64,000 nt of DNA from an uncultured Bryobacter sp. (GTDB lineage: Bacteria; Acidobacteriota; Terriglobia; Bryobacterales; Bryobacteraceae): the NCBI GenBank assembly GCA_964387685.1, contig CAYLXK010000024.1, positions 7,149 to 71,148 on the forward strand, given 5' to 3'. The notes under the pieces are model-generated. The model worked only from the letters and a program-made list of their open reading frames with translations. It made no database searches and was not told the DNA's origin. The translations under genes were made by a program, and so were the position numbers. This document shows positions 1 through 64,000 of the stretch, piece by piece. The stretch's first letter is position 1. Each line of letters starts with the position of its first letter.

Positions 1-34
1 TTGGAACCGAACGTGCAGCATCGCCGTCGAGGAG

Positions 35-1435
35 ATGTCGGCGATGATGAAGACGATAATCAAGACGATGAGACTTTCTGTAACGTTGCTGCTTCTGGCG
101 GCGAGCATGGCAGCGCAAGTCCCCCCCGCCAAAAAGCGTAGCGTCCCTCGGCCCACGCCCGTCCAGGTGGCCGAAGTGCCCGTTTCCCGTGGGCCTTTCC
201 CGCTTCGTTCCATTCAAGTGGATGGGCTTAAGGTCTTGAGTCCCGCGCAGGTGATTGCCGCCACCGGTCTGCCCGTCGGCACGCCCGTCACGAATCAAGA
301 ACTGGATGCGGCGTTGCAGAAATTGCTCACCTGTGGCTACTTCGATCGCGCGGCCTACCGTTACGCCCCTTCCGACGGGGGCTATGCGCTCACCTGGGAA
401 GTGCAGGAGGTGAGCGTGTTTTACCCCGTCGTCTTTGCCGACCTTCCCGTCAAAGAATCCGAAGCGCGCAAGATCCTGGCGGCCTTCGATCCTTTGTTCG
501 GGCCCAAAATCCCCGGTACCGAAGAAGTGTTGCGCAAATACGCCGCGGAGCTGAATCGCGCGCTGAACCTGCGCATCGAGACGGAGGAATTGCACGCCAA
601 GGTGGCCGCGAATGACAAGAACGAACTGTTTGTCGAGGTCCGCGCCAACCGGCCGCTACCGACCGTCTACAAGGTGGATTTCAAGGGCAACAAGCTGCTG
701 TCGGCGGAAGAACTACGGGCCGCCGCCTCGGCTTCTGCCGTAGGCCTGGTCTACGACGAGGCGCGTTTCCGGCAGGTGCTGGATCTGCGCATCATCCCCA
801 TCTTCGAAGCCCGGGGACGCTTGCGTGTGAAGTTCCCCTCGATCACGGTCACGCCTTCGCCGGGATTGAACGCCGTCGATGCCGTGGTCACCGTGGAGGA
901 AGGCGAGGAATACAAACTTCGCAATGTTGTGGTGGAAGGCGTGGGCGACAGCGCCGACGAGATGAAGCGGGCGGGGGAATTCCTGCAGGATCAGACCGCC
1001 AACATGACGCTGGTGGCTGAGGGCGGCCGGAAGATCCAGGCGGCGGTGCGGCGCAACGGGTTTCTCGATACGAAGATCAGCGAGTCCCGGACCATCGACG
1101 ACAAAGACAAAGTGGTGGACGTGAAATTTACGGTCGAGCCGGGGGAGCGCTACAAGTTCGACAAGCTGGAAATCAAGGGCCTGGATATCTTGTCCGAACC
1201 GGAGATACGAAAGATGTGGGGCATGAAGACGGGGGCGCCGTTTAACCCCGAATACCCCGACGCGTTTCTCGACAAGGTGCGCGCGGACGGCGTCTTCGAT
1301 AACTTGGGTGAAACCAAGAGCCGCTATGACATCAACGAGGCCGAACACAGCGTGATCGTGACCCTGACCTTCAAAGGCGCGCCGCCTCCGGATCCGAAGA
1401 AAGCAAGGCAGCCCGGGGGCATCCCCCCTTTCTAG
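35..1435 (+). CDS. Secreted POTRA-repeat protein (BamA/surface-antigen N-terminal-like) without an obvious beta-barrel
   Basis: 466-aa ORF. Signal-like N-terminus MKTIIKTMRLSVTLLLLAASMAAQ. Repeated POTRA-like modules (IQVDGLKVLSPAQVIAATGL..., FDKLEIKGLDILSEPEIRKMWGMKTGAPF). Too short for a C-terminal 16-strand barrel. Confidence 0.6.
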   Translation: MSAMMKTIIKTMRLSVTLLLLAASMAAQVPPAKKRSVPRPTPVQVAEVPVSRGPFPLRSIQVDGLKVLSPAQVIAATGLPVGTPVTNQELDAALQKLLTCGYFDRAAYRYAPSDGGYALTWEVQEVSVFYPVVFADLPVKESEARKILAAFDPLFGPKIPGTEEVLRKYAAELNRALNLRIETEELHAKVAANDKNELFVEVRANRPLPTVYKVDFKGNKLLSAEELRAAASASAVGLVYDEARFRQVLDLRIIPIFEARGRLRVKFPSITVTPSPGLNAVDAVVTVEEGEEYKLRNVVVEGVGDSADEMKRAGEFLQDQTANMTLVAEGGRKIQAAVRRNGFLDTKISESRTIDDKDKVVDVKFTVEPGERYKFDKLEIKGLDILSEPEIRKMWGMKTGAPFNPEYPDAFLDKVRADGVFDNLGETKSRYDINEAEHSVIVTLTFKGAPPPDPKKARQPGGIPPF

Positions 1436-1474
1436 CTCCACCGAATTGCAGTGAGACAATATGGCGAATCCCGT

Positions 1475-2728
1475 ATGACTCGCCGAACTTTACTCGCCTT
1501 GACGCCCGGCTTCCTCGCCGCGGCCAATGAACGCATCAACGTCGGCTTTATCGGCGTGGGCGGCATGGGTATGAACCGTCTGCGCGGCTTTCTGCGGCAT
1601 GCCGACGTAAACGCGGCGGCCATCTGCGACCTCGATGCGACGCACGTAGACCAGGCAGTCGCCTACGTGCAAAAGGAACGCAACGAAACTCCCGAACGCT
1701 TTACCGACTACCGGAAGCTTCTCGCGCGCAAGGGTCTGGACGCCGTCTGCATTGCCACGCCGGACCACTGGCACGCACTTCCCGCGATGCAGGCCTGTGA
1801 GGCCGGTCTGGACGTCTTTGTGGAAAAGCCGCTCAGCTACTCGATTGGCGAAGGCCGGGCGATGCTGCGGGCCGCGCGCAAAGCCAAGCGCGTAACGCAG
1901 ATGGGCAATCACATCCACAACGATCTGCCCAACTACCGGCGCGTGGTGGAGCTGCTGCGCAGCGGCGTCATCGGCAAAGTGACGCGCGTCTCCGTCTGGA
2001 AGACTTCCGAGAACAAAGGCATCGGCGCGCCGGCCGACACCGCCCCGCCGAAAGAACTCGATTACGACTTCTGGCTGGGCCCCGCGCCGAAGCGCCCGTA
2101 CAATCCCAACCGCTCCCATTTCAAATACCGCTACTTCTGGGATTATTCGGGCGGGATGTTCATCGACTTCTGGTGCCACATCACCGACGTAGTCTACTGG
2201 GGCCTGGACCTGCAAGCGCCCAAGTTTGTCTCGGCCACTGGACGTCGCGCGCTCGAGAATTTGGCCGAGGGGGACAATGCGGAAACGCCCAACCATCTGG
2301 AAGTCCAGTATGAGTTTCCCGGTCTGACCATGGTCTGGAGCATGAATCCGCAAGGTCCGCCGGGGATGGAGGATTGGGGCATCGGCGCGGCCTTCCAGGG
2401 CTCCGAAGGCACGCTGGTGACCGATTACACGCGGCATAAGATCTTCGTGAAGGGCAAAGAAGTAGTGGACTTCAAGCGCCCGGACCCAAGCATCCCCGAT
2501 AGCCCCGGCCACATTCGCGAGTTCCTCAACAGCATCAAGAGCCGCGAGTTGCCCACCTGCGACATCGAATACGGGCATCGGCTGAACAAAGGGGGGCTCT
2601 TGGGCAATATCGCGCTGCGCACGGGACGCAGGATCGCTTGGGACGACGCCTTCGAGCGCATTGTGAACGATAAAGAGGCCGACCGCATGGTGACCCGCCG
2701 CTACCGGAAGCCCTGGAAGCTGGCCTAG
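1475..2728 (+). CDS. Gfo/Idh/MocA family oxidoreductase with Tat-type signal
   Basis: MTRRTLLALTPGFLAAA twin-arginine N-terminus. Rossmann motif INVGFIGVGGMG. EKPL motif (VFVEKPLSY). The ORF opens at 1451 (GTG); ATG 1475 is chosen so the Tat motif is N-terminal. Confidence 0.85.
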   Translation: MTRRTLLALTPGFLAAANERINVGFIGVGGMGMNRLRGFLRHADVNAAAICDLDATHVDQAVAYVQKERNETPERFTDYRKLLARKGLDAVCIATPDHWHALPAMQACEAGLDVFVEKPLSYSIGEGRAMLRAARKAKRVTQMGNHIHNDLPNYRRVVELLRSGVIGKVTRVSVWKTSENKGIGAPADTAPPKELDYDFWLGPAPKRPYNPNRSHFKYRYFWDYSGGMFIDFWCHITDVVYWGLDLQAPKFVSATGRRALENLAEGDNAETPNHLEVQYEFPGLTMVWSMNPQGPPGMEDWGIGAAFQGSEGTLVTDYTRHKIFVKGKEVVDFKRPDPSIPDSPGHIREFLNSIKSRELPTCDIEYGHRLNKGGLLGNIALRTGRRIAWDDAFERIVNDKEADRMVTRRYRKPWKLA

Positions 2729-2741
2729 AAGATGGCATAGG

Positions 2742-3581
2742 ATGGCGGCTATGACAAGACGAAGCATGCTGGCGGCCTCGGGAGTAGCGGCAATGGCGCA
2801 AACGAAGATCCGATTGATCGTCCAGGGCGACGACATGGGCGTCGCGCGGGCAGTGAACCAAGGCAGCATCGCGGCTTACCGCGAGGGCGTGATGCGCACG
2901 ACGAACGTGATCGTGCCGGGAGCCTGGTTTCTGGACGCCGTGCGGGAATTGAACGAGAACCCTGGCCTCGACGTGGGCGTGCACTTGGCCTTGAGTTCCG
3001 AATGGGACCGCGTAAAGTGGGGACCTCTCACCAAAGCCAAAAGCCTGGTGGACCCGAATGGCTATTTTCCGCCCCTGATTCGAGGCGCGGCGGGCGGGCC
3101 CAGGCTGGCCTTGAACCAGATGCCTTTCGCGCTGGCCGATGTCGAGGCAGAGTTCCGCGCGCAGATCGAACTGGCCCGGAAGCATCTGCCGCGCGTCAGC
3201 TATCTCTGGGGGCACATGGGCTGTACCAGCGTCACGCCCGAGGTCGCGACGCTCACGGCCAAACTTTCCCAGGAATACAAGCTAAAAGTGCCGGGGCCGG
3301 CGAATGGCGTCGAGTCCCTGCGCGGCGTCTGGAAGCGGGAAATGAACGCCGACCAGCGTGCCGCCGCCATGGTAGAAAAGCTGGAGAGCTTGAAGAGCGG
3401 CACTTGGCTCTTCGTGGAGCACGCCTCGCTCGACACGGAAGAATCCCGTGCCATGGGGCATCCGGGCTATGAAGACGTGGCGCGGGACCGGCAAGCGGTG
3501 CTGGATGCCTGGCGGCACCCAAAAGTGCGCGACGCGGTAGCCCGTTTAGGCATCGAACTGTCTGGACATTCCAAACTATGA
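2742..3581 (+). CDS. ChbG/YdjC-family carbohydrate deacetylase-like protein
   Basis: 279 aa. LIVQGDDMGVARAVNQGSIAAYREGVMRTTNVIVPG resembles the YdjC-like N-terminal metal site. Signal-like MAAMTRRSMLAASGVAAMAQ. Confidence 0.65.
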   Translation: MAAMTRRSMLAASGVAAMAQTKIRLIVQGDDMGVARAVNQGSIAAYREGVMRTTNVIVPGAWFLDAVRELNENPGLDVGVHLALSSEWDRVKWGPLTKAKSLVDPNGYFPPLIRGAAGGPRLALNQMPFALADVEAEFRAQIELARKHLPRVSYLWGHMGCTSVTPEVATLTAKLSQEYKLKVPGPANGVESLRGVWKREMNADQRAAAMVEKLESLKSGTWLFVEHASLDTEESRAMGHPGYEDVARDRQAVLDAWRHPKVRDAVARLGIELSGHSKL

Positions 3582-3961
3582 ATCTAAACTCCCCGAAAGC
3601 CGTAAACACGATTTATTGGGGCACGACGGGCTTGTTTTCGGCCTTTATGCTCTTCAGCGCCTACATGTACTTCACGATGCCGGAGGCGCGGGAAGGCTTT
3701 ACGAAGCTCGGTTTTCCGCAGTGGTTCCGGGTCGAACTGGGTACGGCCAAGGCTTTGGGCGCAATCGCTTTGCTAGCCCCATTGCCGCGTTGGCTGAAGG
3801 AATGGGCCTACGCTGGCTTCTTCATCAACATCGTCTCGGCCATGATTGCCCACGCCGTTAGCGACGGACCGGCCACCGCGGGCGGACCCGCGCCGTTTCT
3901 CCTGGTTCTGCTTTTGTCAAGAGTGTATTGGGGAAAGCGGCATGCTAATTTACAGAGGTAG
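3578..3961 (+). CDS. DoxX-like small integral membrane protein
   Basis: 127 aa with about 4 hydrophobic helices. ATGA start/stop overlap with the upstream gene. Confidence 0.55.
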   Translation: MNLNSPKAVNTIYWGTTGLFSAFMLFSAYMYFTMPEAREGFTKLGFPQWFRVELGTAKALGAIALLAPLPRWLKEWAYAGFFINIVSAMIAHAVSDGPATAGGPAPFLLVLLLSRVYWGKRHANLQR

Positions 3962-4743
3962 TGTCCTCGTTTAATATTCAACTACAGCAGTACGAGGGCC
4001 CCCTGGACCTCCTGCTGGATCTGATCCGCAAGCAGCAGATCAACATCTACGACATTCCCATCGCTCAAATCACGTCGCAGTACCTGGAATATATGAAACA
4101 GGCTGTGGCGATGGACATTGAGTTGAGCTCGGAATTCGTGTACATGTCGGCGACCTTGATCCACATCAAGAGCCGCTTGCTGTTGCCGCGCGATCCGGAA
4201 CTGGAAAAAATCTCGCCCGAGGAAGATCCCCGCAAAGAATTAGTGGACCGTCTGCTTGAGCATGAGCGCTTTAAGAATGCGGCGCAAATGCTCGAGCAAA
4301 AGCGGATGATCGAGGAAGCGATCTGGACCAATCCGCAGGTGGAAAAGCTGCTGGGGCCGGACCCCGACCCCGGCCTGGCTGTGACGCTTTTTGACCTGGT
4401 TAAGACCCTCGAAAGCGTGCTGGAGCGGGCCAAGAACCGTCCGGTTTACGAAGTGACCGGCGAAGAGGTGAGCGTTCCGGATATGATCGAGCAATTGCGC
4501 GCGGCGTTCCGGGATTCCCCGGCGGGCCGGAAAATCAGCGCGCGCGATCTTTTTGAAATGCAGCGTAGCCGGCGGGCGATGATCTGCCTATTCCTGGCTA
4601 TTTTGGAAATGGTAAAGCGGCAGGCCTTGGGCTTGGCGCAGGACGAACTTTTTGGCGAGATTATGCTGGAACGCCAAGCGCAGTTTGACGCGGCCTTCGA
4701 CCAGGACAGCGAGCTGGCCGCAGTGGAACAAGAATACAAGTAG
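3961..4743 (+). CDS. scpA: Segregation and condensation protein A
   Basis: GPLDLLLDLIRKQQINIYDIPIAQITSQYLEYM is the kleisin ScpA N-terminal signature. GTG start overlaps the upstream stop by 1 nt. Followed by scpB. Confidence 0.85.
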   Translation: MSSFNIQLQQYEGPLDLLLDLIRKQQINIYDIPIAQITSQYLEYMKQAVAMDIELSSEFVYMSATLIHIKSRLLLPRDPELEKISPEEDPRKELVDRLLEHERFKNAAQMLEQKRMIEEAIWTNPQVEKLLGPDPDPGLAVTLFDLVKTLESVLERAKNRPVYEVTGEEVSVPDMIEQLRAAFRDSPAGRKISARDLFEMQRSRRAMICLFLAILEMVKRQALGLAQDELFGEIMLERQAQFDAAFDQDSELAAVEQEYK

Positions 4744-4754
4744 ACGAAAAGCGA

Positions 4755-5510
4755 ATGGAAGAATTGAAGACGGAAGTGGAAGAGGTAGTAGACCAGACGG
4801 CGGAAGACAACGCGCTCGATGTAAGCGCTTTTGTCGAAGAAAAGACGGTTCTAAGCGAACGCGACCAGTTGAAGCCGGTCGTGGCGGCGATCCTCTACGT
4901 GACCAAGGAACCGATGCCGGCCGCGGCCATTGCGCAGGGCCTTGGCCGGGACGCGACCCTGATCGAAGAAGTGGTGGCCGCACTGATCGCGGAATATGAA
5001 GGACCACAGCATGGCTTCCAGATTCACACCAAGGCCGGCGGCTATTACTTTGGCACCAAGCCCGAGTTTGACGAGTCTTTGCGGCAGTTTTTCGAAAGCC
5101 AGAAGCAGCCGCTGAAGCTCAGCGCGGCGGCGCTGGAAACCCTCTGCATCATTGCCTACAAGCAGCCGGTGACGGCGCCGGAAATTGCCCAGATCCGCGG
5201 CACCCAGGGCGTGGGCAGCTTGAAGCCGCTGCTCGATCGCAAGTTGATCACCACGGCCGGCCGCAAGGAGGTCGTGGGCAAGCCCGTGCTCTACCGGACC
5301 TCGCCCGAGTTTCTCATTCAGTTTGGCCTCAAAGATCTGAAGGAATTGCCAACCCTCAAGGAATTCGAAGAGCTCCGGCGCCTGGCCATGGACGACGACA
5401 TGATTCCCCCTGCGGAGCCCATGCCGCCCCAGCAGGAGACGGCTGTGGCGGAAGAAGCGGCCGCCGCCGAAACTAAGTCCGAGCCGGTAGACAAAGCCGA
5501 GAGCGCCTAA
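4755..5510 (+). CDS. scpB: Segregation and condensation protein B
   Basis: LKPVVAAILYVTKEPMPAAAIAQGL and ETLCIIAYKQPVTAPEIAQIRG (two winged-helix repeats). Sits directly after scpA. Confidence 0.85.
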   Translation: MEELKTEVEEVVDQTAEDNALDVSAFVEEKTVLSERDQLKPVVAAILYVTKEPMPAAAIAQGLGRDATLIEEVVAALIAEYEGPQHGFQIHTKAGGYYFGTKPEFDESLRQFFESQKQPLKLSAAALETLCIIAYKQPVTAPEIAQIRGTQGVGSLKPLLDRKLITTAGRKEVVGKPVLYRTSPEFLIQFGLKDLKELPTLKEFEELRRLAMDDDMIPPAEPMPPQQETAVAEEAAAAETKSEPVDKAESA

Positions 5511-6256
5511 TGGCCGAAGAGCGGCTGCAAAAAATCATCGCGCAAGCTGGCCTCGCCAGCCGCCGTAAGGCCGAGCAGATGATTAGCGAAGGGCGCGTCA
5601 AGGTGAATGGCCAGGTCATCGTCGAGCTGGGCACGAAGGCGGACTTGGCCCGGGACCACATCAAGGTCGACAACAAGCTCATCCACGCGCCCCATCGCCT
5701 TTTGTATTTCGCGATGAACAAGCCGCGCGACGTCGTAACGACCATGAGCGACCCCGAAGGCCGCACCACCGTCGCCGAATACCTGCGCGGCATCAAGGAG
5801 CGCGTTTATCCCGTGGGCCGGCTGGACTATCACAGCGAGGGCCTCCTGCTCTTTACCAACGACGGCGAATTCGCGAACCGCATCCTGCTCAAACGCAGCA
5901 ACATCGTCAAAACCTACGTCGTCAAAACCAATGGCTCTTTGACGCTGGAACAAATGGCGGAATTCCGCACCGGCGTTCCCTTAAGCGGTAAGCGCACCAA
6001 GCCCGCCGGCCTGAAACAGTTGAGTAAAGCCAACAATCCCTGGTATGAGGTTCAGCTTACCGAAGGCCGGCAGAACCAGATCCGCATGATGTTCAAACAT
6101 TTTGGCTACCTGGTCGAAAAATTGAAGCGCGTGCGCATCGCCTTTCTGGAGCTCGGTCTACTGAAGCCCGGCGAGATCCGGCCCTTGAATGTCGCCGAGA
6201 TCGCCAAATTCAAACACATTCTCAAAATGGACCAGGAAGATGCCGCGGACAATTGA
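5510..6256 (+). CDS. rluB: RsuA/RluB-family 23S/16S rRNA pseudouridine synthase
   Basis: S4 domain RLQKIIAQAGLASRRKAEQMISEGRVKVNG. Catalytic VYPVGRLDYHSEGLLLFTNDGE. TAATG overlap with scpB, the classical scpAB-rluB arrangement. Confidence 0.85.
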   Translation: MAEERLQKIIAQAGLASRRKAEQMISEGRVKVNGQVIVELGTKADLARDHIKVDNKLIHAPHRLLYFAMNKPRDVVTTMSDPEGRTTVAEYLRGIKERVYPVGRLDYHSEGLLLFTNDGEFANRILLKRSNIVKTYVVKTNGSLTLEQMAEFRTGVPLSGKRTKPAGLKQLSKANNPWYEVQLTEGRQNQIRMMFKHFGYLVEKLKRVRIAFLELGLLKPGEIRPLNVAEIAKFKHILKMDQEDAADN

Positions 6257-6635
6257 ACAGATCTTACGCGAGGCGAAAACCATTGCTGTGGTGGGCCTCT
6301 CCAACGACTCCTCTAAGGCTAGCTACAACGTCGGCAAGACCCTGCAACGCATCGGCTACCGCGTTATTCCCGTAAATCCCAAGGAAAACGAAGTCCTCGG
6401 GCAGAAGGCTTACGCGCGTCTGGAAGACATCGCCGAACCCATCGACATTGTGAACGTATTCCGGCGACCGGAGCATACTCCGGAAGTAGCGCGCAGCGCC
6501 GTCTCCGTGGGTGCGAAGGCCTTGTGGCTCCAACTCGACATTGCTAACGAAGAGGCGAAACAGATCGCCGAGGCTGGCGGCCTGGACGTAGTGATGGACA
6601 CGTGCATTCTCGTCGAGCACAGTCGTCTGCTTTAG
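6240..6635 (+). CDS. CoA-binding domain protein (YccU-like)
   Basis: TIAVVGLSNDSSKASYNVGKTLQRIGYRVIPVNPK and VNVFRRPEH. Start set to internal ATG 6240 to avoid overlap with rluB. Confidence 0.8.
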   Translation: MPRTIEQILREAKTIAVVGLSNDSSKASYNVGKTLQRIGYRVIPVNPKENEVLGQKAYARLEDIAEPIDIVNVFRRPEHTPEVARSAVSVGAKALWLQLDIANEEAKQIAEAGGLDVVMDTCILVEHSRLL

Positions 6636-6792
6636 CGCAGCGCCGTTTTTTTCTTGCTGCGGTTAATTCCTCTCTTGCATTTCATACGGACTGCCTATAT
6701 TCTCTGTGTGACAGAAGAATGACTATCTCGTAAATAGTTCGTGAAACTGTCGGGCTTGGCGGATCATTCAAAAGGGCCCAGAGGAGCTTTCG

Positions 6793-7761
6793 ATGCGGCT
6801 TTTCATGCGACGCGCGGCTTTTCTATGGATTTTGGCGGTCTCCTCCTGGGCGGCCAGCCATACGGCCGAAGGCCGACGGCTGCAGTCCCTAGGCCGCTAC
6901 GTGGAAGCTCGGGAGGAATTCCTGGCCGCTTGGCGGGATGAAGAAAGCGCCGCTCCGGAAAGTGCCCGGGCCGCCACCACCCTGGACGATCTCGCCAGCG
7001 TTCACGAAGACCTGGGCCAGTTTACGCAAGCCGAAAGGTACTGCCGCAAGGCGCTTCTGATTCTCGAAAAATCCTTAGGTGCCGAGCACCCCAGCGTGGC
7101 TGCGGTCCTGGCGCATCTCGGCGGAATCTACATCCAAATGGGCCAAGGGTCCAAAGCCGAGCCACTCCTGCGGCGGGCCCTGGAAATTCGCTGGCAGCAT
7201 GGACATGCCAGCCCTTTGGAGCAGGCGGAGATTCTGAACGAGGGCGCCATTCTCGATGTGGTGCAGGGCAACAAGCTCGGGGCCGAGGCCTTGCTGCACC
7301 GGGCGCTGGCGCTGTTTGAGCAAGAGCTAGGCCCGGAGCACGAACGCGTTGCCTCCGCGCTCAGCAGCCTGGCTTGTCTCGCCCTCGATTCCGCCCGCGA
7401 TCGCGAAGCGGCCGCTTATGCCGAAAGGGCCTGGAAAATCCTCGGCAAAATTCCGCAGGCGCCGGCTCCGCCCATGGTTAAGTCGCTGACCGTGCTGGGG
7501 CTCGTTTATGCTCGCACCGAAAGAGTGCTCGAGGCCGAATGGCATATCAAACGGGCGCTGCAGATCGCGGAAACTTCACTAGGGCCGGAAAGCCTGATCA
7601 CCGCCGGCGTGCTGGGCGACTATGCCACGGTGCTGCGCAAGCTGAAGCGCAAGCGCGAGGCGGAGACTCTTGAGAAGCGCGCGGCGGAGATTCTCACCGT
7701 CAACGCCCATCGCCATGGCTTTGGCCTGACGGTGGACGCCAAAGCGCTGCGGCCGCGCTAG
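6793..7761 (+). CDS. Tetratricopeptide-repeat protein (TPR_10/12-like), signal peptide
   Basis: 322 aa with repeated A-x-x-Y-x-x-AL TPR helices (AERYCRKALLILEKSLGAEHPSVA, LLHRALALFEQELGPEHERVA). Confidence 0.7.
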   Translation: MRLFMRRAAFLWILAVSSWAASHTAEGRRLQSLGRYVEAREEFLAAWRDEESAAPESARAATTLDDLASVHEDLGQFTQAERYCRKALLILEKSLGAEHPSVAAVLAHLGGIYIQMGQGSKAEPLLRRALEIRWQHGHASPLEQAEILNEGAILDVVQGNKLGAEALLHRALALFEQELGPEHERVASALSSLACLALDSARDREAAAYAERAWKILGKIPQAPAPPMVKSLTVLGLVYARTERVLEAEWHIKRALQIAETSLGPESLITAGVLGDYATVLRKLKRKREAETLEKRAAEILTVNAHRHGFGLTVDAKALRPR

Positions 7762-7768
7762 CCACCCC

Positions 7769-8551
7769 TTAGCCTTCTTCGGCTACCTTCTCCAGCGCGC
7801 GGCGAAGCGTGTATTCGTACGCCGCCGTTCCCACAATGCCACCTAGAATCGGCGCCACGATCGGCACCCACCATACGTGCGAGCCGTCGCTCAACCCGTT
7901 GTTGCGAAAGCCCGCCACCACCGTAAACAAGCGGGGCCCGAAATCCCGCGCCGGGTTGATGGCATAACCGTGCAGTGCCCCGAAACTCATCCCGATTACC
8001 ACCACCACTCCACCCACCAGAAAGGGGCTCAGCCAATTCGGCGCCTGCAGGTTGTTTTCATCCCCGATGGCCATAACCAGAAAAAGCAGCAGCGCCGTGC
8101 CGATTACCTGGTCCACAAAGCCCGGCGCCGGGTAATCGGCGAAGTAGGGAAAAGTGGTGAAGACCCCAGCCGTTTTCTCCAGCGTCGGGTCCGTCTTCAG
8201 GATGACGGCCCGGTAATTCAAAAACACCAGCGCCGAACCGCAAAACGCTCCTAGCACCTGGGCGGCAATATAGGGACCCACCTTGGCCCACGGAAAGCCG
8301 CGGAAGACCGCCACCGAGATCGTGACGGCGGGGTTCAGGTGCGCTCCCGAAACCTTTCCCGCCACCACAATTCCTAGCGCCACCGAGAGCCCCCAGGCGA
8401 GCGTAATGTTCGTGAATCCCCCGTGGACGATTTCTCCCGCCGATCCCGTCCCAAATAGAGCCACCATGGCGACCACCCCTCCGCCCAACGTCAGAATGAT
8501 CAAGGTACCCAAAAATTCGGCGATCGCTTCGCGCCATACGGAAGGTGACAT
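7769..8551 (-). CDS. MIP-family channel (aquaporin / glycerol facilitator)
   Basis: Two NPA boxes (SGAHLNPAVT and YAINPARDFGPR) and six hydrophobic helices. Start trimmed to MSPSVWREAIAEFLGT (ATG at 8551). Confidence 0.9.
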   Translation of the reverse strand: MSPSVWREAIAEFLGTLIILTLGGGVVAMVALFGTGSAGEIVHGGFTNITLAWGLSVALGIVVAGKVSGAHLNPAVTISVAVFRGFPWAKVGPYIAAQVLGAFCGSALVFLNYRAVILKTDPTLEKTAGVFTTFPYFADYPAPGFVDQVIGTALLLFLVMAIGDENNLQAPNWLSPFLVGGVVVVIGMSFGALHGYAINPARDFGPRLFTVVAGFRNNGLSDGSHVWWVPIVAPILGGIVGTAAYEYTLRRALEKVAEEG

Positions 8552-8566
8552 AGGTTGAATTCTATA

Positions 8567-10453
8567 ATGGCGCTTATGCTTCGACTCGCAATCTTGCTCT
8601 CGCTGCCGGCATTCGTGGCCTTCTCTCAGCCGATGACCCCGCAGGCCCAAGCCGAGTACGTGAAGGCGAACTACACCAAATACGAGTACCGCGTGCCCAT
8701 GCGCGACGGCAAGAAGCTCTTCACCTCCGTCTATGTCCCCAAGGACGGCGCTAAAAGCTATCCCTTTCTGCTCACCCGCACGCCTTACTCTTGCGCCCCC
8801 TACGGCGCCGATAAATACCGCTCTTCTCTAGGGCCAAATGAGCAGTTCCTCAAAAGCGGCTACATTTTCGTCTGCCAGGACGTCCGCGGTCGCTACTTAA
8901 GCGAGGGGGAATTCGTCGAAATGACGCCGCATAAAGCCGTCAAACGCAGCCCTCAGGATATCGACGAGTCCTCCGATACCTACGACACCATTGATTGGCT
9001 GCTGAAGCATGTCCCTGGCAACAACGGCCGCACGGGTATTCTCGGAATCTCTTACCCCGGCTTCTATGCCGCCGCCGGCATGATCGACGCTCACCCGGCG
9101 CTGAAGGCCGCTAGCCCCCAAGCGCCGATTGTCGACCTCTTCCTAGGCGATGACGGCTACCATAACGGGGCGTTTTTCCTGACCGCCAACTTTGGCTTCT
9201 ATGCTTTCTTTGGCAAGAAGAAAACCGAACCGGAACTGCCCGACCCCGGCGCCAAGCGCTTCAGCTTCAATACTCCCGACGGCTATGATTTCTATCGCAA
9301 CCTTGGGCCGCTGGCCAATGCCGACGAAAAATACTTCAAGCGCGAAAGCGAGTACTGGACCGATCTGCTCACCCACACCACCTACGACGACTTCTGGAAG
9401 GCCCGCGGCCTCGCCCAACACGTCAAGAACATCAAACCCGCCGTTTTAACCGTGGGTGGCTGGTTCGATGCCGAAGACTTGCATGGCCCTTTGCGTTTAG
9501 ACCGCGCGCTGGACTCGCAAAGCCCCTCCACGCCCCACACTCTGGTGATGGGCCCGTGGGTGCACGGCGGTTGGGCGCGTGGGGACGGGGACCGGCTTGG
9601 CGCTGTTTCCTTCAATCTCAAGGCCTCACCCTGGTTTCGCGAAAAAGTCGAGTTTCCCTTTTTCGAACATCATTTGAAGGAGAAGCCAGATCCCAAGCTC
9701 GCTCGCGCCTACGCCTTTGAAACAGGCACCAACCGCTGGCGCAGTTTTTCCCAGTGGCCCCCCAAAGCCGAACCGCGAAAACTGTATTTCCGCGCCGGCG
9801 GAAAGCTAAGCCTCGATCCTCCGGCCGCTGGCGAGGCGTCCTACGACGAATATGTCGCCGACCCCAACAAGCCCGTCCCCTTTGTCGGCTACACCACGCT
9901 CGGCATGGCGCAGGAGTATATGGTTAGCGATCAACGCTTCGCCTCCTCGCGCCCCGACGTCCTTAGCTATGTCAGCGACGTCCTGACCGAAGATTGGGTG
10001 GTTGCCGGGCCCGTCCTGCCCAAACTGCACCTTTCGTCCACCGGCACCGATTCCGACTTCGTCGTTAAACTGATCGACGTCTACCCGGACGACCTGCCGG
10101 ACCCGAACCCCAACCCCAGCGGCGTGCGGCCTGGCGGCTACCAACAACTGGTGCGCGGAGAGCCCTTCCGCGCCAAGTTCCGCGATGGATTTGAAACGCC
10201 CAAGCCTCTCCAGCCCTCTCAACCCTTCACGCTCGATTTCTCCCTCCCGGATATCTGCCATGTTTTTCGCCGTGGGCACCGGGTGATGGTCCAGGTGCAA
10301 AGCTCCTGGTTTCCGCTCGCGGACCGGAACCCTCAAAAGTTTGGGGACATCCCCAATATGAAAGCCGCCGATTTCCAAAAAGCGACCCAGCGGCTCTTCC
10401 ATGAGGCCGCCCGCCCCAGCCACCTTGTCCTGCAGTCCAATCCCCTGGAATAA
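8567..10453 (+). CDS. CocE/NonD-family hydrolase (S15 X-Pro dipeptidyl-peptidase-like), secreted
   Basis: About 628 aa. Signal MALMLRLAILLSLPAFVAFSQ. GISYPGFYA nucleophile-elbow context. C-terminal beta-sandwich region typical of PepX_C. Confidence 0.8.
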   Translation: MALMLRLAILLSLPAFVAFSQPMTPQAQAEYVKANYTKYEYRVPMRDGKKLFTSVYVPKDGAKSYPFLLTRTPYSCAPYGADKYRSSLGPNEQFLKSGYIFVCQDVRGRYLSEGEFVEMTPHKAVKRSPQDIDESSDTYDTIDWLLKHVPGNNGRTGILGISYPGFYAAAGMIDAHPALKAASPQAPIVDLFLGDDGYHNGAFFLTANFGFYAFFGKKKTEPELPDPGAKRFSFNTPDGYDFYRNLGPLANADEKYFKRESEYWTDLLTHTTYDDFWKARGLAQHVKNIKPAVLTVGGWFDAEDLHGPLRLDRALDSQSPSTPHTLVMGPWVHGGWARGDGDRLGAVSFNLKASPWFREKVEFPFFEHHLKEKPDPKLARAYAFETGTNRWRSFSQWPPKAEPRKLYFRAGGKLSLDPPAAGEASYDEYVADPNKPVPFVGYTTLGMAQEYMVSDQRFASSRPDVLSYVSDVLTEDWVVAGPVLPKLHLSSTGTDSDFVVKLIDVYPDDLPDPNPNPSGVRPGGYQQLVRGEPFRAKFRDGFETPKPLQPSQPFTLDFSLPDICHVFRRGHRVMVQVQSSWFPLADRNPQKFGDIPNMKAADFQKATQRLFHEAARPSHLVLQSNPLE

Positions 10454-10471
10454 ATAATAGCTTCCAAGCAA

Positions 10472-10497
10472 AAGGCCGCTCCCGGTGGAGCGGCCTT
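10472..10497. terminator. Bidirectional hairpin between convergent peptidase and csp genes
   Basis: AAGGCCGCTCC-cggt-GGAGCGGCCTT, a perfect 11-bp stem with a 4-nt loop. No long T-run. Confidence 0.5.
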
Positions 10498-10528
10498 GGC
10501 CTTCGATTTGGAAGTAGCGGCGCTGGGC

Positions 10529-10732
10529 TTAGGCGCGCATCACGTTTTCGGCCATCAGTCCTTTAGGGCCTTGCTTGACCTCAAACTCGACATCGACGCC
10601 TTCGTCGAGCGAACGGTATCCGTTCATGCTAATCGCCGAGAAATGCACAAATACATCCTCGCCCGTGGAACGCTGTATGAAGCCGAAGCCCTTGGCGTTG
10701 TTGAACCACTTCACTTTACCTTTTTCTTTCAC
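10529..10732 (-). CDS. Cold-shock protein (CspA family)
   Basis: [17 protein letters not shown]...DVFVHFSAI carries the RNP1/RNP2 motifs. GTG start at 10732 lies 7-8 nt downstream of AGGAGA and gives the canonical 67 aa. The longer ORF to 10822 has no csp-like sequence. Confidence 0.9.
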
Positions 10733-10859
10733 TTCTGATTCTCCTGACTGCGCGGCTACTCTTGGGAGGGGAGTGCCGCCAAAACTTCGCTTGATTCTCT
10801 CAAACTCTTTTTTTCTACGCAATAAAAAATTGCATCAATATTTGTAAGGCTAATGAGTT

Positions 10860-11528
10860 TCAATCTTTCTCGATGGCGATGAAATAGCGAAATGAGGGAA
10901 AATGCCATTCGATGGTAGCGCGGGGCAGGTAGCCCGCCGCTCGAAGAAGGCATTTTAATTCCGGGCGCGTCCATCCTGCGGCCACGCTTAGCATCCCGTC
11001 GGAAACCGTCATCGGATGCCACCCCAGCAGCCAGCGCGTCAGGGGTAGGAACCAGTAAGAAAGTGGATGCCGATGTAAGTCCTGAATCAGCACCAGGCGA
11101 CGCGCCACGCGATGCATTTCCAACAGCAGTTCCCGGCAGGCTTCATCGGAAAAGTGATGCAAAAATAACGAGCAATGCACCACGTCGCAGGAACGGTCCG
11201 CAAAGGGCAGCCGAAAGGCGTCCGCCGCAATTTTCGGCGCGTCGGCTTCTCGCAGGTGGTCCGGGTTGAGATCGAGCACCATAGCCCGCGCCTCGGGAAA
11301 GCGTTGGCCCACACTACGGGACAAATCCCCAGAGGCCCCGCCCACGTCCAGAAATGAAAAGCCGGCCGAGGCGGGGAAGTACCCGGCCAGCAAGCTTCCC
11401 AGCTTCCAGCGTGCGCCCGTCCAGGAGTTGATGCGGCGGATATCCCTTAGATTCCGGGCCACTTCCTCAGCCGGGGCAGACGCCAAGGCTTCGGTGCTAA
11501 GTCTTCGGGTACGCAAACTCCTGATCAT
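10860..11528 (-). CDS. Class I SAM-dependent methyltransferase
   Basis: Motif [12 protein letters not shown]. Motif post-I MVLDLNP. FLHHF region. Confidence 0.75.
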
Positions 11529-11595
11529 CTCATTGATGCGGACCCGGTGTCCGCTTCATGCCACACTGGCCCTTATGGACTTTTTGGCAGGCAAC

Positions 11596-12177
11596 ATGGG
11601 GTGGATCGAGGTGATCTGCGGCCCCATGTTCTCCGGCAAGAGCGAAGAATTGATTCGCCGCCTGCGCCGGGCGATGATCGCACGCAAGCGCGTGCAAGTC
11701 TTTAAGCCGTGCCTGGACACGCGCTACTCCGTGGATGAAATTGTCAGTCATAGCGAAATGCGCCTTCCTTCCACGGTGGTGGGCGGCGCCAGCGAGATTC
11801 TCACCCACCTCGATTGGCGCACCCAGGTGGTGGGCGTGGACGAGGCCAACTTTATCGGTCCGGGCCTGGTTGAAGTTGCCAACCAACTGGCCGATGGCGG
11901 AAAACGGGTCATCGTTGCCGGCCTCGATACAGATTATCTGGGCCGTCCTTTCCCTCCCATACCGGATTTGCTCGCTATGGCGGAAAGCATCACCAAAACG
12001 CTCGCCATATGCATGCGCTGTGGTAATCCTGCAAAACAGACGCAACGCTTGTTCGACAGCGGGGATCTAATCGTGGTAGGAGCGGGCGGCCTTTATGAAG
12101 CCCGCTGCCGGGCTTGCTTTGAAGCCGGCGTGCCCCGCCAGGAGTTTTTGCCTTTCGTGCGGGAAATGCACGGTTAA
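11596..12177 (+). CDS. tdk: Thymidine kinase
   Basis: [22 protein letters not shown] (P-loop), VGVDEANF, and zinc ribbon CMRCG...ARCRAC. The long N-terminal ORF extension from 11266 is antisense to the methyltransferase and was discarded. ATG 11575 is an alternative start. Confidence 0.9.
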
Positions 12178-12231
12178 GGCCCGGGCGCTTCCAGTTTTGT
12201 TAGAGTAGCCAACGAGGAGAATACGAGTAGA

Positions 12232-13113
12232 ATGTCAGAGAACCAATTTGGTCAGGCCCCGCAAGAGGGCGAAGGAGGCGGATTGAAGATCGCGATTTTG
12301 TTCGGGGCGGTGATCGCCCTTTTAGCGTCCAACGTTTACATGTTTATCCAGTTGGATAAGATGCGCGGCGAAATGGACACCGTCCAGAGATCGCTGGAAG
12401 AGAAGCTGACCGACGTGCGCCAGACCGCGCAGGCCAGCACGCAGACGAGCCGCCGCAATATCGAGTCCATGCAGGAACAGTTGGAAACGGCCCGCCGTCA
12501 GGCGGCCATGGCCGTGGGCCAAGCCAAGGTGGAAGCCGATCAAAAGGTAACCGATATGGCTCGCCGTCTGCAGACCGAGCAGCAGAAAACCAAGGAACAG
12601 CTCTCGACGGAAATCCAGCAAAAGACAGCCGAAGTTTCCGCCGCCGCCGACACCAAGATCGGCGAAGTGAAAACGGAAGTATCTACGGTCAAGTCGGAAG
12701 TTTCCAACACCAAGTCGGAGTTGGACAAGACGATTGCGGACTTAAAGACCGTCCGCGGCGACCTCGGCATGCAAAGCGGGCTGATTGCCACCAACGGCAG
12801 CGAATTGCAAGCCCTGAAGCGCCTGGGCGAACGCAATTACTATGAATTCAACCTCGGCAAGACCAAGCAGCCTCAACGCATCGGCGACATCATGGTCCAG
12901 TTGAAGAAAACGGACATGAAACGCAACCGCTATACCGTCGAGGTGACAGTGGACGACAAGCGCATCGAGAAGAAAGACAAGACGACTAACGAGCCCGTTC
13001 AGTTCCTTACTTCCAAGGCCCGCCAACCCTACGAATTCGTGGTGAACGAAGTTAAGAAAGACGTGATCGTTGGATACCTCGCCACGCCCAAAGTAATGGA
13101 ACCCCGCAAATAG
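12232..13113 (+). CDS. Membrane-anchored coiled-coil protein, function unknown
   Basis: 293 aa. One TM helix (LKIAILFGAVIALLASNVYMFI), then about 150 aa of Q/E/K-rich heptad-like sequence and a C-terminal globular region. Confidence 0.5.
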   Translation: MSENQFGQAPQEGEGGGLKIAILFGAVIALLASNVYMFIQLDKMRGEMDTVQRSLEEKLTDVRQTAQASTQTSRRNIESMQEQLETARRQAAMAVGQAKVEADQKVTDMARRLQTEQQKTKEQLSTEIQQKTAEVSAAADTKIGEVKTEVSTVKSEVSNTKSELDKTIADLKTVRGDLGMQSGLIATNGSELQALKRLGERNYYEFNLGKTKQPQRIGDIMVQLKKTDMKRNRYTVEVTVDDKRIEKKDKTTNEPVQFLTSKARQPYEFVVNEVKKDVIVGYLATPKVMEPRK

Positions 13114-13140
13114 CGCTGGGAAAAAATTCCTCATTTGGAA

Positions 13141-13178
13141 CGCCACGGCCCCACCCAGGGCGGTGGCGTTTTTCTTTG
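13141..13178 (+). terminator. Intrinsic terminator after the coiled-coil gene
   Basis: CGCCAC...(loop)...GTGGCG stem followed by TTTTTCTTT. Confidence 0.5.
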
Positions 13179-13342
13179 TAGAGAAGAATAGTTCGCCTCA
13201 TTTCCCGTTCGATGACACATCCGCGTGTCGAAAATGCGCGTTCTCTAGTGAGGGTGCTGATGCCAAAGCCGAGGCGATTCCTCGCCGTATCCTTTGGCCA
13301 TCCAATTGCATCCAACAGGTAACTAGTCGAGGCTAGTCAAAA

Positions 13343-13663
13343 ATGTCAGTAAAGGTCTTAGTTCGCTCGCTTCCTATCCAGCGCCTGGAATTCGCCTGGG
13401 GAGACGACTTTATGGAGGCGTTCCGGCTGGTGGTGCACTTATTAAAACCGGCCTCTGCGGCGGCGTTCCTGCTTGCTCTCTGGCGGTTTGGCGCTGACCT
13501 TGGGTGGTCGTCTGACTTTCTGGTGGCGGAAGGGCTTTTTTCCCGCTGGCAGATTTGGCTGGGCTTGGGTTTTGCCATGATCGGCATGCAGCAGACGCTA
13601 GAGAAGCGCCTGGAAACGGCTCCCGAGTACGATTCCACCGCGGCCTTGCGGGTACGAAAATAA
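13343..13663 (+). CDS. Hypothetical small membrane protein
   Basis: 106 aa with two hydrophobic segments (AAAFLLALWRFGADLGW, IWLGLGFAMIGM). No recognisable family. Confidence 0.3.
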   Translation: MSVKVLVRSLPIQRLEFAWGDDFMEAFRLVVHLLKPASAAAFLLALWRFGADLGWSSDFLVAEGLFSRWQIWLGLGFAMIGMQQTLEKRLETAPEYDSTAALRVRK

Positions 13664-13702
13664 AGTAATCCGGTGGTGGCCCCCGGTCATCCTCACGCCT
13701 GA

Positions 13703-14731
13703 ATGCGTTACATTCCTTTCTTGCGGGGCCAGTTAGCCGGGCGCCTCCCCCAAATCGTGAACGAGCGCGAAGAGGCAGCGCTAGAACTTTTTGGATTTTC
13801 TGAGTACATTGTCGATCCCTCTCCCGCGCACATCGACAAGATCAATGAGTTAGCGGAAAAGATAATCCGATCCCAACAAACCAAAGATCCGATCGTGGAT
13901 TTTCGCGTGGAGGGCCACGCCGATGTGCCGCTTAAGGTTCCCATCGAGGAACGGAAGCAGTTTGCGGAAGAAATTAGCACGGACCGGGCGGATAACGCTT
14001 TTTTGATGTTGGTAGAAGCGCTGAAGCAAAAGGGTGGTGAGGCCGCTGCCAAGCGCATTGCCAAGTACTCTAAGGCCTTTGGTATGGGTTTCCAACACCT
14101 GAAAGTGAAGGGAGCCTTCACCGAAGAGCAGTTTGCGATGAACCGGCGGGTGGTCTTTTTCACCCGCCGGGTAACAGTGATTCCCCCTCCCCCGGAGCCC
14201 GCCCCTCCGGCGCCCTCGATTGTCGAGGAGCGATTCAGCGTCCGCCTCTTGAAGGCCGTCAACCTTACCGTGGGAGCCTTGCATGTCCTTGAATCTTTCA
14301 CTCTGGGCGCCCATCTCGAAGTCACGGACTTGATCGACAAAAAGAAAGCAACGTTCCATGTGCTGGCAACCGGAGGTGGCTTCTCCGTTGGACCGGGAAG
14401 GGCGGGTGGACAGGCTACCTTTTCGCCCGGGCCCGCCGTGAAGTTCAAAGTATTTCGCTTGCTAGGGTCGGGCCGCCCCAACATCAACCTGAAGAGCTTT
14501 GAGGGCGCCGTGACGGTATTCGTGGATTGGGGCGCCGGTGCTGGCACGGTGAGTCAAGGCGGTACACTGTCTTTTTCTTTTGACGCTCTTGAAACCGCGG
14601 GCTGCAATACACAACCGCAGGTCATTCCGCTCCCAGGCGGTTCCGATAGCCACTCCACTCCCTCCGCCGGCCTCGGCGATGTACTTCCCTTGGGGCGCAT
14701 GACCATGATCGGGGAGCCGACTTCGATTTAG
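13703..14731 (+). CDS. OmpA/MotB-like (peptidoglycan-binding type) domain protein with unknown beta-rich C-terminal domain
   Basis: FRVEGHADV...STDRADNAFLMLVEAL...AMNRRVVFF matches the OmpA_C-like pattern (GHTD...RA...NRRV). PPPPEPAPPAP linker. The 170-aa Gly/Ser/Thr-rich C-terminus is unassigned. No signal peptide seen. Confidence 0.5.
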   Translation: MRYIPFLRGQLAGRLPQIVNEREEAALELFGFSEYIVDPSPAHIDKINELAEKIIRSQQTKDPIVDFRVEGHADVPLKVPIEERKQFAEEISTDRADNAFLMLVEALKQKGGEAAAKRIAKYSKAFGMGFQHLKVKGAFTEEQFAMNRRVVFFTRRVTVIPPPPEPAPPAPSIVEERFSVRLLKAVNLTVGALHVLESFTLGAHLEVTDLIDKKKATFHVLATGGGFSVGPGRAGGQATFSPGPAVKFKVFRLLGSGRPNINLKSFEGAVTVFVDWGAGAGTVSQGGTLSFSFDALETAGCNTQPQVIPLPGGSDSHSTPSAGLGDVLPLGRMTMIGEPTSI

Positions 14732-14772
14732 GGGCCCTTCTCTCAAGCTTTGTTAGACTGCAAATAGAATCT

Positions 14773-15564
14773 ATGCGTTATTCAGCCGGAGGGCCCGCTT
14801 ATGTTAGCTCCGGATTCTCCGTTCCCCGGGGCGTCAAATGGCTGATGATCGTAAACGTGGCCTTCTTCCTGGCCTACTTCTTTGCGGACCTGTGGCGCTG
14901 GGACGCGCTTTTCGCACCCTTCCAGTTGGTTCCTTCCGATACCGTAGAGCGCCTCCACATCTGGCAACCCTTCACCTACCTGTTTCTGCACGATCCGCGC
15001 GGCGTCAGCCACATCCTTTTGAACATGTTAATGCTCTTCTTTGTGGGGAAGACCTTGGAGGAAACCTGGGGACTGGAAAAGTTCCTCCGTTTCTACTTCC
15101 TTTGCGGCATCGGCGCGGCCTTCTGTGTGATTGTCGTCGGATATCTCATTGGAGAGAAGAACGTCCCCACCATCGGCGCTAGCGGCGCGATCTTTGGCCT
15201 CTTGCTGGCCTTTGGCATGCTCTTTCCCGACGCCACCATCCTCTTCGGCATGGTCTTTCCCATCAAGGCAAAATACGCTGTGATGATTCTGGGCGCCATC
15301 GCTTTTCTGGGAACCCTAAAGGGAGGAGGAGCCATTAGCCACATCGCCCACCTTGGGGGGATGCTCTGCGGCTTTCTGGTTTTGCGCGCCGATCGCGACC
15401 CGTTGCGGGGCCCTCGTCGCGCGTCTTCGAGTGGCCTTTCCCTTAGCCGTCGCGTGCAGGATTTTTGGGCGGACCTCAAGATGCGCCGCGCTAAGCGCAA
15501 GTTTGAGGTCTACATGAATCGGCAAAACAAGCAAAACCGCGGCGGCGGTCCGTACGTCAACTGA
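14773..15564 (+). CDS. Rhomboid-family intramembrane serine protease
   Basis: GASGAIFGLL catalytic Ser motif, HLGGML catalytic His, and WQPFTYLFLH. Confidence 0.85.
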   Translation: MRYSAGGPAYVSSGFSVPRGVKWLMIVNVAFFLAYFFADLWRWDALFAPFQLVPSDTVERLHIWQPFTYLFLHDPRGVSHILLNMLMLFFVGKTLEETWGLEKFLRFYFLCGIGAAFCVIVVGYLIGEKNVPTIGASGAIFGLLLAFGMLFPDATILFGMVFPIKAKYAVMILGAIAFLGTLKGGGAISHIAHLGGMLCGFLVLRADRDPLRGPRRASSSGLSLSRRVQDFWADLKMRRAKRKFEVYMNRQNKQNRGGGPYVN

Positions 15565-15596
15565 GATAGAGTTGCATTTGTGGCAGCTATGCTACG

Positions 15597-16796
15597 GTGA
15601 TCGGCAGGTATAACGTGCTTTCTCGCATTCCATTTCGGATTCATTCCTTCTTTGCTTTGCTCCTGACGGCGGCCTTCACTACATCGGCTTTGCTGTTCTT
15701 CTTCCCGGCCATCGAAGCCTCCGCGCAGGGCCCGAAGAAAGAAGGATCCGAGACCGTCGCGCGGCCGCGCAAGAAGGGCGCCGCGGGCGAGCCCGCCCCC
15801 GAGCCCGAACAGCCAAAAATCCCTTCCAAGCTCAACAAGAAGGGTCAGGTTGAATTGCCCGAGGGCGTACCCACTTTTCGCTCCGACGCGCTGAGCGTCA
15901 ATGTCGATGTGGCCGTCATCGACAACAAGGGCCGCTTCATCCCCAATATCCCGCCTGGCAACTTTCGCATCATCGAGGACGCCGTACCGCAAAAGGTTTC
16001 CAACTTCGCCATGGGTGAAGCTCCCATGACGGTTTGCATGGTCATCGAGTTCTCTAATCTTTACCAGCAGTACTGGAGTTCCGGTTGGTATGAAACCCTG
16101 CAAGCCAGCTATGGCTTCCTGGAGACCCTCAAGCCGGAAGACTACGTGGCCGTGGTCGCCTACGACCTCCGCCCCGAAATCTTAAGCGATTTCTCCGCCG
16201 ATAAGCGCAAGGCCCAGGAGGCCATGGCACGCTTGCGTATTGCCGCTTTCAGCGAATCGAATCTCTACGACGCGCTGACCGATACGGTGGACCGCATGAG
16301 CGAGATCGAAGGACGCAAAGCCGTCGTGCTGATCGCCTCCGGTATCGATACCTTTTCCCGGCAAACCTTCGATCAGGCCCGCAAAAAGATCCAGGCCGCC
16401 GGCGTGCCCATCTACGCCGTAGGAATCATGCAGGCTCTCCGCGAATGGCTGGACTCCCGCGGCGCCATGGGACCCATTGCTCGTCTGGACTTTCTCCAGG
16501 CCGACAACCAGATGCGCACCTTCGCCAAGGAGAGCGGCGGCATGAGCTTCTTCCCCCGTTTCTTCGGAGAGTTCCCCGGCATCTATGGCGCGATTCACCA
16601 GGCTCTGCGCAATCAGTATTCGCTCACTTACTCCCCAACCAATCAGGCCCGCGACGGCAAGTTTCGTAAGATCAAGGTGGAACTGATCAACCCGGAAACG
16701 AACGAACCGCTCCGCATCGTCGACGAAAAGAATAAGCCCATCAAATACCAGATCGTTGCCAAGATGGGCTACAACGCTCCGCGCGAAGTGGAATAA
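15597..16796 (+). CDS. VWA-domain protein (acidobacterial VWFA-related type), secreted or anchored
   Basis: 399 aa. N-terminal hydrophobic helix. VWA core (TVCMVIEFSN..., AVVLIASGIDT). A domain layout common in Acidobacteria. Confidence 0.7.
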   Translation: MIGRYNVLSRIPFRIHSFFALLLTAAFTTSALLFFFPAIEASAQGPKKEGSETVARPRKKGAAGEPAPEPEQPKIPSKLNKKGQVELPEGVPTFRSDALSVNVDVAVIDNKGRFIPNIPPGNFRIIEDAVPQKVSNFAMGEAPMTVCMVIEFSNLYQQYWSSGWYETLQASYGFLETLKPEDYVAVVAYDLRPEILSDFSADKRKAQEAMARLRIAAFSESNLYDALTDTVDRMSEIEGRKAVVLIASGIDTFSRQTFDQARKKIQAAGVPIYAVGIMQALREWLDSRGAMGPIARLDFLQADNQMRTFAKESGGMSFFPRFFGEFPGIYGAIHQALRNQYSLTYSPTNQARDGKFRKIKVELINPETNEPLRIVDEKNKPIKYQIVAKMGYNAPREVE

Positions 16797-16814
16797 AGGC
16801 GCTACTCTCGGGAA

Positions 16815-17430
16815 CATGGGATCTCTTCCGACCGTCGTGTTCGAAACTCTCCCTGCCACTTACACGCCCCAACTGGCCACTCAGAATCTGTTCCTCTTAA
16901 CGGTGGAACAGTACCAGGCTATGGGCCGCGCCGGCTTGCTGCCGGAAGACAGCAGCATCGAGCTCCTTAGGGGGATCTTGGTAAATCGTATTCCTACAGG
17001 ACCAGAACATGCCTATCTGGTGGGACGCATTGCCCGCCTGCTTGAGTCCCTGATTTCCTCAAGTTGGTCGGTCCGGCAGCAAGCGCCACTTGCTCTCTCC
17101 GGCAGTGAGCCTGTGCCCGATGTCCTCATCTTGCGCGGCCCAGACAATTCCTATCGTCACCGGCTTCCGAGCCGCGAGGACACAGTACTCGTTATCGAGG
17201 TCTCCGACTCGTCCCTCGCCCGCGACCTAGGCCTGAATTCCCGAATTTATGCCGAAGAAGGCATTGCGCAATACCTGGTTGTGCACATCGAAGAAAAGGC
17301 CCTCACCCACTTCCGCGAGCCTAGCCCGGACGGCTATCGTCGCATCGTCAAATATGCACTAAACGACGAGATCGCCCTCGATTTCGAAGGCGAGCCGCAT
17401 TGTCTGTCCGTCGAGCGCTTCTTCGAGTGA
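16815..17430 (+). CDS. Uma2-family (DUF820) putative endonuclease
   Basis: ELLRGILVNRIP, PVPDVLILRG and VLVIEVSDSS form a PD-(D/E)xK-like core. Start trimmed to ATG 16815. Confidence 0.7.
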
Positions 17431-17541
17431 GGTGTGCGCAAAGCGCGCCCTCGCTGTCAAGCAAAACATCTCCCACATATTGAATCTCATAGCGGCCCAT
17501 TGACGCCGCATTTTTCTCTCTGCTACCTTGACGAAGTTCAC

Positions 17542-18003
17542 ATGCCAACTTCTCCGTCTGCCGCAAAGCCAACGCGGGCTTTCATACTCCTGGTAGACGA
17601 TCACAAACACGGGCTCGCGGCCCGTCGCTCTCTACTGGAAGAACTCGGTCACACCGTCGTTACCGCCTCGAATGGACAGGCTGCTTTGGAACTGGCCGGC
17701 GCGCAAACCTTCGACCTTGTGGTCACCGATTGGAAGATGCCGAAGATGGACGGCTTAGAACTCATACGCCAATTGCGCGCGCAAGATTTCCTGTCGCCCA
17801 TCATCCTGATCTCCGGCTTTGCCGACGGCGTGGGCCTCGAGGAGGGGCGCACCGGCGCCGACGCCATTTTGCAGAAAAGCGCCAGCGAAGTTCCGCAATT
17901 GCTTAACGCCGTCAAACGGCTGCTGAACAAGAAGCCGCCTCGCAAGTCCGCTTCCAGTCAGGCGGCTCTCAAAGCGGTACGGCCGAAGAGCAAGACCTCC
18001 TAA
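17542..18003 (+). CDS. Stand-alone response-regulator receiver (CheY-like)
   Basis: ILLVDDHKHG, DLVVTDWKMPKMDG (phospho-acceptor Asp) and ILISGF. No output domain. Confidence 0.8.
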   Translation: MPTSPSAAKPTRAFILLVDDHKHGLAARRSLLEELGHTVVTASNGQAALELAGAQTFDLVVTDWKMPKMDGLELIRQLRAQDFLSPIILISGFADGVGLEEGRTGADAILQKSASEVPQLLNAVKRLLNKKPPRKSASSQAALKAVRPKSKTS

Positions 18004-18039
18004 GCGCGTCCCATCCGGTATTGGATGCACAATTAGAAC

Positions 18040-19848
18040 ATGAACCGTGTTTGGATCGGCGCCGTCGCCGCGTTGCTGCTTCTGGCCGCCGCCAGCCCTG
18101 GACAAAGAAAAGCCTCGTCTCCGAAAACCAAGTCCACCAAGACGCGCACGGTTTCCGCCCCGGCTGCCTTACCGATTCACTTTCCCCGCCAGACGCCGAT
18201 TGAAGTCCGCAATGCCCTTCGCAAAATGACCCTGCGCGAAATGGTCGCGCAGTTGGTCGTCATTCCTTTCTACGGCGACAACCCCGCACGCAAGCGCCGC
18301 GAGTACCAGGACTTTTTGCGCCTCGTCAAGCAGACCGGCGTTGGCGGTCTGATCCTGCTCAACCGGGTGCAAAACGGCGTGGTCCGCAACGCCGAGCCCC
18401 TGGCCGTCGCCGCCTTTCTGAATCGCATGCAGAAAGAGGCCAAACTGCCTTTGATCGTCGGCGGAGATTTCGAACGCGGCGCGTCGATGCGCGTCTCGAA
18501 TACCGCCCGTTTCCCCCACGCCATGGCCTTCGGGGCGGCGAACGATCTGGCCGCCACGCGCGCCACCGGCGCCGCCACCGCGCGCGAAGCCCGCGCCTTG
18601 GGCGTGCACTGGGTCTTCGCACCCGTCGCCGATGTAAACAACAACCCCGACAATCCGATCATCAACACGCGCAGCTTCGGCGAAGATCCCAAGCTCGTCG
18701 CCGCGCACGTCAAAGCCTTTATCGAGGGCGCCCACGCCGCCAAGCGCGATGGCATCCTGGTCACTGTTAAACACTTTCCCGGCCACGGCGATACGGCCAC
18801 CGATACGCACATCGGGCTGGCCAGAATCACCGCCGACCGTACGCGCCTCGACGCTCTCGAACTGATTCCTTTCCAGGCAGCCATCGCCGCGGGAGTCGAT
18901 GGCATTATGACCGGGCATCTGGCCGTGCCCGCGCTCGAAGAACAAGAGATTCCGGCCACCATTTCGCAAAAGGTCGTCTCAGGTCTGCTCCGGAAAGAGC
19001 TGGGCTATGAAGGCCTGATCGTCACCGACGCCATGGACATGCAAGGCCTTACCAAACAATTCCCGCCGGGCGAAGCGGCTGTGCGCGCCCTCGAAGCCGG
19101 TGTCAACGTTCTCCTGGTGCCCACCAATCCGGATCTCGCCATCAAAGGTGTGTTGGAGGCGATCGCCTCCGGCCGCCTGGGCGCCGAGCGCATCCACGCA
19201 AGCGTCATCCAGCTCTTAAGCGCCAAGCACCGTCTGGGCCTGTTCCAGAACCGCCTCGTCAATGTCGAAGAAGTCAGCGAGCAAATCGACGCTCCCGAGC
19301 TCCAGGAACTGGCCCAGCGAGTCGCCGAGAAGGCGCTCGCCCTGGTCAAGAACGAGGGTGCGGAAATACCGTTGCGCGAGCCCGCCAGCGCCTGCCTGGT
19401 CACGCTGGCCGAAGGCCGCTATTCGACCTCCGGTAAGCGCATGATCGAAGAAGTCCTGGCCCGTGCCCCCAAGATGAAAACGCTTTGGCTCGACGCGAGC
19501 CTGAAGGCGGCGGAGCTGGAAGAGTTTGTTACGCAGCTAGAGCCCTGCCGCGCCATCGTGATTGCCGCCTTTGTTAGCGCGGCATCTTATCGCGGCGATG
19601 TCTCCCTGCCCGGCAACTATACGGCGTTTGTCGAAGCAGTCCTTCGCGGCGGCAAGCCCGTGGTTTTTTGCGCGCTTGGCAGCCCCTATGTGCTGCGGAA
19701 GTTCCCCCAGGCGGCAGCCCAGGCCGCCACCTTTTCCACCACCGTCACCAGTGAGCTGGCTCTCGTGCGGGGCCTCTTTGGTGAGGTGCCCATGAAGGCG
19801 ACGCCGCCCGTTACGATCTTCCCGGTTTCTTCCCTCGCAGCGCAGTAG
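18040..19848 (+). CDS. Glycoside hydrolase family 3 (NagZ/beta-hexosaminidase-like) with C-terminal extension
   Basis: KHFPGHGDT motif, GGDFERG, and ITDAMDM nucleophile region. Signal peptide. Confidence 0.85.
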   Translation: MNRVWIGAVAALLLLAAASPGQRKASSPKTKSTKTRTVSAPAALPIHFPRQTPIEVRNALRKMTLREMVAQLVVIPFYGDNPARKRREYQDFLRLVKQTGVGGLILLNRVQNGVVRNAEPLAVAAFLNRMQKEAKLPLIVGGDFERGASMRVSNTARFPHAMAFGAANDLAATRATGAATAREARALGVHWVFAPVADVNNNPDNPIINTRSFGEDPKLVAAHVKAFIEGAHAAKRDGILVTVKHFPGHGDTATDTHIGLARITADRTRLDALELIPFQAAIAAGVDGIMTGHLAVPALEEQEIPATISQKVVSGLLRKELGYEGLIVTDAMDMQGLTKQFPPGEAAVRALEAGVNVLLVPTNPDLAIKGVLEAIASGRLGAERIHASVIQLLSAKHRLGLFQNRLVNVEEVSEQIDAPELQELAQRVAEKALALVKNEGAEIPLREPASACLVTLAEGRYSTSGKRMIEEVLARAPKMKTLWLDASLKAAELEEFVTQLEPCRAIVIAAFVSAASYRGDVSLPGNYTAFVEAVLRGGKPVVFCALGSPYVLRKFPQAAAQAATFSTTVTSELALVRGLFGEVPMKATPPVTIFPVSSLAAQ

Positions 19849-19860
19849 CTTCGACGTGCC

Positions 19861-20676
19861 TTAGCTTTGGCACTGCGCGCAATAGAACGTGCTGCGTCCC
19901 GCCTGGGGACGGCGCTCGACGGCGCTCCTCCGGCAACGCGGGCAAGGCTCCCCCTCGCGTCCATACACTCGCGTGCTCAAGAGGTCGGCCTCCGGGAATT
20001 GTTCCGCGCTCTTCGTCACCGCGAAGGTCCCCTCGATGGCTCGCGTCAAGACCTTGCCGATGGCCGTGTGCAGCCGCTTCCATTCCGGGTCCGTCACATG
20101 GGCGACGCTCCGCCAGGGATCGAGGCGCGCCTCCCAGAGGGCCTCGGCGGCCCAGATATTCCCCAGCCCCACCACCTTGGACTGATCGAGCAAAAAGGGC
20201 TTGATGGCAATGCGGGAGCGAAGTGCGGAATCTCGCAGGTGGCTCCACGCAAAGCCGGGGTCCAGCGGCTCCGGCCCATATTCGGCCAAGGCCGTAGCCA
20301 GTTCCGCCTGGTTCAGGCAATGCAAGCAGCCAAAGGTGCGCGCATCTTCAAACACGATCGAGCGCCCGTCTGTGAGCTCCAGCAGGACCCGCGTGAAGCG
20401 GGGCGGGGAATGCGGCTCCGCCCAAGCGTAGACGTGGCCCGTCATGCCAAGCTGGATGCGAATCACCGACGAGTTGTCCAGGTGGATCAAAACGTTCTTG
20501 GCGCGCCGCGAGTAGCCCTCAATCCGGCGGCCGCGCAAGCGGCGCACGAGGGACGCCGTCGTTTGCGGCGCCACCAGGCTCTCCCGCAGCACGCGAGTTC
20601 GCGCGATCCCCACGCCGCTCCCCGGCTCTACCGTCAGCCGCCGAACCATGTATTCCGCTTCGGGCAGTTCCGGCAC
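19861..20676 (-). CDS. mutM: Formamidopyrimidine-DNA glycosylase
   Basis: MPELPEAE N-terminus, H2TH region, and C-terminal zinc finger CPRC...CAQCQ. Confidence 0.9.
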   Translation of the reverse strand: MPELPEAEYMVRRLTVEPGSGVGIARTRVLRESLVAPQTTASLVRRLRGRRIEGYSRRAKNVLIHLDNSSVIRIQLGMTGHVYAWAEPHSPPRFTRVLLELTDGRSIVFEDARTFGCLHCLNQAELATALAEYGPEPLDPGFAWSHLRDSALRSRIAIKPFLLDQSKVVGLGNIWAAEALWEARLDPWRSVAHVTDPEWKRLHTAIGKVLTRAIEGTFAVTKSAEQFPEADLLSTRVYGREGEPCPRCRRSAVERRPQAGRSTFYCAQCQS

Positions 20677-20678
20677 TT

Positions 20679-21329
20679 CTAGCCGAGATCCTTCAAGCGG
20701 ATATTGCGAAACTCCACCCGCGTCCCATGTCCCAAAAAGCCGATATGCCCGCTCTTGCGCAACAGTCCAGGGTGCTTCTTCAGGACCGCCTCGTCTTGGA
20801 CCGTGGACAGGTCGGCGTCGCTGATCAATACGCCATTGAGCGTGACGCGAATGCGCATGCCTTCGGCGGCAATCTCATAGGCGTTCCAGACTCCTGCGCG
20901 CTTCACGTATCCGGGCTTGGCCGCGAAAACATCGTAGACCGAGCCTGTATGTTGCTCGGGCCGCAGCATGCTGACGCCGTTCTTCTTGTACTTGTCCGAC
21001 GTCTCGTCTAAGATCTGGATCTCCATGCCCTGGTAGGCGGCGTCGCCTTCGAGCGGTGCGCGGATGCCCACGCCGTTATTGCCGCCATCCCACAGGCGCC
21101 AGTCCAGGCGCAGAATGAAGTTCGCGTATTCTTTCTCGGTGTAAAGATTGCCGCCGCCATCGGCTGGGCATAACAAGCTGCCGTTCTCGACGATGTAGCC
21201 TTTACCGCGCCCATTCACGAGCTTCCATCCGCTCAGGTCTCGGCCGTTAAACAAATCCACAAAGCCCGTTTCGGCGGCCCCGGCCGGCAACGCCGCCAGG
21301 GAAACTTGGAGCCAATTTCGGCGTGTCAT
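20679..21329 (-). CDS. DUF1080 (3-keto-disaccharide hydrolase-like) periplasmic protein
   Basis: [22 protein letters not shown] and [18 protein letters not shown] are typical DUF1080 ends. Signal [18 protein letters not shown]. Confidence 0.8.
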
Positions 21330-21388
21330 TTTTCGAGATTATCAAAGCCCAAACGGTAATAAGATGAAGCTGCCCGTTAGAGGCCTTT

Positions 21389-22924
21389 ATGACCGATTCT
21401 CTTTCCCGCCGCTACTTTTTCTTTGGCTCGCTACTCAGCGGAGCCGTTCCCTCCGCCGGCTTTGGCAGCGTCGCCTCTCTGCGCGCCCTTGGCTACAAGC
21501 CTTTCTATAACAAGCTGAACGTTGCGGCCATCGGTTGCGGAGGCCAGGGTGGCGTGATCCTCAATCAAGCCGCCCAAACGGAAAACATCGTCGCCCTCTG
21601 CGACGTGGATCTCGACCGCGCCGCGCCCAATCTGAAACGCTTCGAGAAGCTGCCTCTGTATCGCGACTTCCGCGTCCTGCTGGACAAGGAAGACAAAAAC
21701 ATCGACGCGCTCACCATTGCGATTCCCGACTTCATGCACGCCACGGTCGCGCTGGCGGCCATGCAGCGCGGCAAGCACGTTTATCTCGAAAAGCCGCTCA
21801 CACGGACCCCTTGGGAGGCGCGCCTGCTGGCCGATGCCGCCGTAAAGTACAAGGTCGCAACGCAAATGGGCAACCAGGGCTACTCACACGAGTCCCACCG
21901 CGTGGCGGCCGAAATTCTCTGGTCCGGCGAGATCGGCGAGGTGAGGGAGGTCCACGTCTGTGTCACCCCCGGCACCCATCCCACGGGCTTGAAGGAGCCC
22001 CCGCCCGAGGCGAGCGTGCCGGCCAACCTCGATTGGCAGGCCTGGCTGGGCAATACGCCCATGCGCGCCTTCAGCCCCTACTATGTGCCCTACAACTGGC
22101 GAGGCTTCTACGATTTCGGCACCGGCCAAATCGGCAACTGGGCTACGCACACCGCCGGCCCCGTTCACCACGCACTGATGCTGGGCGCCCCATCCAGCGT
22201 TGAATGCGTTTCGCAGTTCAACCCCAGCAAGTACACCTTCCCGGACCGCGCCGTCATTCGCCTGGACTTCCCGGCGCGCGGGGAGATGCCCGCCGTCTCG
22301 GTCTTCTATCACGATTCGGCCCGGGCGACGGACCCCGACGTCTATCGCGTCCCCGGCATGGAGAACGAAACCATCCTGCCGCCCCCCAATAACCTTTCTG
22401 AAAAGGGGCGGCCCATGGGGAATCGAGGCCCCGGATTCGGCGCTGGTGGACCGGGCGCTCGTCCTCCCGGCGCGGCACGCCCCGCCGGCCCGCGGCAAGG
22501 CGCCGGCGGTCCGGGTGTTACCGTCTTCGGCGGCGAACGTGGCGGCCCTCAGGCAGGCCTGCTCACCGGCAACGGCGCGGTCTTCATCGGCTCTAAGGGC
22601 ATCATGGCTACCGTCGAGCGAGGCGAAGGCGTGTGGCTGCTTCCGTCGGCGCGCTGGGCCGAGTACAAGCTGCCGCCGCAACTGCTCACCCGTTCCCCCG
22701 GCCACATGGCAGACTTCTGCCGTGCCGCCAAAGGCGGCGATGCGGCGTGTTCGCATTTTGGTATATCCGGTCCCTATGCCGAGTGGCTGGCCTTAGCCGC
22801 CATCGCCTTCCGTGTGGAAGGCAAGCTCAATTGGGACGCGAAAACCCTTCGCTTCACCAACAGCCCCGAAGCCAACAAGTACGTCAAGCCAAACTTCCGC
22901 CCGGGTTGGGAACTAAAGCTTTAG
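21389..22924 (+). CDS. Gfo/Idh/MocA oxidoreductase with Tat-like signal and Gly/Pro-rich insert
   Basis: SRRYFFFGSLLSGA, NVAAIGCGGQGG and YLEKPLT. Low-complexity insert GNRGPGFGAGGPGARPPGAARPAGPRQGAGGPG. Confidence 0.85.
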   Translation: MTDSLSRRYFFFGSLLSGAVPSAGFGSVASLRALGYKPFYNKLNVAAIGCGGQGGVILNQAAQTENIVALCDVDLDRAAPNLKRFEKLPLYRDFRVLLDKEDKNIDALTIAIPDFMHATVALAAMQRGKHVYLEKPLTRTPWEARLLADAAVKYKVATQMGNQGYSHESHRVAAEILWSGEIGEVREVHVCVTPGTHPTGLKEPPPEASVPANLDWQAWLGNTPMRAFSPYYVPYNWRGFYDFGTGQIGNWATHTAGPVHHALMLGAPSSVECVSQFNPSKYTFPDRAVIRLDFPARGEMPAVSVFYHDSARATDPDVYRVPGMENETILPPPNNLSEKGRPMGNRGPGFGAGGPGARPPGAARPAGPRQGAGGPGVTVFGGERGGPQAGLLTGNGAVFIGSKGIMATVERGEGVWLLPSARWAEYKLPPQLLTRSPGHMADFCRAAKGGDAACSHFGISGPYAEWLALAAIAFRVEGKLNWDAKTLRFTNSPEANKYVKPNFRPGWELKL

Positions 22925-23238
22925 AAATCAGCCCGTAGGTTTATGTCCGTTCAGGGGTTGTGCTGGCAGCGGCCCTGCGATACGCTTAGGCGTCTACGGA
23001 GCCAGAGGTGGCTTTCGAATAACTGCAGACACCTCTCGGGCGGACTTACCTACGGACCAGGTTAAAGTGCGGTTTACCCGGGCGCTACTCGCGCGGTATT
23101 GTGGGCACCTACTACGCCAGGCGCCATGTCCTATTCAAAACACGGCCATAGACCGCTCAACCGCCCTGGAGTTGCGCCGTGATCGGGGCAAGGCGGCGTG
23201 TGCCCCGGCGCAGATGCTTCGTCTTCGAAACCAGAACT

Positions 23239-25458
23239 CTAGAATTGGCCCTTAGGCCCTTGCGCCCGCTCAAGATGTGCCTTGAATTGCGGGTTCTCCG
23301 GGGCGAGTGCGACGGCCTCACGAAATAGCGGGAGTGCCGCCTCTCTTTGCTGCCGCCGCAAGTAAAGCAGCCCCAAGGTATCGGCAATGGTGGGGTTCTT
23401 GGGCGCGGCGGCACGGGCCGCCAAAGCCAAACCGAAGGCTTCCGATAGCTCAGCGTCCGTTCCGCTTTCGGCGATCAGGTTGGCTAATCCGTTTTGCGCG
23501 ACCAGATGCTTGGGGCTGGTCCGAAGTACCTCCCGGTAAAGCGCTTTGGCTTCGTTTTGTTGGCCGGCCCCTTCCAGCAGTTGGGCCAGGAGGGCTGTGA
23601 TTTCCGGCTCTTTGGGCGCGCTGTTCCGGAGCCGTCGCAATCTCGCGATGGCCGCCGCGGAATTGCCGCGCCGGGCTTCCAGTTCGGCGACGCGCATGCC
23701 GGCCAGCGGAAAGGCGGGCTGCTCGTTAGCGATCCGCTCCAGTTCGGCGAAGCCTTCGGCTTGCTGGCCTAACGCCAGCCGGGTCTCCGCCCGCATGTAC
23801 CGCAACTCGGCGCGGGCGGGGCTTAAGCGCAACTCGCTTTCAAGCAGCCGCAGCGCCTCGTCCAAGCGTCCTTGGGCCCCCAGACTACGCGCAAGCCCGC
23901 TGATTACCCTCAAGTTTTCCGACCCCGGCTGGTAGCGCTTCCGAAAGAGAGCTTCGGCCGAAGCGAACTTAGCTTCCCGCAGTTCGAGATAGCCCTGCTC
24001 GACGTCCAGACCCGCGCTTTGGGGATGCTCCCGGCGCAGGCTTTGCAGTAAGGTCCGGGCTTCCTGGTTCCTGCCCAGACCCTCGAGCGCGGCCACGCGG
24101 GTCAGTAACGCTTGCGGATTCCCCGCGGCTACCGAAAGGGCGGCATCGGCAGCCACTAACGCGTCGTTAAAGCGGCTCCCATCCAGCGACGCGGTGGCGA
24201 TGGCCAACAGCGGGTCCAGGAAGCCGGGAGCTCTCCGTGCGGCTTCCCTCCAGGCGGCGATCGCCTCCGCGCCCTTGCCGGCCAGCGCTAGCGCGCGGCC
24301 GTGATGGAAGTGCAGCGAGGCGCTATCGGGATTTTCCTTAACCAGGGCGTCCAGTTGCGTCTCTGCCTCTCCGACGGCACGCCGCGCCAACTCCAGTAGG
24401 GCGCGGGCCGTACGAAGATCGAGATCCCGAGGAGCGAGGGCGAGGCTTTGCTCCACGATGTTGCGGGCTTCCTCCAGTCGCCCCAAGGCGTTCAGGGCGG
24501 CGACCATTCGCTTCCCATAGGTGGGCTTCAGCGTGCTGTCCACGGCCCAGCCTTTTTGGTAGGCGGCCAAGGCTTCAGCCCATTGCCCCTGACGGGCGTA
24601 GTAGTTGCCGGCCTCGAGCGGGGCGCTGGGGTTTGTCTTGGGGCTGGCCAGCAAGGTTTGGATGCGGGCTTCGGCCATTTGCGCCTGGCCGCGCTGGCGG
24701 TAGAAATCAGCAAGCTGCGCGACCGCCGCCGCATTGCCGGGAAGGGCCTCAATTTTTTGCCGCAACACCAGCTCGGCCTCGTCCGGGCGGCTCGCCTTTA
24801 GGAGCTGCGTGGCTAGGTCGTCGTAGGTGGCCGCCAAGCTTGGCTGCGCCCGAATCAACCCCCGCAGCAGCGACTCGGCTTCGTTTTGTCCGCCCTCGGT
24901 CTCGGCGAGCAGATAGGCCAGGGAGCGGGTCATCTCGGGCTCGCCTGGGCGGGTGGTCAGGGCTTGGCGAAATGCCGCAATGGCTTCGTTATTTTTGCCA
25001 TCCGTGCGAGCCAGTAGCCCCCGGATACGCCAGCCGTCAAAAGATTTCGGGTCGGCTGCAAGGGCTTCGGCCGCGAGCTTGTTCAACGTCTCATAGAAGC
25101 GGACGGGCCGGCGCTCGCTCTGTAAGTACGCGGCCAAGGCGAACTCCGTCAACAGGTGCCTGGCCTCCTGGTTGCCGGCCTCCAGCGTCACGGCCTGCTG
25201 GAGCGAACGAAAAAGCTCTTCCCCTTTGGGCCCGCCCAACAGAGCTTTGGCTAGACCGAGGTGAGCGGCGGCAGACTGACCGTCGATTTGGATCGCCTTA
25301 CGAAAACTGATTTCGGCATCCGCCATTTGCTGGGCGGCCAACTGCCGCTGTCCATCCTCGACAAGGCGGGTCGCGCTTTTTCCACAGGAGAGGAGGCCCC
25401 ACGCCGCGAGGTAAATGATTGCAGTTCTAGTACTTTTTGCTCGAATAATATCCAACAC
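23239..25458 (-). CDS. Large TPR-repeat lipoprotein (PEP-CTERM-system PrsT-like)
   Basis: 739 aa. Lipobox LLSCG near the N-terminus. Wall-to-wall TPR repeats. Divergent from a PEP-CTERM gene. Confidence 0.65.
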   Translation of the reverse strand: MLDIIRAKSTRTAIIYLAAWGLLSCGKSATRLVEDGQRQLAAQQMADAEISFRKAIQIDGQSAAAHLGLAKALLGGPKGEELFRSLQQAVTLEAGNQEARHLLTEFALAAYLQSERRPVRFYETLNKLAAEALAADPKSFDGWRIRGLLARTDGKNNEAIAAFRQALTTRPGEPEMTRSLAYLLAETEGGQNEAESLLRGLIRAQPSLAATYDDLATQLLKASRPDEAELVLRQKIEALPGNAAAVAQLADFYRQRGQAQMAEARIQTLLASPKTNPSAPLEAGNYYARQGQWAEALAAYQKGWAVDSTLKPTYGKRMVAALNALGRLEEARNIVEQSLALAPRDLDLRTARALLELARRAVGEAETQLDALVKENPDSASLHFHHGRALALAGKGAEAIAAWREAARRAPGFLDPLLAIATASLDGSRFNDALVAADAALSVAAGNPQALLTRVAALEGLGRNQEARTLLQSLRREHPQSAGLDVEQGYLELREAKFASAEALFRKRYQPGSENLRVISGLARSLGAQGRLDEALRLLESELRLSPARAELRYMRAETRLALGQQAEGFAELERIANEQPAFPLAGMRVAELEARRGNSAAAIARLRRLRNSAPKEPEITALLAQLLEGAGQQNEAKALYREVLRTSPKHLVAQNGLANLIAESGTDAELSEAFGLALAARAAAPKNPTIADTLGLLYLRRQQREAALPLFREAVALAPENPQFKAHLERAQGPKGQF

Positions 25459-25553
25459 GAAACTCCCTTATCACTCGTTGCTGCCCTACACTTCAAGATT
25501 ACAGATGCCTTTCGGAAATGTGAAAGGCCAGTTTGATTCGAGGTTAGTTTACA

Positions 25554-26309
25554 GTGAATCTTCGTTCCCTTCTTGCCCTGACTTTCTTCCTGGCGGCCTC
25601 CTCCACGGTGGCTCTGGCCGGCCCTTGTGCAACCAATACCCTAGCCTTTTACCGGGACACACACTTTGACGGGAATGCCTGCTCCAACGGCAACCTGTTC
25701 TTTTTCAACTTCGTCTTCGCGCAGATTTCCGGTCCCGCGAATGTGAACGCAAACTCAATTGTGGTGTCCCCCAGCACGGCTGGCATCGGGTTGGACTTTT
25801 CGGGCACGACGGAGTCGATTTTCAACCGCGTCGTCACCGAGCGCGAGCAATACTACATCAGCTACACGGTGGACCCGCCTCCGGTCGTGGCGGGCGACGA
25901 CCTGTACCTGGACCCGCCCACCGGGCCGATCGTGGTCAGCCGCTGGACCTGTCCCGACGACGTGTTTAACCAAAGCGTCGGCTTCATGAGCTTGAGCGGG
26001 CTCGCTACCGCCTCTTACTCGACGACCTTCCAGTGCCTGAATCGGGGCGAGGGTTCGGCACCGTTCTTTATTCAGGCTACGAGCGGAAGCGAAGACGCTT
26101 TGCGCGATTCAGTCACCTACCCGAACCTGGCTTCGTCGGTAACGGTCCGCATGGTAATTGATCTTTTCCCTGGCGTACATACGGGCCTCGAAGCGATCCA
26201 GGCCACGCAACAGGTGGTGCCGGAACCGGCGGCCTTCCTTCCACTAGCGGCAGGCGTGGCGGGCTTGGTGGCCTTCGTCCGCCGTCGCCGCAAAATGGTA
26301 AAGTCTTAG
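25554..26309 (+). CDS. PEP-CTERM sorting-domain secreted protein
   Basis: Signal MNLRSLLALTFFLAASSTVALA. C-terminus VVPEPAAFLPLAAGVAGLVAFVRRRRK is the PEP motif, a TM helix and a basic tail. Confidence 0.8.
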   Translation: MNLRSLLALTFFLAASSTVALAGPCATNTLAFYRDTHFDGNACSNGNLFFFNFVFAQISGPANVNANSIVVSPSTAGIGLDFSGTTESIFNRVVTEREQYYISYTVDPPPVVAGDDLYLDPPTGPIVVSRWTCPDDVFNQSVGFMSLSGLATASYSTTFQCLNRGEGSAPFFIQATSGSEDALRDSVTYPNLASSVTVRMVIDLFPGVHTGLEAIQATQQVVPEPAAFLPLAAGVAGLVAFVRRRRKMVKS

Positions 26310-26357
26310 CCTGGACTGCACTCCGGCTTTCCCCGGATAATTGAGTCCGGGAAAGGG

Positions 26358-29300
26358 ATGGCGTTTTCATTGACCGCTTGGGTTCCGCGGCTGGCTGTAG
26401 TTCCGCTCTTGTGCCACGCTGCCTTGGCGTCGATTTCTCCAGAAGCCGGCCAATACTCGATTCGCAACTACGCCCCGAAGGATTACGGCGCTTCGCCCCA
26501 GAATTGGGCGGTGGCCGAGGATTCCCGGGGCGTAATGTATTTTGGCAACACGGACGGCTTGCTGGAATTCGACGGTGTGCATTGGCGGCGGGTCGAATAT
26601 CCCGGCAACGGCACCGTGCGTTCTTTGGCGGTGGGCCCGGATGGGGCGGTCTATGTCGGAGGCCAGAACGAAGCCGGTTATCTCAGCACCGGCGCATCGG
26701 GCCGGACGCGCTATGTCTCGTTGCTGGACCGGCTCGACCCCAAAGAACGCCGCTTCGGTGAGGTCTGGTCCATTGTTGCCACGCCGGACGGAATTTACTT
26801 CAGCACCACAGAGCGCCTCATCCTCTGGAACCGCCAAGCGGGCGTGCGGACCTGGACCAGTGGAGGCCGCTTTCGGCGCGCCTTTTGGATCGAGGGCACT
26901 CTTTATGCGCAGGTGACCGGAAAGGGCCTGCTTCGTCTGGACCGCGAGACGCTGGTGCCGGCCGCCGGCGGCGAGAAGTTGGAAAAGGTAGACGTGCGGG
27001 GTGTCTTTAACTCCTCGCGCGGACCGGTGCTGGCGACAGGAAAGGGATTCTTCTTAAAGACTGCCACTGGCTTTGAAGAGCTAAGTACGGAAGCAAGCCG
27101 CGCCGCGGGCGAGGCTTTACTCTATCGACTCGCGCAGCTTCCAAACAACGTGGTCGCCCTCGGGACCGCGCGCGCGGGTTTGATACTTGCCGATAGCGAG
27201 GGGCGGGTCCTCCGTACTATACGCAAGGAATCGGGCCTGCCCAGCGACTATATCGCCGCGATCGCCGCAGACCGCCAGGGCGGAGTGTGGCTGGCCACCG
27301 GGAACGGGATTGCACGGTTTGTGCCTCGCTTCACCGAATACAGCGAAGCCAATGGACTACGCGGCTCGCTGTACACCTTGGGACGCTGGCGAGGAAGCCT
27401 CTATGCGGGAACAACGAGCGGCCTGTTTCGTTTGGACGGATCGGCACAAGGCGGCGTCTTCGTTCCAATGCCTGGGGTGATGGAAACGGTATGGGTAATG
27501 CTGTCGGGGCCCGACGGTTTATACATTGGGACCCAGCGGGGCCTCTATGTTTTGCGCGAGGATCGGCCGGAGTTGATTTGGCCGAGCGAAGTGGTCTACG
27601 ACCTGGCGTTTCCGCGCGGTTCTAAGGACCGTCTACTCCTGGCCGGGCGCGGCGGCGCCACGATCTTGCGCCGGCAGGGAAGCAAATGGGAGAAGGCGGC
27701 CGAGATTCCCAGTAAGGGCGAAGAATACCGGACGATTGCCGAGGGCGAGGACGGCTCGCTTTGGGCGACCACGCGGACCGCGATTCTGCGCGCCGATGCC
27801 AATACGGACCGGCCCACGGTAAAAACGTACCGCGCGGCCGAAGGGGTGCCGACGGGCTGGACAAATCTGTTTCGCATTGGCGCCAGTTTGTATTTCGCTA
27901 CCGAAAATGGCCTGATCCGGCCCACTGGCGATGGCCAGCGATTTGCAGCGGACGAGCGTCTGGGCCGGCCATGGGCCGACGGCTCGCGGGGCATTTTGTT
28001 GATGCGGCCGGATGCACGCGAAAACATCTGGATCAGCGGCCGGAACTATCATGGTGTCCTGACGAGACCGGCAAACAAGGAAGCCGAATGGCAGCCGATG
28101 CCGCTCGCGGGGGCGGGCCTAGATGAGCTGTGGGTGCTGCATGGAGACACGGACGGCGTGGTTTGGGCCAGTGGTTCCGAGGGGCGCCTGGTCCGCTACG
28201 ACCCGGCCTTTGCAAGCCCTATCCGGGAACCTTTGCGGGTACTTTTAACGGGCCTGCTGGATGCGAGGACGCGGCAGAGCCTGGGCGCCGGCGCCGGCGA
28301 GGGCGAGGGCCGCGCGCCGCTGCGTCTACCCTACAGCCTGAACAGCTTGCGGGCCGAGTTTTCCGCGCCGTTTTATGACGTTCAAGGGCGTGTCGAGTAT
28401 CAGGTCAGCACCCAGGACACGTTCAGCGATTCCGATCCCTGGTCCAACGAACCCTGGAAGGACTTGAGCAACCTGTGGGAAGGCCGTTACGAGCTCAAGG
28501 TCCGGGCTCGCAGCCCGTACGGCGACCGTAGCGAGGCGGCGACGTTGGCCTTCCGCATCGATCCCCCCTGGTACCGGGCCTGGTATGCGTATTTGCTCTA
28601 TGGTTTGTCTGGTGGGACGCTGGTCTGGGCGATCATACGATGGCGCTTGAGCGCCCTCAAGGCGAGCAACCTGGAGCTTGAAAGATTGGTGGATGAACGC
28701 ACAGCGGAAATTCGCCGTCAGCGCGACCAGATTTTCGAACAAGAGCAAAAGACCGAGGCCTTGTTGCTGAACATTCTGCCCGCGACCGTGGCCGAAGAGT
28801 TGCGGGCCAATGGGTCGGTGGAGCCGATGTACTTTGACGACGTCACAGTTTGCTTCACGGACTTTGTAGGCTTCACGGTATCGAGCGAAAAAATCGAGGC
28901 CGGAGCCCTCGTGGCGCGGCTGCATGAATACTTCACCGCCTTCGATCACATTGTGGCGCGCTATGGCTTGGAGAAGCTGAAGACGATCGGCGACTCTTAC
29001 ATGTTTGTGGCGGGCCTGCCGGAGGCGGACTCAGAACACGCCAGCAAAGCGGTGTTGGCCGCGCTGGAGATTGTCGCCGCAGCCCAAGCCATTGGAGCCC
29101 GTCAAACCGGCTTGAGCTGGTCTTTGCGCGTGGGATTGCATTCCGGGCCCGTGGTGGCCGGCGTGGTGGGGCAAAAGAAGTTTGCCTTCGACGTTTGGGG
29201 AGATACGGTGAATCTGGCCTCGCGCATGGAATCCAGTGGATCGCCTAATCGAGTAAACCTCTCGCGGCAGACTTACGATTTAGTCCGGCACGCGGTGCGT

Positions 29301-29417
29301 TGCGAAGCGAGGGGACCGGTGCGCACCAAAGACGGGCGGGACTTAGAGATGTTTTTTGCCGTGGAGCCGTTGGCGGCGCCGGAGCAGGTCGAGAGCCGGA
29401 GCGCGACGAAAGCCTGA
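26358..29417 (+). CDS. Sensor adenylate/guanylate cyclase: periplasmic beta-propeller (Reg_prop) + Y_Y_Y + TM + class III cyclase
   Basis: 1019 aa. Repeated propeller blades. YELKVRARSPYG (Y_Y_Y). TM helix AWYAYLLYGLSGGTLVWAII. Cyclase core VTVCFTDFVGFT...KTIGDSYMFVAGLP...VWGDTVNLASRMES. Confidence 0.85.
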   Translation: MAFSLTAWVPRLAVVPLLCHAALASISPEAGQYSIRNYAPKDYGASPQNWAVAEDSRGVMYFGNTDGLLEFDGVHWRRVEYPGNGTVRSLAVGPDGAVYVGGQNEAGYLSTGASGRTRYVSLLDRLDPKERRFGEVWSIVATPDGIYFSTTERLILWNRQAGVRTWTSGGRFRRAFWIEGTLYAQVTGKGLLRLDRETLVPAAGGEKLEKVDVRGVFNSSRGPVLATGKGFFLKTATGFEELSTEASRAAGEALLYRLAQLPNNVVALGTARAGLILADSEGRVLRTIRKESGLPSDYIAAIAADRQGGVWLATGNGIARFVPRFTEYSEANGLRGSLYTLGRWRGSLYAGTTSGLFRLDGSAQGGVFVPMPGVMETVWVMLSGPDGLYIGTQRGLYVLREDRPELIWPSEVVYDLAFPRGSKDRLLLAGRGGATILRRQGSKWEKAAEIPSKGEEYRTIAEGEDGSLWATTRTAILRADANTDRPTVKTYRAAEGVPTGWTNLFRIGASLYFATENGLIRPTGDGQRFAADERLGRPWADGSRGILLMRPDARENIWISGRNYHGVLTRPANKEAEWQPMPLAGAGLDELWVLHGDTDGVVWASGSEGRLVRYDPAFASPIREPLRVLLTGLLDARTRQSLGAGAGEGEGRAPLRLPYSLNSLRAEFSAPFYDVQGRVEYQVSTQDTFSDSDPWSNEPWKDLSNLWEGRYELKVRARSPYGDRSEAATLAFRIDPPWYRAWYAYLLYGLSGGTLVWAIIRWRLSALKASNLELERLVDERTAEIRRQRDQIFEQEQKTEALLLNILPATVAEELRANGSVEPMYFDDVTVCFTDFVGFTVSSEKIEAGALVARLHEYFTAFDHIVARYGLEKLKTIGDSYMFVAGLPEADSEHASKAVLAALEIVAAAQAIGARQTGLSWSLRVGLHSGPVVAGVVGQKKFAFDVWGDTVNLASRMESSGSPNRVNLSRQTYDLVRHAVRCEARGPVRTKDGRDLEMFFAVEPLAAPEQVESRSATKA

Positions 29418-29433
29418 GGGCGGCGGCACGGGC

Positions 29434-29480
29434 GCGCGGCGCGACTGCTGCGCGGCGCGACTGCTGCGCGGCGAGACTGG
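29434..29480. repeat. 16-bp tandem repeat, about 2.9 copies
   Basis: GCGCGGCGCGACTGCT twice, then degenerate GCGCGGCGAGACTGG, in the 73-bp gap between convergent genes. Confidence 0.8.
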
Positions 29481-29490
29481 GGTCGTAGCC

Positions 29491-30330
29491 TTAAATCCGG
29501 TAGGCGCGGCCCTCGCGGGCGATTTCGACGGCCGGGAAATGCTCGCGCGCTTCGGCCAAGACGGCATCCATAAACTCGTCGGTGTGTGAGGGGTCGTGGT
29601 GGGACAAGATCAGAAGTTTGACCTGTGCGTCCTGGGCGACCTTGACGCCTTCGAGCCAAGTACTGTGGCCCCAGCCTTGCTTGGATGCATATTCGGCGGG
29701 AGTGAACTGGGAATCGTAGATGAGGATGTCGGCGCCTTCGGCATGCTCGCGGATGGAGCGGTCCAGCCGAGGGTCGCCGTGCTCGTGATCGCAGGCGTGG
29801 ACGATGACGGCTCCGCCGGCTTCGAGGCGAAAGCCGGTTGCGCCCTGGGGATGATTTAACTCAAAAGGCACCACGTGCAAGGCGCCGCCGCGGAGGCTTT
29901 TGCCGCCTTGGTCGAACGAAGAGAAAGCCCGTTGCGCGCCAAGAAGTTCGAACTGCACTGGGAAATAGGGGTGAGTCATTTGGCCCTCCAGGATATTGCG
30001 GACTTCTTCCGGAGGGCGGGAGGTGTGAAAGGTGATGCGGTTCTTGGGGCTATACAGAGGCGCAAAGAAGGGGATGCCCTGGATGTGATCCCAGTGAAAA
30101 TGGGTCATCAAGATTTCGAGATCGATGCTCTGGCCGGCGGACGCTTCAACGAGATGCAGGCCGAGTTTGCGGGCCCCGGTGCCGCCGTCGATCACCACGG
30201 ATTCGCCCGTAGGGAGGCGCAATTCCAGACAGGTGGTATTGCCGCCGTAACCTAAGTTTTCCGGGGCTGGGGTGGGGATGGAGCCTCGAACGCCCCAAAA
30301 TTTCAACTCCAAGCGAAAGTCTGTATTCAT
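29491..30330 (-). CDS. MBL-fold metallo-hydrolase (candidate class II cyclic-nucleotide phosphodiesterase-like)
   Basis: LKFWGVRGSIPTP, THFHWDHIQG (HxHxDH) and ILSHHDPSH. Start trimmed to MNTDF (ATG 30330). Confidence 0.75.
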   Translation of the reverse strand: MNTDFRLELKFWGVRGSIPTPAPENLGYGGNTTCLELRLPTGESVVIDGGTGARKLGLHLVEASAGQSIDLEILMTHFHWDHIQGIPFFAPLYSPKNRITFHTSRPPEEVRNILEGQMTHPYFPVQFELLGAQRAFSSFDQGGKSLRGGALHVVPFELNHPQGATGFRLEAGGAVIVHACDHEHGDPRLDRSIREHAEGADILIYDSQFTPAEYASKQGWGHSTWLEGVKVAQDAQVKLLILSHHDPSHTDEFMDAVLAEAREHFPAVEIAREGRAYRI

Positions 30331-30438
30331 GCCGGTGCTGGAGTCTCCATTGCGAATGAAAAACGGGCGATCAATCTTTCGATTGTAATGGACAAATCGC
30401 GGCGCGTCCGTGGGGCAGTCGGTACAATACAAAAACCG

Positions 30439-31668
30439 ATGCAAAGAGAGCATATCTCCCGGGTTATCTTCGAGTACGCCGGCAAGATCGGCGGGGCCCG
30501 CGAGACTGGGGCCACCCTACGCCTGAACGCCGACATGGCGCGCGATTTAGTGGGGGCGGACCGTTGCAGCATTTGGCTGGTGGATTCAAGAGCGGCCCAG
30601 TTATGGACCATGGTGGCGCACGGCGTATCGGAATTGCGCATTCCGCTGGGGCAGGGCATTGTGGGCGCGGCGGTGGAGGCCAACGAGACGATTCTGGTGA
30701 ACGACGCTGCGGCGGACCCTCGTTTTTTACAGTCGGCGTCGAGCGGATACGAGACGAAGTCGTTGCTGGTGATTCCGCTGCATGCAAGCGACGGGGCCGT
30801 CATTGGGGCGCTGCAGGCTTTGAATAAGCCGGGCGGCTTCACGGAAGAAGACGTGAACCTGCTGGCGCTCGCGGCCACCTATTCAGCTTCGGCGATTGAA
30901 ACGCAAAGACTGCGTATGGAAGCGGAAGCCGCGCGCCTGATGCTGCGCGAGATGGAAATCGCCCGCGATGTGCAGCAGCGGCTTTTCCCCGCTGAGCATC
31001 CCAAGCTGGCGGCTCTGGAAGCGACGGCCTACTGCCGGCCGGCGAAATCGGTGGGCGGCGACTACTACGATTTCGTCGCAATGTCGGACGGGGGATTGTT
31101 CTTCACCTTGGGCGACGTGGCGGGGAAGGGCATCGCGGCGGCGGTGCTGATGGCGAGCATTCAGGCGTCGATCCGTTCGCAGGTGATGAGTCCGCCGGAA
31201 TCGTTGGCCCGGTTGGTGGGCACGTTCAACAAGGCGGTGGAATCCTTTTCGCGTTCGGAGCGCTACTCCACTTTATTCTGCGGTAAGTTTGACGCGACGT
31301 TGCGTAAGTTGACCTATGTGAATGCCGGGCAAGTGGAGCCGATGTTACTGCGCGCGGCGACCGGAGAGGTGGAGCGTCTTTCGACGGGCGGCCCGCCGGT
31401 GGGCTTGCTGTCCTTCGCCACTTATGAGCAGGCGGAAGTGACGCTGGCTGAAGGGGATATCGTACTGGGTTACTCCGACGGCATCAGCGAAGCGACGAAT
31501 GTGGCGGGCGAAATGTGGGACGACATCGAGGTACGGCGGATCCTGAAGGGCTCTGGACAACTGAGCGCGGCCGAGCTGCAGGCGCGCGTGATTGCGGCGG
31601 CGGACGCCTTTGCGGGCGAGGCCGAACAAGCCGACGACTTGACGGTGATGGTGCTGAAGGCGGTCTAG
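30439..31668 (+). CDS. GAF-domain PP2C/SpoIIE-family protein phosphatase
   Basis: GAF region (CSIWLVDSRAAQLWT...LVIPL). PP2C region (ARDVQQRLFP, GGDYYDF, LGDVAGKG, DDLTVMVL). Confidence 0.85.
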   Translation: MQREHISRVIFEYAGKIGGARETGATLRLNADMARDLVGADRCSIWLVDSRAAQLWTMVAHGVSELRIPLGQGIVGAAVEANETILVNDAAADPRFLQSASSGYETKSLLVIPLHASDGAVIGALQALNKPGGFTEEDVNLLALAATYSASAIETQRLRMEAEAARLMLREMEIARDVQQRLFPAEHPKLAALEATAYCRPAKSVGGDYYDFVAMSDGGLFFTLGDVAGKGIAAAVLMASIQASIRSQVMSPPESLARLVGTFNKAVESFSRSERYSTLFCGKFDATLRKLTYVNAGQVEPMLLRAATGEVERLSTGGPPVGLLSFATYEQAEVTLAEGDIVLGYSDGISEATNVAGEMWDDIEVRRILKGSGQLSAAELQARVIAAADAFAGEAEQADDLTVMVLKAV

Positions 31669-31675
31669 CCTCGCG

Positions 31676-32542
31676 TTAGGGTTTGTGTTCGGCGCCTTCG
31701 GTGGGAGCGACGCCTTTTTTGGCTTCACTGCCCGCGCCCATGCCCAACTCAATGCGGACTCCGGTACGGATCAGAGAGGCTTCGCTCGGTCCCTGGAAGA
31801 AAGAATAACCGGTGCGCGTGGCTTTCCATGCGAGCGGTCCCGCGACTTTCTTGCCGGCTTTGGTGACGGCATCTAAGACCTTAGTGACCATAGCTTCATA
31901 TTTGGGGTCGCCTTGCTTCAGGCCGGTGAAGCTGCTTAAGTCCGTGCTGGCGATAAAGACGACATCCACGCCGGGAACGGCGGCGAGTTCCGCGGCAATG
32001 TTGACGCCAAGCTGGGATTCGACCATGGCCACGATCATGATGTTGTCGTTGGCGATCTGGCGATAGTCCGGCCCCCAAAGCGCCCCGTACTGGCCGCCGC
32101 CCTGGCTGCGCTTGCCGCGGGGTGGGTACATGGCGAACTTGATGGCGTTCTTGATTTTTTCCACGTCGTCCACCATCGGGACGATGATGCCGGCGGCGCC
32201 CATATCGACGGCCTTTTGGATGTCGCCTTCGGTGGCATCGGGAACACGGATGAAGGGCATGGCGGGAGCGCCCTTGCAGGCCATGATCATATGCGCGACG
32301 TCCTGGTAGCTCATGGGGCTATGCTGCATTTCGATCCAGAGGAAGTCGAAGCCGGAGTTGGCCATGGCGCAATAGGTATCGGGGTCGGCCACCTGGACGG
32401 TGCCGCCGACGACCTGTTTGCCGGCGGCCAGCTTTTGCTTGACGGTGTTAAAGATGCGTGGGCCCGGTTGCTGCGCAAGCAGGCCAGAGGCGGGGAAGGA
32501 GAGCAGCGCCAGGGCGGCGGCGGATAGGAAGCGCTTCGTCAT
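31676..32542 (-). CDS. HpcH/HpaI-family aldolase with N-terminal signal peptide
   Basis: GFDFLWIEMQHSP, PFIRVP and MVESQLGV. Signal MTKRFLSAAALALLSFPASGLLAQ. Confidence 0.8.
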   Translation of the reverse strand: MTKRFLSAAALALLSFPASGLLAQQPGPRIFNTVKQKLAAGKQVVGGTVQVADPDTYCAMANSGFDFLWIEMQHSPMSYQDVAHMIMACKGAPAMPFIRVPDATEGDIQKAVDMGAAGIIVPMVDDVEKIKNAIKFAMYPPRGKRSQGGGQYGALWGPDYRQIANDNIMIVAMVESQLGVNIAAELAAVPGVDVVFIASTDLSSFTGLKQGDPKYEAMVTKVLDAVTKAGKKVAGPLAWKATRTGYSFFQGPSEASLIRTGVRIELGMGAGSEAKKGVAPTEGAEHKP

Positions 32543-32566
32543 ACCCGCCGATCATATACCTCTTGG

Positions 32567-35089
32567 CTAGAACGCGGTGCAACTGAGAGTGCCGCGGCGC
32601 AAGGAGCGGCCGTCGGTTTCGCTGTCGTCGGCCCAGAAGACGGGTTTGCGGTTATTGGAGCAAAGTGCGGCGGGGGCGATGGCAAAGCCTTCGTTGTTGA
32701 GATCGGGCAGGCCCGACGGGCGTTCAAAGCGGCGAGCCACGGTGAACTTGGCCGTCGCATCGATGCGCAGGACGACCGAGCGGCCTTGGCAGGTGTTGTC
32801 GCAGACGGCCCAGAGGTCGTTGAGGTCGCGGTCGAATTGGAGGTCCATGACGCCGGCGAGGCCTGTGGTGATGGTGGCCACGCGCGTGAAGCCATTGCTG
32901 GTGTGATCGAGCGCGTACGCGTAAACGATGCCATTGGCTTCGACGCCCACAAAGAAAAGGCCCGTGCCGTGATTGGCATAGTCGGCCGGGTTGTAGGCGC
33001 GGTTCTTGCTTTCGTCGAAGAAATTGCGGGCCGTGAGATAGGAGTCGGGGATCCAGGTAATAGCTTCGAGACCCAAATTGGGGCCGACCGCCGGAAGATC
33101 GGCCGTGAGGTTCCATTCATTGGTGGCGGTCAGGACGGCGCCGGTGGCCGAGGGATCGAAACGCAGGATGCTGTTGCGGCTGACGCCGTTGTTTGCGTTA
33201 TCGCGCTCGGAGGCGATGTAGATGCCGGCGCTAGACGCGGCGCCGGCGAAGGTTACGCCTTCGGCATCGACGTCGCCCATACCGTTGGGATAGCGCAGAG
33301 CCTTGCCGGTGCTCCAGTTGTTGGCGGGGTCGGGAGTCCAGATGCTGCCGTCGAAGATCAGGCGGAAGAGAGTTCCCGGGCCGTTGCGGGCAGCCCAGAG
33401 TACGCCGGGGGTGGCGGAGCCCGAGCCTTCATAGACCAAGCCGCTCATGTTGCCGTTGAAGACGCGAAGGCCATCGACGGCGCTAACGGCGCTGTCGCCG
33501 GGCCAGGTGTCGAAGGTGACGTCGCCCGCGCAGGCATTTACCACGCCCTTTGTAGAAGAGACGGTGGTGGCGAAGGCACCGCTGCCATTGGGGCAGCGGC
33601 CATAGGTGGTGGTGGCGTGGGCGGTCCAGGAGTAGGAATCGACAACGGCACCACGGGGATCAAAGAGGCGCACGCTGTCTTCGCCGCCCAGGCCATAACC
33701 GAGCGACGATTCCTCAACGACTAGATAAGCACCGGCAGCGACCGTGGAGCCCGCCGGGAGAACGTAGGTATTGGCGTCATTGTTGTCGCGGAGAAGGAAG
33801 CCGGAGAGATCAAGCGGGCTGGCGCCTGTGTTCAATAGCTCCACCCAATCTCCGGGCGTGCCCCCATTGGATTCGATTTCGTTGATGCGGATGGGCGGTG
33901 TGCAATCGTTAGCGGCACCCTTAGTGGAGGAGGTGGTGGTGGTGAGGGCGCCGCTGGCATTCGGGCAGCGGCCATAGGTGGTGGCGGCATGGGGAGTCCA
34001 GTTGTACGAATCGGCGAGCGTGCCGTCCGGGCGAAAAAGGCGCGCCGCGTCCGGCGTGCCGAGGCCGAAGTTGAAGGCCGCTTCTTCGAGAAGATAGTAG
34101 CCGCCGGCCGGGACGGAAACGCCCGCAGCCACGCGGAAGGTGCGGGAGTCGTCGTTATCTTTGAAGCCGTAGCCGGATAGGTCGACCGAGCCGGGGCCGG
34201 GGTTGTAGAGTTCGACCCAATCGCCGGGCGTGCCGCCGTTAGACTCTACTTCGTTGATGCGGATGTTGGCGGGAAGGCAGGCATCGGTGCTGGACGTCGC
34301 GATGGTGACGTTGTTGCTGAGGACGCCGCCAGAGCGGACTTGGATATCGACCAGGCAACTGAGCGCGGTCGAGGCGGGAAGGTTGAAGACGATTTGGTCA
34401 AGGCCGGGGTAGCCCTGGGAACGGCCCGCATAGAGGGGCGTGACTTCGAGGCCGTTGACGAGGACGCGGATCTGCGCGGCGTTAGTTTGATCGCCGGAAG
34501 TGCCGCCCGTGTCGGAGGCGAGGTCCGCACCGAGACCCGTGCCCCAAAGATCGACACGTTCGCCTGGCCGGGCGGGACGGGTTTCAAAGTCTCCCAGGCG
34601 GCCGAGGTTCGAATTGCGCTGCAGAATGAGTTTGGCGTCGAGCGTGGCTTGGGCGATACCGTTGCCATCGCTGCTGGCGGTGACGATGCCGGGCTTGCGT
34701 GCGACTACGGACGTGCGAAAGGGCGCCGAGACGGCGCTGCCGTTTTCGACGCGCAGATCGTAGGCGCCCAAAGCGGCGTTAGAGGGAAGTATGGCCGCGA
34801 GTTGGTTTACGCCGCCTGCGTTGAATGTGTAAACCATGAGCGGAGAGACGACCGTGCCCCCCGTGACCGCGGTGAGGGAGAGCTTCACGTTGTTCAGCGT
34901 GGTGGGATAGAGCGGAGCGGGCGCGGTGACCGTGCCGGCCGCGCTGAGCCCGGTGCCTTTGACTACGAAAACGGAGCCTTGGGCGAGGTTATTCGTATAG
35001 GCGGCGCCGTCGAGTACGGCGCTTACTACGGGCTGGGCCAGAGCCGTTAGGGTGCTGCAGGCCAGGATCGCGAGAAGTCGTTTCATCAT
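32567..35089 (-). CDS. Large secreted protein: two Ig-like N-terminal modules, two lamin-tail domains, C-terminal propeller/phytase-like domain
   Basis: 840 aa. Signal MMKRLLAILACSTLTALAQ. Two copies of INE(V/I)ESNGGTPGDWVEL-N-G...DLSG. C-terminal 320 aa with repeated beta-strand motifs. Confidence 0.65.
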   Translation of the reverse strand: MMKRLLAILACSTLTALAQPVVSAVLDGAAYTNNLAQGSVFVVKGTGLSAAGTVTAPAPLYPTTLNNVKLSLTAVTGGTVVSPLMVYTFNAGGVNQLAAILPSNAALGAYDLRVENGSAVSAPFRTSVVARKPGIVTASSDGNGIAQATLDAKLILQRNSNLGRLGDFETRPARPGERVDLWGTGLGADLASDTGGTSGDQTNAAQIRVLVNGLEVTPLYAGRSQGYPGLDQIVFNLPASTALSCLVDIQVRSGGVLSNNVTIATSSTDACLPANIRINEVESNGGTPGDWVELYNPGPGSVDLSGYGFKDNDDSRTFRVAAGVSVPAGGYYLLEEAAFNFGLGTPDAARLFRPDGTLADSYNWTPHAATTYGRCPNASGALTTTTSSTKGAANDCTPPIRINEIESNGGTPGDWVELLNTGASPLDLSGFLLRDNNDANTYVLPAGSTVAAGAYLVVEESSLGYGLGGEDSVRLFDPRGAVVDSYSWTAHATTTYGRCPNGSGAFATTVSSTKGVVNACAGDVTFDTWPGDSAVSAVDGLRVFNGNMSGLVYEGSGSATPGVLWAARNGPGTLFRLIFDGSIWTPDPANNWSTGKALRYPNGMGDVDAEGVTFAGAASSAGIYIASERDNANNGVSRNSILRFDPSATGAVLTATNEWNLTADLPAVGPNLGLEAITWIPDSYLTARNFFDESKNRAYNPADYANHGTGLFFVGVEANGIVYAYALDHTSNGFTRVATITTGLAGVMDLQFDRDLNDLWAVCDNTCQGRSVVLRIDATAKFTVARRFERPSGLPDLNNEGFAIAPAALCSNNRKPVFWADDSETDGRSLRRGTLSCTAF
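33530..34264 (-). repeat. Tandem intragenic duplication (2 x about 124 aa lamin-tail domain)
   Basis: Residues about 276-399 and 400-520 align end to end (IRINEVESNGGTPGDWVELYNPG... / IRINEIESNGGTPGDWVELLNTG..., both ending TTYGRCPN-SGA..TT.SSTKG). Confidence 0.85.
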
Positions 35090-35176
35090 TCTGTGGTTGC
35101 CAAATCGTGCCCTTTACGTTCTCGTGTTTTCATTAACGGACGATGACGGTTGGATGAAATTGCGGAGCGGCGGGCT

Positions 35177-35836
35177 TCAGGCGATGCGGAGGGAAATCAG
35201 GTAATCGCAAAACTCGACGACGCCGGAGCCGCGCTTGGCCGAGGTCGGCCAAATGGAAACGTCGGGGCGGATGGCGCGGATGTTGAGTTCGGCGAGGGCT
35301 TGGTCGAATTCGCAGGCGGCGGCCAAGTCCATTTTGGTGAGAACGACCACGTCGGCACTATGGAAGAGCTTCGGATACTTCAAGGGTTTGTCTTCGCCTT
35401 CGGTGGCGCTGAGCAAAACGATACGCGCGGTTTCTCCCAGATCCCAGGCGGCGGGGCAGACCAGATTGCCGATGTTTTCAATAAAGAGGAAATCAAGTTC
35501 GGAGAGGGACCAGCCTTCGAGGTGGCGCTCGACCATATCGGCTTCCAGATGGCAAAGGGTGTGCGTTTCAATCTGGCGGGCGGGGGCGCCGCTTTCGGCA
35601 AGACGGCGGGCATCGAGATCGGTTTCCAGGTCTCCAACCAGGGCGGCGGGGCGGAAGCCTTGGGTGCGGAGGTGAATAAGGACCTGCTTGAGGAGCGCTG
35701 TCTTACCGGTGCCGGGACTGGAGACCCAATTGAAGACCGTTAGGTGGGCGGCGCGGAAGCGTTGGCGGAGTTCGTGGGCCAGAGTATCGTTCTTGTGCAG
35801 AACGTTCTTGCGGATTTCCACGATGCGGGTGGTCAT
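35177..35836 (-). CDS. hypB: Hydrogenase nickel-incorporation GTPase HypB
   Basis: SSPGTGKTALL P-loop, ENIGNLVCPA and LTKMDL. No His-rich or CxxCGC N-terminal tail. Confidence 0.9.
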   Translation of the reverse strand: MTTRIVEIRKNVLHKNDTLAHELRQRFRAAHLTVFNWVSSPGTGKTALLKQVLIHLRTQGFRPAALVGDLETDLDARRLAESGAPARQIETHTLCHLEADMVERHLEGWSLSELDFLFIENIGNLVCPAAWDLGETARIVLLSATEGEDKPLKYPKLFHSADVVVLTKMDLAAACEFDQALAELNIRAIRPDVSIWPTSAKRGSGVVEFCDYLISLRIA

Positions 35837-35857
35837 AAATGAGGAGGAGCGGAGAGC

Positions 35858-36232
35858 TCAGGGGGCGGCGCCGCGGTCGTCTTCCACCTCCATTGACTCT
35901 AACCTAATGTGCTCGCCGCTGCGCAGATCGGCGGTGGGCAGCCCGCAGAGCGGGCAACGGAAGGACTGCAAGCTCGCCAAGGGAGACGTGGCGTTACAGG
36001 CGCGGCAAAAGACGGTGACGGCTTCGGGTTCGATCAGCAAAGCGGCGCCTTCGAGCGGGGTGCCGGCCGCGGCGAGGGGAAAGCTGAAGCGCAGTGCGTC
36101 CCTTGAGACGCCGCAGAGATCTCCGGCGAGGACGGTGAGGGAGAGGACGCGCGGGGTGGCGTGGCCCTCGGCTGTGTTCAGAGCCTGTAGGGCTGAATCC
36201 ACCAGGGCGTAGCTGACCGAGAGTTCATGCAT
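35858..36232 (-). CDS. hypA: Hydrogenase nickel-insertion protein HypA
   Basis: MHE N-terminal Ni motif. Zn site CRAC...CPLC. About 124 aa from ATG 36232. The upstream ORF extension was discarded. Confidence 0.85.
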   Translation of the reverse strand: MHELSVSYALVDSALQALNTAEGHATPRVLSLTVLAGDLCGVSRDALRFSFPLAAAGTPLEGAALLIEPEAVTVFCRACNATSPLASLQSFRCPLCGLPTADLRSGEHIRLESMEVEDDRGAAP

Positions 36233-36242
36233 CGAGCGCTTG

Positions 36243-36258
36243 TGGACTAGCTTATGCT
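36243..36258 (+). promoter_or_regulatory. Candidate sigma-54 (-24/-12) promoter for hypF
   Basis: TGGACTAGCTTATGCT, with GG and GC separated by 10 nt, about 26 nt upstream of ATG 36284 and with AAGG in between. Confidence 0.3.
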
Positions 36259-36283
36259 GCCGGGGCTGAGCTAAGGTTTGGGG

Positions 36284-38554
36284 ATGAGCTCCGAAGGCGA
36301 GAGGCGGCACCGCTGGCGAATGCGCGTCAGGGGGGTGGTGCAGGGAGTGGGATTCCGGCCTTTCGTGGCGCGGCTTGCGGGGGAACTCGGGCTGGATGGC
36401 TGGGTGCGCAATCGGACCGGGGCGGTGGACCTAGAGGTGGAGGGAAGTCTTGCGGCACTGCGGCGCTTTCAGGAACGGATGGAGGAGGAAGCACCGCCGG
36501 CGGCCACGATTGAGCATGTGGAGAGGGAGGACTGCAGCGTCACAGGAGCGCCGGGCTTTCAGATTGGCTCGAGCCTGGAAGGCGAGAGCCAGAGTGGCGG
36601 CCTGCCGGCGGACTTGTCGATGTGCGAGGAGTGCCGGCGAGAGCTGGGCGATCCAGGGGATCGCCGTTACGGTTATGCGTTTTTGAACTGCACGGCGTGT
36701 GGGCCGCGTTATTCGATTGTGCGGGCCTTGCCCTATGACCGTGTGCGCACTTCGATGGACGTGTTTCCGCTTTGCCCGCGGTGCCGGGAGGAGTATGAAG
36801 ACCCCCGGGATCGGCGCTACCATGCGGAGCCGATCGCTTGCCCGCAATGTGGTCCGCAACTGGAGTATGCCGGAACAGTGGAAAAGTCAGCAGGGACGGC
36901 GGTTGAACTGGCGGCGGAGGCGCTGCGGGCGGGCCAAACGGGAGCGATCCAAGGAATTGGCGGCTTTCATCTCGCGGTGAATGCGCGCGACGGAGCGGCG
37001 GTGGGACGGTTGCGGGAGCGCAAAGGGCGGGGCGAACAGCCTTTGGCTTTGATGGTGCGTGATCTGGCGACGGCGAGGGAGTTTGTGGAGCTGGATGAGC
37101 AGGCGGTGGGACTGCTAAAGGCGTCGAGTGCGCCGATTGTCCTGTTGCCCAAGAGGGGGCTGACGCAGGTGGGGGAGGCTCTGGCGCCGGGGAACGGGTA
37201 CCTGGGCGTGTTGCTTCCGTATAGCCCGATGCACTGGCTGCTGCTGCATCAGGAGGAAGACCTGGATGCCTTGGTGATGACGTCTGGCAATCGGCATGGG
37301 GAGCCGATGGCCACGAGTAGGCAGGAGGCGAGGGAGAAGCTGGGGGCGTTGGCGGATTTTTTTCTCACGCATAACCGGGAGATTGTGGCGGCGGCGGACG
37401 ACTCTGTGGTGCGGCTGTATCGAGGGAGGGCGCTGGCGATCCGGCGGGGGCGGGGATATACCCCGCTGATGTTGCAGATTCCGGTGGAAGGGGGAACGGT
37501 GGTAGCGGCGGGGGCGGAACTGAAGGCGGCGGTGGGAGTGGCGAAAGGAGAGCGGGTGTGGCTGGGGCCGCACTTAGGGGATGTGGAGAATTTGGCGACC
37601 TTGGAGGCATTGGAGAAGAATGTGAATCACCTGAGCGGCTTGTTTCGGGTGGAGGCCGAAGCGGTGGTGCACGATGCGCATCCGGGCTACCTGTCGACGG
37701 AATGGGCCCAGCGCTATGCGGCCAAGAGGGGAATTGTGGCTTGGGGGGTGCAGCATCACCGGGCGCATGTTGCTTCCGTGCTGGCGGAGTATGGCGTGGG
37801 GCCGGAGGAGCGAGTGGTGGCGGCGGTCTTTGATGGGACGGGCTATGGGGACGACGGCGCGATCTGGGGTGGGGAGTTCTTTTGTGGACCGGTGGCGGCG
37901 CTGAAACGGCGAAGGCATTTGCCCTATGTGCTGCTGCCCGGGGGCGATGGGAGTGCCAGAAGGCCCGCGCTGGCCGCGGTGGCGCACTTGGCGGCGTGCG
38001 GAATCGACTGGGAGGATACGGCGGCCGGGCGAGGGCTGGGGGCGGTGGAGAAGAGTTTGCTTGCGCGGCAGATGGAGCGGGGATTCCATTGTCATGCCAC
38101 GTCGAGTATGGGAAGACTGTTCGATGCGGCGGCGAGCCTGCTGGGGGTGCGGCAGCGGATTCGGTACGAGGCGCAAGCGGCCATCGAGATGGAGGCCCGC
38201 GCGGCGGCCTGGGGCAGGGAGGAGAGCTACGGGGCGGGGTTGTGGCGACTGGACGAACTGTGGCGGGAGTTGTTGGACGATGGAGCGGAAATAGAAGCGC
38301 GGGCGCGGCGCTTTGGGGGATGCGTGACGCGCTGGACGATGGAGACTGTGACGAATTTGTGTGCCGGGGAGGGATCGGAGACGGTGGTGCTGGCGGGCGG
38401 GGTATTTCAGAACGTGTTGCTGCTGCAGGAGCTAACGCGAAAGCTGGAAATGGCGGGATTGCGGGTATTAGTGCCGCGCTGGTTGCCGCCCAACGATGGA
38501 GGTCTGGCGCTAGGTCAGTTGTACCTGGCGGCAACCCAGTGCGGGCCACGCTAA
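36284..38554 (+). CDS. hypF: [NiFe] hydrogenase maturation carbamoyltransferase HypF
   Basis: Acylphosphatase RVRGVVQGVGFRPFV. Two zinc-finger pairs CxxC-x18-CxxC (CEEC...CTAC; CPRC...CPQC). YrdC-like and Kae1-like regions. ATG 36320 is an alternative start. Confidence 0.9.
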   Translation: MSSEGERRHRWRMRVRGVVQGVGFRPFVARLAGELGLDGWVRNRTGAVDLEVEGSLAALRRFQERMEEEAPPAATIEHVEREDCSVTGAPGFQIGSSLEGESQSGGLPADLSMCEECRRELGDPGDRRYGYAFLNCTACGPRYSIVRALPYDRVRTSMDVFPLCPRCREEYEDPRDRRYHAEPIACPQCGPQLEYAGTVEKSAGTAVELAAEALRAGQTGAIQGIGGFHLAVNARDGAAVGRLRERKGRGEQPLALMVRDLATAREFVELDEQAVGLLKASSAPIVLLPKRGLTQVGEALAPGNGYLGVLLPYSPMHWLLLHQEEDLDALVMTSGNRHGEPMATSRQEAREKLGALADFFLTHNREIVAAADDSVVRLYRGRALAIRRGRGYTPLMLQIPVEGGTVVAAGAELKAAVGVAKGERVWLGPHLGDVENLATLEALEKNVNHLSGLFRVEAEAVVHDAHPGYLSTEWAQRYAAKRGIVAWGVQHHRAHVASVLAEYGVGPEERVVAAVFDGTGYGDDGAIWGGEFFCGPVAALKRRRHLPYVLLPGGDGSARRPALAAVAHLAACGIDWEDTAAGRGLGAVEKSLLARQMERGFHCHATSSMGRLFDAAASLLGVRQRIRYEAQAAIEMEARAAAWGREESYGAGLWRLDELWRELLDDGAEIEARARRFGGCVTRWTMETVTNLCAGEGSETVVLAGGVFQNVLLLQELTRKLEMAGLRVLVPRWLPPNDGGLALGQLYLAATQCGPR

Positions 38555-38563
38555 ACTTTCGAG

Positions 38564-39946
38564 GTGTCCTTGCCCCCGCAACTTTCGCTTGCCATTGTGG
38601 ACGATAACCTGGACAGCCTGGAGCTCATGCAGGAGGCACTGCACGAGGAAGGAATCGAGGTTCACTACTTCAGCGTGCCTGAAGAGGGGCTGGAGTTCAT
38701 TCTGCAAAAGCGGCCGCAGATCGTTATGACGGACTTGGTGATGCCGCGCCTGGACGGTATGGCCATGCTGGATCGCATCATGGCGGTGGATCCGACGATC
38801 GATGTGATCCTGATGACCGCCTACTATTCGACGGAGTCCGCGGTGGAGGCGATCCGGAAGGGTGCGACAGACTATCTGGACAAGCCGATTTCCGTAGAGA
38901 CGTTGCGCAAGAGGGTGGGCAATTTAGCGCGGATGCATCGGGCGAGATTGCGGGCGCTGGATCCGCAACAGAACTACCCAAATGGCCACGAGTTTGAAGG
39001 GATGATCGGCAATAGTCCGGAAATGTGGAAACTCTACGCGCAAATCCAGCGGGTGGCGCCGCATTTTCGGACGTTGCTGGTTCAGGGAGCGACCGGGACC
39101 GGTAAGGAACTGGTGGCAAGAGCGCTACATCGTTTAAGCGGAGTGCGGGGAGAGCTGGTGGCGCTGAATTGCTCGGCGGTGGTGGAGACGTTGTTTGAGA
39201 GCGAGCTATTCGGGCACGTGAAGGGGGCCTTCACGGGAGCGACGGGAAACAAAACGGGCCTGTTTGAGCACGCGCACGAGGGTACCCTGTTTCTCGACGA
39301 GATTGGGGATATGCCGCTGGCGACGCAAGCCAAGCTGTTGCGCGCGGTGCAGCATCAGGAGGTGCAGGCCTTGGGGGCGCTAACGGCGCGGAAGGTGGAG
39401 GTGCGGGTGATTGCGGCCACGCACCGGGATCTGCGGGCGATGATTCTGGAAGGACGATTCCGCGAAGATTTGTTTTACCGTTTGGCGATGGTGGAGTTGC
39501 ATGTGCCGAGCCTGCTGCAGCGCAACGGGGATGTGGAATTGCTGGCGCGTAGCCTGACGCGGAAGTGGGCTAAACAATATGGGCGGGAACTACAGGGTTT
39601 GACGCCCCGAGCCATGACGGTGTTGAAGCGCCATTTGTGGCCGGGCAACGTGCGGGAACTGGAGAACGTAATTGGGCACGCGGCGATGATGACGCGGGGG
39701 CCGCAAATTGATGTGGCGGATTTTCCGGGATATTTGATTCGGGGCGAGCCAGGAATGGGCGAAGGGAAGCGGCGCGCGGGGGCCGGGGAGGACGCGGGCG
39801 GCCTGGCGGGTCTGGCGGAGCGGGAAAAGGAATTGCTGGTTGAGGCCTTGAATAAGAGCGGAGCCAACCAGAGCCGCGCGGCCCGGATTCTACAGATTAG
39901 CCGGGATAAGCTGCGCTACCGGATGAAGAAGTACGACCTGGACTAG
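38564..39946 (+). CDS. Sigma-54-dependent NtrC-family response regulator (HupR/HoxA-like position)
   Basis: Receiver ([13 protein letters not shown]). AAA+ ([27 protein letters not shown]). Fis-type HTH ([21 protein letters not shown]). GTG start 9 nt after the hypF stop. Confidence 0.85.
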
Positions 39947-39983
39947 GGGGCCAGGCTAGGGGGGCGAGGCTAGGGGGGCGAGG

Positions 39984-41900
39984 TTAACGGCCGAGGTGCA
40001 GGCCGACGGTAATTTGCTGCACGCCAAAGGCCTCGTATGCGAATAGGCTTTGGCCGTAAGAGATGTTACGCCATTCGGCCAGGAAGCCCAATTGGGAATG
40101 GAGGGGGATGCGCAGACGGCCCAAGGGTTGGTAGTAGCGGCTGGGGCGGCTGCCGGAGGAGCGAAAGACACTGCCGCCGAGCGTGAGGAGGCTGTGGCGG
40201 GGGAGGCGCAGGTCTGCGGCGAGAGTGCCGGTGTGTGCGTTGTCGCGGTAGAGGCTGCGCTCGGGATCGTAGCCGACGGGGTCAAGATAGGTGAGGTCGG
40301 AAAAGATGGTGGAGCGGGTGTAGTCCGCCATGACGGAGAAGGCTTTGCGGGTCCACTGGAGAGTGAGGTTGGATTGCTGGGAACGGAAATCGAGACCGAC
40401 GCCCAGGGTGGGATTGGAGTTGTTGAGGCGCACGAAGCGGGAATTGAGCTGCCAGGAATCGGAAATCTGGTAGCGGGCGCGCAGGCGGAGTTGTTCAAAG
40501 TTTTGGAGGCTAGTGCGGAAGTAGGTTTGATCGCCGCGGCCGACTTCGGTTTCGGCATTGAAGGTGAGCTTAGTAGTGGGCCGGAAGACGAAGCCACCCA
40601 GGGCGGAATGGCGGCGAAGCGCGGCGCCTTCGAGGACGGGGCCGGGAGCGAGCGAGGCGCGGCGCACCTCGGAGTCTCCCCAGAGAAAGCGGTGGCCGCC
40701 AAAGAGGGTAAAGCGCTTGCTGAAGTCGTAGAAGACCTGGAGGCGCTGTTCGTTTTGCCGCCAGATGAGGCGGTCGTTGGAATTGACCGGAGGCAGCGAG
40801 CGCGCGTCTACGGTGCTCTGGAGGAAAAGCGAACCCGCGTTGTGGGTGCGTTCGATTTGCCAGGAATCGAGGACGCGCAGGCGCGCCAGGGGCCGGACTT
40901 CGAGGGTGAGGCCGCCGGCGGTCCTGGGCTGGCTGGCATAGCCGGTGGCGAGGGATTGTTGGCCGTTAACGAAACGCAAAGTGTCCAGGCGAAGGATCGT
41001 GCCTTGCGCGGACTCATTGAACGTGACTTCGGAGCGAGGGCGGGAATAGTAGAATTCGGCGCTGATGTCGAGCCAAGCGAGGGGAGAGAGGGTGAGGTCC
41101 GCGGAGGAGTAGATGTGCCCACCGTTCACGTCATAAAGCTGCGTGGCGCGGTCTATGAGGAGAGGGCGGCCGAAGTAAGTGGATTCTCGATTGCCGGTGT
41201 TGCGCAGGGTGTTAACGAGAGAGCTTTCATCGCGGAAGCGGGCGCCGCCTTGTTCGAGGGAGAGGTGGAGCTTTTCCAGTTCCAGGCGCAGGCCACCGCG
41301 TACGACGGTGTAGCCGTAATCGATGCGGCTGGCGGCGGGGTAGCTGTTTTCGTCGAGGACGAAGGGGCTGACGCCGGAGCCGAGGCCCGTATTCTGAGCG
41401 ACGCCGAAGAAGGGGGTCCAGCGGCGGCCGGGAAGGAAGTCGAAGTCGGCGTTCCAGAAGCGCTGGCGGGTATCGGTGGCGCGCTGGTTGGTGGTGTAGG
41501 CCTCGGGGCCGAGCTTGGCGAGTTGGGGACTGGCGAAGGAAGGCAAGGCGTTGAAATAGGCGAGGTTGCGGTAACTGAAGGTGGCCCGGTAGAGGGCGGA
41601 CTTTTCCGCATTTAACAGAAAGGTGTTAAGAGGGTCGCCCCAGTTGGCGCCATGGAGGCGCAGCTCATCGAGAAAGGCGAAGGAAGGGGGCTTGTAGGTG
41701 GTCTGGAACTGGAGCAGGCGAGGACCTTCGCCGAGATTGACGATGCTGCGATAAGTGTTAAAGCTGCCGTGCTGGCCGGCAAGGGCGCGGTAGCCGATGT
41801 CGCTGGAGGCTTGGAAGGGGGATTCCGCAGGCGTGGGGGCCGCGGCTGGCTCCTGGGGGTGCATCAGGACGGCAAGGAGGAGGGACGCGAGGAGTCTCAT
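39984..41900 (-). CDS. MtrB/PioB-like outer-membrane beta-barrel (porin partner of decaheme cytochrome)
   Basis: 638 aa. Short signal peptide. Alternating hydrophobic/polar beta-strand pattern throughout with Y/F/W/R-rich girdles. ATGA overlap with the MtrA-like gene. The call rests mainly on size, composition and synteny. Confidence 0.6.
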   Translation of the reverse strand: MRLLASLLLAVLMHPQEPAAAPTPAESPFQASSDIGYRALAGQHGSFNTYRSIVNLGEGPRLLQFQTTYKPPSFAFLDELRLHGANWGDPLNTFLLNAEKSALYRATFSYRNLAYFNALPSFASPQLAKLGPEAYTTNQRATDTRQRFWNADFDFLPGRRWTPFFGVAQNTGLGSGVSPFVLDENSYPAASRIDYGYTVVRGGLRLELEKLHLSLEQGGARFRDESSLVNTLRNTGNRESTYFGRPLLIDRATQLYDVNGGHIYSSADLTLSPLAWLDISAEFYYSRPRSEVTFNESAQGTILRLDTLRFVNGQQSLATGYASQPRTAGGLTLEVRPLARLRVLDSWQIERTHNAGSLFLQSTVDARSLPPVNSNDRLIWRQNEQRLQVFYDFSKRFTLFGGHRFLWGDSEVRRASLAPGPVLEGAALRRHSALGGFVFRPTTKLTFNAETEVGRGDQTYFRTSLQNFEQLRLRARYQISDSWQLNSRFVRLNNSNPTLGVGLDFRSQQSNLTLQWTRKAFSVMADYTRSTIFSDLTYLDPVGYDPERSLYRDNAHTGTLAADLRLPRHSLLTLGGSVFRSSGSRPSRYYQPLGRLRIPLHSQLGFLAEWRNISYGQSLFAYEAFGVQQITVGLHLGR

Positions 41901-42883
41901 CGCAAGAAGTCCCGGCTAATGTGAGAGCCATGCACCTTGGAGTGGCACACCGTGCAGTTTTGGTAGACGGGCAAGCGCAGGTCGTGAAAGCCGGTGGGAA
42001 CGGTTCCAAGCGTGCCGGAGCGGTTAGAGAGGGCAGGGGTGTTGGCGTGGCATTCGAGACAGAGGTTGCTGACTTGGGCGCGATTCAGAAGGCGGGGATT
42101 GGCCGAGCCATGATTCTCGTGGCAAGCGGAGCAGCCTTCGAGGCGAATAGGGGCGTGCTCAAAGACGAAGGGACCGCGCTTGTCGGCGTGGCACTTGAAG
42201 CAACCGGGTTCGGCGTTCGTGGTGCGGGCGGTAGTGTTAAGGCCGAAGGGCCGTGAAGTGCCGTGGGGATTGTGGCAATCGATGCAGGACATGGCGCCCG
42301 CGGGGACGGCGTGGCCATGGGGGCGCTGGAAGGAAGCCCAGGCGCTGGCGTGGCAGGTGGAACAGAGTTCATTGACGCGCGTGGCCCGGGAGGTAGGAAG
42401 AGCCAAGCGGCTCAGTGACGCGGGGGATTGAGGCGTGAAATCCCGAAAGAGGGGAACGGAGGAATCGTTTAAGGCATGGTGAACCGAGTGACAAGAGACG
42501 CAGGAGACTTGTACCTTGGCGTGGGAACCGCTGATGCGGCCGGCGTGGGTGGCCTGATTCTTGTGGCAGGACAAGCAGGAAGAGTCCGCCTCGCGGGGCG
42601 TGGCTTTGCTGTGATTGAGAATGAACTTGGCTTCGGCGGCTTCGCCGTGCTTTAAGCCCGGCCCGTGGCAGGATTCGCAGGACTGGCCTTTCCAGCCGCG
42701 GACGGTGTCCGTTTCCACTTTGCCGTGGCGAGATTTCAAGAAGGCCTTGCCGAGGTCCTCATGGCAAACCAGGCAGGCTTCGGTGCCGGCGTAGCCCTCT
42801 TTGTCCGTGCGCGCTTTTTTGGGCGCAGCGAAGGTGGCGGCAGCCAGCACAAAGAAAATCGCCGAGGCGACCAGGGGCCGCAT
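41897..42883 (-). CDS. MtrA/DmsE-family periplasmic decaheme c-type cytochrome
   Basis: 328 aa, signal peptide, ten CxxCH sites. Blocks collinear with Shewanella MtrA as I recall it: CESCHGPGLKH, CIDCHNPHG, CFKCHADKRGPFVFEHAP...CSACHENHGS...CLECHA, and C-terminal CTVCHSKVHGS. Confidence 0.85.
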   Translation of the reverse strand: MRPLVASAIFFVLAAATFAAPKKARTDKEGYAGTEACLVCHEDLGKAFLKSRHGKVETDTVRGWKGQSCESCHGPGLKHGEAAEAKFILNHSKATPREADSSCLSCHKNQATHAGRISGSHAKVQVSCVSCHSVHHALNDSSVPLFRDFTPQSPASLSRLALPTSRATRVNELCSTCHASAWASFQRPHGHAVPAGAMSCIDCHNPHGTSRPFGLNTTARTTNAEPGCFKCHADKRGPFVFEHAPIRLEGCSACHENHGSANPRLLNRAQVSNLCLECHANTPALSNRSGTLGTVPTGFHDLRLPVYQNCTVCHSKVHGSHISRDFLR

Positions 42884-42884
42884 G

Positions 42885-44924
42885 CTATTGAGCGTGAACT
42901 CTGGCCACGGAGAACTCGGCGTTGGGGCCGTGGCAGACGGTGCAGCTCTCCCCCAGCGGCGCGGTGTTCAGTTGCGCGTGGGCCGCCGCCTCCTTGGAGG
43001 TGTGGCAACTGAGGCAGGCGGCCGAGGTGGCCCCGGGCGTGGTCAGCCAAGCTCGCGGGTCCGTGACGGGCAGCAGATTTGGCCGCAGGGGCAGGTTCTG
43101 CGAATTATTGACGTGGCAGGTGCTGCAATTGGCGGCGGTGGTGGGGAAGCCGATGTTACTGAAGTCGTTGACGGAGGCGTTAAAACCGTAAATGATGAGC
43201 GGCCGGCCCTGTTCCTTGCCGGTATGGATCCGGTGGATCATCGAGGCAAAGCTGATGCTTTCATTGGGGGCCTGGGCGGCGGGACGGCGAGCGGAGTCCG
43301 TCATGGTGGAGTTGTGGCAAACAACGCACTCGGAAATTTCATTGCGGTTGCGGCCGTGGGCTTCGATGCGCGTGTGGCAGACATTGCACTTCTCGGTGGT
43401 TACGACTTGGCGACGGGGCTCGACCCGGGAAGAGTCCACGCTGAAATAGGTAATGACATTTTTGAGGGGATCGCGGACGGTGGTGGGAATGCGGCCGGGA
43501 CCTTCAAAAGAAACGTTGCGGTAGCCTTCGGCGCTGATGGAGTAGGTGCCCTGGGCGTCGCTGGGGATGGCGCGAGCAAAGCGGTGCGACGCGGTGCCGC
43601 TGGGGGAAAGGGTATCGGTGCGGGAGGCTTCCGACCAGTACGCGGTGTAATCGGGCGCGGGCCCGGCGAGAATGAGCGAAAGCGCCGTCATATCTGTTGG
43701 GGCAAGAATCTTGCCTTCGGAATCCTTGAGGCGATAGGTAATCGTCGGGTTTTGGCCGGGCGCGGTATCGCGTACCTCAAGCAGCTCGATCGTCTGGCCT
43801 TTGAGATTTTTCGAAAACTCGGGAACGACATGGGCGCCCTTGACGGAGATATCCCACTCGCGTTCTCCCTCGGGCCGGTGGCACTGGGAGCAACGGGAAT
43901 CGTCGGTCTGGGCAATGTGACCTTTGCCGGCGGCGAAATCAATGCCGTCGTGGCAGGAGCCGCAAGCGGCGCGGGTCGGGTTAAACAGGGCCGTGGCCTG
44001 GGACGCCGCGTTGGGGCCGGATTGGGTATGGCAAGCGGCACAATTGCGTGGGTTGGCCGGGAAGCCGATGGTGGAGTAATCGTGAAGGGTCTGCTGGTTT
44101 CCGATGATGGTGTACTTCGTGCCGGCCCGGACGCTGGGCAGATCCTTACCCATGTGGATCTTATGGGTCAGCACGGTCATGTCGACGGTATTGCCGGTGT
44201 CGGGGTCTACGGTTTGGGGGGTATGGCAGAGAACGCACATTTCCATGCCGCGGCGGGAGCCGCCATGGGCGGATAGCGTCACGTGGCAGGTTGTGCACGA
44301 AGCGGTTTTGATGACGTCGCGCACCTGAGTGACAGGGCTGCCGTCGGGGACGAAATCGAAGGTGGCGCTGGCGTAGTTGGTGCCGAGGTCGAAGGCGGTG
44401 AGGTTACGGTTGGAGTAGGCCCCAATAGTGTGAGTAGCGGTGCGGTCGAAATTGGCGGGGGCGCGGGTGCGGAAGGTGTAAGTGTACTCGCCGTCGTCGT
44501 TCTTGACCCAGGTGCCACCGGTGTCGGCGGCCGCCTGCGTGGCCGAGACGCGGGTAATGGGACTGGTTTGGATGCGCGTGGTGTAGGAGGTGTAAACGGA
44601 TTGATCTTTGGGCAAGAAGGCGGCGACAAAACTGATGGAGACGGGGCCGGGCGTGAAGACGCCTTCGCGGTCGAGAGGAACCCCCAAGGGATCGGTGATG
44701 CGGACCCGCGCCGCCATCGAGCCGTCGGGATTGACGACGGCGGCGACGATCTTCAAGTTAAGGCCCGGCCGGACGAAATTGATCGTCTTTTCGTCGGCGT
44801 AGAAGGCCTTCTCCAGTTCGCTGAAACTGCGCTTGCCCAGGCCTGTGGCGAGAGAGGCGGCGGCGAGAAGCAGCCCCACGACGGTGGGCCAGAAGTATCG
44901 ATGGGTTCGAAAAAACATGCTCAT
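42885..44924 (-). CDS. MtrC/OmcA-like decaheme c-type cytochrome (5+5 heme architecture)
   Basis: Ten CxxCH in two clusters of five (ORF residues 269-408 and 572-724), each preceded by a 160-210 aa heme-free region. Paralogous halves (THKIHMGK / IHRIHTGK). Start MSMFF overlaps the upstream stop (ATGA). ATG 44918 is an alternative start with GGAGGA 5 nt upstream. Confidence 0.65.
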   Translation of the reverse strand: MSMFFRTHRYFWPTVVGLLLAAASLATGLGKRSFSELEKAFYADEKTINFVRPGLNLKIVAAVVNPDGSMAARVRITDPLGVPLDREGVFTPGPVSISFVAAFLPKDQSVYTSYTTRIQTSPITRVSATQAAADTGGTWVKNDDGEYTYTFRTRAPANFDRTATHTIGAYSNRNLTAFDLGTNYASATFDFVPDGSPVTQVRDVIKTASCTTCHVTLSAHGGSRRGMEMCVLCHTPQTVDPDTGNTVDMTVLTHKIHMGKDLPSVRAGTKYTIIGNQQTLHDYSTIGFPANPRNCAACHTQSGPNAASQATALFNPTRAACGSCHDGIDFAAGKGHIAQTDDSRCSQCHRPEGEREWDISVKGAHVVPEFSKNLKGQTIELLEVRDTAPGQNPTITYRLKDSEGKILAPTDMTALSLILAGPAPDYTAYWSEASRTDTLSPSGTASHRFARAIPSDAQGTYSISAEGYRNVSFEGPGRIPTTVRDPLKNVITYFSVDSSRVEPRRQVVTTEKCNVCHTRIEAHGRNRNEISECVVCHNSTMTDSARRPAAQAPNESISFASMIHRIHTGKEQGRPLIIYGFNASVNDFSNIGFPTTAANCSTCHVNNSQNLPLRPNLLPVTDPRAWLTTPGATSAACLSCHTSKEAAAHAQLNTAPLGESCTVCHGPNAEFSVARVHAQ

Positions 44925-46318
44925 CCTCCAAGTTCCTGTATTGCCTTCAGATTCTTCTCTTCGACGCCCAGGACCTTGTGGCAGGCCTCGCAATCCTGGG
45001 TAATGGCTTTGCCGGGCGTTTTTGCCTTCAAGTCGTCGCCATGACAGCGGAAGCAACCGGGTGAGGCCGTGTGCCCGACATGTTGGGGATAGGTTCCCCA
45101 AGTGATTTTCATTTCCGGAAAGACGTTGCGGCGGTGGAGTGTGGCCAGTTCCTGGCTGGCTTGGCCGAGCGTGGAGGCGTGGGTCGCGAGGGCCGCCGGT
45201 TGATGAAGGCGGTAGTAGCGATTCAGCTCCTCGGCGATGGCTTTAGAGGGGTCGGGCTTGGAGGCGTAGTCTTTGGCCAGGACTTCCAAGGCGGCCCGAC
45301 GGAAGAAAGGAATCGATTGGGGAAGCCGGCCCTGGGTCATGGCGAGATCGATGGCCCGTTCAGGATTCTCAAATTCATGGGCGGGCCGATTGTGGCAATC
45401 GAGACAATCCATGCGCCGGCTAAAGGCGGCTTTGGCTTTGCCCGAGCTAAAGTCGGCCGACTCATAGGTGTCGGTTTGACCTCCCTTGGTCACGCGAACG
45501 GCCAGGATGGTTTCGCGCTTAGGGTCGGCGGCGTCATAGTCGATGCTCAGGCCGCGGCCCATGTGGGCGCCGTGAATGCCTTGGCCCTCGGCGCCCCCCA
45601 GTTTTAGCAGTAGCGCGGTCTCCAGGCGTTCGCCCTGGTCGTCGAACTGGGTGCGCCGCCAGAGGCGATTGCCGTAGTCGTGATTGCGGGAGTGGCAGTT
45701 CTCACAGGTTTCCGAGGCCGGTTTGAGGGCATGAGGTGGAGAGGGAATGGGACGGTTGTATCCGCCGGTCATCACGAGAAAGAGTTGCCGGGTTCCATTG
45801 AGCTTGGCGCGGATGGCGTTGCCCGCGCCTTCGCCAATGTGGCAGGCGACGCATTTAACTTGCGCATGGGAACCAGCCTGATAGGCGCGATGTTCGGGAT
45901 CCATGACATGGCAAGCGGTGCCGCAGAAGTTGGTGCTCTCCATGTAATGGACGGCCTGGTAGGTAAGCGCCCCGCCGATGACGAGATTGACAAAGGTTGC
46001 TCCCGCGATAAAGACGAGAAAGCGCCGGATCTTGGGGTTGCTGAGCTCGATTTTTTCCGGCCAGTGGATTTGGTGATCCGGGGCCTCGCGCCGGCGCTGC
46101 ATGCTGATGCCGATGGGCACCAGGAGGAGCCCTAGGAAGAAGGCGGCGGGTAGAGCGACAAACTGGAGAATGCCGAGGTATCCGGAGGCCTCGCTCGCGC
46201 CCGTCAGGAAGATCCAGAGGACCATAGCCGAAAGCACGAAGAAGAAGCCGGTGCGGCTGATCCAGTTGTCGGTTAAATAGAGTACCGGCAAGAGCCAGCG
46301 CTGTGCGAATTTCCCCAT
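44921..46318 (-). CDS. Membrane-anchored NapC/NirT-like multiheme cytochrome (candidate quinol dehydrogenase)
   Basis: 465 aa with three N-terminal TM helices. NapC-like TNFCGTACHVM...SHAQVKCVACH. Five CxxCH (CVACH, CENCH, CLDCH, CFRCH, CEACH) plus one CxxxCH (CGTACH). Confidence 0.7.
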   Translation of the reverse strand: MGKFAQRWLLPVLYLTDNWISRTGFFFVLSAMVLWIFLTGASEASGYLGILQFVALPAAFFLGLLLVPIGISMQRRREAPDHQIHWPEKIELSNPKIRRFLVFIAGATFVNLVIGGALTYQAVHYMESTNFCGTACHVMDPEHRAYQAGSHAQVKCVACHIGEGAGNAIRAKLNGTRQLFLVMTGGYNRPIPSPPHALKPASETCENCHSRNHDYGNRLWRRTQFDDQGERLETALLLKLGGAEGQGIHGAHMGRGLSIDYDAADPKRETILAVRVTKGGQTDTYESADFSSGKAKAAFSRRMDCLDCHNRPAHEFENPERAIDLAMTQGRLPQSIPFFRRAALEVLAKDYASKPDPSKAIAEELNRYYRLHQPAALATHASTLGQASQELATLHRRNVFPEMKITWGTYPQHVGHTASPGCFRCHGDDLKAKTPGKAITQDCEACHKVLGVEEKNLKAIQELGG

Positions 46319-46357
46319 TTTGCGTGTCTGAAGTTTGCGTGGTCCGAGGGAATTGGA

Positions 46358-46675
46358 CTATTGCTTGAGAGTGCGGACGTAGGCCAAGATGTTGGCGACA
46401 TCCTTTTCGACGGCGGGCATGGCCTTCATCTTGCCGACGCCTTCGAGGGTTTCTTTCTTCAGGGCAGCGTCGGACTTAGCCTGGACCTCTTTCGAGCCGA
46501 GGTGCTTCATTTCGACCTTGAGCATTTTGCCGATGGCGGCGTTGGGGGCGCCGTCGGCGCCATGGCACTTCTTGCAGGCGGCGTCATAAGCGGTCTTACC
46601 GGACGCCAAGTCGGCGGCGGAGGCCAAAGCGGACACCCAGACGAGAGAAAGCAGCAAGGGCAGAGTTCGTTTCAT
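46358..46675 (-). CDS. Periplasmic monoheme class I cytochrome c
   Basis: 105 aa from ATG 46675. Signal MKRTLPLLLSLVWVSALASA. Single CKKCH. Distal Met candidate in GKMKAMP. Confidence 0.8.
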   Translation of the reverse strand: MKRTLPLLLSLVWVSALASAADLASGKTAYDAACKKCHGADGAPNAAIGKMLKVEMKHLGSKEVQAKSDAALKKETLEGVGKMKAMPAVEKDVANILAYVRTLKQ

Positions 46676-46687
46676 CGCGGCTCTACA

Positions 46688-46703
46688 AGCAAGTGAGTGG
46701 CCA
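46688..46703 (-). promoter_or_regulatory. Sigma-54-like -24/-12 element upstream of the cytochrome operon (weak; implies a near-leaderless mRNA)
   Basis: The minus strand reads TGGCCACTCACTTGCT with correct GG-N10-GC spacing. The GC lies only 13 nt before the ATG. Confidence 0.2.
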
Positions 46704-46766
46704 TTCAAAAGTAGCTGGAAAGTTGAAGCTTGACGATAGTTGGGTGGGGGAAAATACACAAAGATT

Positions 46767-46780
46767 GGGGAAAATTCCCC
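46767..46780. promoter_or_regulatory. Inverted repeat GGGGAA-aa-TTCCCC in the divergent control region (candidate activator site)
   Basis: 6-bp arms with a 2-nt spacer, preceded by a partial direct copy TGGGGGAAAAT. Located about 60-75 bp upstream of the hyaA sigma-54-like promoter. Confidence 0.25.
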
Positions 46781-46840
46781 AAGCGGGAAATCGTTTAGTG
46801 GAGAACAGGGGCAATCTCGCAGAGAGAAGGAGGTTTTTAT

Positions 46841-46856
46841 TGGCCCCCTGATTGCA
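46841..46856 (+). promoter_or_regulatory. Candidate sigma-54 (-24/-12) promoter for the hydrogenase operon
   Basis: TGGCCCCCTGATTGCA against the consensus TGGCAC-N5-TTGCA. About 28 nt upstream of ATG 46885, with AAAGGAAG as RBS. Confidence 0.45.
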
Positions 46857-46884
46857 CAGTAGGGACTGGCTGAAAGGAAGTGGA

Positions 46885-48000
46885 ATGATGCTGGCCACCG
46901 CACCCGCTTCAACGTCTCAAGTTCTTCAACGGCGAGGAATTAGCCGCCGCGACATACTCACTTTTTGCACTATGACGGCCGCGTCCCTCGGCCTGCCCCC
47001 GGAGGCGGCGGCGCAAATCGCCGAGGCGCTGGAAACAAAGCCGCGCATCCCGGTGCTTTGGATTCATGGGTTGGAATGCACGTGTTGCAGCGAATCGTTT
47101 CTGAGGTCGACGCACCCGGTTGCGCAGGACATTCTGTTCAACATGATTTCGCTGGATTATGACGACACGCTCCAGGCCGCGGCGGGCCATCAGGCCGAAG
47201 AGATCCGCAAGCGAATCATGAAGGAGTACAAAGGCCAATACCTGCTGGCGGTGGAAGGCAACGCGCCTACCAACGACGGGGGCGTCTATTGCACGGTGGG
47301 CGGCGAAACGTTTACGAGCATTCTGGAAGAGGCCGCGGCGGGCGCCAAGGCCATCCTGGCCTGGGGCAGCTGCGCGTCCAACGGATGTGTGCAGGCGGCT
47401 TACCCAAACCCGACCGGCGCGAAGCCCGTGTACAAGATGATCACCGACAAGCCGGTCATCAACGTGCCCGGATGCCCGCCGATTGCGGAAGTGATGACCG
47501 GGGTATTGAGCTATCTCCTGACCTTCGACCGGATTCCGGAACTGGATGCGTTCCGGCGGCCGAAGATGTTTTACGGGCAGCGGATTCATGACCGCTGCTA
47601 CCGAAGGAGCTACTTTGACGCGGGGCAATTTGTTGAGAAGTGGGACGACGAGGGGGCGCGGAAGGGTTGGTGCCTTTACAAGATGGGGTGCCGCGGTCCG
47701 TCAACCTACAATGCCTGCGCTTCGATGAAGTGGAACGAGTGTGTTTCGTTCCCGATCGGTTCTGGGCATGGCTGTTTCGGATGCTCGGAAGACAATTTTT
47801 GGGATAACGGACCGTTCTATGAGCGCTTGGCGAATATTCCGGTGCCGACCACGGACCTGACGGCGGACCGGGTAGGTCTGGGCTTGAGCGCCGTGGTAGC
47901 CGGGGCGATTGCCGCGCATGGAGTGGCGGCGCTAGCCAAACACAATCTGACGCAGATCAAAGCAGCCCCCGCAAGCAGTACGACGAAGCCGGAAGCCTAG
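46885..48000 (+). CDS. hyaA: [NiFe] hydrogenase small subunit, group 1 (Hyd-1/MBH-like), Tat signal, C-terminal TM anchor
   Basis: [12 protein letters not shown] Tat motif. [33 protein letters not shown]-terminal helix [20 protein letters not shown]. Near-collinear with E. coli HyaA as I recall it. Confidence 0.9.
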
Positions 48001-48009
48001 GAGCCAGCT

Positions 48010-49737
48010 ATGTCTACCCGAGTCGTAGTAGACCCGATTACCCGCATTGAAGGACATCTGCGGGTGGAAGCGATCCTGAACGATCGGAATGTGATTGGCG
48101 ACGCCTTGTCCAGCGGGACGATGTGGCGCGGGATCGAATTGATTGTGCAGGGGCGGGACCCAAGAGAGGTATGGGCCTTCGCCGAACGGATTTGCGGGGT
48201 GTGTACGACGATCCACGCGCTGGCCAGCGTGCGCAGCGTGGAGAACGCGCTCGGAATCGAGATCCCGAAAAACGCAAGCATTATCCGCCAACTGATGAAC
48301 TTTACGCAGATCGTGCAGGATCACGTGATTCACTTTTATCACCTGCATGCGTTGGACTGGGTGGATGTGGTGTCGGCGCTGAAAGCGGATCCGGCGGCGA
48401 CCTCGGCGCTGGCGCAGAAGGTGTCGCCGCACTGGCCCAAGTCCTCGCCGGGCTACTTTGCCGATACGGCGGCGACGTTGAAGAAGTTTGTCGATTCCGG
48501 TCAACTCGGTATCTTTCAGAATGCCTACTGGGGCCATCCCGCCTACAAGCTGCCGCCAGAGGCGAATCTGATGGCGGTGGCGCACTATCTCGAAGCGCTG
48601 CAGTGGCAAAAGGAAGTGGCCAAGATCCACACGGTATTTGGAGGCAAGAATCCGCATCCCAACTATCTGGTGGGGGGCGTGGCGTGCGCGATCAGTCTCG
48701 AGGGCGACAACGCGCCGATCAATATGGAGCGGCTGAATTTTGTCAAGGATCTGATCACGGAAGCGATCCGGATCGTCGAGCAGCTTTATATTCCGGACCT
48801 AGTGGCGATCGCGAGCTTTTATCCGGAATGGACGAAGATCGGCGGGGGGCTGGGTAGCTTCATGTCCTACGGCGACATGCCGACGGACTACGATTTGGGC
48901 AATCCGTCGAAGTTCCGTTTTCCGCGCGGGGTGATTCTGAACAAGAAACTGGGCGAAGTGCTGCCGCTGGACCTGGCGGACTTTGGCCAGGTGCAGGAGG
49001 AGGTGACGCACTCCTGGTACGAGTACGGGAACGGGAAGCAGACCTTGCACCCATGGGAAGGCGAGACGAAGGCAAAGTATTCGGGGCCGAAACCGCCTTA
49101 TAAGCAATTGGATGAAACGCAAGGATACTCCTGGGTGAAGACCCCTCGCTGGCGAGGGCACGCGGTGGAAGTAGGGCCGCTGGCGCGGATGGTGATCGGC
49201 TATGCCTCGGGCAATGGGCCGATTCGGGATGCCGTCAAGTGGGGATTGGAGACGACGAAATTGCCGATCGAGGCGTTGTTTTCGACACTCGGACGGACCT
49301 TTGCGCGGGGCCTCGAGACGAAGCTGGCCGTGCACTGGATGAGGGACGAGTTCAACAACTTGATGGCGAATCTGAAAGCGGGCGATTTGACGACTGCGGC
49401 GACAGCGAAATGGGATCCGTCCAGTTGGCCGAAGGAGGCCAAGGGAGTGGGCTTTGTGGAGGCGCCGCGCGGCTCGTTGGGACATTGGATCCGGATCCAG
49501 GATCAGAAGACGGCGTCCTACCAGATCGTGGTGCCGTCGACATGGAACGCCTCGCCTCGCGATGCCAAGGGCCAGCACGGCGCCTATGAGGCTGCGCTGA
49601 TTGGCACGCCAATGGTGGACGGGATGAAGCCCGTCGAGATACTGCGGACGATTCATTCGTTCGACCCCTGCCTGGCCTGCGCGACGCATGTAATGGGCGC
49701 GGGCGGTGAAACCCTGGCCAAGGTAATTGTGCGTTAG
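48010..49737 (+). CDS. hyaB: [NiFe] hydrogenase large subunit, group 1
   Basis: VVDPITRIEGH. L1 motif ERICGVCTTIH. L2 motif SFDPCLACATH followed by a 15-aa tail for endopeptidase cleavage. Confidence 0.95.
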   Translation: MSTRVVVDPITRIEGHLRVEAILNDRNVIGDALSSGTMWRGIELIVQGRDPREVWAFAERICGVCTTIHALASVRSVENALGIEIPKNASIIRQLMNFTQIVQDHVIHFYHLHALDWVDVVSALKADPAATSALAQKVSPHWPKSSPGYFADTAATLKKFVDSGQLGIFQNAYWGHPAYKLPPEANLMAVAHYLEALQWQKEVAKIHTVFGGKNPHPNYLVGGVACAISLEGDNAPINMERLNFVKDLITEAIRIVEQLYIPDLVAIASFYPEWTKIGGGLGSFMSYGDMPTDYDLGNPSKFRFPRGVILNKKLGEVLPLDLADFGQVQEEVTHSWYEYGNGKQTLHPWEGETKAKYSGPKPPYKQLDETQGYSWVKTPRWRGHAVEVGPLARMVIGYASGNGPIRDAVKWGLETTKLPIEALFSTLGRTFARGLETKLAVHWMRDEFNNLMANLKAGDLTTAATAKWDPSSWPKEAKGVGFVEAPRGSLGHWIRIQDQKTASYQIVVPSTWNASPRDAKGQHGAYEAALIGTPMVDGMKPVEILRTIHSFDPCLACATHVMGAGGETLAKVIVR

Positions 49738-49746
49738 GAGCGGCTT

Positions 49747-50487
49747 ATGTCCTCACAAATTCAGGACCCGCAGACTCAAGCCATGGCCGCGCCGGGCGAG
49801 GCGGAAAGGCCGGAATCCCGCTACGTGTGGGAGAGCCCGGTGCGGATCTTTCATTGGATGATTGCGCTGGCGATTCCCGTGCTGCTGGCCACGGGCTTTT
49901 ATATAGCCTGGCCTTTTGCCTCCGTGCAGGGGGAGGCGACGGGAAACTTCTTGATGGGGAGGATGCGGCAGATTCATTTTGGGGCGGGCTACGTGTTGCT
50001 GGCCGCGTTTGCCATTCGGATTTACTGGTTTTTTGCGGGCAATCATTATGCGCGGTCGGGTTTTCCCTTCGTCTGGAAGAAGGCCTGGTGGACGCATCTG
50101 GGCGAGCAGGCGCGCGAGTACCTCACAATTCGCCTCACGAAGCGCTTTGTGGGCCACAACCAGTTGGGCGCCTTGAGCTACCTGCTCTTTGTGGGACTCA
50201 TGGGCGGCGCAGAAATCGCCACCGGCTTTGCGATGTATAGCGAATCGAATCCGGGAGGATTCTGGAGCCGGGTCTTCGGCTGGGTGATTCCGTTCTGTGG
50301 CGGTTCCTATCAAACCCACCAATGGCATCATTTCTTTGCCTGGGGCATTCTGCTGTTTATTGCGATTCACATTTATATCGTGGTGCTGGACAGCATTTAC
50401 CTCGATAACGGAATGGTGGGCAGTATCTTTACCGGACGCAAGTTTGTAAGGAGCACGGATGCCGACAGCAAGACCTGGATCAGTTAA
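49747..50487 (+). CDS. hyaC: Ni/Fe-hydrogenase b-type cytochrome subunit
   Basis: PVRIFHWMIALAIPVLLATGFYI. Four TM helices with conserved His (HFGAGY, HQWHHFF). Confidence 0.85.
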   Translation: MSSQIQDPQTQAMAAPGEAERPESRYVWESPVRIFHWMIALAIPVLLATGFYIAWPFASVQGEATGNFLMGRMRQIHFGAGYVLLAAFAIRIYWFFAGNHYARSGFPFVWKKAWWTHLGEQAREYLTIRLTKRFVGHNQLGALSYLLFVGLMGGAEIATGFAMYSESNPGGFWSRVFGWVIPFCGGSYQTHQWHHFFAWGILLFIAIHIYIVVLDSIYLDNGMVGSIFTGRKFVRSTDADSKTWIS

Positions 50488-50965
50488 GCCGGTGCTGGTG
50501 TTGGGCTTGGGCAATGTCTTATTGACCGACGACGGCTTTGGGCCCACGCTACTCGAGCGGTTGCGGAGGCGGAGCGCCGCCGGGGCGAAGGTGGAGTTTG
50601 TCGATGGGGGAACGATGGGTTTGGGGTTGCTAAGCTTGCTGGCCGAGCGGCGATGCCTGCTAATTTTGGATGCGTTTCGCGCGGGCCGGCCGGCGGGGAC
50701 GCTGATGGTGGAGCGGAACTTCGAGTGGCAGCAGGCGGGCAAGGTCTTGGGTCGAAGCGCGCACGACGGGAACGCGGCTGGTTTGCTGGCGGTGGCGACG
50801 CTGACGGGCGACTTGCCGCCGCGTCTGGCTTTGGTGGGGGTCGAACCGCAGACCTTGGATACCGGGGTGGGCTTAAGCGACACGGTGGAAGCGCAGCTGC
50901 CCGAGGCGGAGCGGGAAGCCTGGCGATTGATTGAGGAATTGGTGGAGTTGTCCGTATGTGTTTAG
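50459..50965 (+). CDS. hyaD: Hydrogenase maturation endopeptidase (HyaD/HybD/HupD family)
   Basis: [17 protein letters not shown] and LILDA motifs. Confidence 0.85.
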
Positions 50966-51225
50966 CGATACCGGGGCAGGTGATGCGGATCGAGGAGATT
51001 GGCTTCCACCGGGTAGCCCAGGTCTGCTTTGGCGGAGTGGAGCGGCCGGTGTTTGTGGATTTCGTGCCCGAGGCGGTAGCGGGCGACTATGTGCTGGTAC
51101 ACGTGGGCTTCGCGCTCAGCAAGATCGACGAAGAAGAGGCCAAGGCGAGCTTCGCATTAATGGAACGACTGGGATTCATGGAGCCGCTGGACGAGGCCGA
51201 AGAAGTGACGCAGGAGGACCCATGA
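50956..51225 (+). CDS. hypC: HypC/HybG/HupF-family hydrogenase chaperone
   Basis: [10 protein letters not shown]-terminus with the essential Cys2. 89 aa. Confidence 0.9.
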
Positions 51226-52325
51226 GATACGTCGATGAGTATCGGGACCCGGCGCTAGCTCAGGCGGTACTGCGTGAGATCCGCGCGCGCGTAACGCGGC
51301 CTTGGGTGTTGATGGAGATCTGCGGCGGGCAGACCCACAGCCTGATGCGCTATGGAATCGACGAGCTGCTGCCGCCGGAACTGGAACTGGTGCATGGGCC
51401 GGGCTGCCCGGTTTGCGTTACGCCGCTGGAAATGATCGATAAGGCGCTGGAGATCGCCGCGCGGCCCGAAGTGATTTTTCTCACCTATGGCGACATGATG
51501 CGCGTGCCGGGATCGGCGAGCGATTTATTGGAGGTGAAGGCGCGCGGAGGCGACGTTCGCTTTGTGTACTCGCCCATGCAGGCTGTGGAGGTGGCGCGAA
51601 AGAATCCGGGGCGGCAGGTGGTTTTCTTTGCGGTGGGATTTGAGACGACGGCGCCCGCTAACGCCATGGCCGTCTGGCGGGCGGCGAAGGAAGGGATCGG
51701 AAATTTTTCGTCGCTGGTCTCGCATGTGCTGGTGCCGCCGGCGTTAATGGTGCTGCTCGGTTCAGCCCAGAACCGGGTGCAAGGGTTGATCGCGCCGGGC
51801 CACGTATGTACGGTGGAAGGCTGCCGCGATTATGAGGCGCTGGTGGAGCGCTTCCGAGTGCCGGTGGTGGTGGGGGGCTTTGAACCATTGGATTTGTTGG
51901 AAGCGATTCTGCTGCTGGTAAGGCAGTTGGAGGAAGGGCGCTGGCTGCTGGAGAACCAGTACAAGCGAGCCGTGAGCGCGGAAGGCAATGCGGTGGCGCG
52001 CGGGCTGGTGGCGGAAGTCTACGAGGTGTGCGATCGGAAGTGGAGAGGGATCGGAGAGTTGGCGCGGAGCGGCATGCGGCTGCGGGAAAAGTATGCGGGA
52101 TTTGACGCCGAAAGGGTTTTCGGGCTGACGGGGGAAGGCGTGGCCGAAGATGTGGAGTGCCGGAGCGCGCAGGTGCTGATGGGCCAAATGAAACCGACGG
52201 ATTGCCCCGCCTTCGGAGTGCGCTGCACGCCGGAAAAGCCCCTGGGCGCGCCCATGGTCTCGAGCGAAGGGGCCTGCGCGGCCTACCATCGCTATAAGCC
52301 GCAACTGGTGCAGGTGGCGCGGTGA
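51222..52325 (+). CDS. hypD: Hydrogenase maturation factor HypD
   Basis: [27 protein letters not shown] and FETTAP. ATGA overlap with hypC. The long ORF from 50931 is an artefactual extension. Confidence 0.9.
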
Positions 52326-53392
52326 AGCGCGTGGACGCCGACGATGTGACGAATTGGACCTGCCCGCTGCCGCTGCGCCAGTACGGGCAGATCGTGATGG
52401 GGCATGGAGGAGGGGGCAAGCTTTCCGCGGATCTGGTAGAGCATCTGATTTTGCCGGCCTTGGGCGGGCAGAGCGCGGATTGTCTGGGGGACTCCACCGT
52501 CCTGCCGCCGCTGACCGGGCGCATGGCGATTTCGACGGACTCCTACGTCGTGCGGCCGATCCTGTTTCCGGGCGGCAGTATTGGCGAGTTGGCCGTGAAC
52601 GGGACGGTTAACGATTTAGCGATGTCCGGAGCGTGGCCCCTGTATATGACCGCCGGGCTGATTCTGGAGGAGGGCTTGGCGCTAACCACGCTGGCCGAGG
52701 TGCTGAACAGAATGGGGCAAGCCGCGCGGCAGGCGGGGGTGCGGATCGTCGCCGGCGATACCAAGGTGGTGGGCCGGGGGCAGGCGGACGGCATCTTTAT
52801 TCATACGGCGGGCGTGGGGGAAGTGCCGGAAGGTGTGGAGATCGGGCCTGGGAACGCGCGGCCTGGCGACGTGATTCTCTTGTCGGGAAGCGTGGGAGAT
52901 CATGGGATGGCGATCCTCTGCGCGCGGGAGGAACTGGAGTTTGACGGCGTCATCCAGAGCGACTGCGCCGCTTTGCACCGGTTGGTGCGGGCGATGCTGG
53001 AGGCGGCAGGACCGGGCGCCGTGCGGGTGTTGCGGGATCCAACTCGCGGAGGGCTCGCGGCAGCGCTGCATGAGATTGCGCGTAGTAGCCGGGTAGGGAT
53101 GGAGATTGAGGAAGGGACGGTGCCGGTAGACGACGCGGTCCGTTCCGCGTGCGAATTGATGGGGCTGGACCCTCTTCAGGTCGCCAGCGAGGGCAAGTTG
53201 GTGGCGATGGTAGACGCGGGGGCCGCCCGCCAAATCCTGGCCGCGATGCGGCTGGATCCCTTGGGAGAGAGAGCCGTCGAGATCGGCCGCGTGACGGACC
53301 GGCATCCTGGGATGCTGACGGCGCGAACGGCGATAGGAGGGCAACGCGTGATCCCCATGCCAATCGGGGAGCAGTTGCCGCGGATCTGCTAA
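52322..53392 (+). CDS. hypE: Hydrogenase maturation carbamoyl dehydratase HypE
   Basis: AIR-synthase-like fold ([21 protein letters not shown]) and the diagnostic C-terminal PRIC. GTG start overlaps the hypD stop. Confidence 0.9.
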
Positions 53393-53539
53393 AGCCAGCG
53401 CCGTAGGGGGAAAGTTCGCTCCGAAAGAGCAAGGCAGGGTTCGAAGTGGGGTCGTGATGGCTGCGACACGCAATCGTCATTCGATCGTGATGCCGGAATG
53501 TTACTTTCTGGAGACCTTTGGAATTCTCCAGGAGCTAAG

Positions 53540-54727
53540 ATGCGAAATACAGAAAAGATAGTAGTACTGGCCTTGTTTGCCGGCGCAATGGCCCAGGCCC
53601 AGGAAGCCGATCTGAAGCCGGGTAAGTGGAAAACCCTCGACGGCAACGCGCCGCTCGTGATTGGACACCGCGGGGCAAGCGGTTATTTGCCGGAGCACAC
53701 GCTCGAGGCTTACCGCCGCGCGATTGAACTGGGCGCGGACTTCATCGAGCCCGATCTCGTAATTACTAAGGACGGGGTATTGATTGCGCGCCACGAGCCG
53801 CTGCTGGACGGCACGACGGACGTGGCTTCGCGTTCGGAGTTCGCGAGCAAAAAAACGACCAAGCTGCTGGACGGCATTCCGACGCCGGGATTCTACGCAA
53901 GCGACTTCACGCTGGCGGAAATTAAGCGGCTGCGCGCCGTTCAACCCAATGGGGCGCGCTCGAAGGCCTTCGACGGACTGTATGAAATCCCCACCTTCGA
54001 TGAGATCCTCGACATGGTGCAGCGCCAACGCTATGCGACGCGCCGCACGATTGGCGTGTATCCGGAAACCAAGCATCCCAGCTTCCACTACGCGCTTGGC
54101 TTGCCGCTCGAGGATGAATTGGTCCGCCTGCTGGAGAAATACGGTCTGAACTTTAAGGGTGCGCCGGTGTTTATCCAGTCCTTTGAGACGGCGAATCTGG
54201 TTTACTTACGCCAACGCACCAAGGTGCGCCTGGTACAACTAATCGACGCCGACGACGTGGGTCCGGACGGTAAGTTAACTTACGCGAAGCCCTACGATAA
54301 GCCCTATAACTACGCGATCACGGGGGACCCGCGCGGCTTTGCGGATCTGGTGACGGCGGCGAGCTTGGCCGACATTGCCAAGTATGCCGACGGCATCGGT
54401 CCCTGGAAGCGCTACATCGTGAGCGTGAAGATTGTCGACGCCAACAACGACGGACGGGCCGACGACGTCAATGGCGATGGCAGCGTGAACGACGCCGATA
54501 AGCCGACCACGACGCCCACGAATCTGATCACCCTGGCCCATCAAGCGGGCCTGTTGGTGCACGCCTACACCTTCCGGAACGAAAAGAACACGCTCGGCGC
54601 CGACTATCGCACCGACCCGCGCAACGAATACATTCAGTTCTTCCTGCTCGGCGTGGACGGAGTCTTTTCCGACTTCCCGGATACGGGTGTAGCGGGACGC
54701 GCAGCCGCCGCCGGCATGCTGCCCTAA
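53540..54727 (+). CDS. Glycerophosphodiester phosphodiesterase (GlpQ-like), secreted
   Basis: PLVIGHRGASGYLPEHTLEAY, IEPDLV and YPETKHP. Signal MRNTEKIVVLALFAGAMAQA. Confidence 0.85.
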   Translation: MRNTEKIVVLALFAGAMAQAQEADLKPGKWKTLDGNAPLVIGHRGASGYLPEHTLEAYRRAIELGADFIEPDLVITKDGVLIARHEPLLDGTTDVASRSEFASKKTTKLLDGIPTPGFYASDFTLAEIKRLRAVQPNGARSKAFDGLYEIPTFDEILDMVQRQRYATRRTIGVYPETKHPSFHYALGLPLEDELVRLLEKYGLNFKGAPVFIQSFETANLVYLRQRTKVRLVQLIDADDVGPDGKLTYAKPYDKPYNYAITGDPRGFADLVTAASLADIAKYADGIGPWKRYIVSVKIVDANNDGRADDVNGDGSVNDADKPTTTPTNLITLAHQAGLLVHAYTFRNEKNTLGADYRTDPRNEYIQFFLLGVDGVFSDFPDTGVAGRAAAAGMLP

Positions 54728-54753
54728 AGACGGAGACTTCCGCAAGGCCAAGT

Positions 54754-54809
54754 GGGCCCCTTCTCATCCGGCTGAGTGCAGGCCCGGTGAAAAGGGGCCC
54801 TTTTCGTTT
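54754..54809 (+). terminator. Intrinsic terminator candidate after the GDPD gene
   Basis: GGGCCCCTT...AAGGGGCCC (with inner GGCCC-N9-GGGCC) followed by TTTTCGTTT. Confidence 0.45.
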
Positions 54810-54823
54810 GGGCGCGGGCTGCC

Positions 54824-54982
54824 CTACCAGGCGGCGACGCTGCCGTCGGGGTGGAAGACGCGGGCCATCGAACTTGTATTTGGCGACTTGTTTTTCGTCG
54901 AGGTCGAAGCCGAGGCGGGGCTTGGTGGGAAGCGGATATTTGCCGTTGACCATGCGCATGGCGGGGAAGCCGAACGATTCGG
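54824..54982 (-). pseudogene. Frameshifted relic of the 3' end of the enolase-superfamily gene at 55642-56976
   Basis: About 158 bp near-identical to 55643-55814, apart from a 14-nt deletion that shifts the frame and a few substitutions. It encodes ...FGFPAMRMVNGKYPLPTKP-LGFDLDEKQVAKYKF... / ...MARVFHPDGSVAAW split across two frames. Confidence 0.75.
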
Positions 54983-55083
54983 GGGTGAAGGGCATTTGCA
55001 CAGCAGTGCGCCGTTGGCCGTAGCGATCGCTACGGGCCGAGACAAAACGAGGCATCATCACTTATCTTGGGCTTTACCCACGA

Positions 55084-55464
55084 TCACTTTACTGGCATGC
55101 AGAAGTACAGAGTGTTCCCGTCTGGATCAGTCACCGCGAATTCCCGAAGGCCCCATGTTTGATCCAGTGGCGCCGTGTGAATAGGAGACTCAGGTCGCTG
55201 TGTCGTGTCTAGGCCCCGCGTGCGAAAGGTCGCAAAACGCTCATCAACGTCATCCACAAACATTCGGTTGACCGAACCGAAAACGCCGTCGCCCGAATGG
55301 CTGGAAAGCTGTATTTCAGCGCCGTCTCGAACCAGACCAATCACTCCGCTGGCCATCTCTCGATCTTCGTATCCGGGCCATTTGCGCTCGAAGTCAAGAA
55401 ATCCTGTGTAGAAGTGTAAGGATCTTTCCAAATTGCTCGATTTGATCACCGGTACAATCTTCAT
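55084..55464 (-). CDS. Glyoxalase/bleomycin-resistance (VOC) family protein, Ble-like
   Basis: VPVIKSSNLERSLHFYTGFLDFERKW ... QTWGLREFAVTDPDGNTLYF parallels the Sh ble / Tn5 Ble pattern (VPVLTARDV..FW...LGF ; QPWGREFALRDPAGNCVHF). Visibly more AT-rich than its flanks. Confidence 0.75.
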   Translation of the reverse strand: MKIVPVIKSSNLERSLHFYTGFLDFERKWPGYEDREMASGVIGLVRDGAEIQLSSHSGDGVFGSVNRMFVDDVDERFATFRTRGLDTTQRPESPIHTAPLDQTWGLREFAVTDPDGNTLYFCMPVK

Positions 55465-55641
55465 GACTGAAGTCCTCAGCCAATTAGGATACTCTCTCGT
55501 CACCATAAATCGCCGCAGGCTGCGGGATGACTCGTGTGAAGTCGCAGAGTTTAGAGTTATCGAAATCGATACCCGAGAAATCTGCGAGGGACAGATTGGC
55601 CGAATGGTTGGTTCCGGTTGGAGTAAGCGATCGGTGTGAAG

Positions 55642-56976
55642 TTACCAGGCGGCGACGCTGCCATCGGGGTGGAAGACGCGGGCCATCGGGCGCGTGCCCT
55701 CGAACTTGTATTTGGCGACTTGTTTTTCGTCGAGGTCGAAGCCGAGGCCGGGCTTGGTGGGAAGCGGATACTTGCCGTTGACCATGCGCATGGCCGGGAA
55801 GCCGAACCATTCGGCCCAGATCTTCTCCTTCACGCCGGCGTCGACGCCGGAGCAGATTTCCTGGACGAGGAAATTCGGCATGGCGGCATCGACATGAACG
55901 CTGGCCAGGGCGCCGATGGGGCCTTCGCAGGCGTGGGGGGCGACCTTTACGCCCGAGGCGTCGCAGAGCGCGCCAATCTTCCACAGGGCCGTAATGCCCC
56001 CGCAGTGGTTGATGTCCGTTTGGATGATGTCGACGATGCCGAGCTCGACAAGCTCGCGGCAGTTGTAGCTGGCGACGAGGCGTTCGCCCGTGGCAATCGG
56101 CACCTTGGTGCGTTTGGCGATGCGCTGCATGGCCTTGACGTTCTCGGGCGGGCAGGGCTCTTCGATGAAGAGGAGCTTGAAGGGCTCCATTTCGCGGCAG
56201 AGGATGCTGGCGACGGCGGGGGAGGTCTTGGCGTGGAAGTCGATGCCGATGTCGATGTCGTCGCCTAAATTGACGCGCAGGGTTTCGACATGCTTGACGG
56301 CGCGGGAGATGGCCGAGTGCGTCTCGATCCATTCGTAATATCCCGGGATGCCGCCCTTGATGGCCGTGACGCCGAGCTCCTTGGCCTTGGCGCGAACTTC
56401 GCGCATTTGCTCGGGCGTATTGGCGCGGACGTGATAATAGCCGCGGACCCCGGCGGGATCGTAGGGGCCGCCGAGCAGCTTGTAAACGGGTTGGTTCAGG
56501 ATTTTGCCGCGGATATCCCAAAGCGCCTGATCGATGGCGGCCATGGCGGAGCCAATGACGGGCCCCGCGCGGTAGAAGCTATGCACGTACATGGATTGCC
56601 AGTGGTGCTCCACCGGCATGGGGTCGGCTCCAATGAGCAATTCCTTGAAATCCTCGATGCAGGAAAGCGTCGCGGCGGCTTTGCCCTCCAGAGTGCCTTC
56701 GCCCCAGCCGTAGACGCCCTGGTTGGTTTCTATTTTGACGAAGACATAAGGCCGGTCGGCTTGTTCCGGAGTAGGCAGGGTGACGCCAAAAGTCTTGATC
56801 GCCGTGATGCGGAAGTTGGAGCCGAGGGGATAGAGCGCCGCGGCGCCTAAGGGGCCGGTGGCCGCGCGGTTGGGATCGTTTTGGGGGGATTGCGGCGCGA
56901 GCGCGCAAGCGCAGCCGAGGCCCGCGTTAATCGAGAAAAAGTCGCGGCGGTTGAGGGGTTTCAGAGGGGATTTCAT
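55642..56976 (-). CDS. Enolase-superfamily dehydratase (galactonate/mannonate dehydratase-like) with Tat-type signal
   Basis: GVYGWGEGTLEG, AIDQALWDIRGK, IDFH, FIEEP and ERL motifs. N-terminus MKSPLKPLNRRDFFSINAGLGCACALA. Confidence 0.85.
   Translation of the reverse strand: MKSPLKPLNRRDFFSINAGLGCACALAPQSPQNDPNRAATGPLGAAALYPLGSNFRITAIKTFGVTLPTPEQADRPYVFVKIETNQGVYGWGEGTLEGKAAATLSCIEDFKELLIGADPMPVEHHWQSMYVHSFYRAGPVIGSAMAAIDQALWDIRGKILNQPVYKLLGGPYDPAGVRGYYHVRANTPEQMREVRAKAKELGVTAIKGGIPGYYEWIETHSAISRAVKHVETLRVNLGDDIDIGIDFHAKTSPAVASILCREMEPFKLLFIEEPCPPENVKAMQRIAKRTKVPIATGERLVASYNCRELVELGIVDIIQTDINHCGGITALWKIGALCDASGVKVAPHACEGPIGALASVHVDAAMPNFLVQEICSGVDAGVKEKIWAEWFGFPAMRMVNGKYPLPTKPGLGFDLDEKQVAKYKFEGTRPMARVFHPDGSVAAW
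55643..55814. repeat. Direct-repeat partner (intact copy) of 54825-54982
   Basis: TACCAGGCGGCGACGCTGCC(A/G)TCGGGGTGGAAGACGCGGGCCATCG...GCCGAAC(C/G)ATTCGG. The copies are spaced about 818 bp apart. Confidence 0.85.
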
Positions 56977-58007
56977 TGAGCGCTTCTCCGGACCAGAGTT
57001 TCGTTGATTTGGAGGCCAAGGCCGGGTTTGGTGTTAAGCGTGAAGTAGCCGTCGGTGGGTGTTTCGATCGCGCCGCCGACAAGCTGGTCGCGGAATTGGC
57101 GCGTCTCGCGGTCGAGAACAGCGGGGACCTCCTGGATGAAGAAATTGGGCAGGCTAGCGGCCAAGTGGAGCGCGGCGGCGGTGGCCACGGGGCCGCCCGT
57201 ATGGTGGGGGGCAATCGCCGTGTAGTAGGTTTCGGCAATGGCTGCGGCGCGACGGAGCGGCGTAATGCCGAGGCGATTAACGCTCAGGCGAAGGATGTCG
57301 CAGATGCCGTCGCGAAGATAATTCTGCGCGGGCGCGAAATCGTTCAGGTCATGCCCAAGGCCCAGGGGTGTGGTGGATTCGGCGGCGATGCGGGCCAGCA
57401 CTTCCTCATTCGGTTCGCGCGTGGGCCGGTCAAACCAAAGAGGATGGTAAGGTTCGAGGGCCACGACAAGATCGGCCGCCTCGGCGGAGGGCAAGAGGGC
57501 TTGGCCATCGGGGGCGAAGTCTACATTTTGGCCGGAGGATTGGCGCAGGCTGGCGAACTGAGCGGCCGCGCGGCTTACGATGTTGGGCCGGGATGTAATC
57601 CCTGTGGGCAGCTGGATTGGCACCAGAAAGGCGCGGTGGCCTTGCGCGAGTAGGGCCTCGCGGTCCTCCAGGCGGGGCAGGGGAGTGAGGGCGCGGACCT
57701 TAAAGCGAGTAGGTCCGCCGAGCAGTTGGAAAACCGGTGCCTTCGCCTCCTGGCCATAGAGGTCGAGCAAGGCCATGTTCAGGGCCGCCGCGATGGGCTC
57801 ACCGGCAAGGTGCCGGGTGAGTACGTCGTAGCGCGACGGCTCCTGGCCCACGGCCATCGAGCGGGCCCGCGCGAGCGAAGCGGGGGACACCGCAGTGGCT
57901 TCGCCCCAACCGCTGAGGCCTTGGTCTGTGCTGACTTTGAGTAGCGTGTAGGTGCGCGCGGAACGCGGTTCCTGCAGCGCGAAAACTTCAAGCTGGGTGA
58001 TTTTCAT
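56973..58007 (-). CDS. Mandelate racemase/muconate lactonizing enzyme-family protein
   Basis: MKITQLEVFAL...LLKVSTDQGLSGWGEA and ALLDLYGQEAKAPVFQLLGG. ATGA overlap with the downstream paralogue. Confidence 0.75.
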   Translation of the reverse strand: MKITQLEVFALQEPRSARTYTLLKVSTDQGLSGWGEATAVSPASLARARSMAVGQEPSRYDVLTRHLAGEPIAAALNMALLDLYGQEAKAPVFQLLGGPTRFKVRALTPLPRLEDREALLAQGHRAFLVPIQLPTGITSRPNIVSRAAAQFASLRQSSGQNVDFAPDGQALLPSAEAADLVVALEPYHPLWFDRPTREPNEEVLARIAAESTTPLGLGHDLNDFAPAQNYLRDGICDILRLSVNRLGITPLRRAAAIAETYYTAIAPHHTGGPVATAAALHLAASLPNFFIQEVPAVLDRETRQFRDQLVGGAIETPTDGYFTLNTKPGLGLQINETLVRRSAQ

Positions 58008-58236
58008 GATGAACCCTTAAAGTGCCTGGCGCAAAGCCTTTTGCCGGAGACGATGAGCGGGCTGTGTAGAGATTATCGTAACTGCCCGGCCGGCGCCAGC
58101 CAGGCCACTACAATGCGCTTGCTACAATCGGAGTCGCGTCGGCGGCCCCCGTCTGGTCTTCCCTATCTAGCCCATCGCAATCCATTTGCCCTCCACAGCG
58201 GGGTCCCACACCCGGCTGGGAGACAGGAAGAGCCCC

Positions 58237-59610
58237 ATGAACTACACACCTCGACATATCCTCAGCGCCGCACTCCTGCTGCAGTTGACGGCGCATTCCA
58301 GCCCGGCACAGTCCGCGGATGCCGCGTTGCTGGCCAAGGCCAAAGGCATTCATGACCGCGTGCTGAAGCTGGATACGCACAACGACATCGACCCCTCCAA
58401 CTTCACCGCCGATTGCAATTACCTCAAGCGGCTGAATACCCAAGTGAACCTGCCGAAGATGGTGCAGGGCGATATGGACGTGGCCTTTCTGATCGTCTAT
58501 GTCGGCCAGGGCCTGCCTACGCCGGAAGAATACGATCACGCCTACCAACAGGCCATTGAGAAGTTCGAGGCCATTCATCGCTTCACGGAAAAGATCGCCC
58601 CCGATGTCATGGGCCTGGCTTTGACGCCAGAGGATGTGCGCCGCCTGCACCGCCAGGGCAAGCGCGTTGCGGTGATTGGCGTCGAAAATGGCTATCCCAT
58701 CGGTACCGAGCTGAAGCGCGTGAAGGAGTTCTACGATCGCGGCGGGCGCTACATGTCGCTCGCCCACAACGGCAACAGCCAACTGGCCGATTCGAACACC
58801 GGCGAAGCCACCGGCTACATTCACAACAACGGGTTGTCTCCCTTGGGCCGCCAAGTGATCGCCGAGATGAACCGCCTGGGGATGATGGTGGACCTTTCGC
58901 ATCCCTCAAAGGGCGCGAACCTCGAAGCCATTCGCCTTTCCAAAGCTCCGGTCATCGCTTCGCACTCCAGTGTCCGCGCGCTGGCCGACCATAGCCGCAA
59001 TATGGACGACGAACAACTGATGGCCTTGAAGAAAAATGGCGGCGTCATCCAGATCGTCGGCTTCGCTTCCTATGTGAAGGTGGATTCCAAAGAGCGCACA
59101 GAAGCCTTGGGCAAGCTCCGTACCGATTTCGGTTTCGGCGGAGGCGGCCGGGCCGCCGGTGGCGCTGGTTTCCGCCGGCCCACCGCGCCGCGACCCTGCG
59201 CCGTCGAAGAAGCCAAACCTTCTGAGGCCAATGCGGCGCCGGCCGCGCCTCGCCGCACTGCCGCCTTCCTGAACATGCTGCCCGCCGACCGCCGCGCCGA
59301 ATTTGAGAAGCGCATGGCGGAGATCGACGCGAAGTATCCGCCCACCACACGCGCGACCGTCAAGGATATGGTGGATCACATCGATTACGCCGTCAAAAAG
59401 ATCGGTATCGATCACGTCGGAATCTCCTCGGACTTCGACGGCGGCGGTGGCATCGACGGTTGGGACAGCGCCGCGGAAGCCTTCAATGTGACGCTGGAAC
59501 TCGTCCGCCGCGGCTACACCGAAGAGCAGATCGGCAAGATCTGGAGCGGCAACCTGTTGCGCGTTTGGGGCGAGGTCGAAAAGGTCGCGCAGAAACTAGC
59601 GAAGCAGTAA
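58237..59610 (+). CDS. Membrane dipeptidase (peptidase M19), secreted
   Basis: LKLDTHNDI, MSLAHNGNS, VDLSH, ASHSS and ISSDFDGGGG. Signal MNYTPRHILSAALLLQLTAHSSPAQ. Gly/Ala/Pro-rich insert at about 59131-59270. Confidence 0.85.
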   Translation: MNYTPRHILSAALLLQLTAHSSPAQSADAALLAKAKGIHDRVLKLDTHNDIDPSNFTADCNYLKRLNTQVNLPKMVQGDMDVAFLIVYVGQGLPTPEEYDHAYQQAIEKFEAIHRFTEKIAPDVMGLALTPEDVRRLHRQGKRVAVIGVENGYPIGTELKRVKEFYDRGGRYMSLAHNGNSQLADSNTGEATGYIHNNGLSPLGRQVIAEMNRLGMMVDLSHPSKGANLEAIRLSKAPVIASHSSVRALADHSRNMDDEQLMALKKNGGVIQIVGFASYVKVDSKERTEALGKLRTDFGFGGGGRAAGGAGFRRPTAPRPCAVEEAKPSEANAAPAAPRRTAAFLNMLPADRRAEFEKRMAEIDAKYPPTTRATVKDMVDHIDYAVKKIGIDHVGISSDFDGGGGIDGWDSAAEAFNVTLELVRRGYTEEQIGKIWSGNLLRVWGEVEKVAQKLAKQ

Positions 59611-59637
59611 CTTAGACGCTGCGGCGATGGCGCAAAA

Positions 59638-60267
59638 TCAGTAGCCAACGAGCGGCGCCCGGTGAAGATAGACGTCGCTATCCAACTGCGCCAGAACAAA
59701 AGCCGCCACATCGGCCCGGGAAATCTTCCGGATGGTGATACCTTCGAGATCGGTTACGGCCCGGAGGCCACCCCGCTGCGGGCCATTCGTAAAGGACGCC
59801 GGGCGCACGATGACCCAATCCAGCGCGCTCTCCCGGATTAAGGCCTCCTGACGGTCCTTGTCCACGTAGCTTTTTTTAGTGAAGAGCGGAAAGATGATGT
59901 GGTCGTAGAGGAAACCGCCGTGTCCCTTGCTATCACCGGCTCCAATCCCGGTAATGCAAACCAGGCGAGGCACCCCGCTTGCTTTCATCGCTTGGATCAA
60001 GATTCGGGTTGCATCCGAAAAAAGGGTGGTGGGCTTTCGCGTATTTGGGCTGCCGAGGGCGAAGACTACCGCTTGCTGTCCTACTACGGCTGCATCCACG
60101 TTCGCTGGGTTTAGCGCATCCCCGTTGAGGATGCGCAGCTCCGCGGGCTTGGCTTCGACTTTGGAGGGATCGCGAACCAGCACAGTGACGTCGTGACGCA
60201 GGGCGAGGGCTTGGCTCACCAGATGTTTACCAACACTGCCTGTCGCGCCCAATATCAGGATTTTCAT
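59638..60267 (-). CDS. NAD(P)H-binding atypical SDR (NmrA/BVR-B-like)
   Basis: MKILILGATGSVGKHLV Rossmann start. 209 aa. Confidence 0.8.
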   Translation of the reverse strand: MKILILGATGSVGKHLVSQALALRHDVTVLVRDPSKVEAKPAELRILNGDALNPANVDAAVVGQQAVVFALGSPNTRKPTTLFSDATRILIQAMKASGVPRLVCITGIGAGDSKGHGGFLYDHIIFPLFTKKSYVDKDRQEALIRESALDWVIVRPASFTNGPQRGGLRAVTDLEGITIRKISRADVAAFVLAQLDSDVYLHRAPLVGY

Positions 60268-60506
60268 AGCACTCGAGACTTACTCGTCTGTTCCCAATTG
60301 TCATTGAAACAGCTTGGCTCGGCAAGGTGCCGCTCCCCCCGGCCCACTGCCCTAGGCTGAGGATCAAGACAGCGGCCGCCAACGCGCTATCGTTAGGTCT
60401 CCATGGCGCGGCCCCTGGACGCGAAGGTACGACCGTTCTCCACGTGGAGGAACGGTACACCTGATAAAATCGCCCATGGCAGAAGTAGTAATTTAGGAGC
60501 CTCGTC

Positions 60507-61886
60507 GTGTCTTATCCCAATACCCGTAGATTCTTTATGGGCGCGCTCAGCGCCGCATCCGCCGTGCGCGTCTGGGGCGCCAACGAAAAGGTCAACATCG
60601 GCATCGTGGGCTTAGGCGGTCGCGGCAGCAGCCATCTCAATTCCTATACCGGCATCGCGGAAGCCCAGGTCGTGGGCCTGTGCGACGTCAACCAGGCTGC
60701 GCGCGAACGAGCTCAGGGCGTGCTGGCTCGCAAGAGCCTCGAGAAAGCCGCGGAGTTTGGCGACATGCGCGAGATGTACGCCGATCCTAAGGTGGAAGCG
60801 GTCTCTATCGCCACCCCGAACCATTGGCATGCGCTCTCTGCCATCTGGGCCATGCGCGCGGGCAAGGACGTCTACGGCGAAAAGCCTGCCAGCTACAACA
60901 TCTACGAAGGCATGCGGATGATTCAGGTACAACGCGAGACCAAGCGCCTGATGCAAGTGGGCTCGCAGCACCGCAGTTGGCCTTTCAAGGTTAAAGCGAT
61001 CGCGGCGCTGCAACAGGGCCTGATCGGCAAGCTGTATATGGCCAAGGGCTTGTGCTACAAATTGCGTCCCTCGATTGGACACACTCCCGACAGTCCGACG
61101 CCTCCAGGCCTGAACTGGGATCTTTTCCTGGGCGCGGCTCCTATGCGCCCCTTCAACCAGAAGCGCTTTGCCTACTATTGGCATTGGTTCTGGGATACCG
61201 GCAACGGGGATATCGGCAACCAGGGCGTCCACGAGACGGGCATCGCGCGCTGGGCTCTTGGCGATCCCATCTGGCCAAAAACCGCGATGGCCTTTGGCGG
61301 GAAGTTCGGGCTCGACGACGACACTGAGACGCCCAACACGCTTACGGCAGGCTTCAATTATGGCGAAGCGCAATTGGTGGTCGAGGTCCGCGGCCGCAGC
61401 ACGAACGGCGAAGGAGTTCGTCAGGCTCGGGTTGTGACCGCCGGTCCCACGCCCACTGCGGCGCCCCCCGGCGCTCCCGCTCCCACGCAGGTTGGAAGCG
61501 CGGCAAATCCCATCAACGTAGGCGTTGGAAACCTCTTTTATGGCAGCGAAGGCTGGGCCGCGATGAACGACCAAGGCTTCCAAGCCTACAAGGGCGATTC
61601 GAGCGAACTGATCATGGAAGAGCGCAACGACCGCAGCAGCGGCGACCCGACCGGCCTGCATATGAGGAACTTCCTGGCCGCTGTGAAATCACGCAGCGAG
61701 AAGGATCTGCGGGATCCAATCTCCAACGCCGTGCCCAGCGCGGACCTGTGCCATCTGGCCAACATCAGCTATCGCGTCGGGCGCGCGCTTAATATTGAGC
61801 CCGGCACGACGCCCCGTTTCCAGAACGACCCGGAAGCGACGAAGCTGATGACGCGGCCGGTCTACCGTAAGGGCTACGAAGTCTAG
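60507..61886 (+). CDS. Gfo/Idh/MocA oxidoreductase with Tat signal
   Basis: TRRFFMGALSAASAV, NIGIVGLGGRG and YGEKPAS. GTG start. Confidence 0.85.
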   Translation: MSYPNTRRFFMGALSAASAVRVWGANEKVNIGIVGLGGRGSSHLNSYTGIAEAQVVGLCDVNQAARERAQGVLARKSLEKAAEFGDMREMYADPKVEAVSIATPNHWHALSAIWAMRAGKDVYGEKPASYNIYEGMRMIQVQRETKRLMQVGSQHRSWPFKVKAIAALQQGLIGKLYMAKGLCYKLRPSIGHTPDSPTPPGLNWDLFLGAAPMRPFNQKRFAYYWHWFWDTGNGDIGNQGVHETGIARWALGDPIWPKTAMAFGGKFGLDDDTETPNTLTAGFNYGEAQLVVEVRGRSTNGEGVRQARVVTAGPTPTAAPPGAPAPTQVGSAANPINVGVGNLFYGSEGWAAMNDQGFQAYKGDSSELIMEERNDRSSGDPTGLHMRNFLAAVKSRSEKDLRDPISNAVPSADLCHLANISYRVGRALNIEPGTTPRFQNDPEATKLMTRPVYRKGYEV

Positions 61887-61898
61887 CGCCAGGGTCTG

Positions 61899-62666
61899 CT
61901 ATTTCAGGCGCTCCAGCTTGCCTTTTCTGCGGACGATGTTCTTGTAGTCCCACTGCAGTGCCTTGGACTTCTTCAACCATCTCCGCAAGTCGGCAAGGCG
62001 GATTGCCGCAGAGTCGTTATAAACGATGGAGGCGTCCTTAAACTTCTTGCCCTCTACGTTCAACCCCGGCTCCGCAAAGTCTTTGCCGCTCCAGAACATT
62101 AAGCGCACTCCCGCCCTCTGCTTGCTATAGCCGACGATGGGGTTGCCATCCAAAAACCAGACCGGATGCGCGTGCCAGATCTTGCTTTCCGCTTTTGGCA
62201 AGCCGCGGGTGATTTCATGGGCCAGACGGTCGCAGATATCTTGGAAGACCGGCTCCAGACCAGCGTTGTAATCTTGGATCTCCGCCGGCACTGCGCTGTT
62301 GCGCTGTGCGGGCACGCTGGCCTCCTGGCGCAGAATCTTCTCCATCGGCCGGCCCTTCGCCAACTCGTCCACTAGCTTGTCCAGGTAACGGATTTTTTGC
62401 ATCAGCGGATCCGCGACTTCTTCCACCCGGATGCCGCACACCACGCCCTGGATCAGCGTTCGATTTGGATGCATGGCGGGTGCCTGGGCGAAGAATGCCT
62501 CGAAATCCGTCTCCCGCTCAATTTGCCGCCGTAACCCGGCTTCGTCGTAGCCCGTCAGCCAGCGAATAACTTGGTCCACCTCGGTCCGCGTGCGGCTCTT
62601 GCGCTCCGCCTTCTGGACGTACATCGGATAGACCTTGGCGAAGGGAGTAGAGAAGATACGATGCAT
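61899..62666 (-). CDS. DUF2200-like N-terminal domain fused to a DUF1801/YdhG-like domain
   Basis: 255 aa. [32 protein letters not shown] is as in DUF2200. The C-terminal half resembles DUF1801. Assignment is from memory of these families. Confidence 0.55.
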
Positions 62667-63498
62667 GCGTTTATGCTAACCGACCCGGGGCTAAGCAGCT
62701 TAGGCTAAGTCTCTCGGCTTGGACTACGCTACGGATGCTGGCGATTACGGGTACTTGAGATACTTCGACAGCGCCTACGAAGTCCCGTCGCCGGAAGATT
62801 CACGCGAAGGCCTGAGACGGTGCCGCCACCAACGGCAAGGGTTCCAGCAAGCCAAGCAGAGACACAGATACTGTAGAGGGGTTGGGAATAGGATCCCCAA
62901 GGGGGCGCAGCTCCGAAGGCGGCTCGGAGAAGCGAAAGGCGCTCTATTCTCCGAGCCCTTAACCAAGCGGAAGCTTCGAAGACGGACTTTCGCTGTCAGT
63001 GGTTCAATTTTCGTGGTTCAACTTTCAATCATCAAACGGCAGACTTGAGCGTACTCAAAACGCCGGAAACGATCCACATGGCTGCTGCCTCCGACGATTG
63101 CCCTCGACATTCCCACTGCTGATTTTGGATCCATGCTGGCCACGTAGGCAAGGACAGGGAGCGTTACAGCTACGCCCGCGCTTGCTAACGGCATCCACCG
63201 ACATACTGAGTAACTGCGCCCACAGAGGTGCAGTGTTTGGAGCGGCCACTACTTTTTCCTCTTGGCGGGTGCGTGGACATCGGGGCAATCGGGGAGAAGG
63301 GCCTGCTCTTTTCTCATCTACCCAGCGTCAACCCAAATATTCGAAGAAGTCCAGCCGCGGGTCGGCTGCCGGGAAACAGCATGAGGTGGTGGACATTCCC
63401 TGCAGAAACGCGGCAGCCATTTGCCCGGAGTGTTCCCGGCACCGGCGCTACGACTCTTGGCATCGCGATCTCCTCCTTACCTGAATGGACTTTCGTGA

Positions 63499-63690
63499 TT
63501 AACCCTCTTTGACGCCAAATTTCCGCAGAATGGTCGACATCAGACACCAATTCGTCAAACCGGATTGAAACAGGTTGAGCCCGACGAACGCGGTGAAAAG
63601 GTAGAAGTACGAGCTGACCCAGTAGCCTAGAGCGAGGCTGACCACTACGAACGCCCCCGCAATCACGTGCAGATATCGATCCACTGTCAT
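63499..63690 (-). CDS. DUF2892 (YgaP-like) small membrane protein
   Basis: 63 aa with two TM helices and a conserved GLTNWC-type motif ([10 protein letters not shown]). Confidence 0.6.
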
Positions 63691-64000
63691 ACGAGTTTCC
63701 TTTCTTGGTTGAAGATGTAATACAGCACCGGTACCGCTATGCGTGAGAGAAGTAGAGATGCAATCTCGCCCGCCATTAAGGCGATAGCGAGACCCTGAAA
63801 GATGGGGTCGAACAGAATCACGGAAGAGCCGACAACAACGGCGGCGGCGGTCAGCATCATCGGGCGGAATCTCACAGCGCCGGCATCAATCACGGCCTCG
63901 TCGAGCGGCATGCCTTCGCTCAACCGTAACTCGATGAAATCGACCAGGATGATTGAATTTCGCACTACGATGCCCGCACCCGCGATGAAGCCGATCATCG
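63687..64000 (-). CDS. RND efflux permease (AcrB family), C-terminal fragment; gene continues beyond the window
   Basis: [20 protein letters not shown]...[16 protein letters not shown]...[12 protein letters not shown] is a typical TM10-12 region. The ORF is open to the window edge. Confidence 0.8.

Follow-up and report, generated by a model that had tools for sequence, protein, structure and literature searches.

A VOC gene in an insertion scar between two copies of a dehydratase gene end in an uncultured Bryobacter sp.

The dehydratase locus and its repeat pair

The window, the whole stretch of DNA that was analyzed, comprises 64,000 nucleotides from the genome of an uncultured Bryobacter sp. 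The locus described here, from this soil bacterium, contains a dehydratase gene and its paralogue, a small gene of the VOC (glyoxalase/bleomycin-resistance) superfamily, a convergent neighbor and a pair of long direct repeats. Its features, with positions in the window, are as follows.

53498..54727, plus strand: glycerophosphodiester phosphodiesterase (GDPD) gene, convergent on the relic (ORF, Pfam)
54754..54800, plus strand: terminator of the convergent GDPD gene, consisting of a GC-rich hairpin with TTTTCGTTT after it (inverted repeat I3, sequence)
54824..54982, minus strand: relic of the DH1 3' terminus (repeat copy 2), closed by a separate TAG stop (alignment)
54983..55083, minus strand: tail of the insert, 101 nt, with a palindrome at 55018-55035
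55084..55464, minus strand: VOC-superfamily gene, 126 aa, the only cargo (PF00903, PF19581)
55465..55641, minus strand: spacer from the DH1 stop to the VOC start, 177 nt, part of the insert, GC 0.51
55643..55814, minus strand: terminal 172 nt of DH1 (repeat copy 1), which complete the gene (alignment, repeat search)
55642..56976, minus strand: DH1, an intact gene of the galactonate dehydratase family (enolase superfamily), 444 aa (ORF, Pfam, NCBIfam)
56973..58007, minus strand: DH2, the upstream enolase-superfamily paralogue, which overlaps DH1 by ATGA (ORF, Pfam)

The DH1 protein carries a twin-arginine-like signal (NRRDFF) at the N-terminus and ends in HPDGSVAAW, followed by a TAA stop. It contains the MR_MLE_N and MR_MLE_C domains of Pfam and scores above the NCBIfam cut-off for galactonate dehydratase (NF010624; 345 bits against 311). 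Orthologues with 79-92% amino acid identity are present in ten congeners and in metagenomes, and the DH2-DH1 pair is conserved across the order. Within the genus, the DNA 3' of DH1 is hypervariable. The GDPD gene has no orthologue in 18 congeners, indicating that this flank is also accessory DNA. The GDPD block is host-like in composition (GC 0.596, GC3 0.74). The GDPD terminator is located 24 nt beyond the stop of the relic and constitutes the downstream context of the relic.

A preliminary description of this DNA had reported that the last ~170 bp of the dehydratase gene recur at 54825-54982. Local alignment bore this out to the base. The segment aligns with 55643-55814 at 153 matching positions out of 158. 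Five positions differ, and the copy at 54825-54982 lacks 14 nt. The repeat search agrees (blocks D1 and D3, at spacings of 832 and 818). Genome-wide, the relic copy was the sole other full-length match to the gene end (E = 7.8e-62). The match is far beyond chance. The second copy is also, as had been described, a frameshifted relic with a 14-nt deletion and a few substitutions. The deletion, near 54867-54871, shifts the reading frame and has CGA microhomology on its flanks. The five differences between gene and relic are G/C, G/C, G/A, G/C and T/C, and W to S and G to R changes in the relic fall on residues that are invariant in 12 orthologues. Judged by its sequence, the downstream copy is decaying. 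The upstream copy completes DH1, in keeping with the earlier view that the dehydratase was kept intact.

The duplication had further been said to include the stop codon. The repeat does reach the stop, but the stop codons differ. They are TAA in the dehydratase gene and TAG in the relic, and only TA is common to both copies. From the first base after each stop onward, the sequences show no relationship. Since each copy has an in-frame stop followed by unrelated DNA, the copies look like two alternative gene ends, not like a mechanical copy with an arbitrary end. A template/variable repeat pair of a diversity-generating retroelement (DGR) was rejected, because the differences are not adenine-specific and no reverse transcriptase ORF is found in the surrounding 7 kb.

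The insert and its VOC gene

The insert (54983-55642, 660 bp) is single-copy in its own genome. Its GC content is 0.529, compared to 0.605 for the genome, which places it at the 1.5th percentile of 660-bp windows. The GC3 of the VOC gene is 0.56, compared to 0.74-0.83 in the neighboring genes. These values agree with the preliminary description, in which the segment between the copies was said to be more AT-rich, and they support the insert being foreign by composition. The ORF list and Pfam also left the 126-aa VOC protein as the sole credible gene product between the copies, as had been stated.

The spacer has no detectable homologue. A pentapeptide-repeat gene relic in it was considered and rejected, as the Pfam hit (E = 0.016) is below the cut-off and had no tblastn support. 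A GAGGA Shine-Dalgarno-like motif is located 8 nt before the VOC ATG. No promoter-like or terminator-like site was found in the spacer, and a scan of the whole insert gave nothing useful. The lack of a promoter-like site, and of a terminator between the VOC and dehydratase genes, suggests that the VOC gene is probably read through from the dehydratase operon and co-transcribed with it. The tail of the insert contains an 18-nt perfect palindrome, CCGTAGCGATCGCTACGG (55018-55035), which is a hairpin without a U-tract (z = -2.6). A HIP1-like or REP-like repeated palindrome was rejected, because the core GTAGCGATCGCTAC occurs only once in the genome.

Mobility features had been described as lacking, and this was confirmed. 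Inspection of the ORFs and a repeat search found no integrase, transposase, tRNA-type att site or inverted-repeat ends at the insert. The tyrosine recombinase domain PF00589 has no match anywhere on the contig, and Rfam gave no match. An integron cassette is not supported, given no integrase on the contig, no Rfam match and a lone hairpin without an attC layout. This sole hairpin is the unique palindrome described above and, as judged by its layout, does not have the R''/L''-L'/R' arrangement. Five tyrosine recombinases are encoded genome-wide. One of them, on contig C16, adjoins a 62-bp repeat pair, indicating that a classical integrase island in this genome looks different from the scar.

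The VOC protein exceeds the Pfam gathering thresholds of PF00903 (34.7 bits against 20.6) and PF19581 (30.5 against 23.6). It is similar in size (~125 aa) and fold to the bleomycin-binding proteins Sh-Ble (1BYL/1XRK), BLMA (1QTO) and Tn5 Ble (1ECS), and to ZbmA, TnmS1/S3, TioX and MRD. Full-length alignment with Ble-type proteins revealed a common N-terminal V-P-V-x and a common C-terminal W-G-x-R-E-F-A-x-x-D-P-x-G-N, at an identity of just 22-26%. The comparison with Sh-Ble 1XRK gave E = 1.5e-5. The protein misses the cut-offs of the curated Ble families by a wide distance (NF033156, BLMA, 32.4 bits against 140; NF000489, Ble-Sh, 26.6 against 260). The Ble-like terminal motifs noted earlier are therefore a real likeness, but a remote one. 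An AlphaFold model (pLDDT 79.5, pTM 0.75) superimposes on 1BYL, 2ZHP, 1XRK and 5CJ3 with TM values of 0.63-0.69. An uncharacterized VOC protein (4HC5) and VOC proteins of Vibrio integron cassettes (3EY7, 3EY8) match the model equally well. The protein is a small two-module VOC protein, and is most like the antibiotic-sequestering Ble, ZbmA and TnmS and the uncharacterized cassette VOC proteins.

Relatives of the locus and recurrence of its design

The VOC gene family is common in Terriglobales, where many members have 75-87% identity. Within the genus the gene is found in 3 of 19 genomes, in a different context each time. At 80 VOC loci from GTDB genomes and in two congeners, no homology extends outside the VOC coding sequence, and neither the dehydratase end nor the insert flanks were found at VOC loci among the 80 genomes. 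The translated insert flanks had no match, nor did an exact-protein look-up for a donor. No VOC gene is located behind the dehydratase orthologue in 40 relatives and 80 metagenome contigs. In the genomes G016 and GCA_049309705.1, the VOC gene is part of a locus with the order Pkinase-VOC-DUF4256-MR_MLE-beta-lactamase. A conserved ‘home’ locus of this kind was rejected, because it is not kept in the present genome, and no vacated site is thus available.

Comparison with relatives had been proposed as a way to find an empty site. Relatives carry the gene end as a single copy, and among congeners a second copy is present only in the genome studied here. A second-copy candidate in another congener was rejected, since its dehydratase gene is truncated by an IS3-type element (genome G001). 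No empty site was found in 40 relatives, 8 extended loci and 80 metagenome contigs, and the GDPD gene is never located behind the dehydratase gene in them. The DNA after the dehydratase stop differs in 8 of 8 congeners examined and in 80 metagenome loci, and it is because every relative differs downstream of this gene that no empty site was found.

Three further, unrelated genes of the genome show the same design, namely cysK, a DUF1501-type gene and a gene for thioredoxin. Every repeat ends at the stop codon, the cargo consists of ordinary, non-mobile genes, and the DNA between the repeats has a lower GC content in all three. The genome thus contains four scars in four unrelated genes, with repeats of 113-172 bp and ordinary chromosomal genes as cargo. 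In addition, repeats of 126-132 bp bracket a HicB-type (toxin-antitoxin) cargo at the orthologous dehydratase gene in two metagenome loci of a distant lineage, L069 and L096, which are independent assemblies from two samples. The scar in them is an independent case. Gene conversion has occurred between the repeat copies in both, which shows that repeats of this kind are subject to host recombination.

Insertions with long (46-423 bp) and variable target duplications and no mobility genes have been described in many bacteria (Furuta, Abe & Kobayashi 2010, NAR, PMC2853133). The class is known as ‘insertion with long target duplication’ (Nobusato et al. 2000, as cited in that paper). Furuta et al. 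considered repeats of more than 30 bp that are otherwise unique, inserts of less than 20 kb without a mobility gene, and an empty site in a related genome. The copies here measure 158 and 172 bp and are the only two in the genome. The insert is 660 bp long, contains only the VOC gene, and is on a contig without PF00589. [quoted passage not shown] Some published repeats also overlap the 3' end of a gene (PMC2853133), and the duplication here is wholly within the coding end and stops at the stop codon. The published cargo is restriction-modification genes rather than a VOC gene, in a class that is defined by structure. For the published cases, a sister strain with the empty site provided the proof, whereas the present locus is assigned to the class without one. 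The locus is a real insertion scar, of a kind already described. The earlier proposal of an acquisition coupled to duplication of the gene end is partly borne out, in that it fits this published class of events and the design recurs in this genome.

Origin of the scar

We consider it somewhat better than an even chance that the scar is an ‘insertion with long target duplication’ that arose by homology-driven entry of a fragment containing the dehydratase end and the VOC gene, and not through a dedicated integrase. The incoming fragment would have consisted of the terminal ~170 nt of a dehydratase gene, through to the stop codon, and then the 660-bp foreign segment with the VOC gene. Host homologous recombination in the dehydratase segment would have mediated its entry. 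This could have been a Campbell-type single crossover of the circularized fragment, or one-ended homologous invasion and copying followed by end joining, as in the family of events termed homology-facilitated illegitimate recombination (HFIR). End joining is available, since the genome encodes Ku. The incoming gene end would now complete the dehydratase gene. The resident gene end would have been pushed 818 bp downstream, where it lost selection and is decaying. We infer both the recombination route and the direction of the event.

Several precedents are consistent with this reading. With a substrate containing one homologous segment in E. coli, 56/60 recombinants had duplications of 109-950 bp, formed by a single crossover of the re-circularized molecule (Amarir-Bouhram et al. 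2011, PMC3240628). The product has the order homology-cargo-homology, like the scar, and requires only host recombination functions and one homologous segment. Campbell-type integration in PMC3240628 and HFIR (de Vries & Wackernagel 2002 and Prudhomme et al. 2002, as cited there) were observed in laboratory experiments, in which the plasmid substrate was designed. Classical HFIR usually deletes recipient DNA, but a duplication is found here. At Rhs, CDI and T6SS effector-immunity loci, C-terminal displacement produces arrays of orphan modules, and HFIR has been proposed as the mechanism (Kirchberger et al. 2017, PMC5361080; for orphan modules, Jackson et al. 2009, as cited there). A new 3' module enters via conserved upstream homology and the old 3' end is left downstream as an orphan, similar to the present arrangement. 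The new end at those loci encodes a different toxin tip and changes function. In contrast, the new end here is 97% identical, the gene is preserved, and the cargo is located after the gene.

Several points count against the homology-driven reading. Neither a donor nor an empty site turned up among the genomes sampled. The copies are 97% alike, compared to at most 87% identity to the nearest sampled species, and a donor would therefore have to be conspecific, or the copies were later homogenized by conversion. In addition, the model alone does not account for homology stopping exactly at the stop codon in four scars. We suggest that selection and repeated hotspot erosion could set this boundary, or that conversion could be limited to coding homology.

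Phage 21 and e14 are integrated in the 3' end of icd in E. coli, where ~165 nt are duplicated. The copy on the element completes the gene, and the displaced copy is a pseudogene fragment. These elements are 15-40 kb long and have their own integrase next to the att site. The scar could likewise be a remnant, or a trans-mobilized derivative, of a site-specific integrative element with a replacement 3' end on its attP, as also in integrase-less CIME-type elements, the integrase having been deleted or being encoded elsewhere. The architecture is identical, in that the gene is completed by the copy on the element side and the native end has been displaced to the opposite side. Homology that stops at the stop codon is expected if selection keeps only the coding part of the attP copy. 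Different cargo uses the same gene end in L069 and L096, and the congener G006 contains an integrase fragment 3 kb downstream of the dehydratase stop. However, the gene end is present only once in the whole G006 genome. The insert here is just 660 bp long. No recombinase gene is located between or beside the repeats at this locus, in L069 and L096, or at the three other scars, and none of the five tyrosine recombinases is on this contig. Of the features of an element of the CIME or phage 21 type, neither a tyrosine or serine recombinase gene next to an att site nor, in 40 relatives and 80 metagenome contigs, the VOC gene at the same site was found. The spread of the four scars over unrelated genes, with repeats of 113-172 bp and ordinary cargo, also argues against an integrative element. 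We consider this origin unlikely.

The polarity of the event could also be reversed. The VOC gene would then have been resident behind the dehydratase gene, and the terminator-GDPD block would be the incoming DNA, anchored by homology further left and with a ragged end inside the dehydratase gene of the donor. The relic would be a passenger that was never functional. Such an event would require only classical HFIR, with no duplication step, as far as HFIR is summarized in PMC3240628. It agrees with the GDPD flank being itself acquired and with the DNA downstream of the relic being contiguous with the GDPD terminator. The host-like composition of the GDPD block and the strongly atypical composition of the VOC insert instead suggest that the VOC insert is the younger arrival, and lower-GC DNA is located between the repeats in all three other scars. 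The end of the donor fragment would also have to fall in the very gene that adjoins in the recipient. The reversed polarity appears quite improbable.

An in-situ rearrangement, in which the gene end and downstream DNA were duplicated in tandem and one copy was then lost or replaced, with no coupled foreign DNA, would explain why the copies resemble each other far more than they resemble any sampled relative. A tandem duplication would also repeat the downstream DNA, yet the sequences after the two stops share nothing. The different stop codons and the foreign composition of the insert are against it as well, and we regard this origin as very improbable. A chimeric join of two strain variants is conceivable in a 42-contig MAG, but the probability is close to negligible, as the two copies differ and are located within a contig of 79 kb, the junction has ~6 nt in common with the gene, too little for a k-mer misjoin, a frameshift and changes of invariant residues are not expected in a live strain variant, and independent assemblies contain the same design.

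The homology-driven reading has a further-reaching form. The scars may reflect a self-perpetuating, recombinase-free cassette cycle, in which a cargo gene travels with a portable copy of the coding end of a host gene. Recombination between the copies would loop out a circle of gene end and cargo. Through a single RecA crossover, the circle would then integrate into the orthologue in another cell, and selection on the host gene would trim the portable copy to the exact stop codon. We consider such a cycle improbable. If true, it could be one of the main ways in which integrase-poor lineages such as these Acidobacteria gain small genes at the boundaries of conserved ones.

Published models do not explain why the repeat boundary coincides with the stop codon again and again. 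The locus is a clean, datable case in which an integrase-poor genome gained one accessory gene and the adjacent conserved gene was left undamaged. The gene gained is a member of a large, highly conserved acidobacterial family, whose nearest characterized relatives sequester DNA-damaging antibiotics. Insertion with a long duplication may extend beyond the restriction-modification genes of competent pathogens. Four scars in one genome, together with the case at the same gene of a distant lineage, suggest that homology-driven insertion of this kind may regularly add genes at the margins of conserved blocks in Acidobacteria.

Duplicated dehydratase end and its insert

A duplicated end of the dehydratase gene DH1 (galactonate-dehydratase family) had been reported in the preliminary description, and its coordinates and description proved right. 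In a 5.4 Mb genome of 42 contigs, on contig C24, local alignment pairs 54825-54982 with 55643-55814 (153 matches, 5 mismatches, one 14-nt gap). A separate repeat search recovered the identical two blocks. The downstream copy, hereafter the relic, is the sole other full-length match to the DH1 end in a whole-genome search (E = 7.8e-62). The two copies are separated by 660 bp with one credible gene, for a 126-aa VOC protein.

Features in minus-strand order
55642-56976, minus: DH1, 444-aa ORF with MR_MLE_N and MR_MLE_C, NCBIfam galactonate-dehydratase cut-off passed; ends ...SVAAW-TAA
55643-55814, minus: copy 1, last 172 nt of DH1
177 nt, minus: spacer from DH1 to the VOC gene, GC 0.51, GAGGA motif ahead of ATG
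55084-55464, minus: VOC gene
101 nt, minus: insert tail; a perfect palindrome of 18 nt in it is unique and forms a hairpin without U-tract
54825-54982, minus: relic, ends ...SVAAW-TAG
24 nt past the relic: hairpin terminator of the convergent glycerophosphodiester phosphodiesterase (GDPD) gene

The copies become homologous at codon E386 in both and remain so through the TA of the stop; nothing is alike beyond. The relic contains a 14-nt frameshifting deletion flanked by CGA microhomology. Two changes, W to S and G to R, are at positions invariant across 12 orthologues. The remaining three differences are synonymous and located at sites variable among relatives. The frameshift and the changes at invariant positions indicate that the downstream copy is the one without selection. 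DH1 also contains a twin-arginine-like signal (NRRDFF), which is conserved among its orthologues and missing from DH2, its ATGA-coupled upstream paralogue; the two genes together span 55642-58007.

The DH2-DH1 pair is conserved across the order. The DNA after the DH1 stop differs in each of 8 congeners, examined over 0.5-8 kb, and in the closest relatives homology is gone within 1-2 nt of the stop. DH1 therefore borders a hypervariable region. No empty site was found among the 8 congeners and 80 metagenome loci examined; each of these 80 loci holds a dehydratase relative, and neither the VOC gene nor GDPD is present at any of them. The GDPD gene (53498-54727) is placed with the hyp genes on one side and the relic on the other. 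A search of 18 congeners found no orthologue of it (E <= 1e-60), so that flank of the hydrogenase cluster is also accessory DNA.

Two congeners are of note at this locus. In G001, only the last 91 dehydratase codons are found (G001:C17:66607-66992, locus L042), at a contig end. They are cut by an IS3-family insertion sequence, whose orfA begins MSETRRKFTRDFKVAAVKRL, and an intact orthologue was not found in this genome. In G006, a 118-aa phage-integrase-family fragment (PF00589, E = 2.6e-6; contig C35, about 10634-10990 of locus L033) is located in a gene-poor stretch, 3.0-3.4 kb past the stop of the dehydratase gene. A second copy of the dehydratase end is absent from the G006 genome.

Foreign insert and VOC protein

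The insert is foreign. Its GC content is 0.529, compared to 0.605 for the genome (1.5th percentile of 660-bp windows), and GC3 is 0.56 in the VOC gene and 0.74-0.83 in neighboring genes. In Terriglobales, for example Edaphobacter, Terracidiphilus and Sulfotelmatobacter, the VOC family has many members and is strongly conserved (75-87% amino acid identity). Of the 19 genomes of the present genus, only 3 have it. Its neighbors in G016 and in a second Bryobacter-like genome are DUF4256 and a different member of the enolase superfamily. DNA homology to the compared VOC loci ends at the CDS borders, with a top identity of 83%. The direct donor is outside the sampled genomes.

A 71% identical homologue in G001 (C61:20827-21201 and neighbors, locus L024) immediately follows a gene for an ArsM-like methyltransferase, with an ArsC-like phosphatase gene nearby; both labels were read from sequence by eye. 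This context hints at a possible link of the family to arsenic or other toxicant handling.

The VOC protein passes Pfam PF00903 and PF19581. By sequence, the solved structures nearest to it are those of Sh-Ble (1XRK, E = 1.5e-5, aligned over the full length), the uncharacterized VOC protein 4HC5 and ZbmA. The likeness to Ble proposed earlier holds for the N- and C-terminal motifs, which are visible in the 1XRK alignment, but the NCBIfam BLMA score of 32 bits is far below the cut-off of 140. The AlphaFold model (pLDDT 79.5) gives TM scores of 0.63-0.69, equal for Ble/ZbmA/TnmS/TioX, Vibrio integron-cassette VOC proteins and glyoxalases. The protein may act as a small VOC module for ligand binding or catalysis. 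A promoter and terminator scan of the insert found no promoter-like site before the VOC gene and no terminator-like site between it and DH1. We infer that it is probably transcribed by read-through from DH1.

Recurrence of the arrangement

The same arrangement, gene end, cargo and gene end (a ‘scar’), is observed elsewhere. In metagenome contigs L069 and L096, from a distant lineage, the orthologous dehydratase is 67% identical and its last 126-132 nt are duplicated 0.6 and 2.1 kb downstream. No recombinase is present at either scar. Genome self-comparison found three more scars in the present genome.

Additional scars
L069, contig Ga0315285_10069102, 1786-2646: HicB-like antitoxin gene between copies
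L096, contig Ga0315282_10043967, 1430-3744: HicB-like, DUF2924-like and DUF4258-like genes between copies
C1:413082-415413: DUF1501-type gene, repeat 130/132, insert 2.07 kb
C3:355889-357207: cysK, repeat 109/113 plus 1-nt indel, insert 1.09 kb, GC 0.549
C10:92702-98036: thioredoxin gene, repeat 101/113, insert 5.1 kb

L069 and L096 have both junctions and cargo in common (85% identity), and the insertion is therefore older than their split. The copies within each genome are 95.2% and 94.4% identical, compared to 90.5% and 92.1% for orthologous copies between genomes, which indicates gene conversion between the repeats.

The repeats of the three additional scars in the present genome are 113-132 bp with 89-98% identity. 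Both copies have an in-frame stop, at times a different one (GCG-TAG and GCC-TGA; TAG and TAA), and the DNA after it is unrelated between copies. The cargo consists of ordinary genes, with no mobility domains. At the cysK locus the upstream neighbor is kept in 13 congeners and nothing downstream is in common.

The genome encodes only five tyrosine recombinases, none on C24. One (C16:36318-36842) adjoins a pair of 62-bp direct repeats (C16:37046-37105 and 53412-53473; 87% identity) 16.4 kb apart. Unlike the integrase-less scars, this region looks like a classical integrase-borne island. Separately, a perfect 60-bp direct repeat (C22:78253-78312 and 80325-80384) surrounds 2 kb of DNA with a lower GC content (0.548, compared to 0.61-0.64). 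The genes in it are a HigB/HigA-like pair plus an ORF of 394 aa.

Origin of the duplication

The finding is real, and its early reading as an acquisition event involving a duplicated target gene end was reasonable. On balance, we think the VOC-gene scar was probably produced by insertion driven by host recombination, because the recombinase-less structure occurs at unrelated genes, repeats are variable, and there are a published precedent and an experimental route. The scar matches the known class ‘insertion with long target duplication’ in its order of gene end, cargo and gene end, variable repeat length and lack of a recombinase. Published examples of this class are restriction-modification units from many bacteria, with repeats of 46-423 bp (PMC2853133). 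When E. coli received a one-homology substrate, duplications of 109-950 bp were present in 56 of 60 recombinants, produced by single crossover between the chromosome and a partly degraded, re-circularized molecule; classical products of homology-facilitated illegitimate recombination were only 4 of 60 (PMC3240628). The latter process was proposed for displacement of old 3' ends in T6SS and Rhs arrays (PMC5361080).

Two routes would lead to the same product. A re-circularized fragment could undergo a single crossover with the chromosome. Alternatively, a break at codon 386 could allow one-ended invasion of a donor copy and copying of the donor gene end and cargo, after which end joining would connect the new DNA to the other side of the break. 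Ku is encoded in the genome. The copies are 97% alike, compared to at most 87% for the nearest sampled species; this would mean that the donor belonged to the same species, or that the copies have since been homogenized as in L069 and L096.

Homology ends at the stop codon in every scar. This boundary could follow from two genomes sharing coding homology only, with later conversion, or from repeated erosion at a hotspot border to a limit set by selection. It is well accounted for by a phage 21/e14-icd-type integrative element that has decayed or is mobilized in trans, but none of the six scars has a recombinase, and we regard such an element as unlikely. Still less probable is a reversed polarity, in which the GDPD block brought the relic in at its ragged end: this agrees with GDPD being accessory, but that block is host-like in composition and the VOC insert is atypical. 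In-situ tandem duplication is very improbable, since the DNA after the two stops is unrelated. An assembly chimera is the least credible, given the decayed relic and a junction overlap of 6 nt.

Noteworthy here are the stop-codon boundary, the evidence for conversion between copies, the recurrence of the scar in one genome and the reuse of the dehydratase end in a distant lineage.
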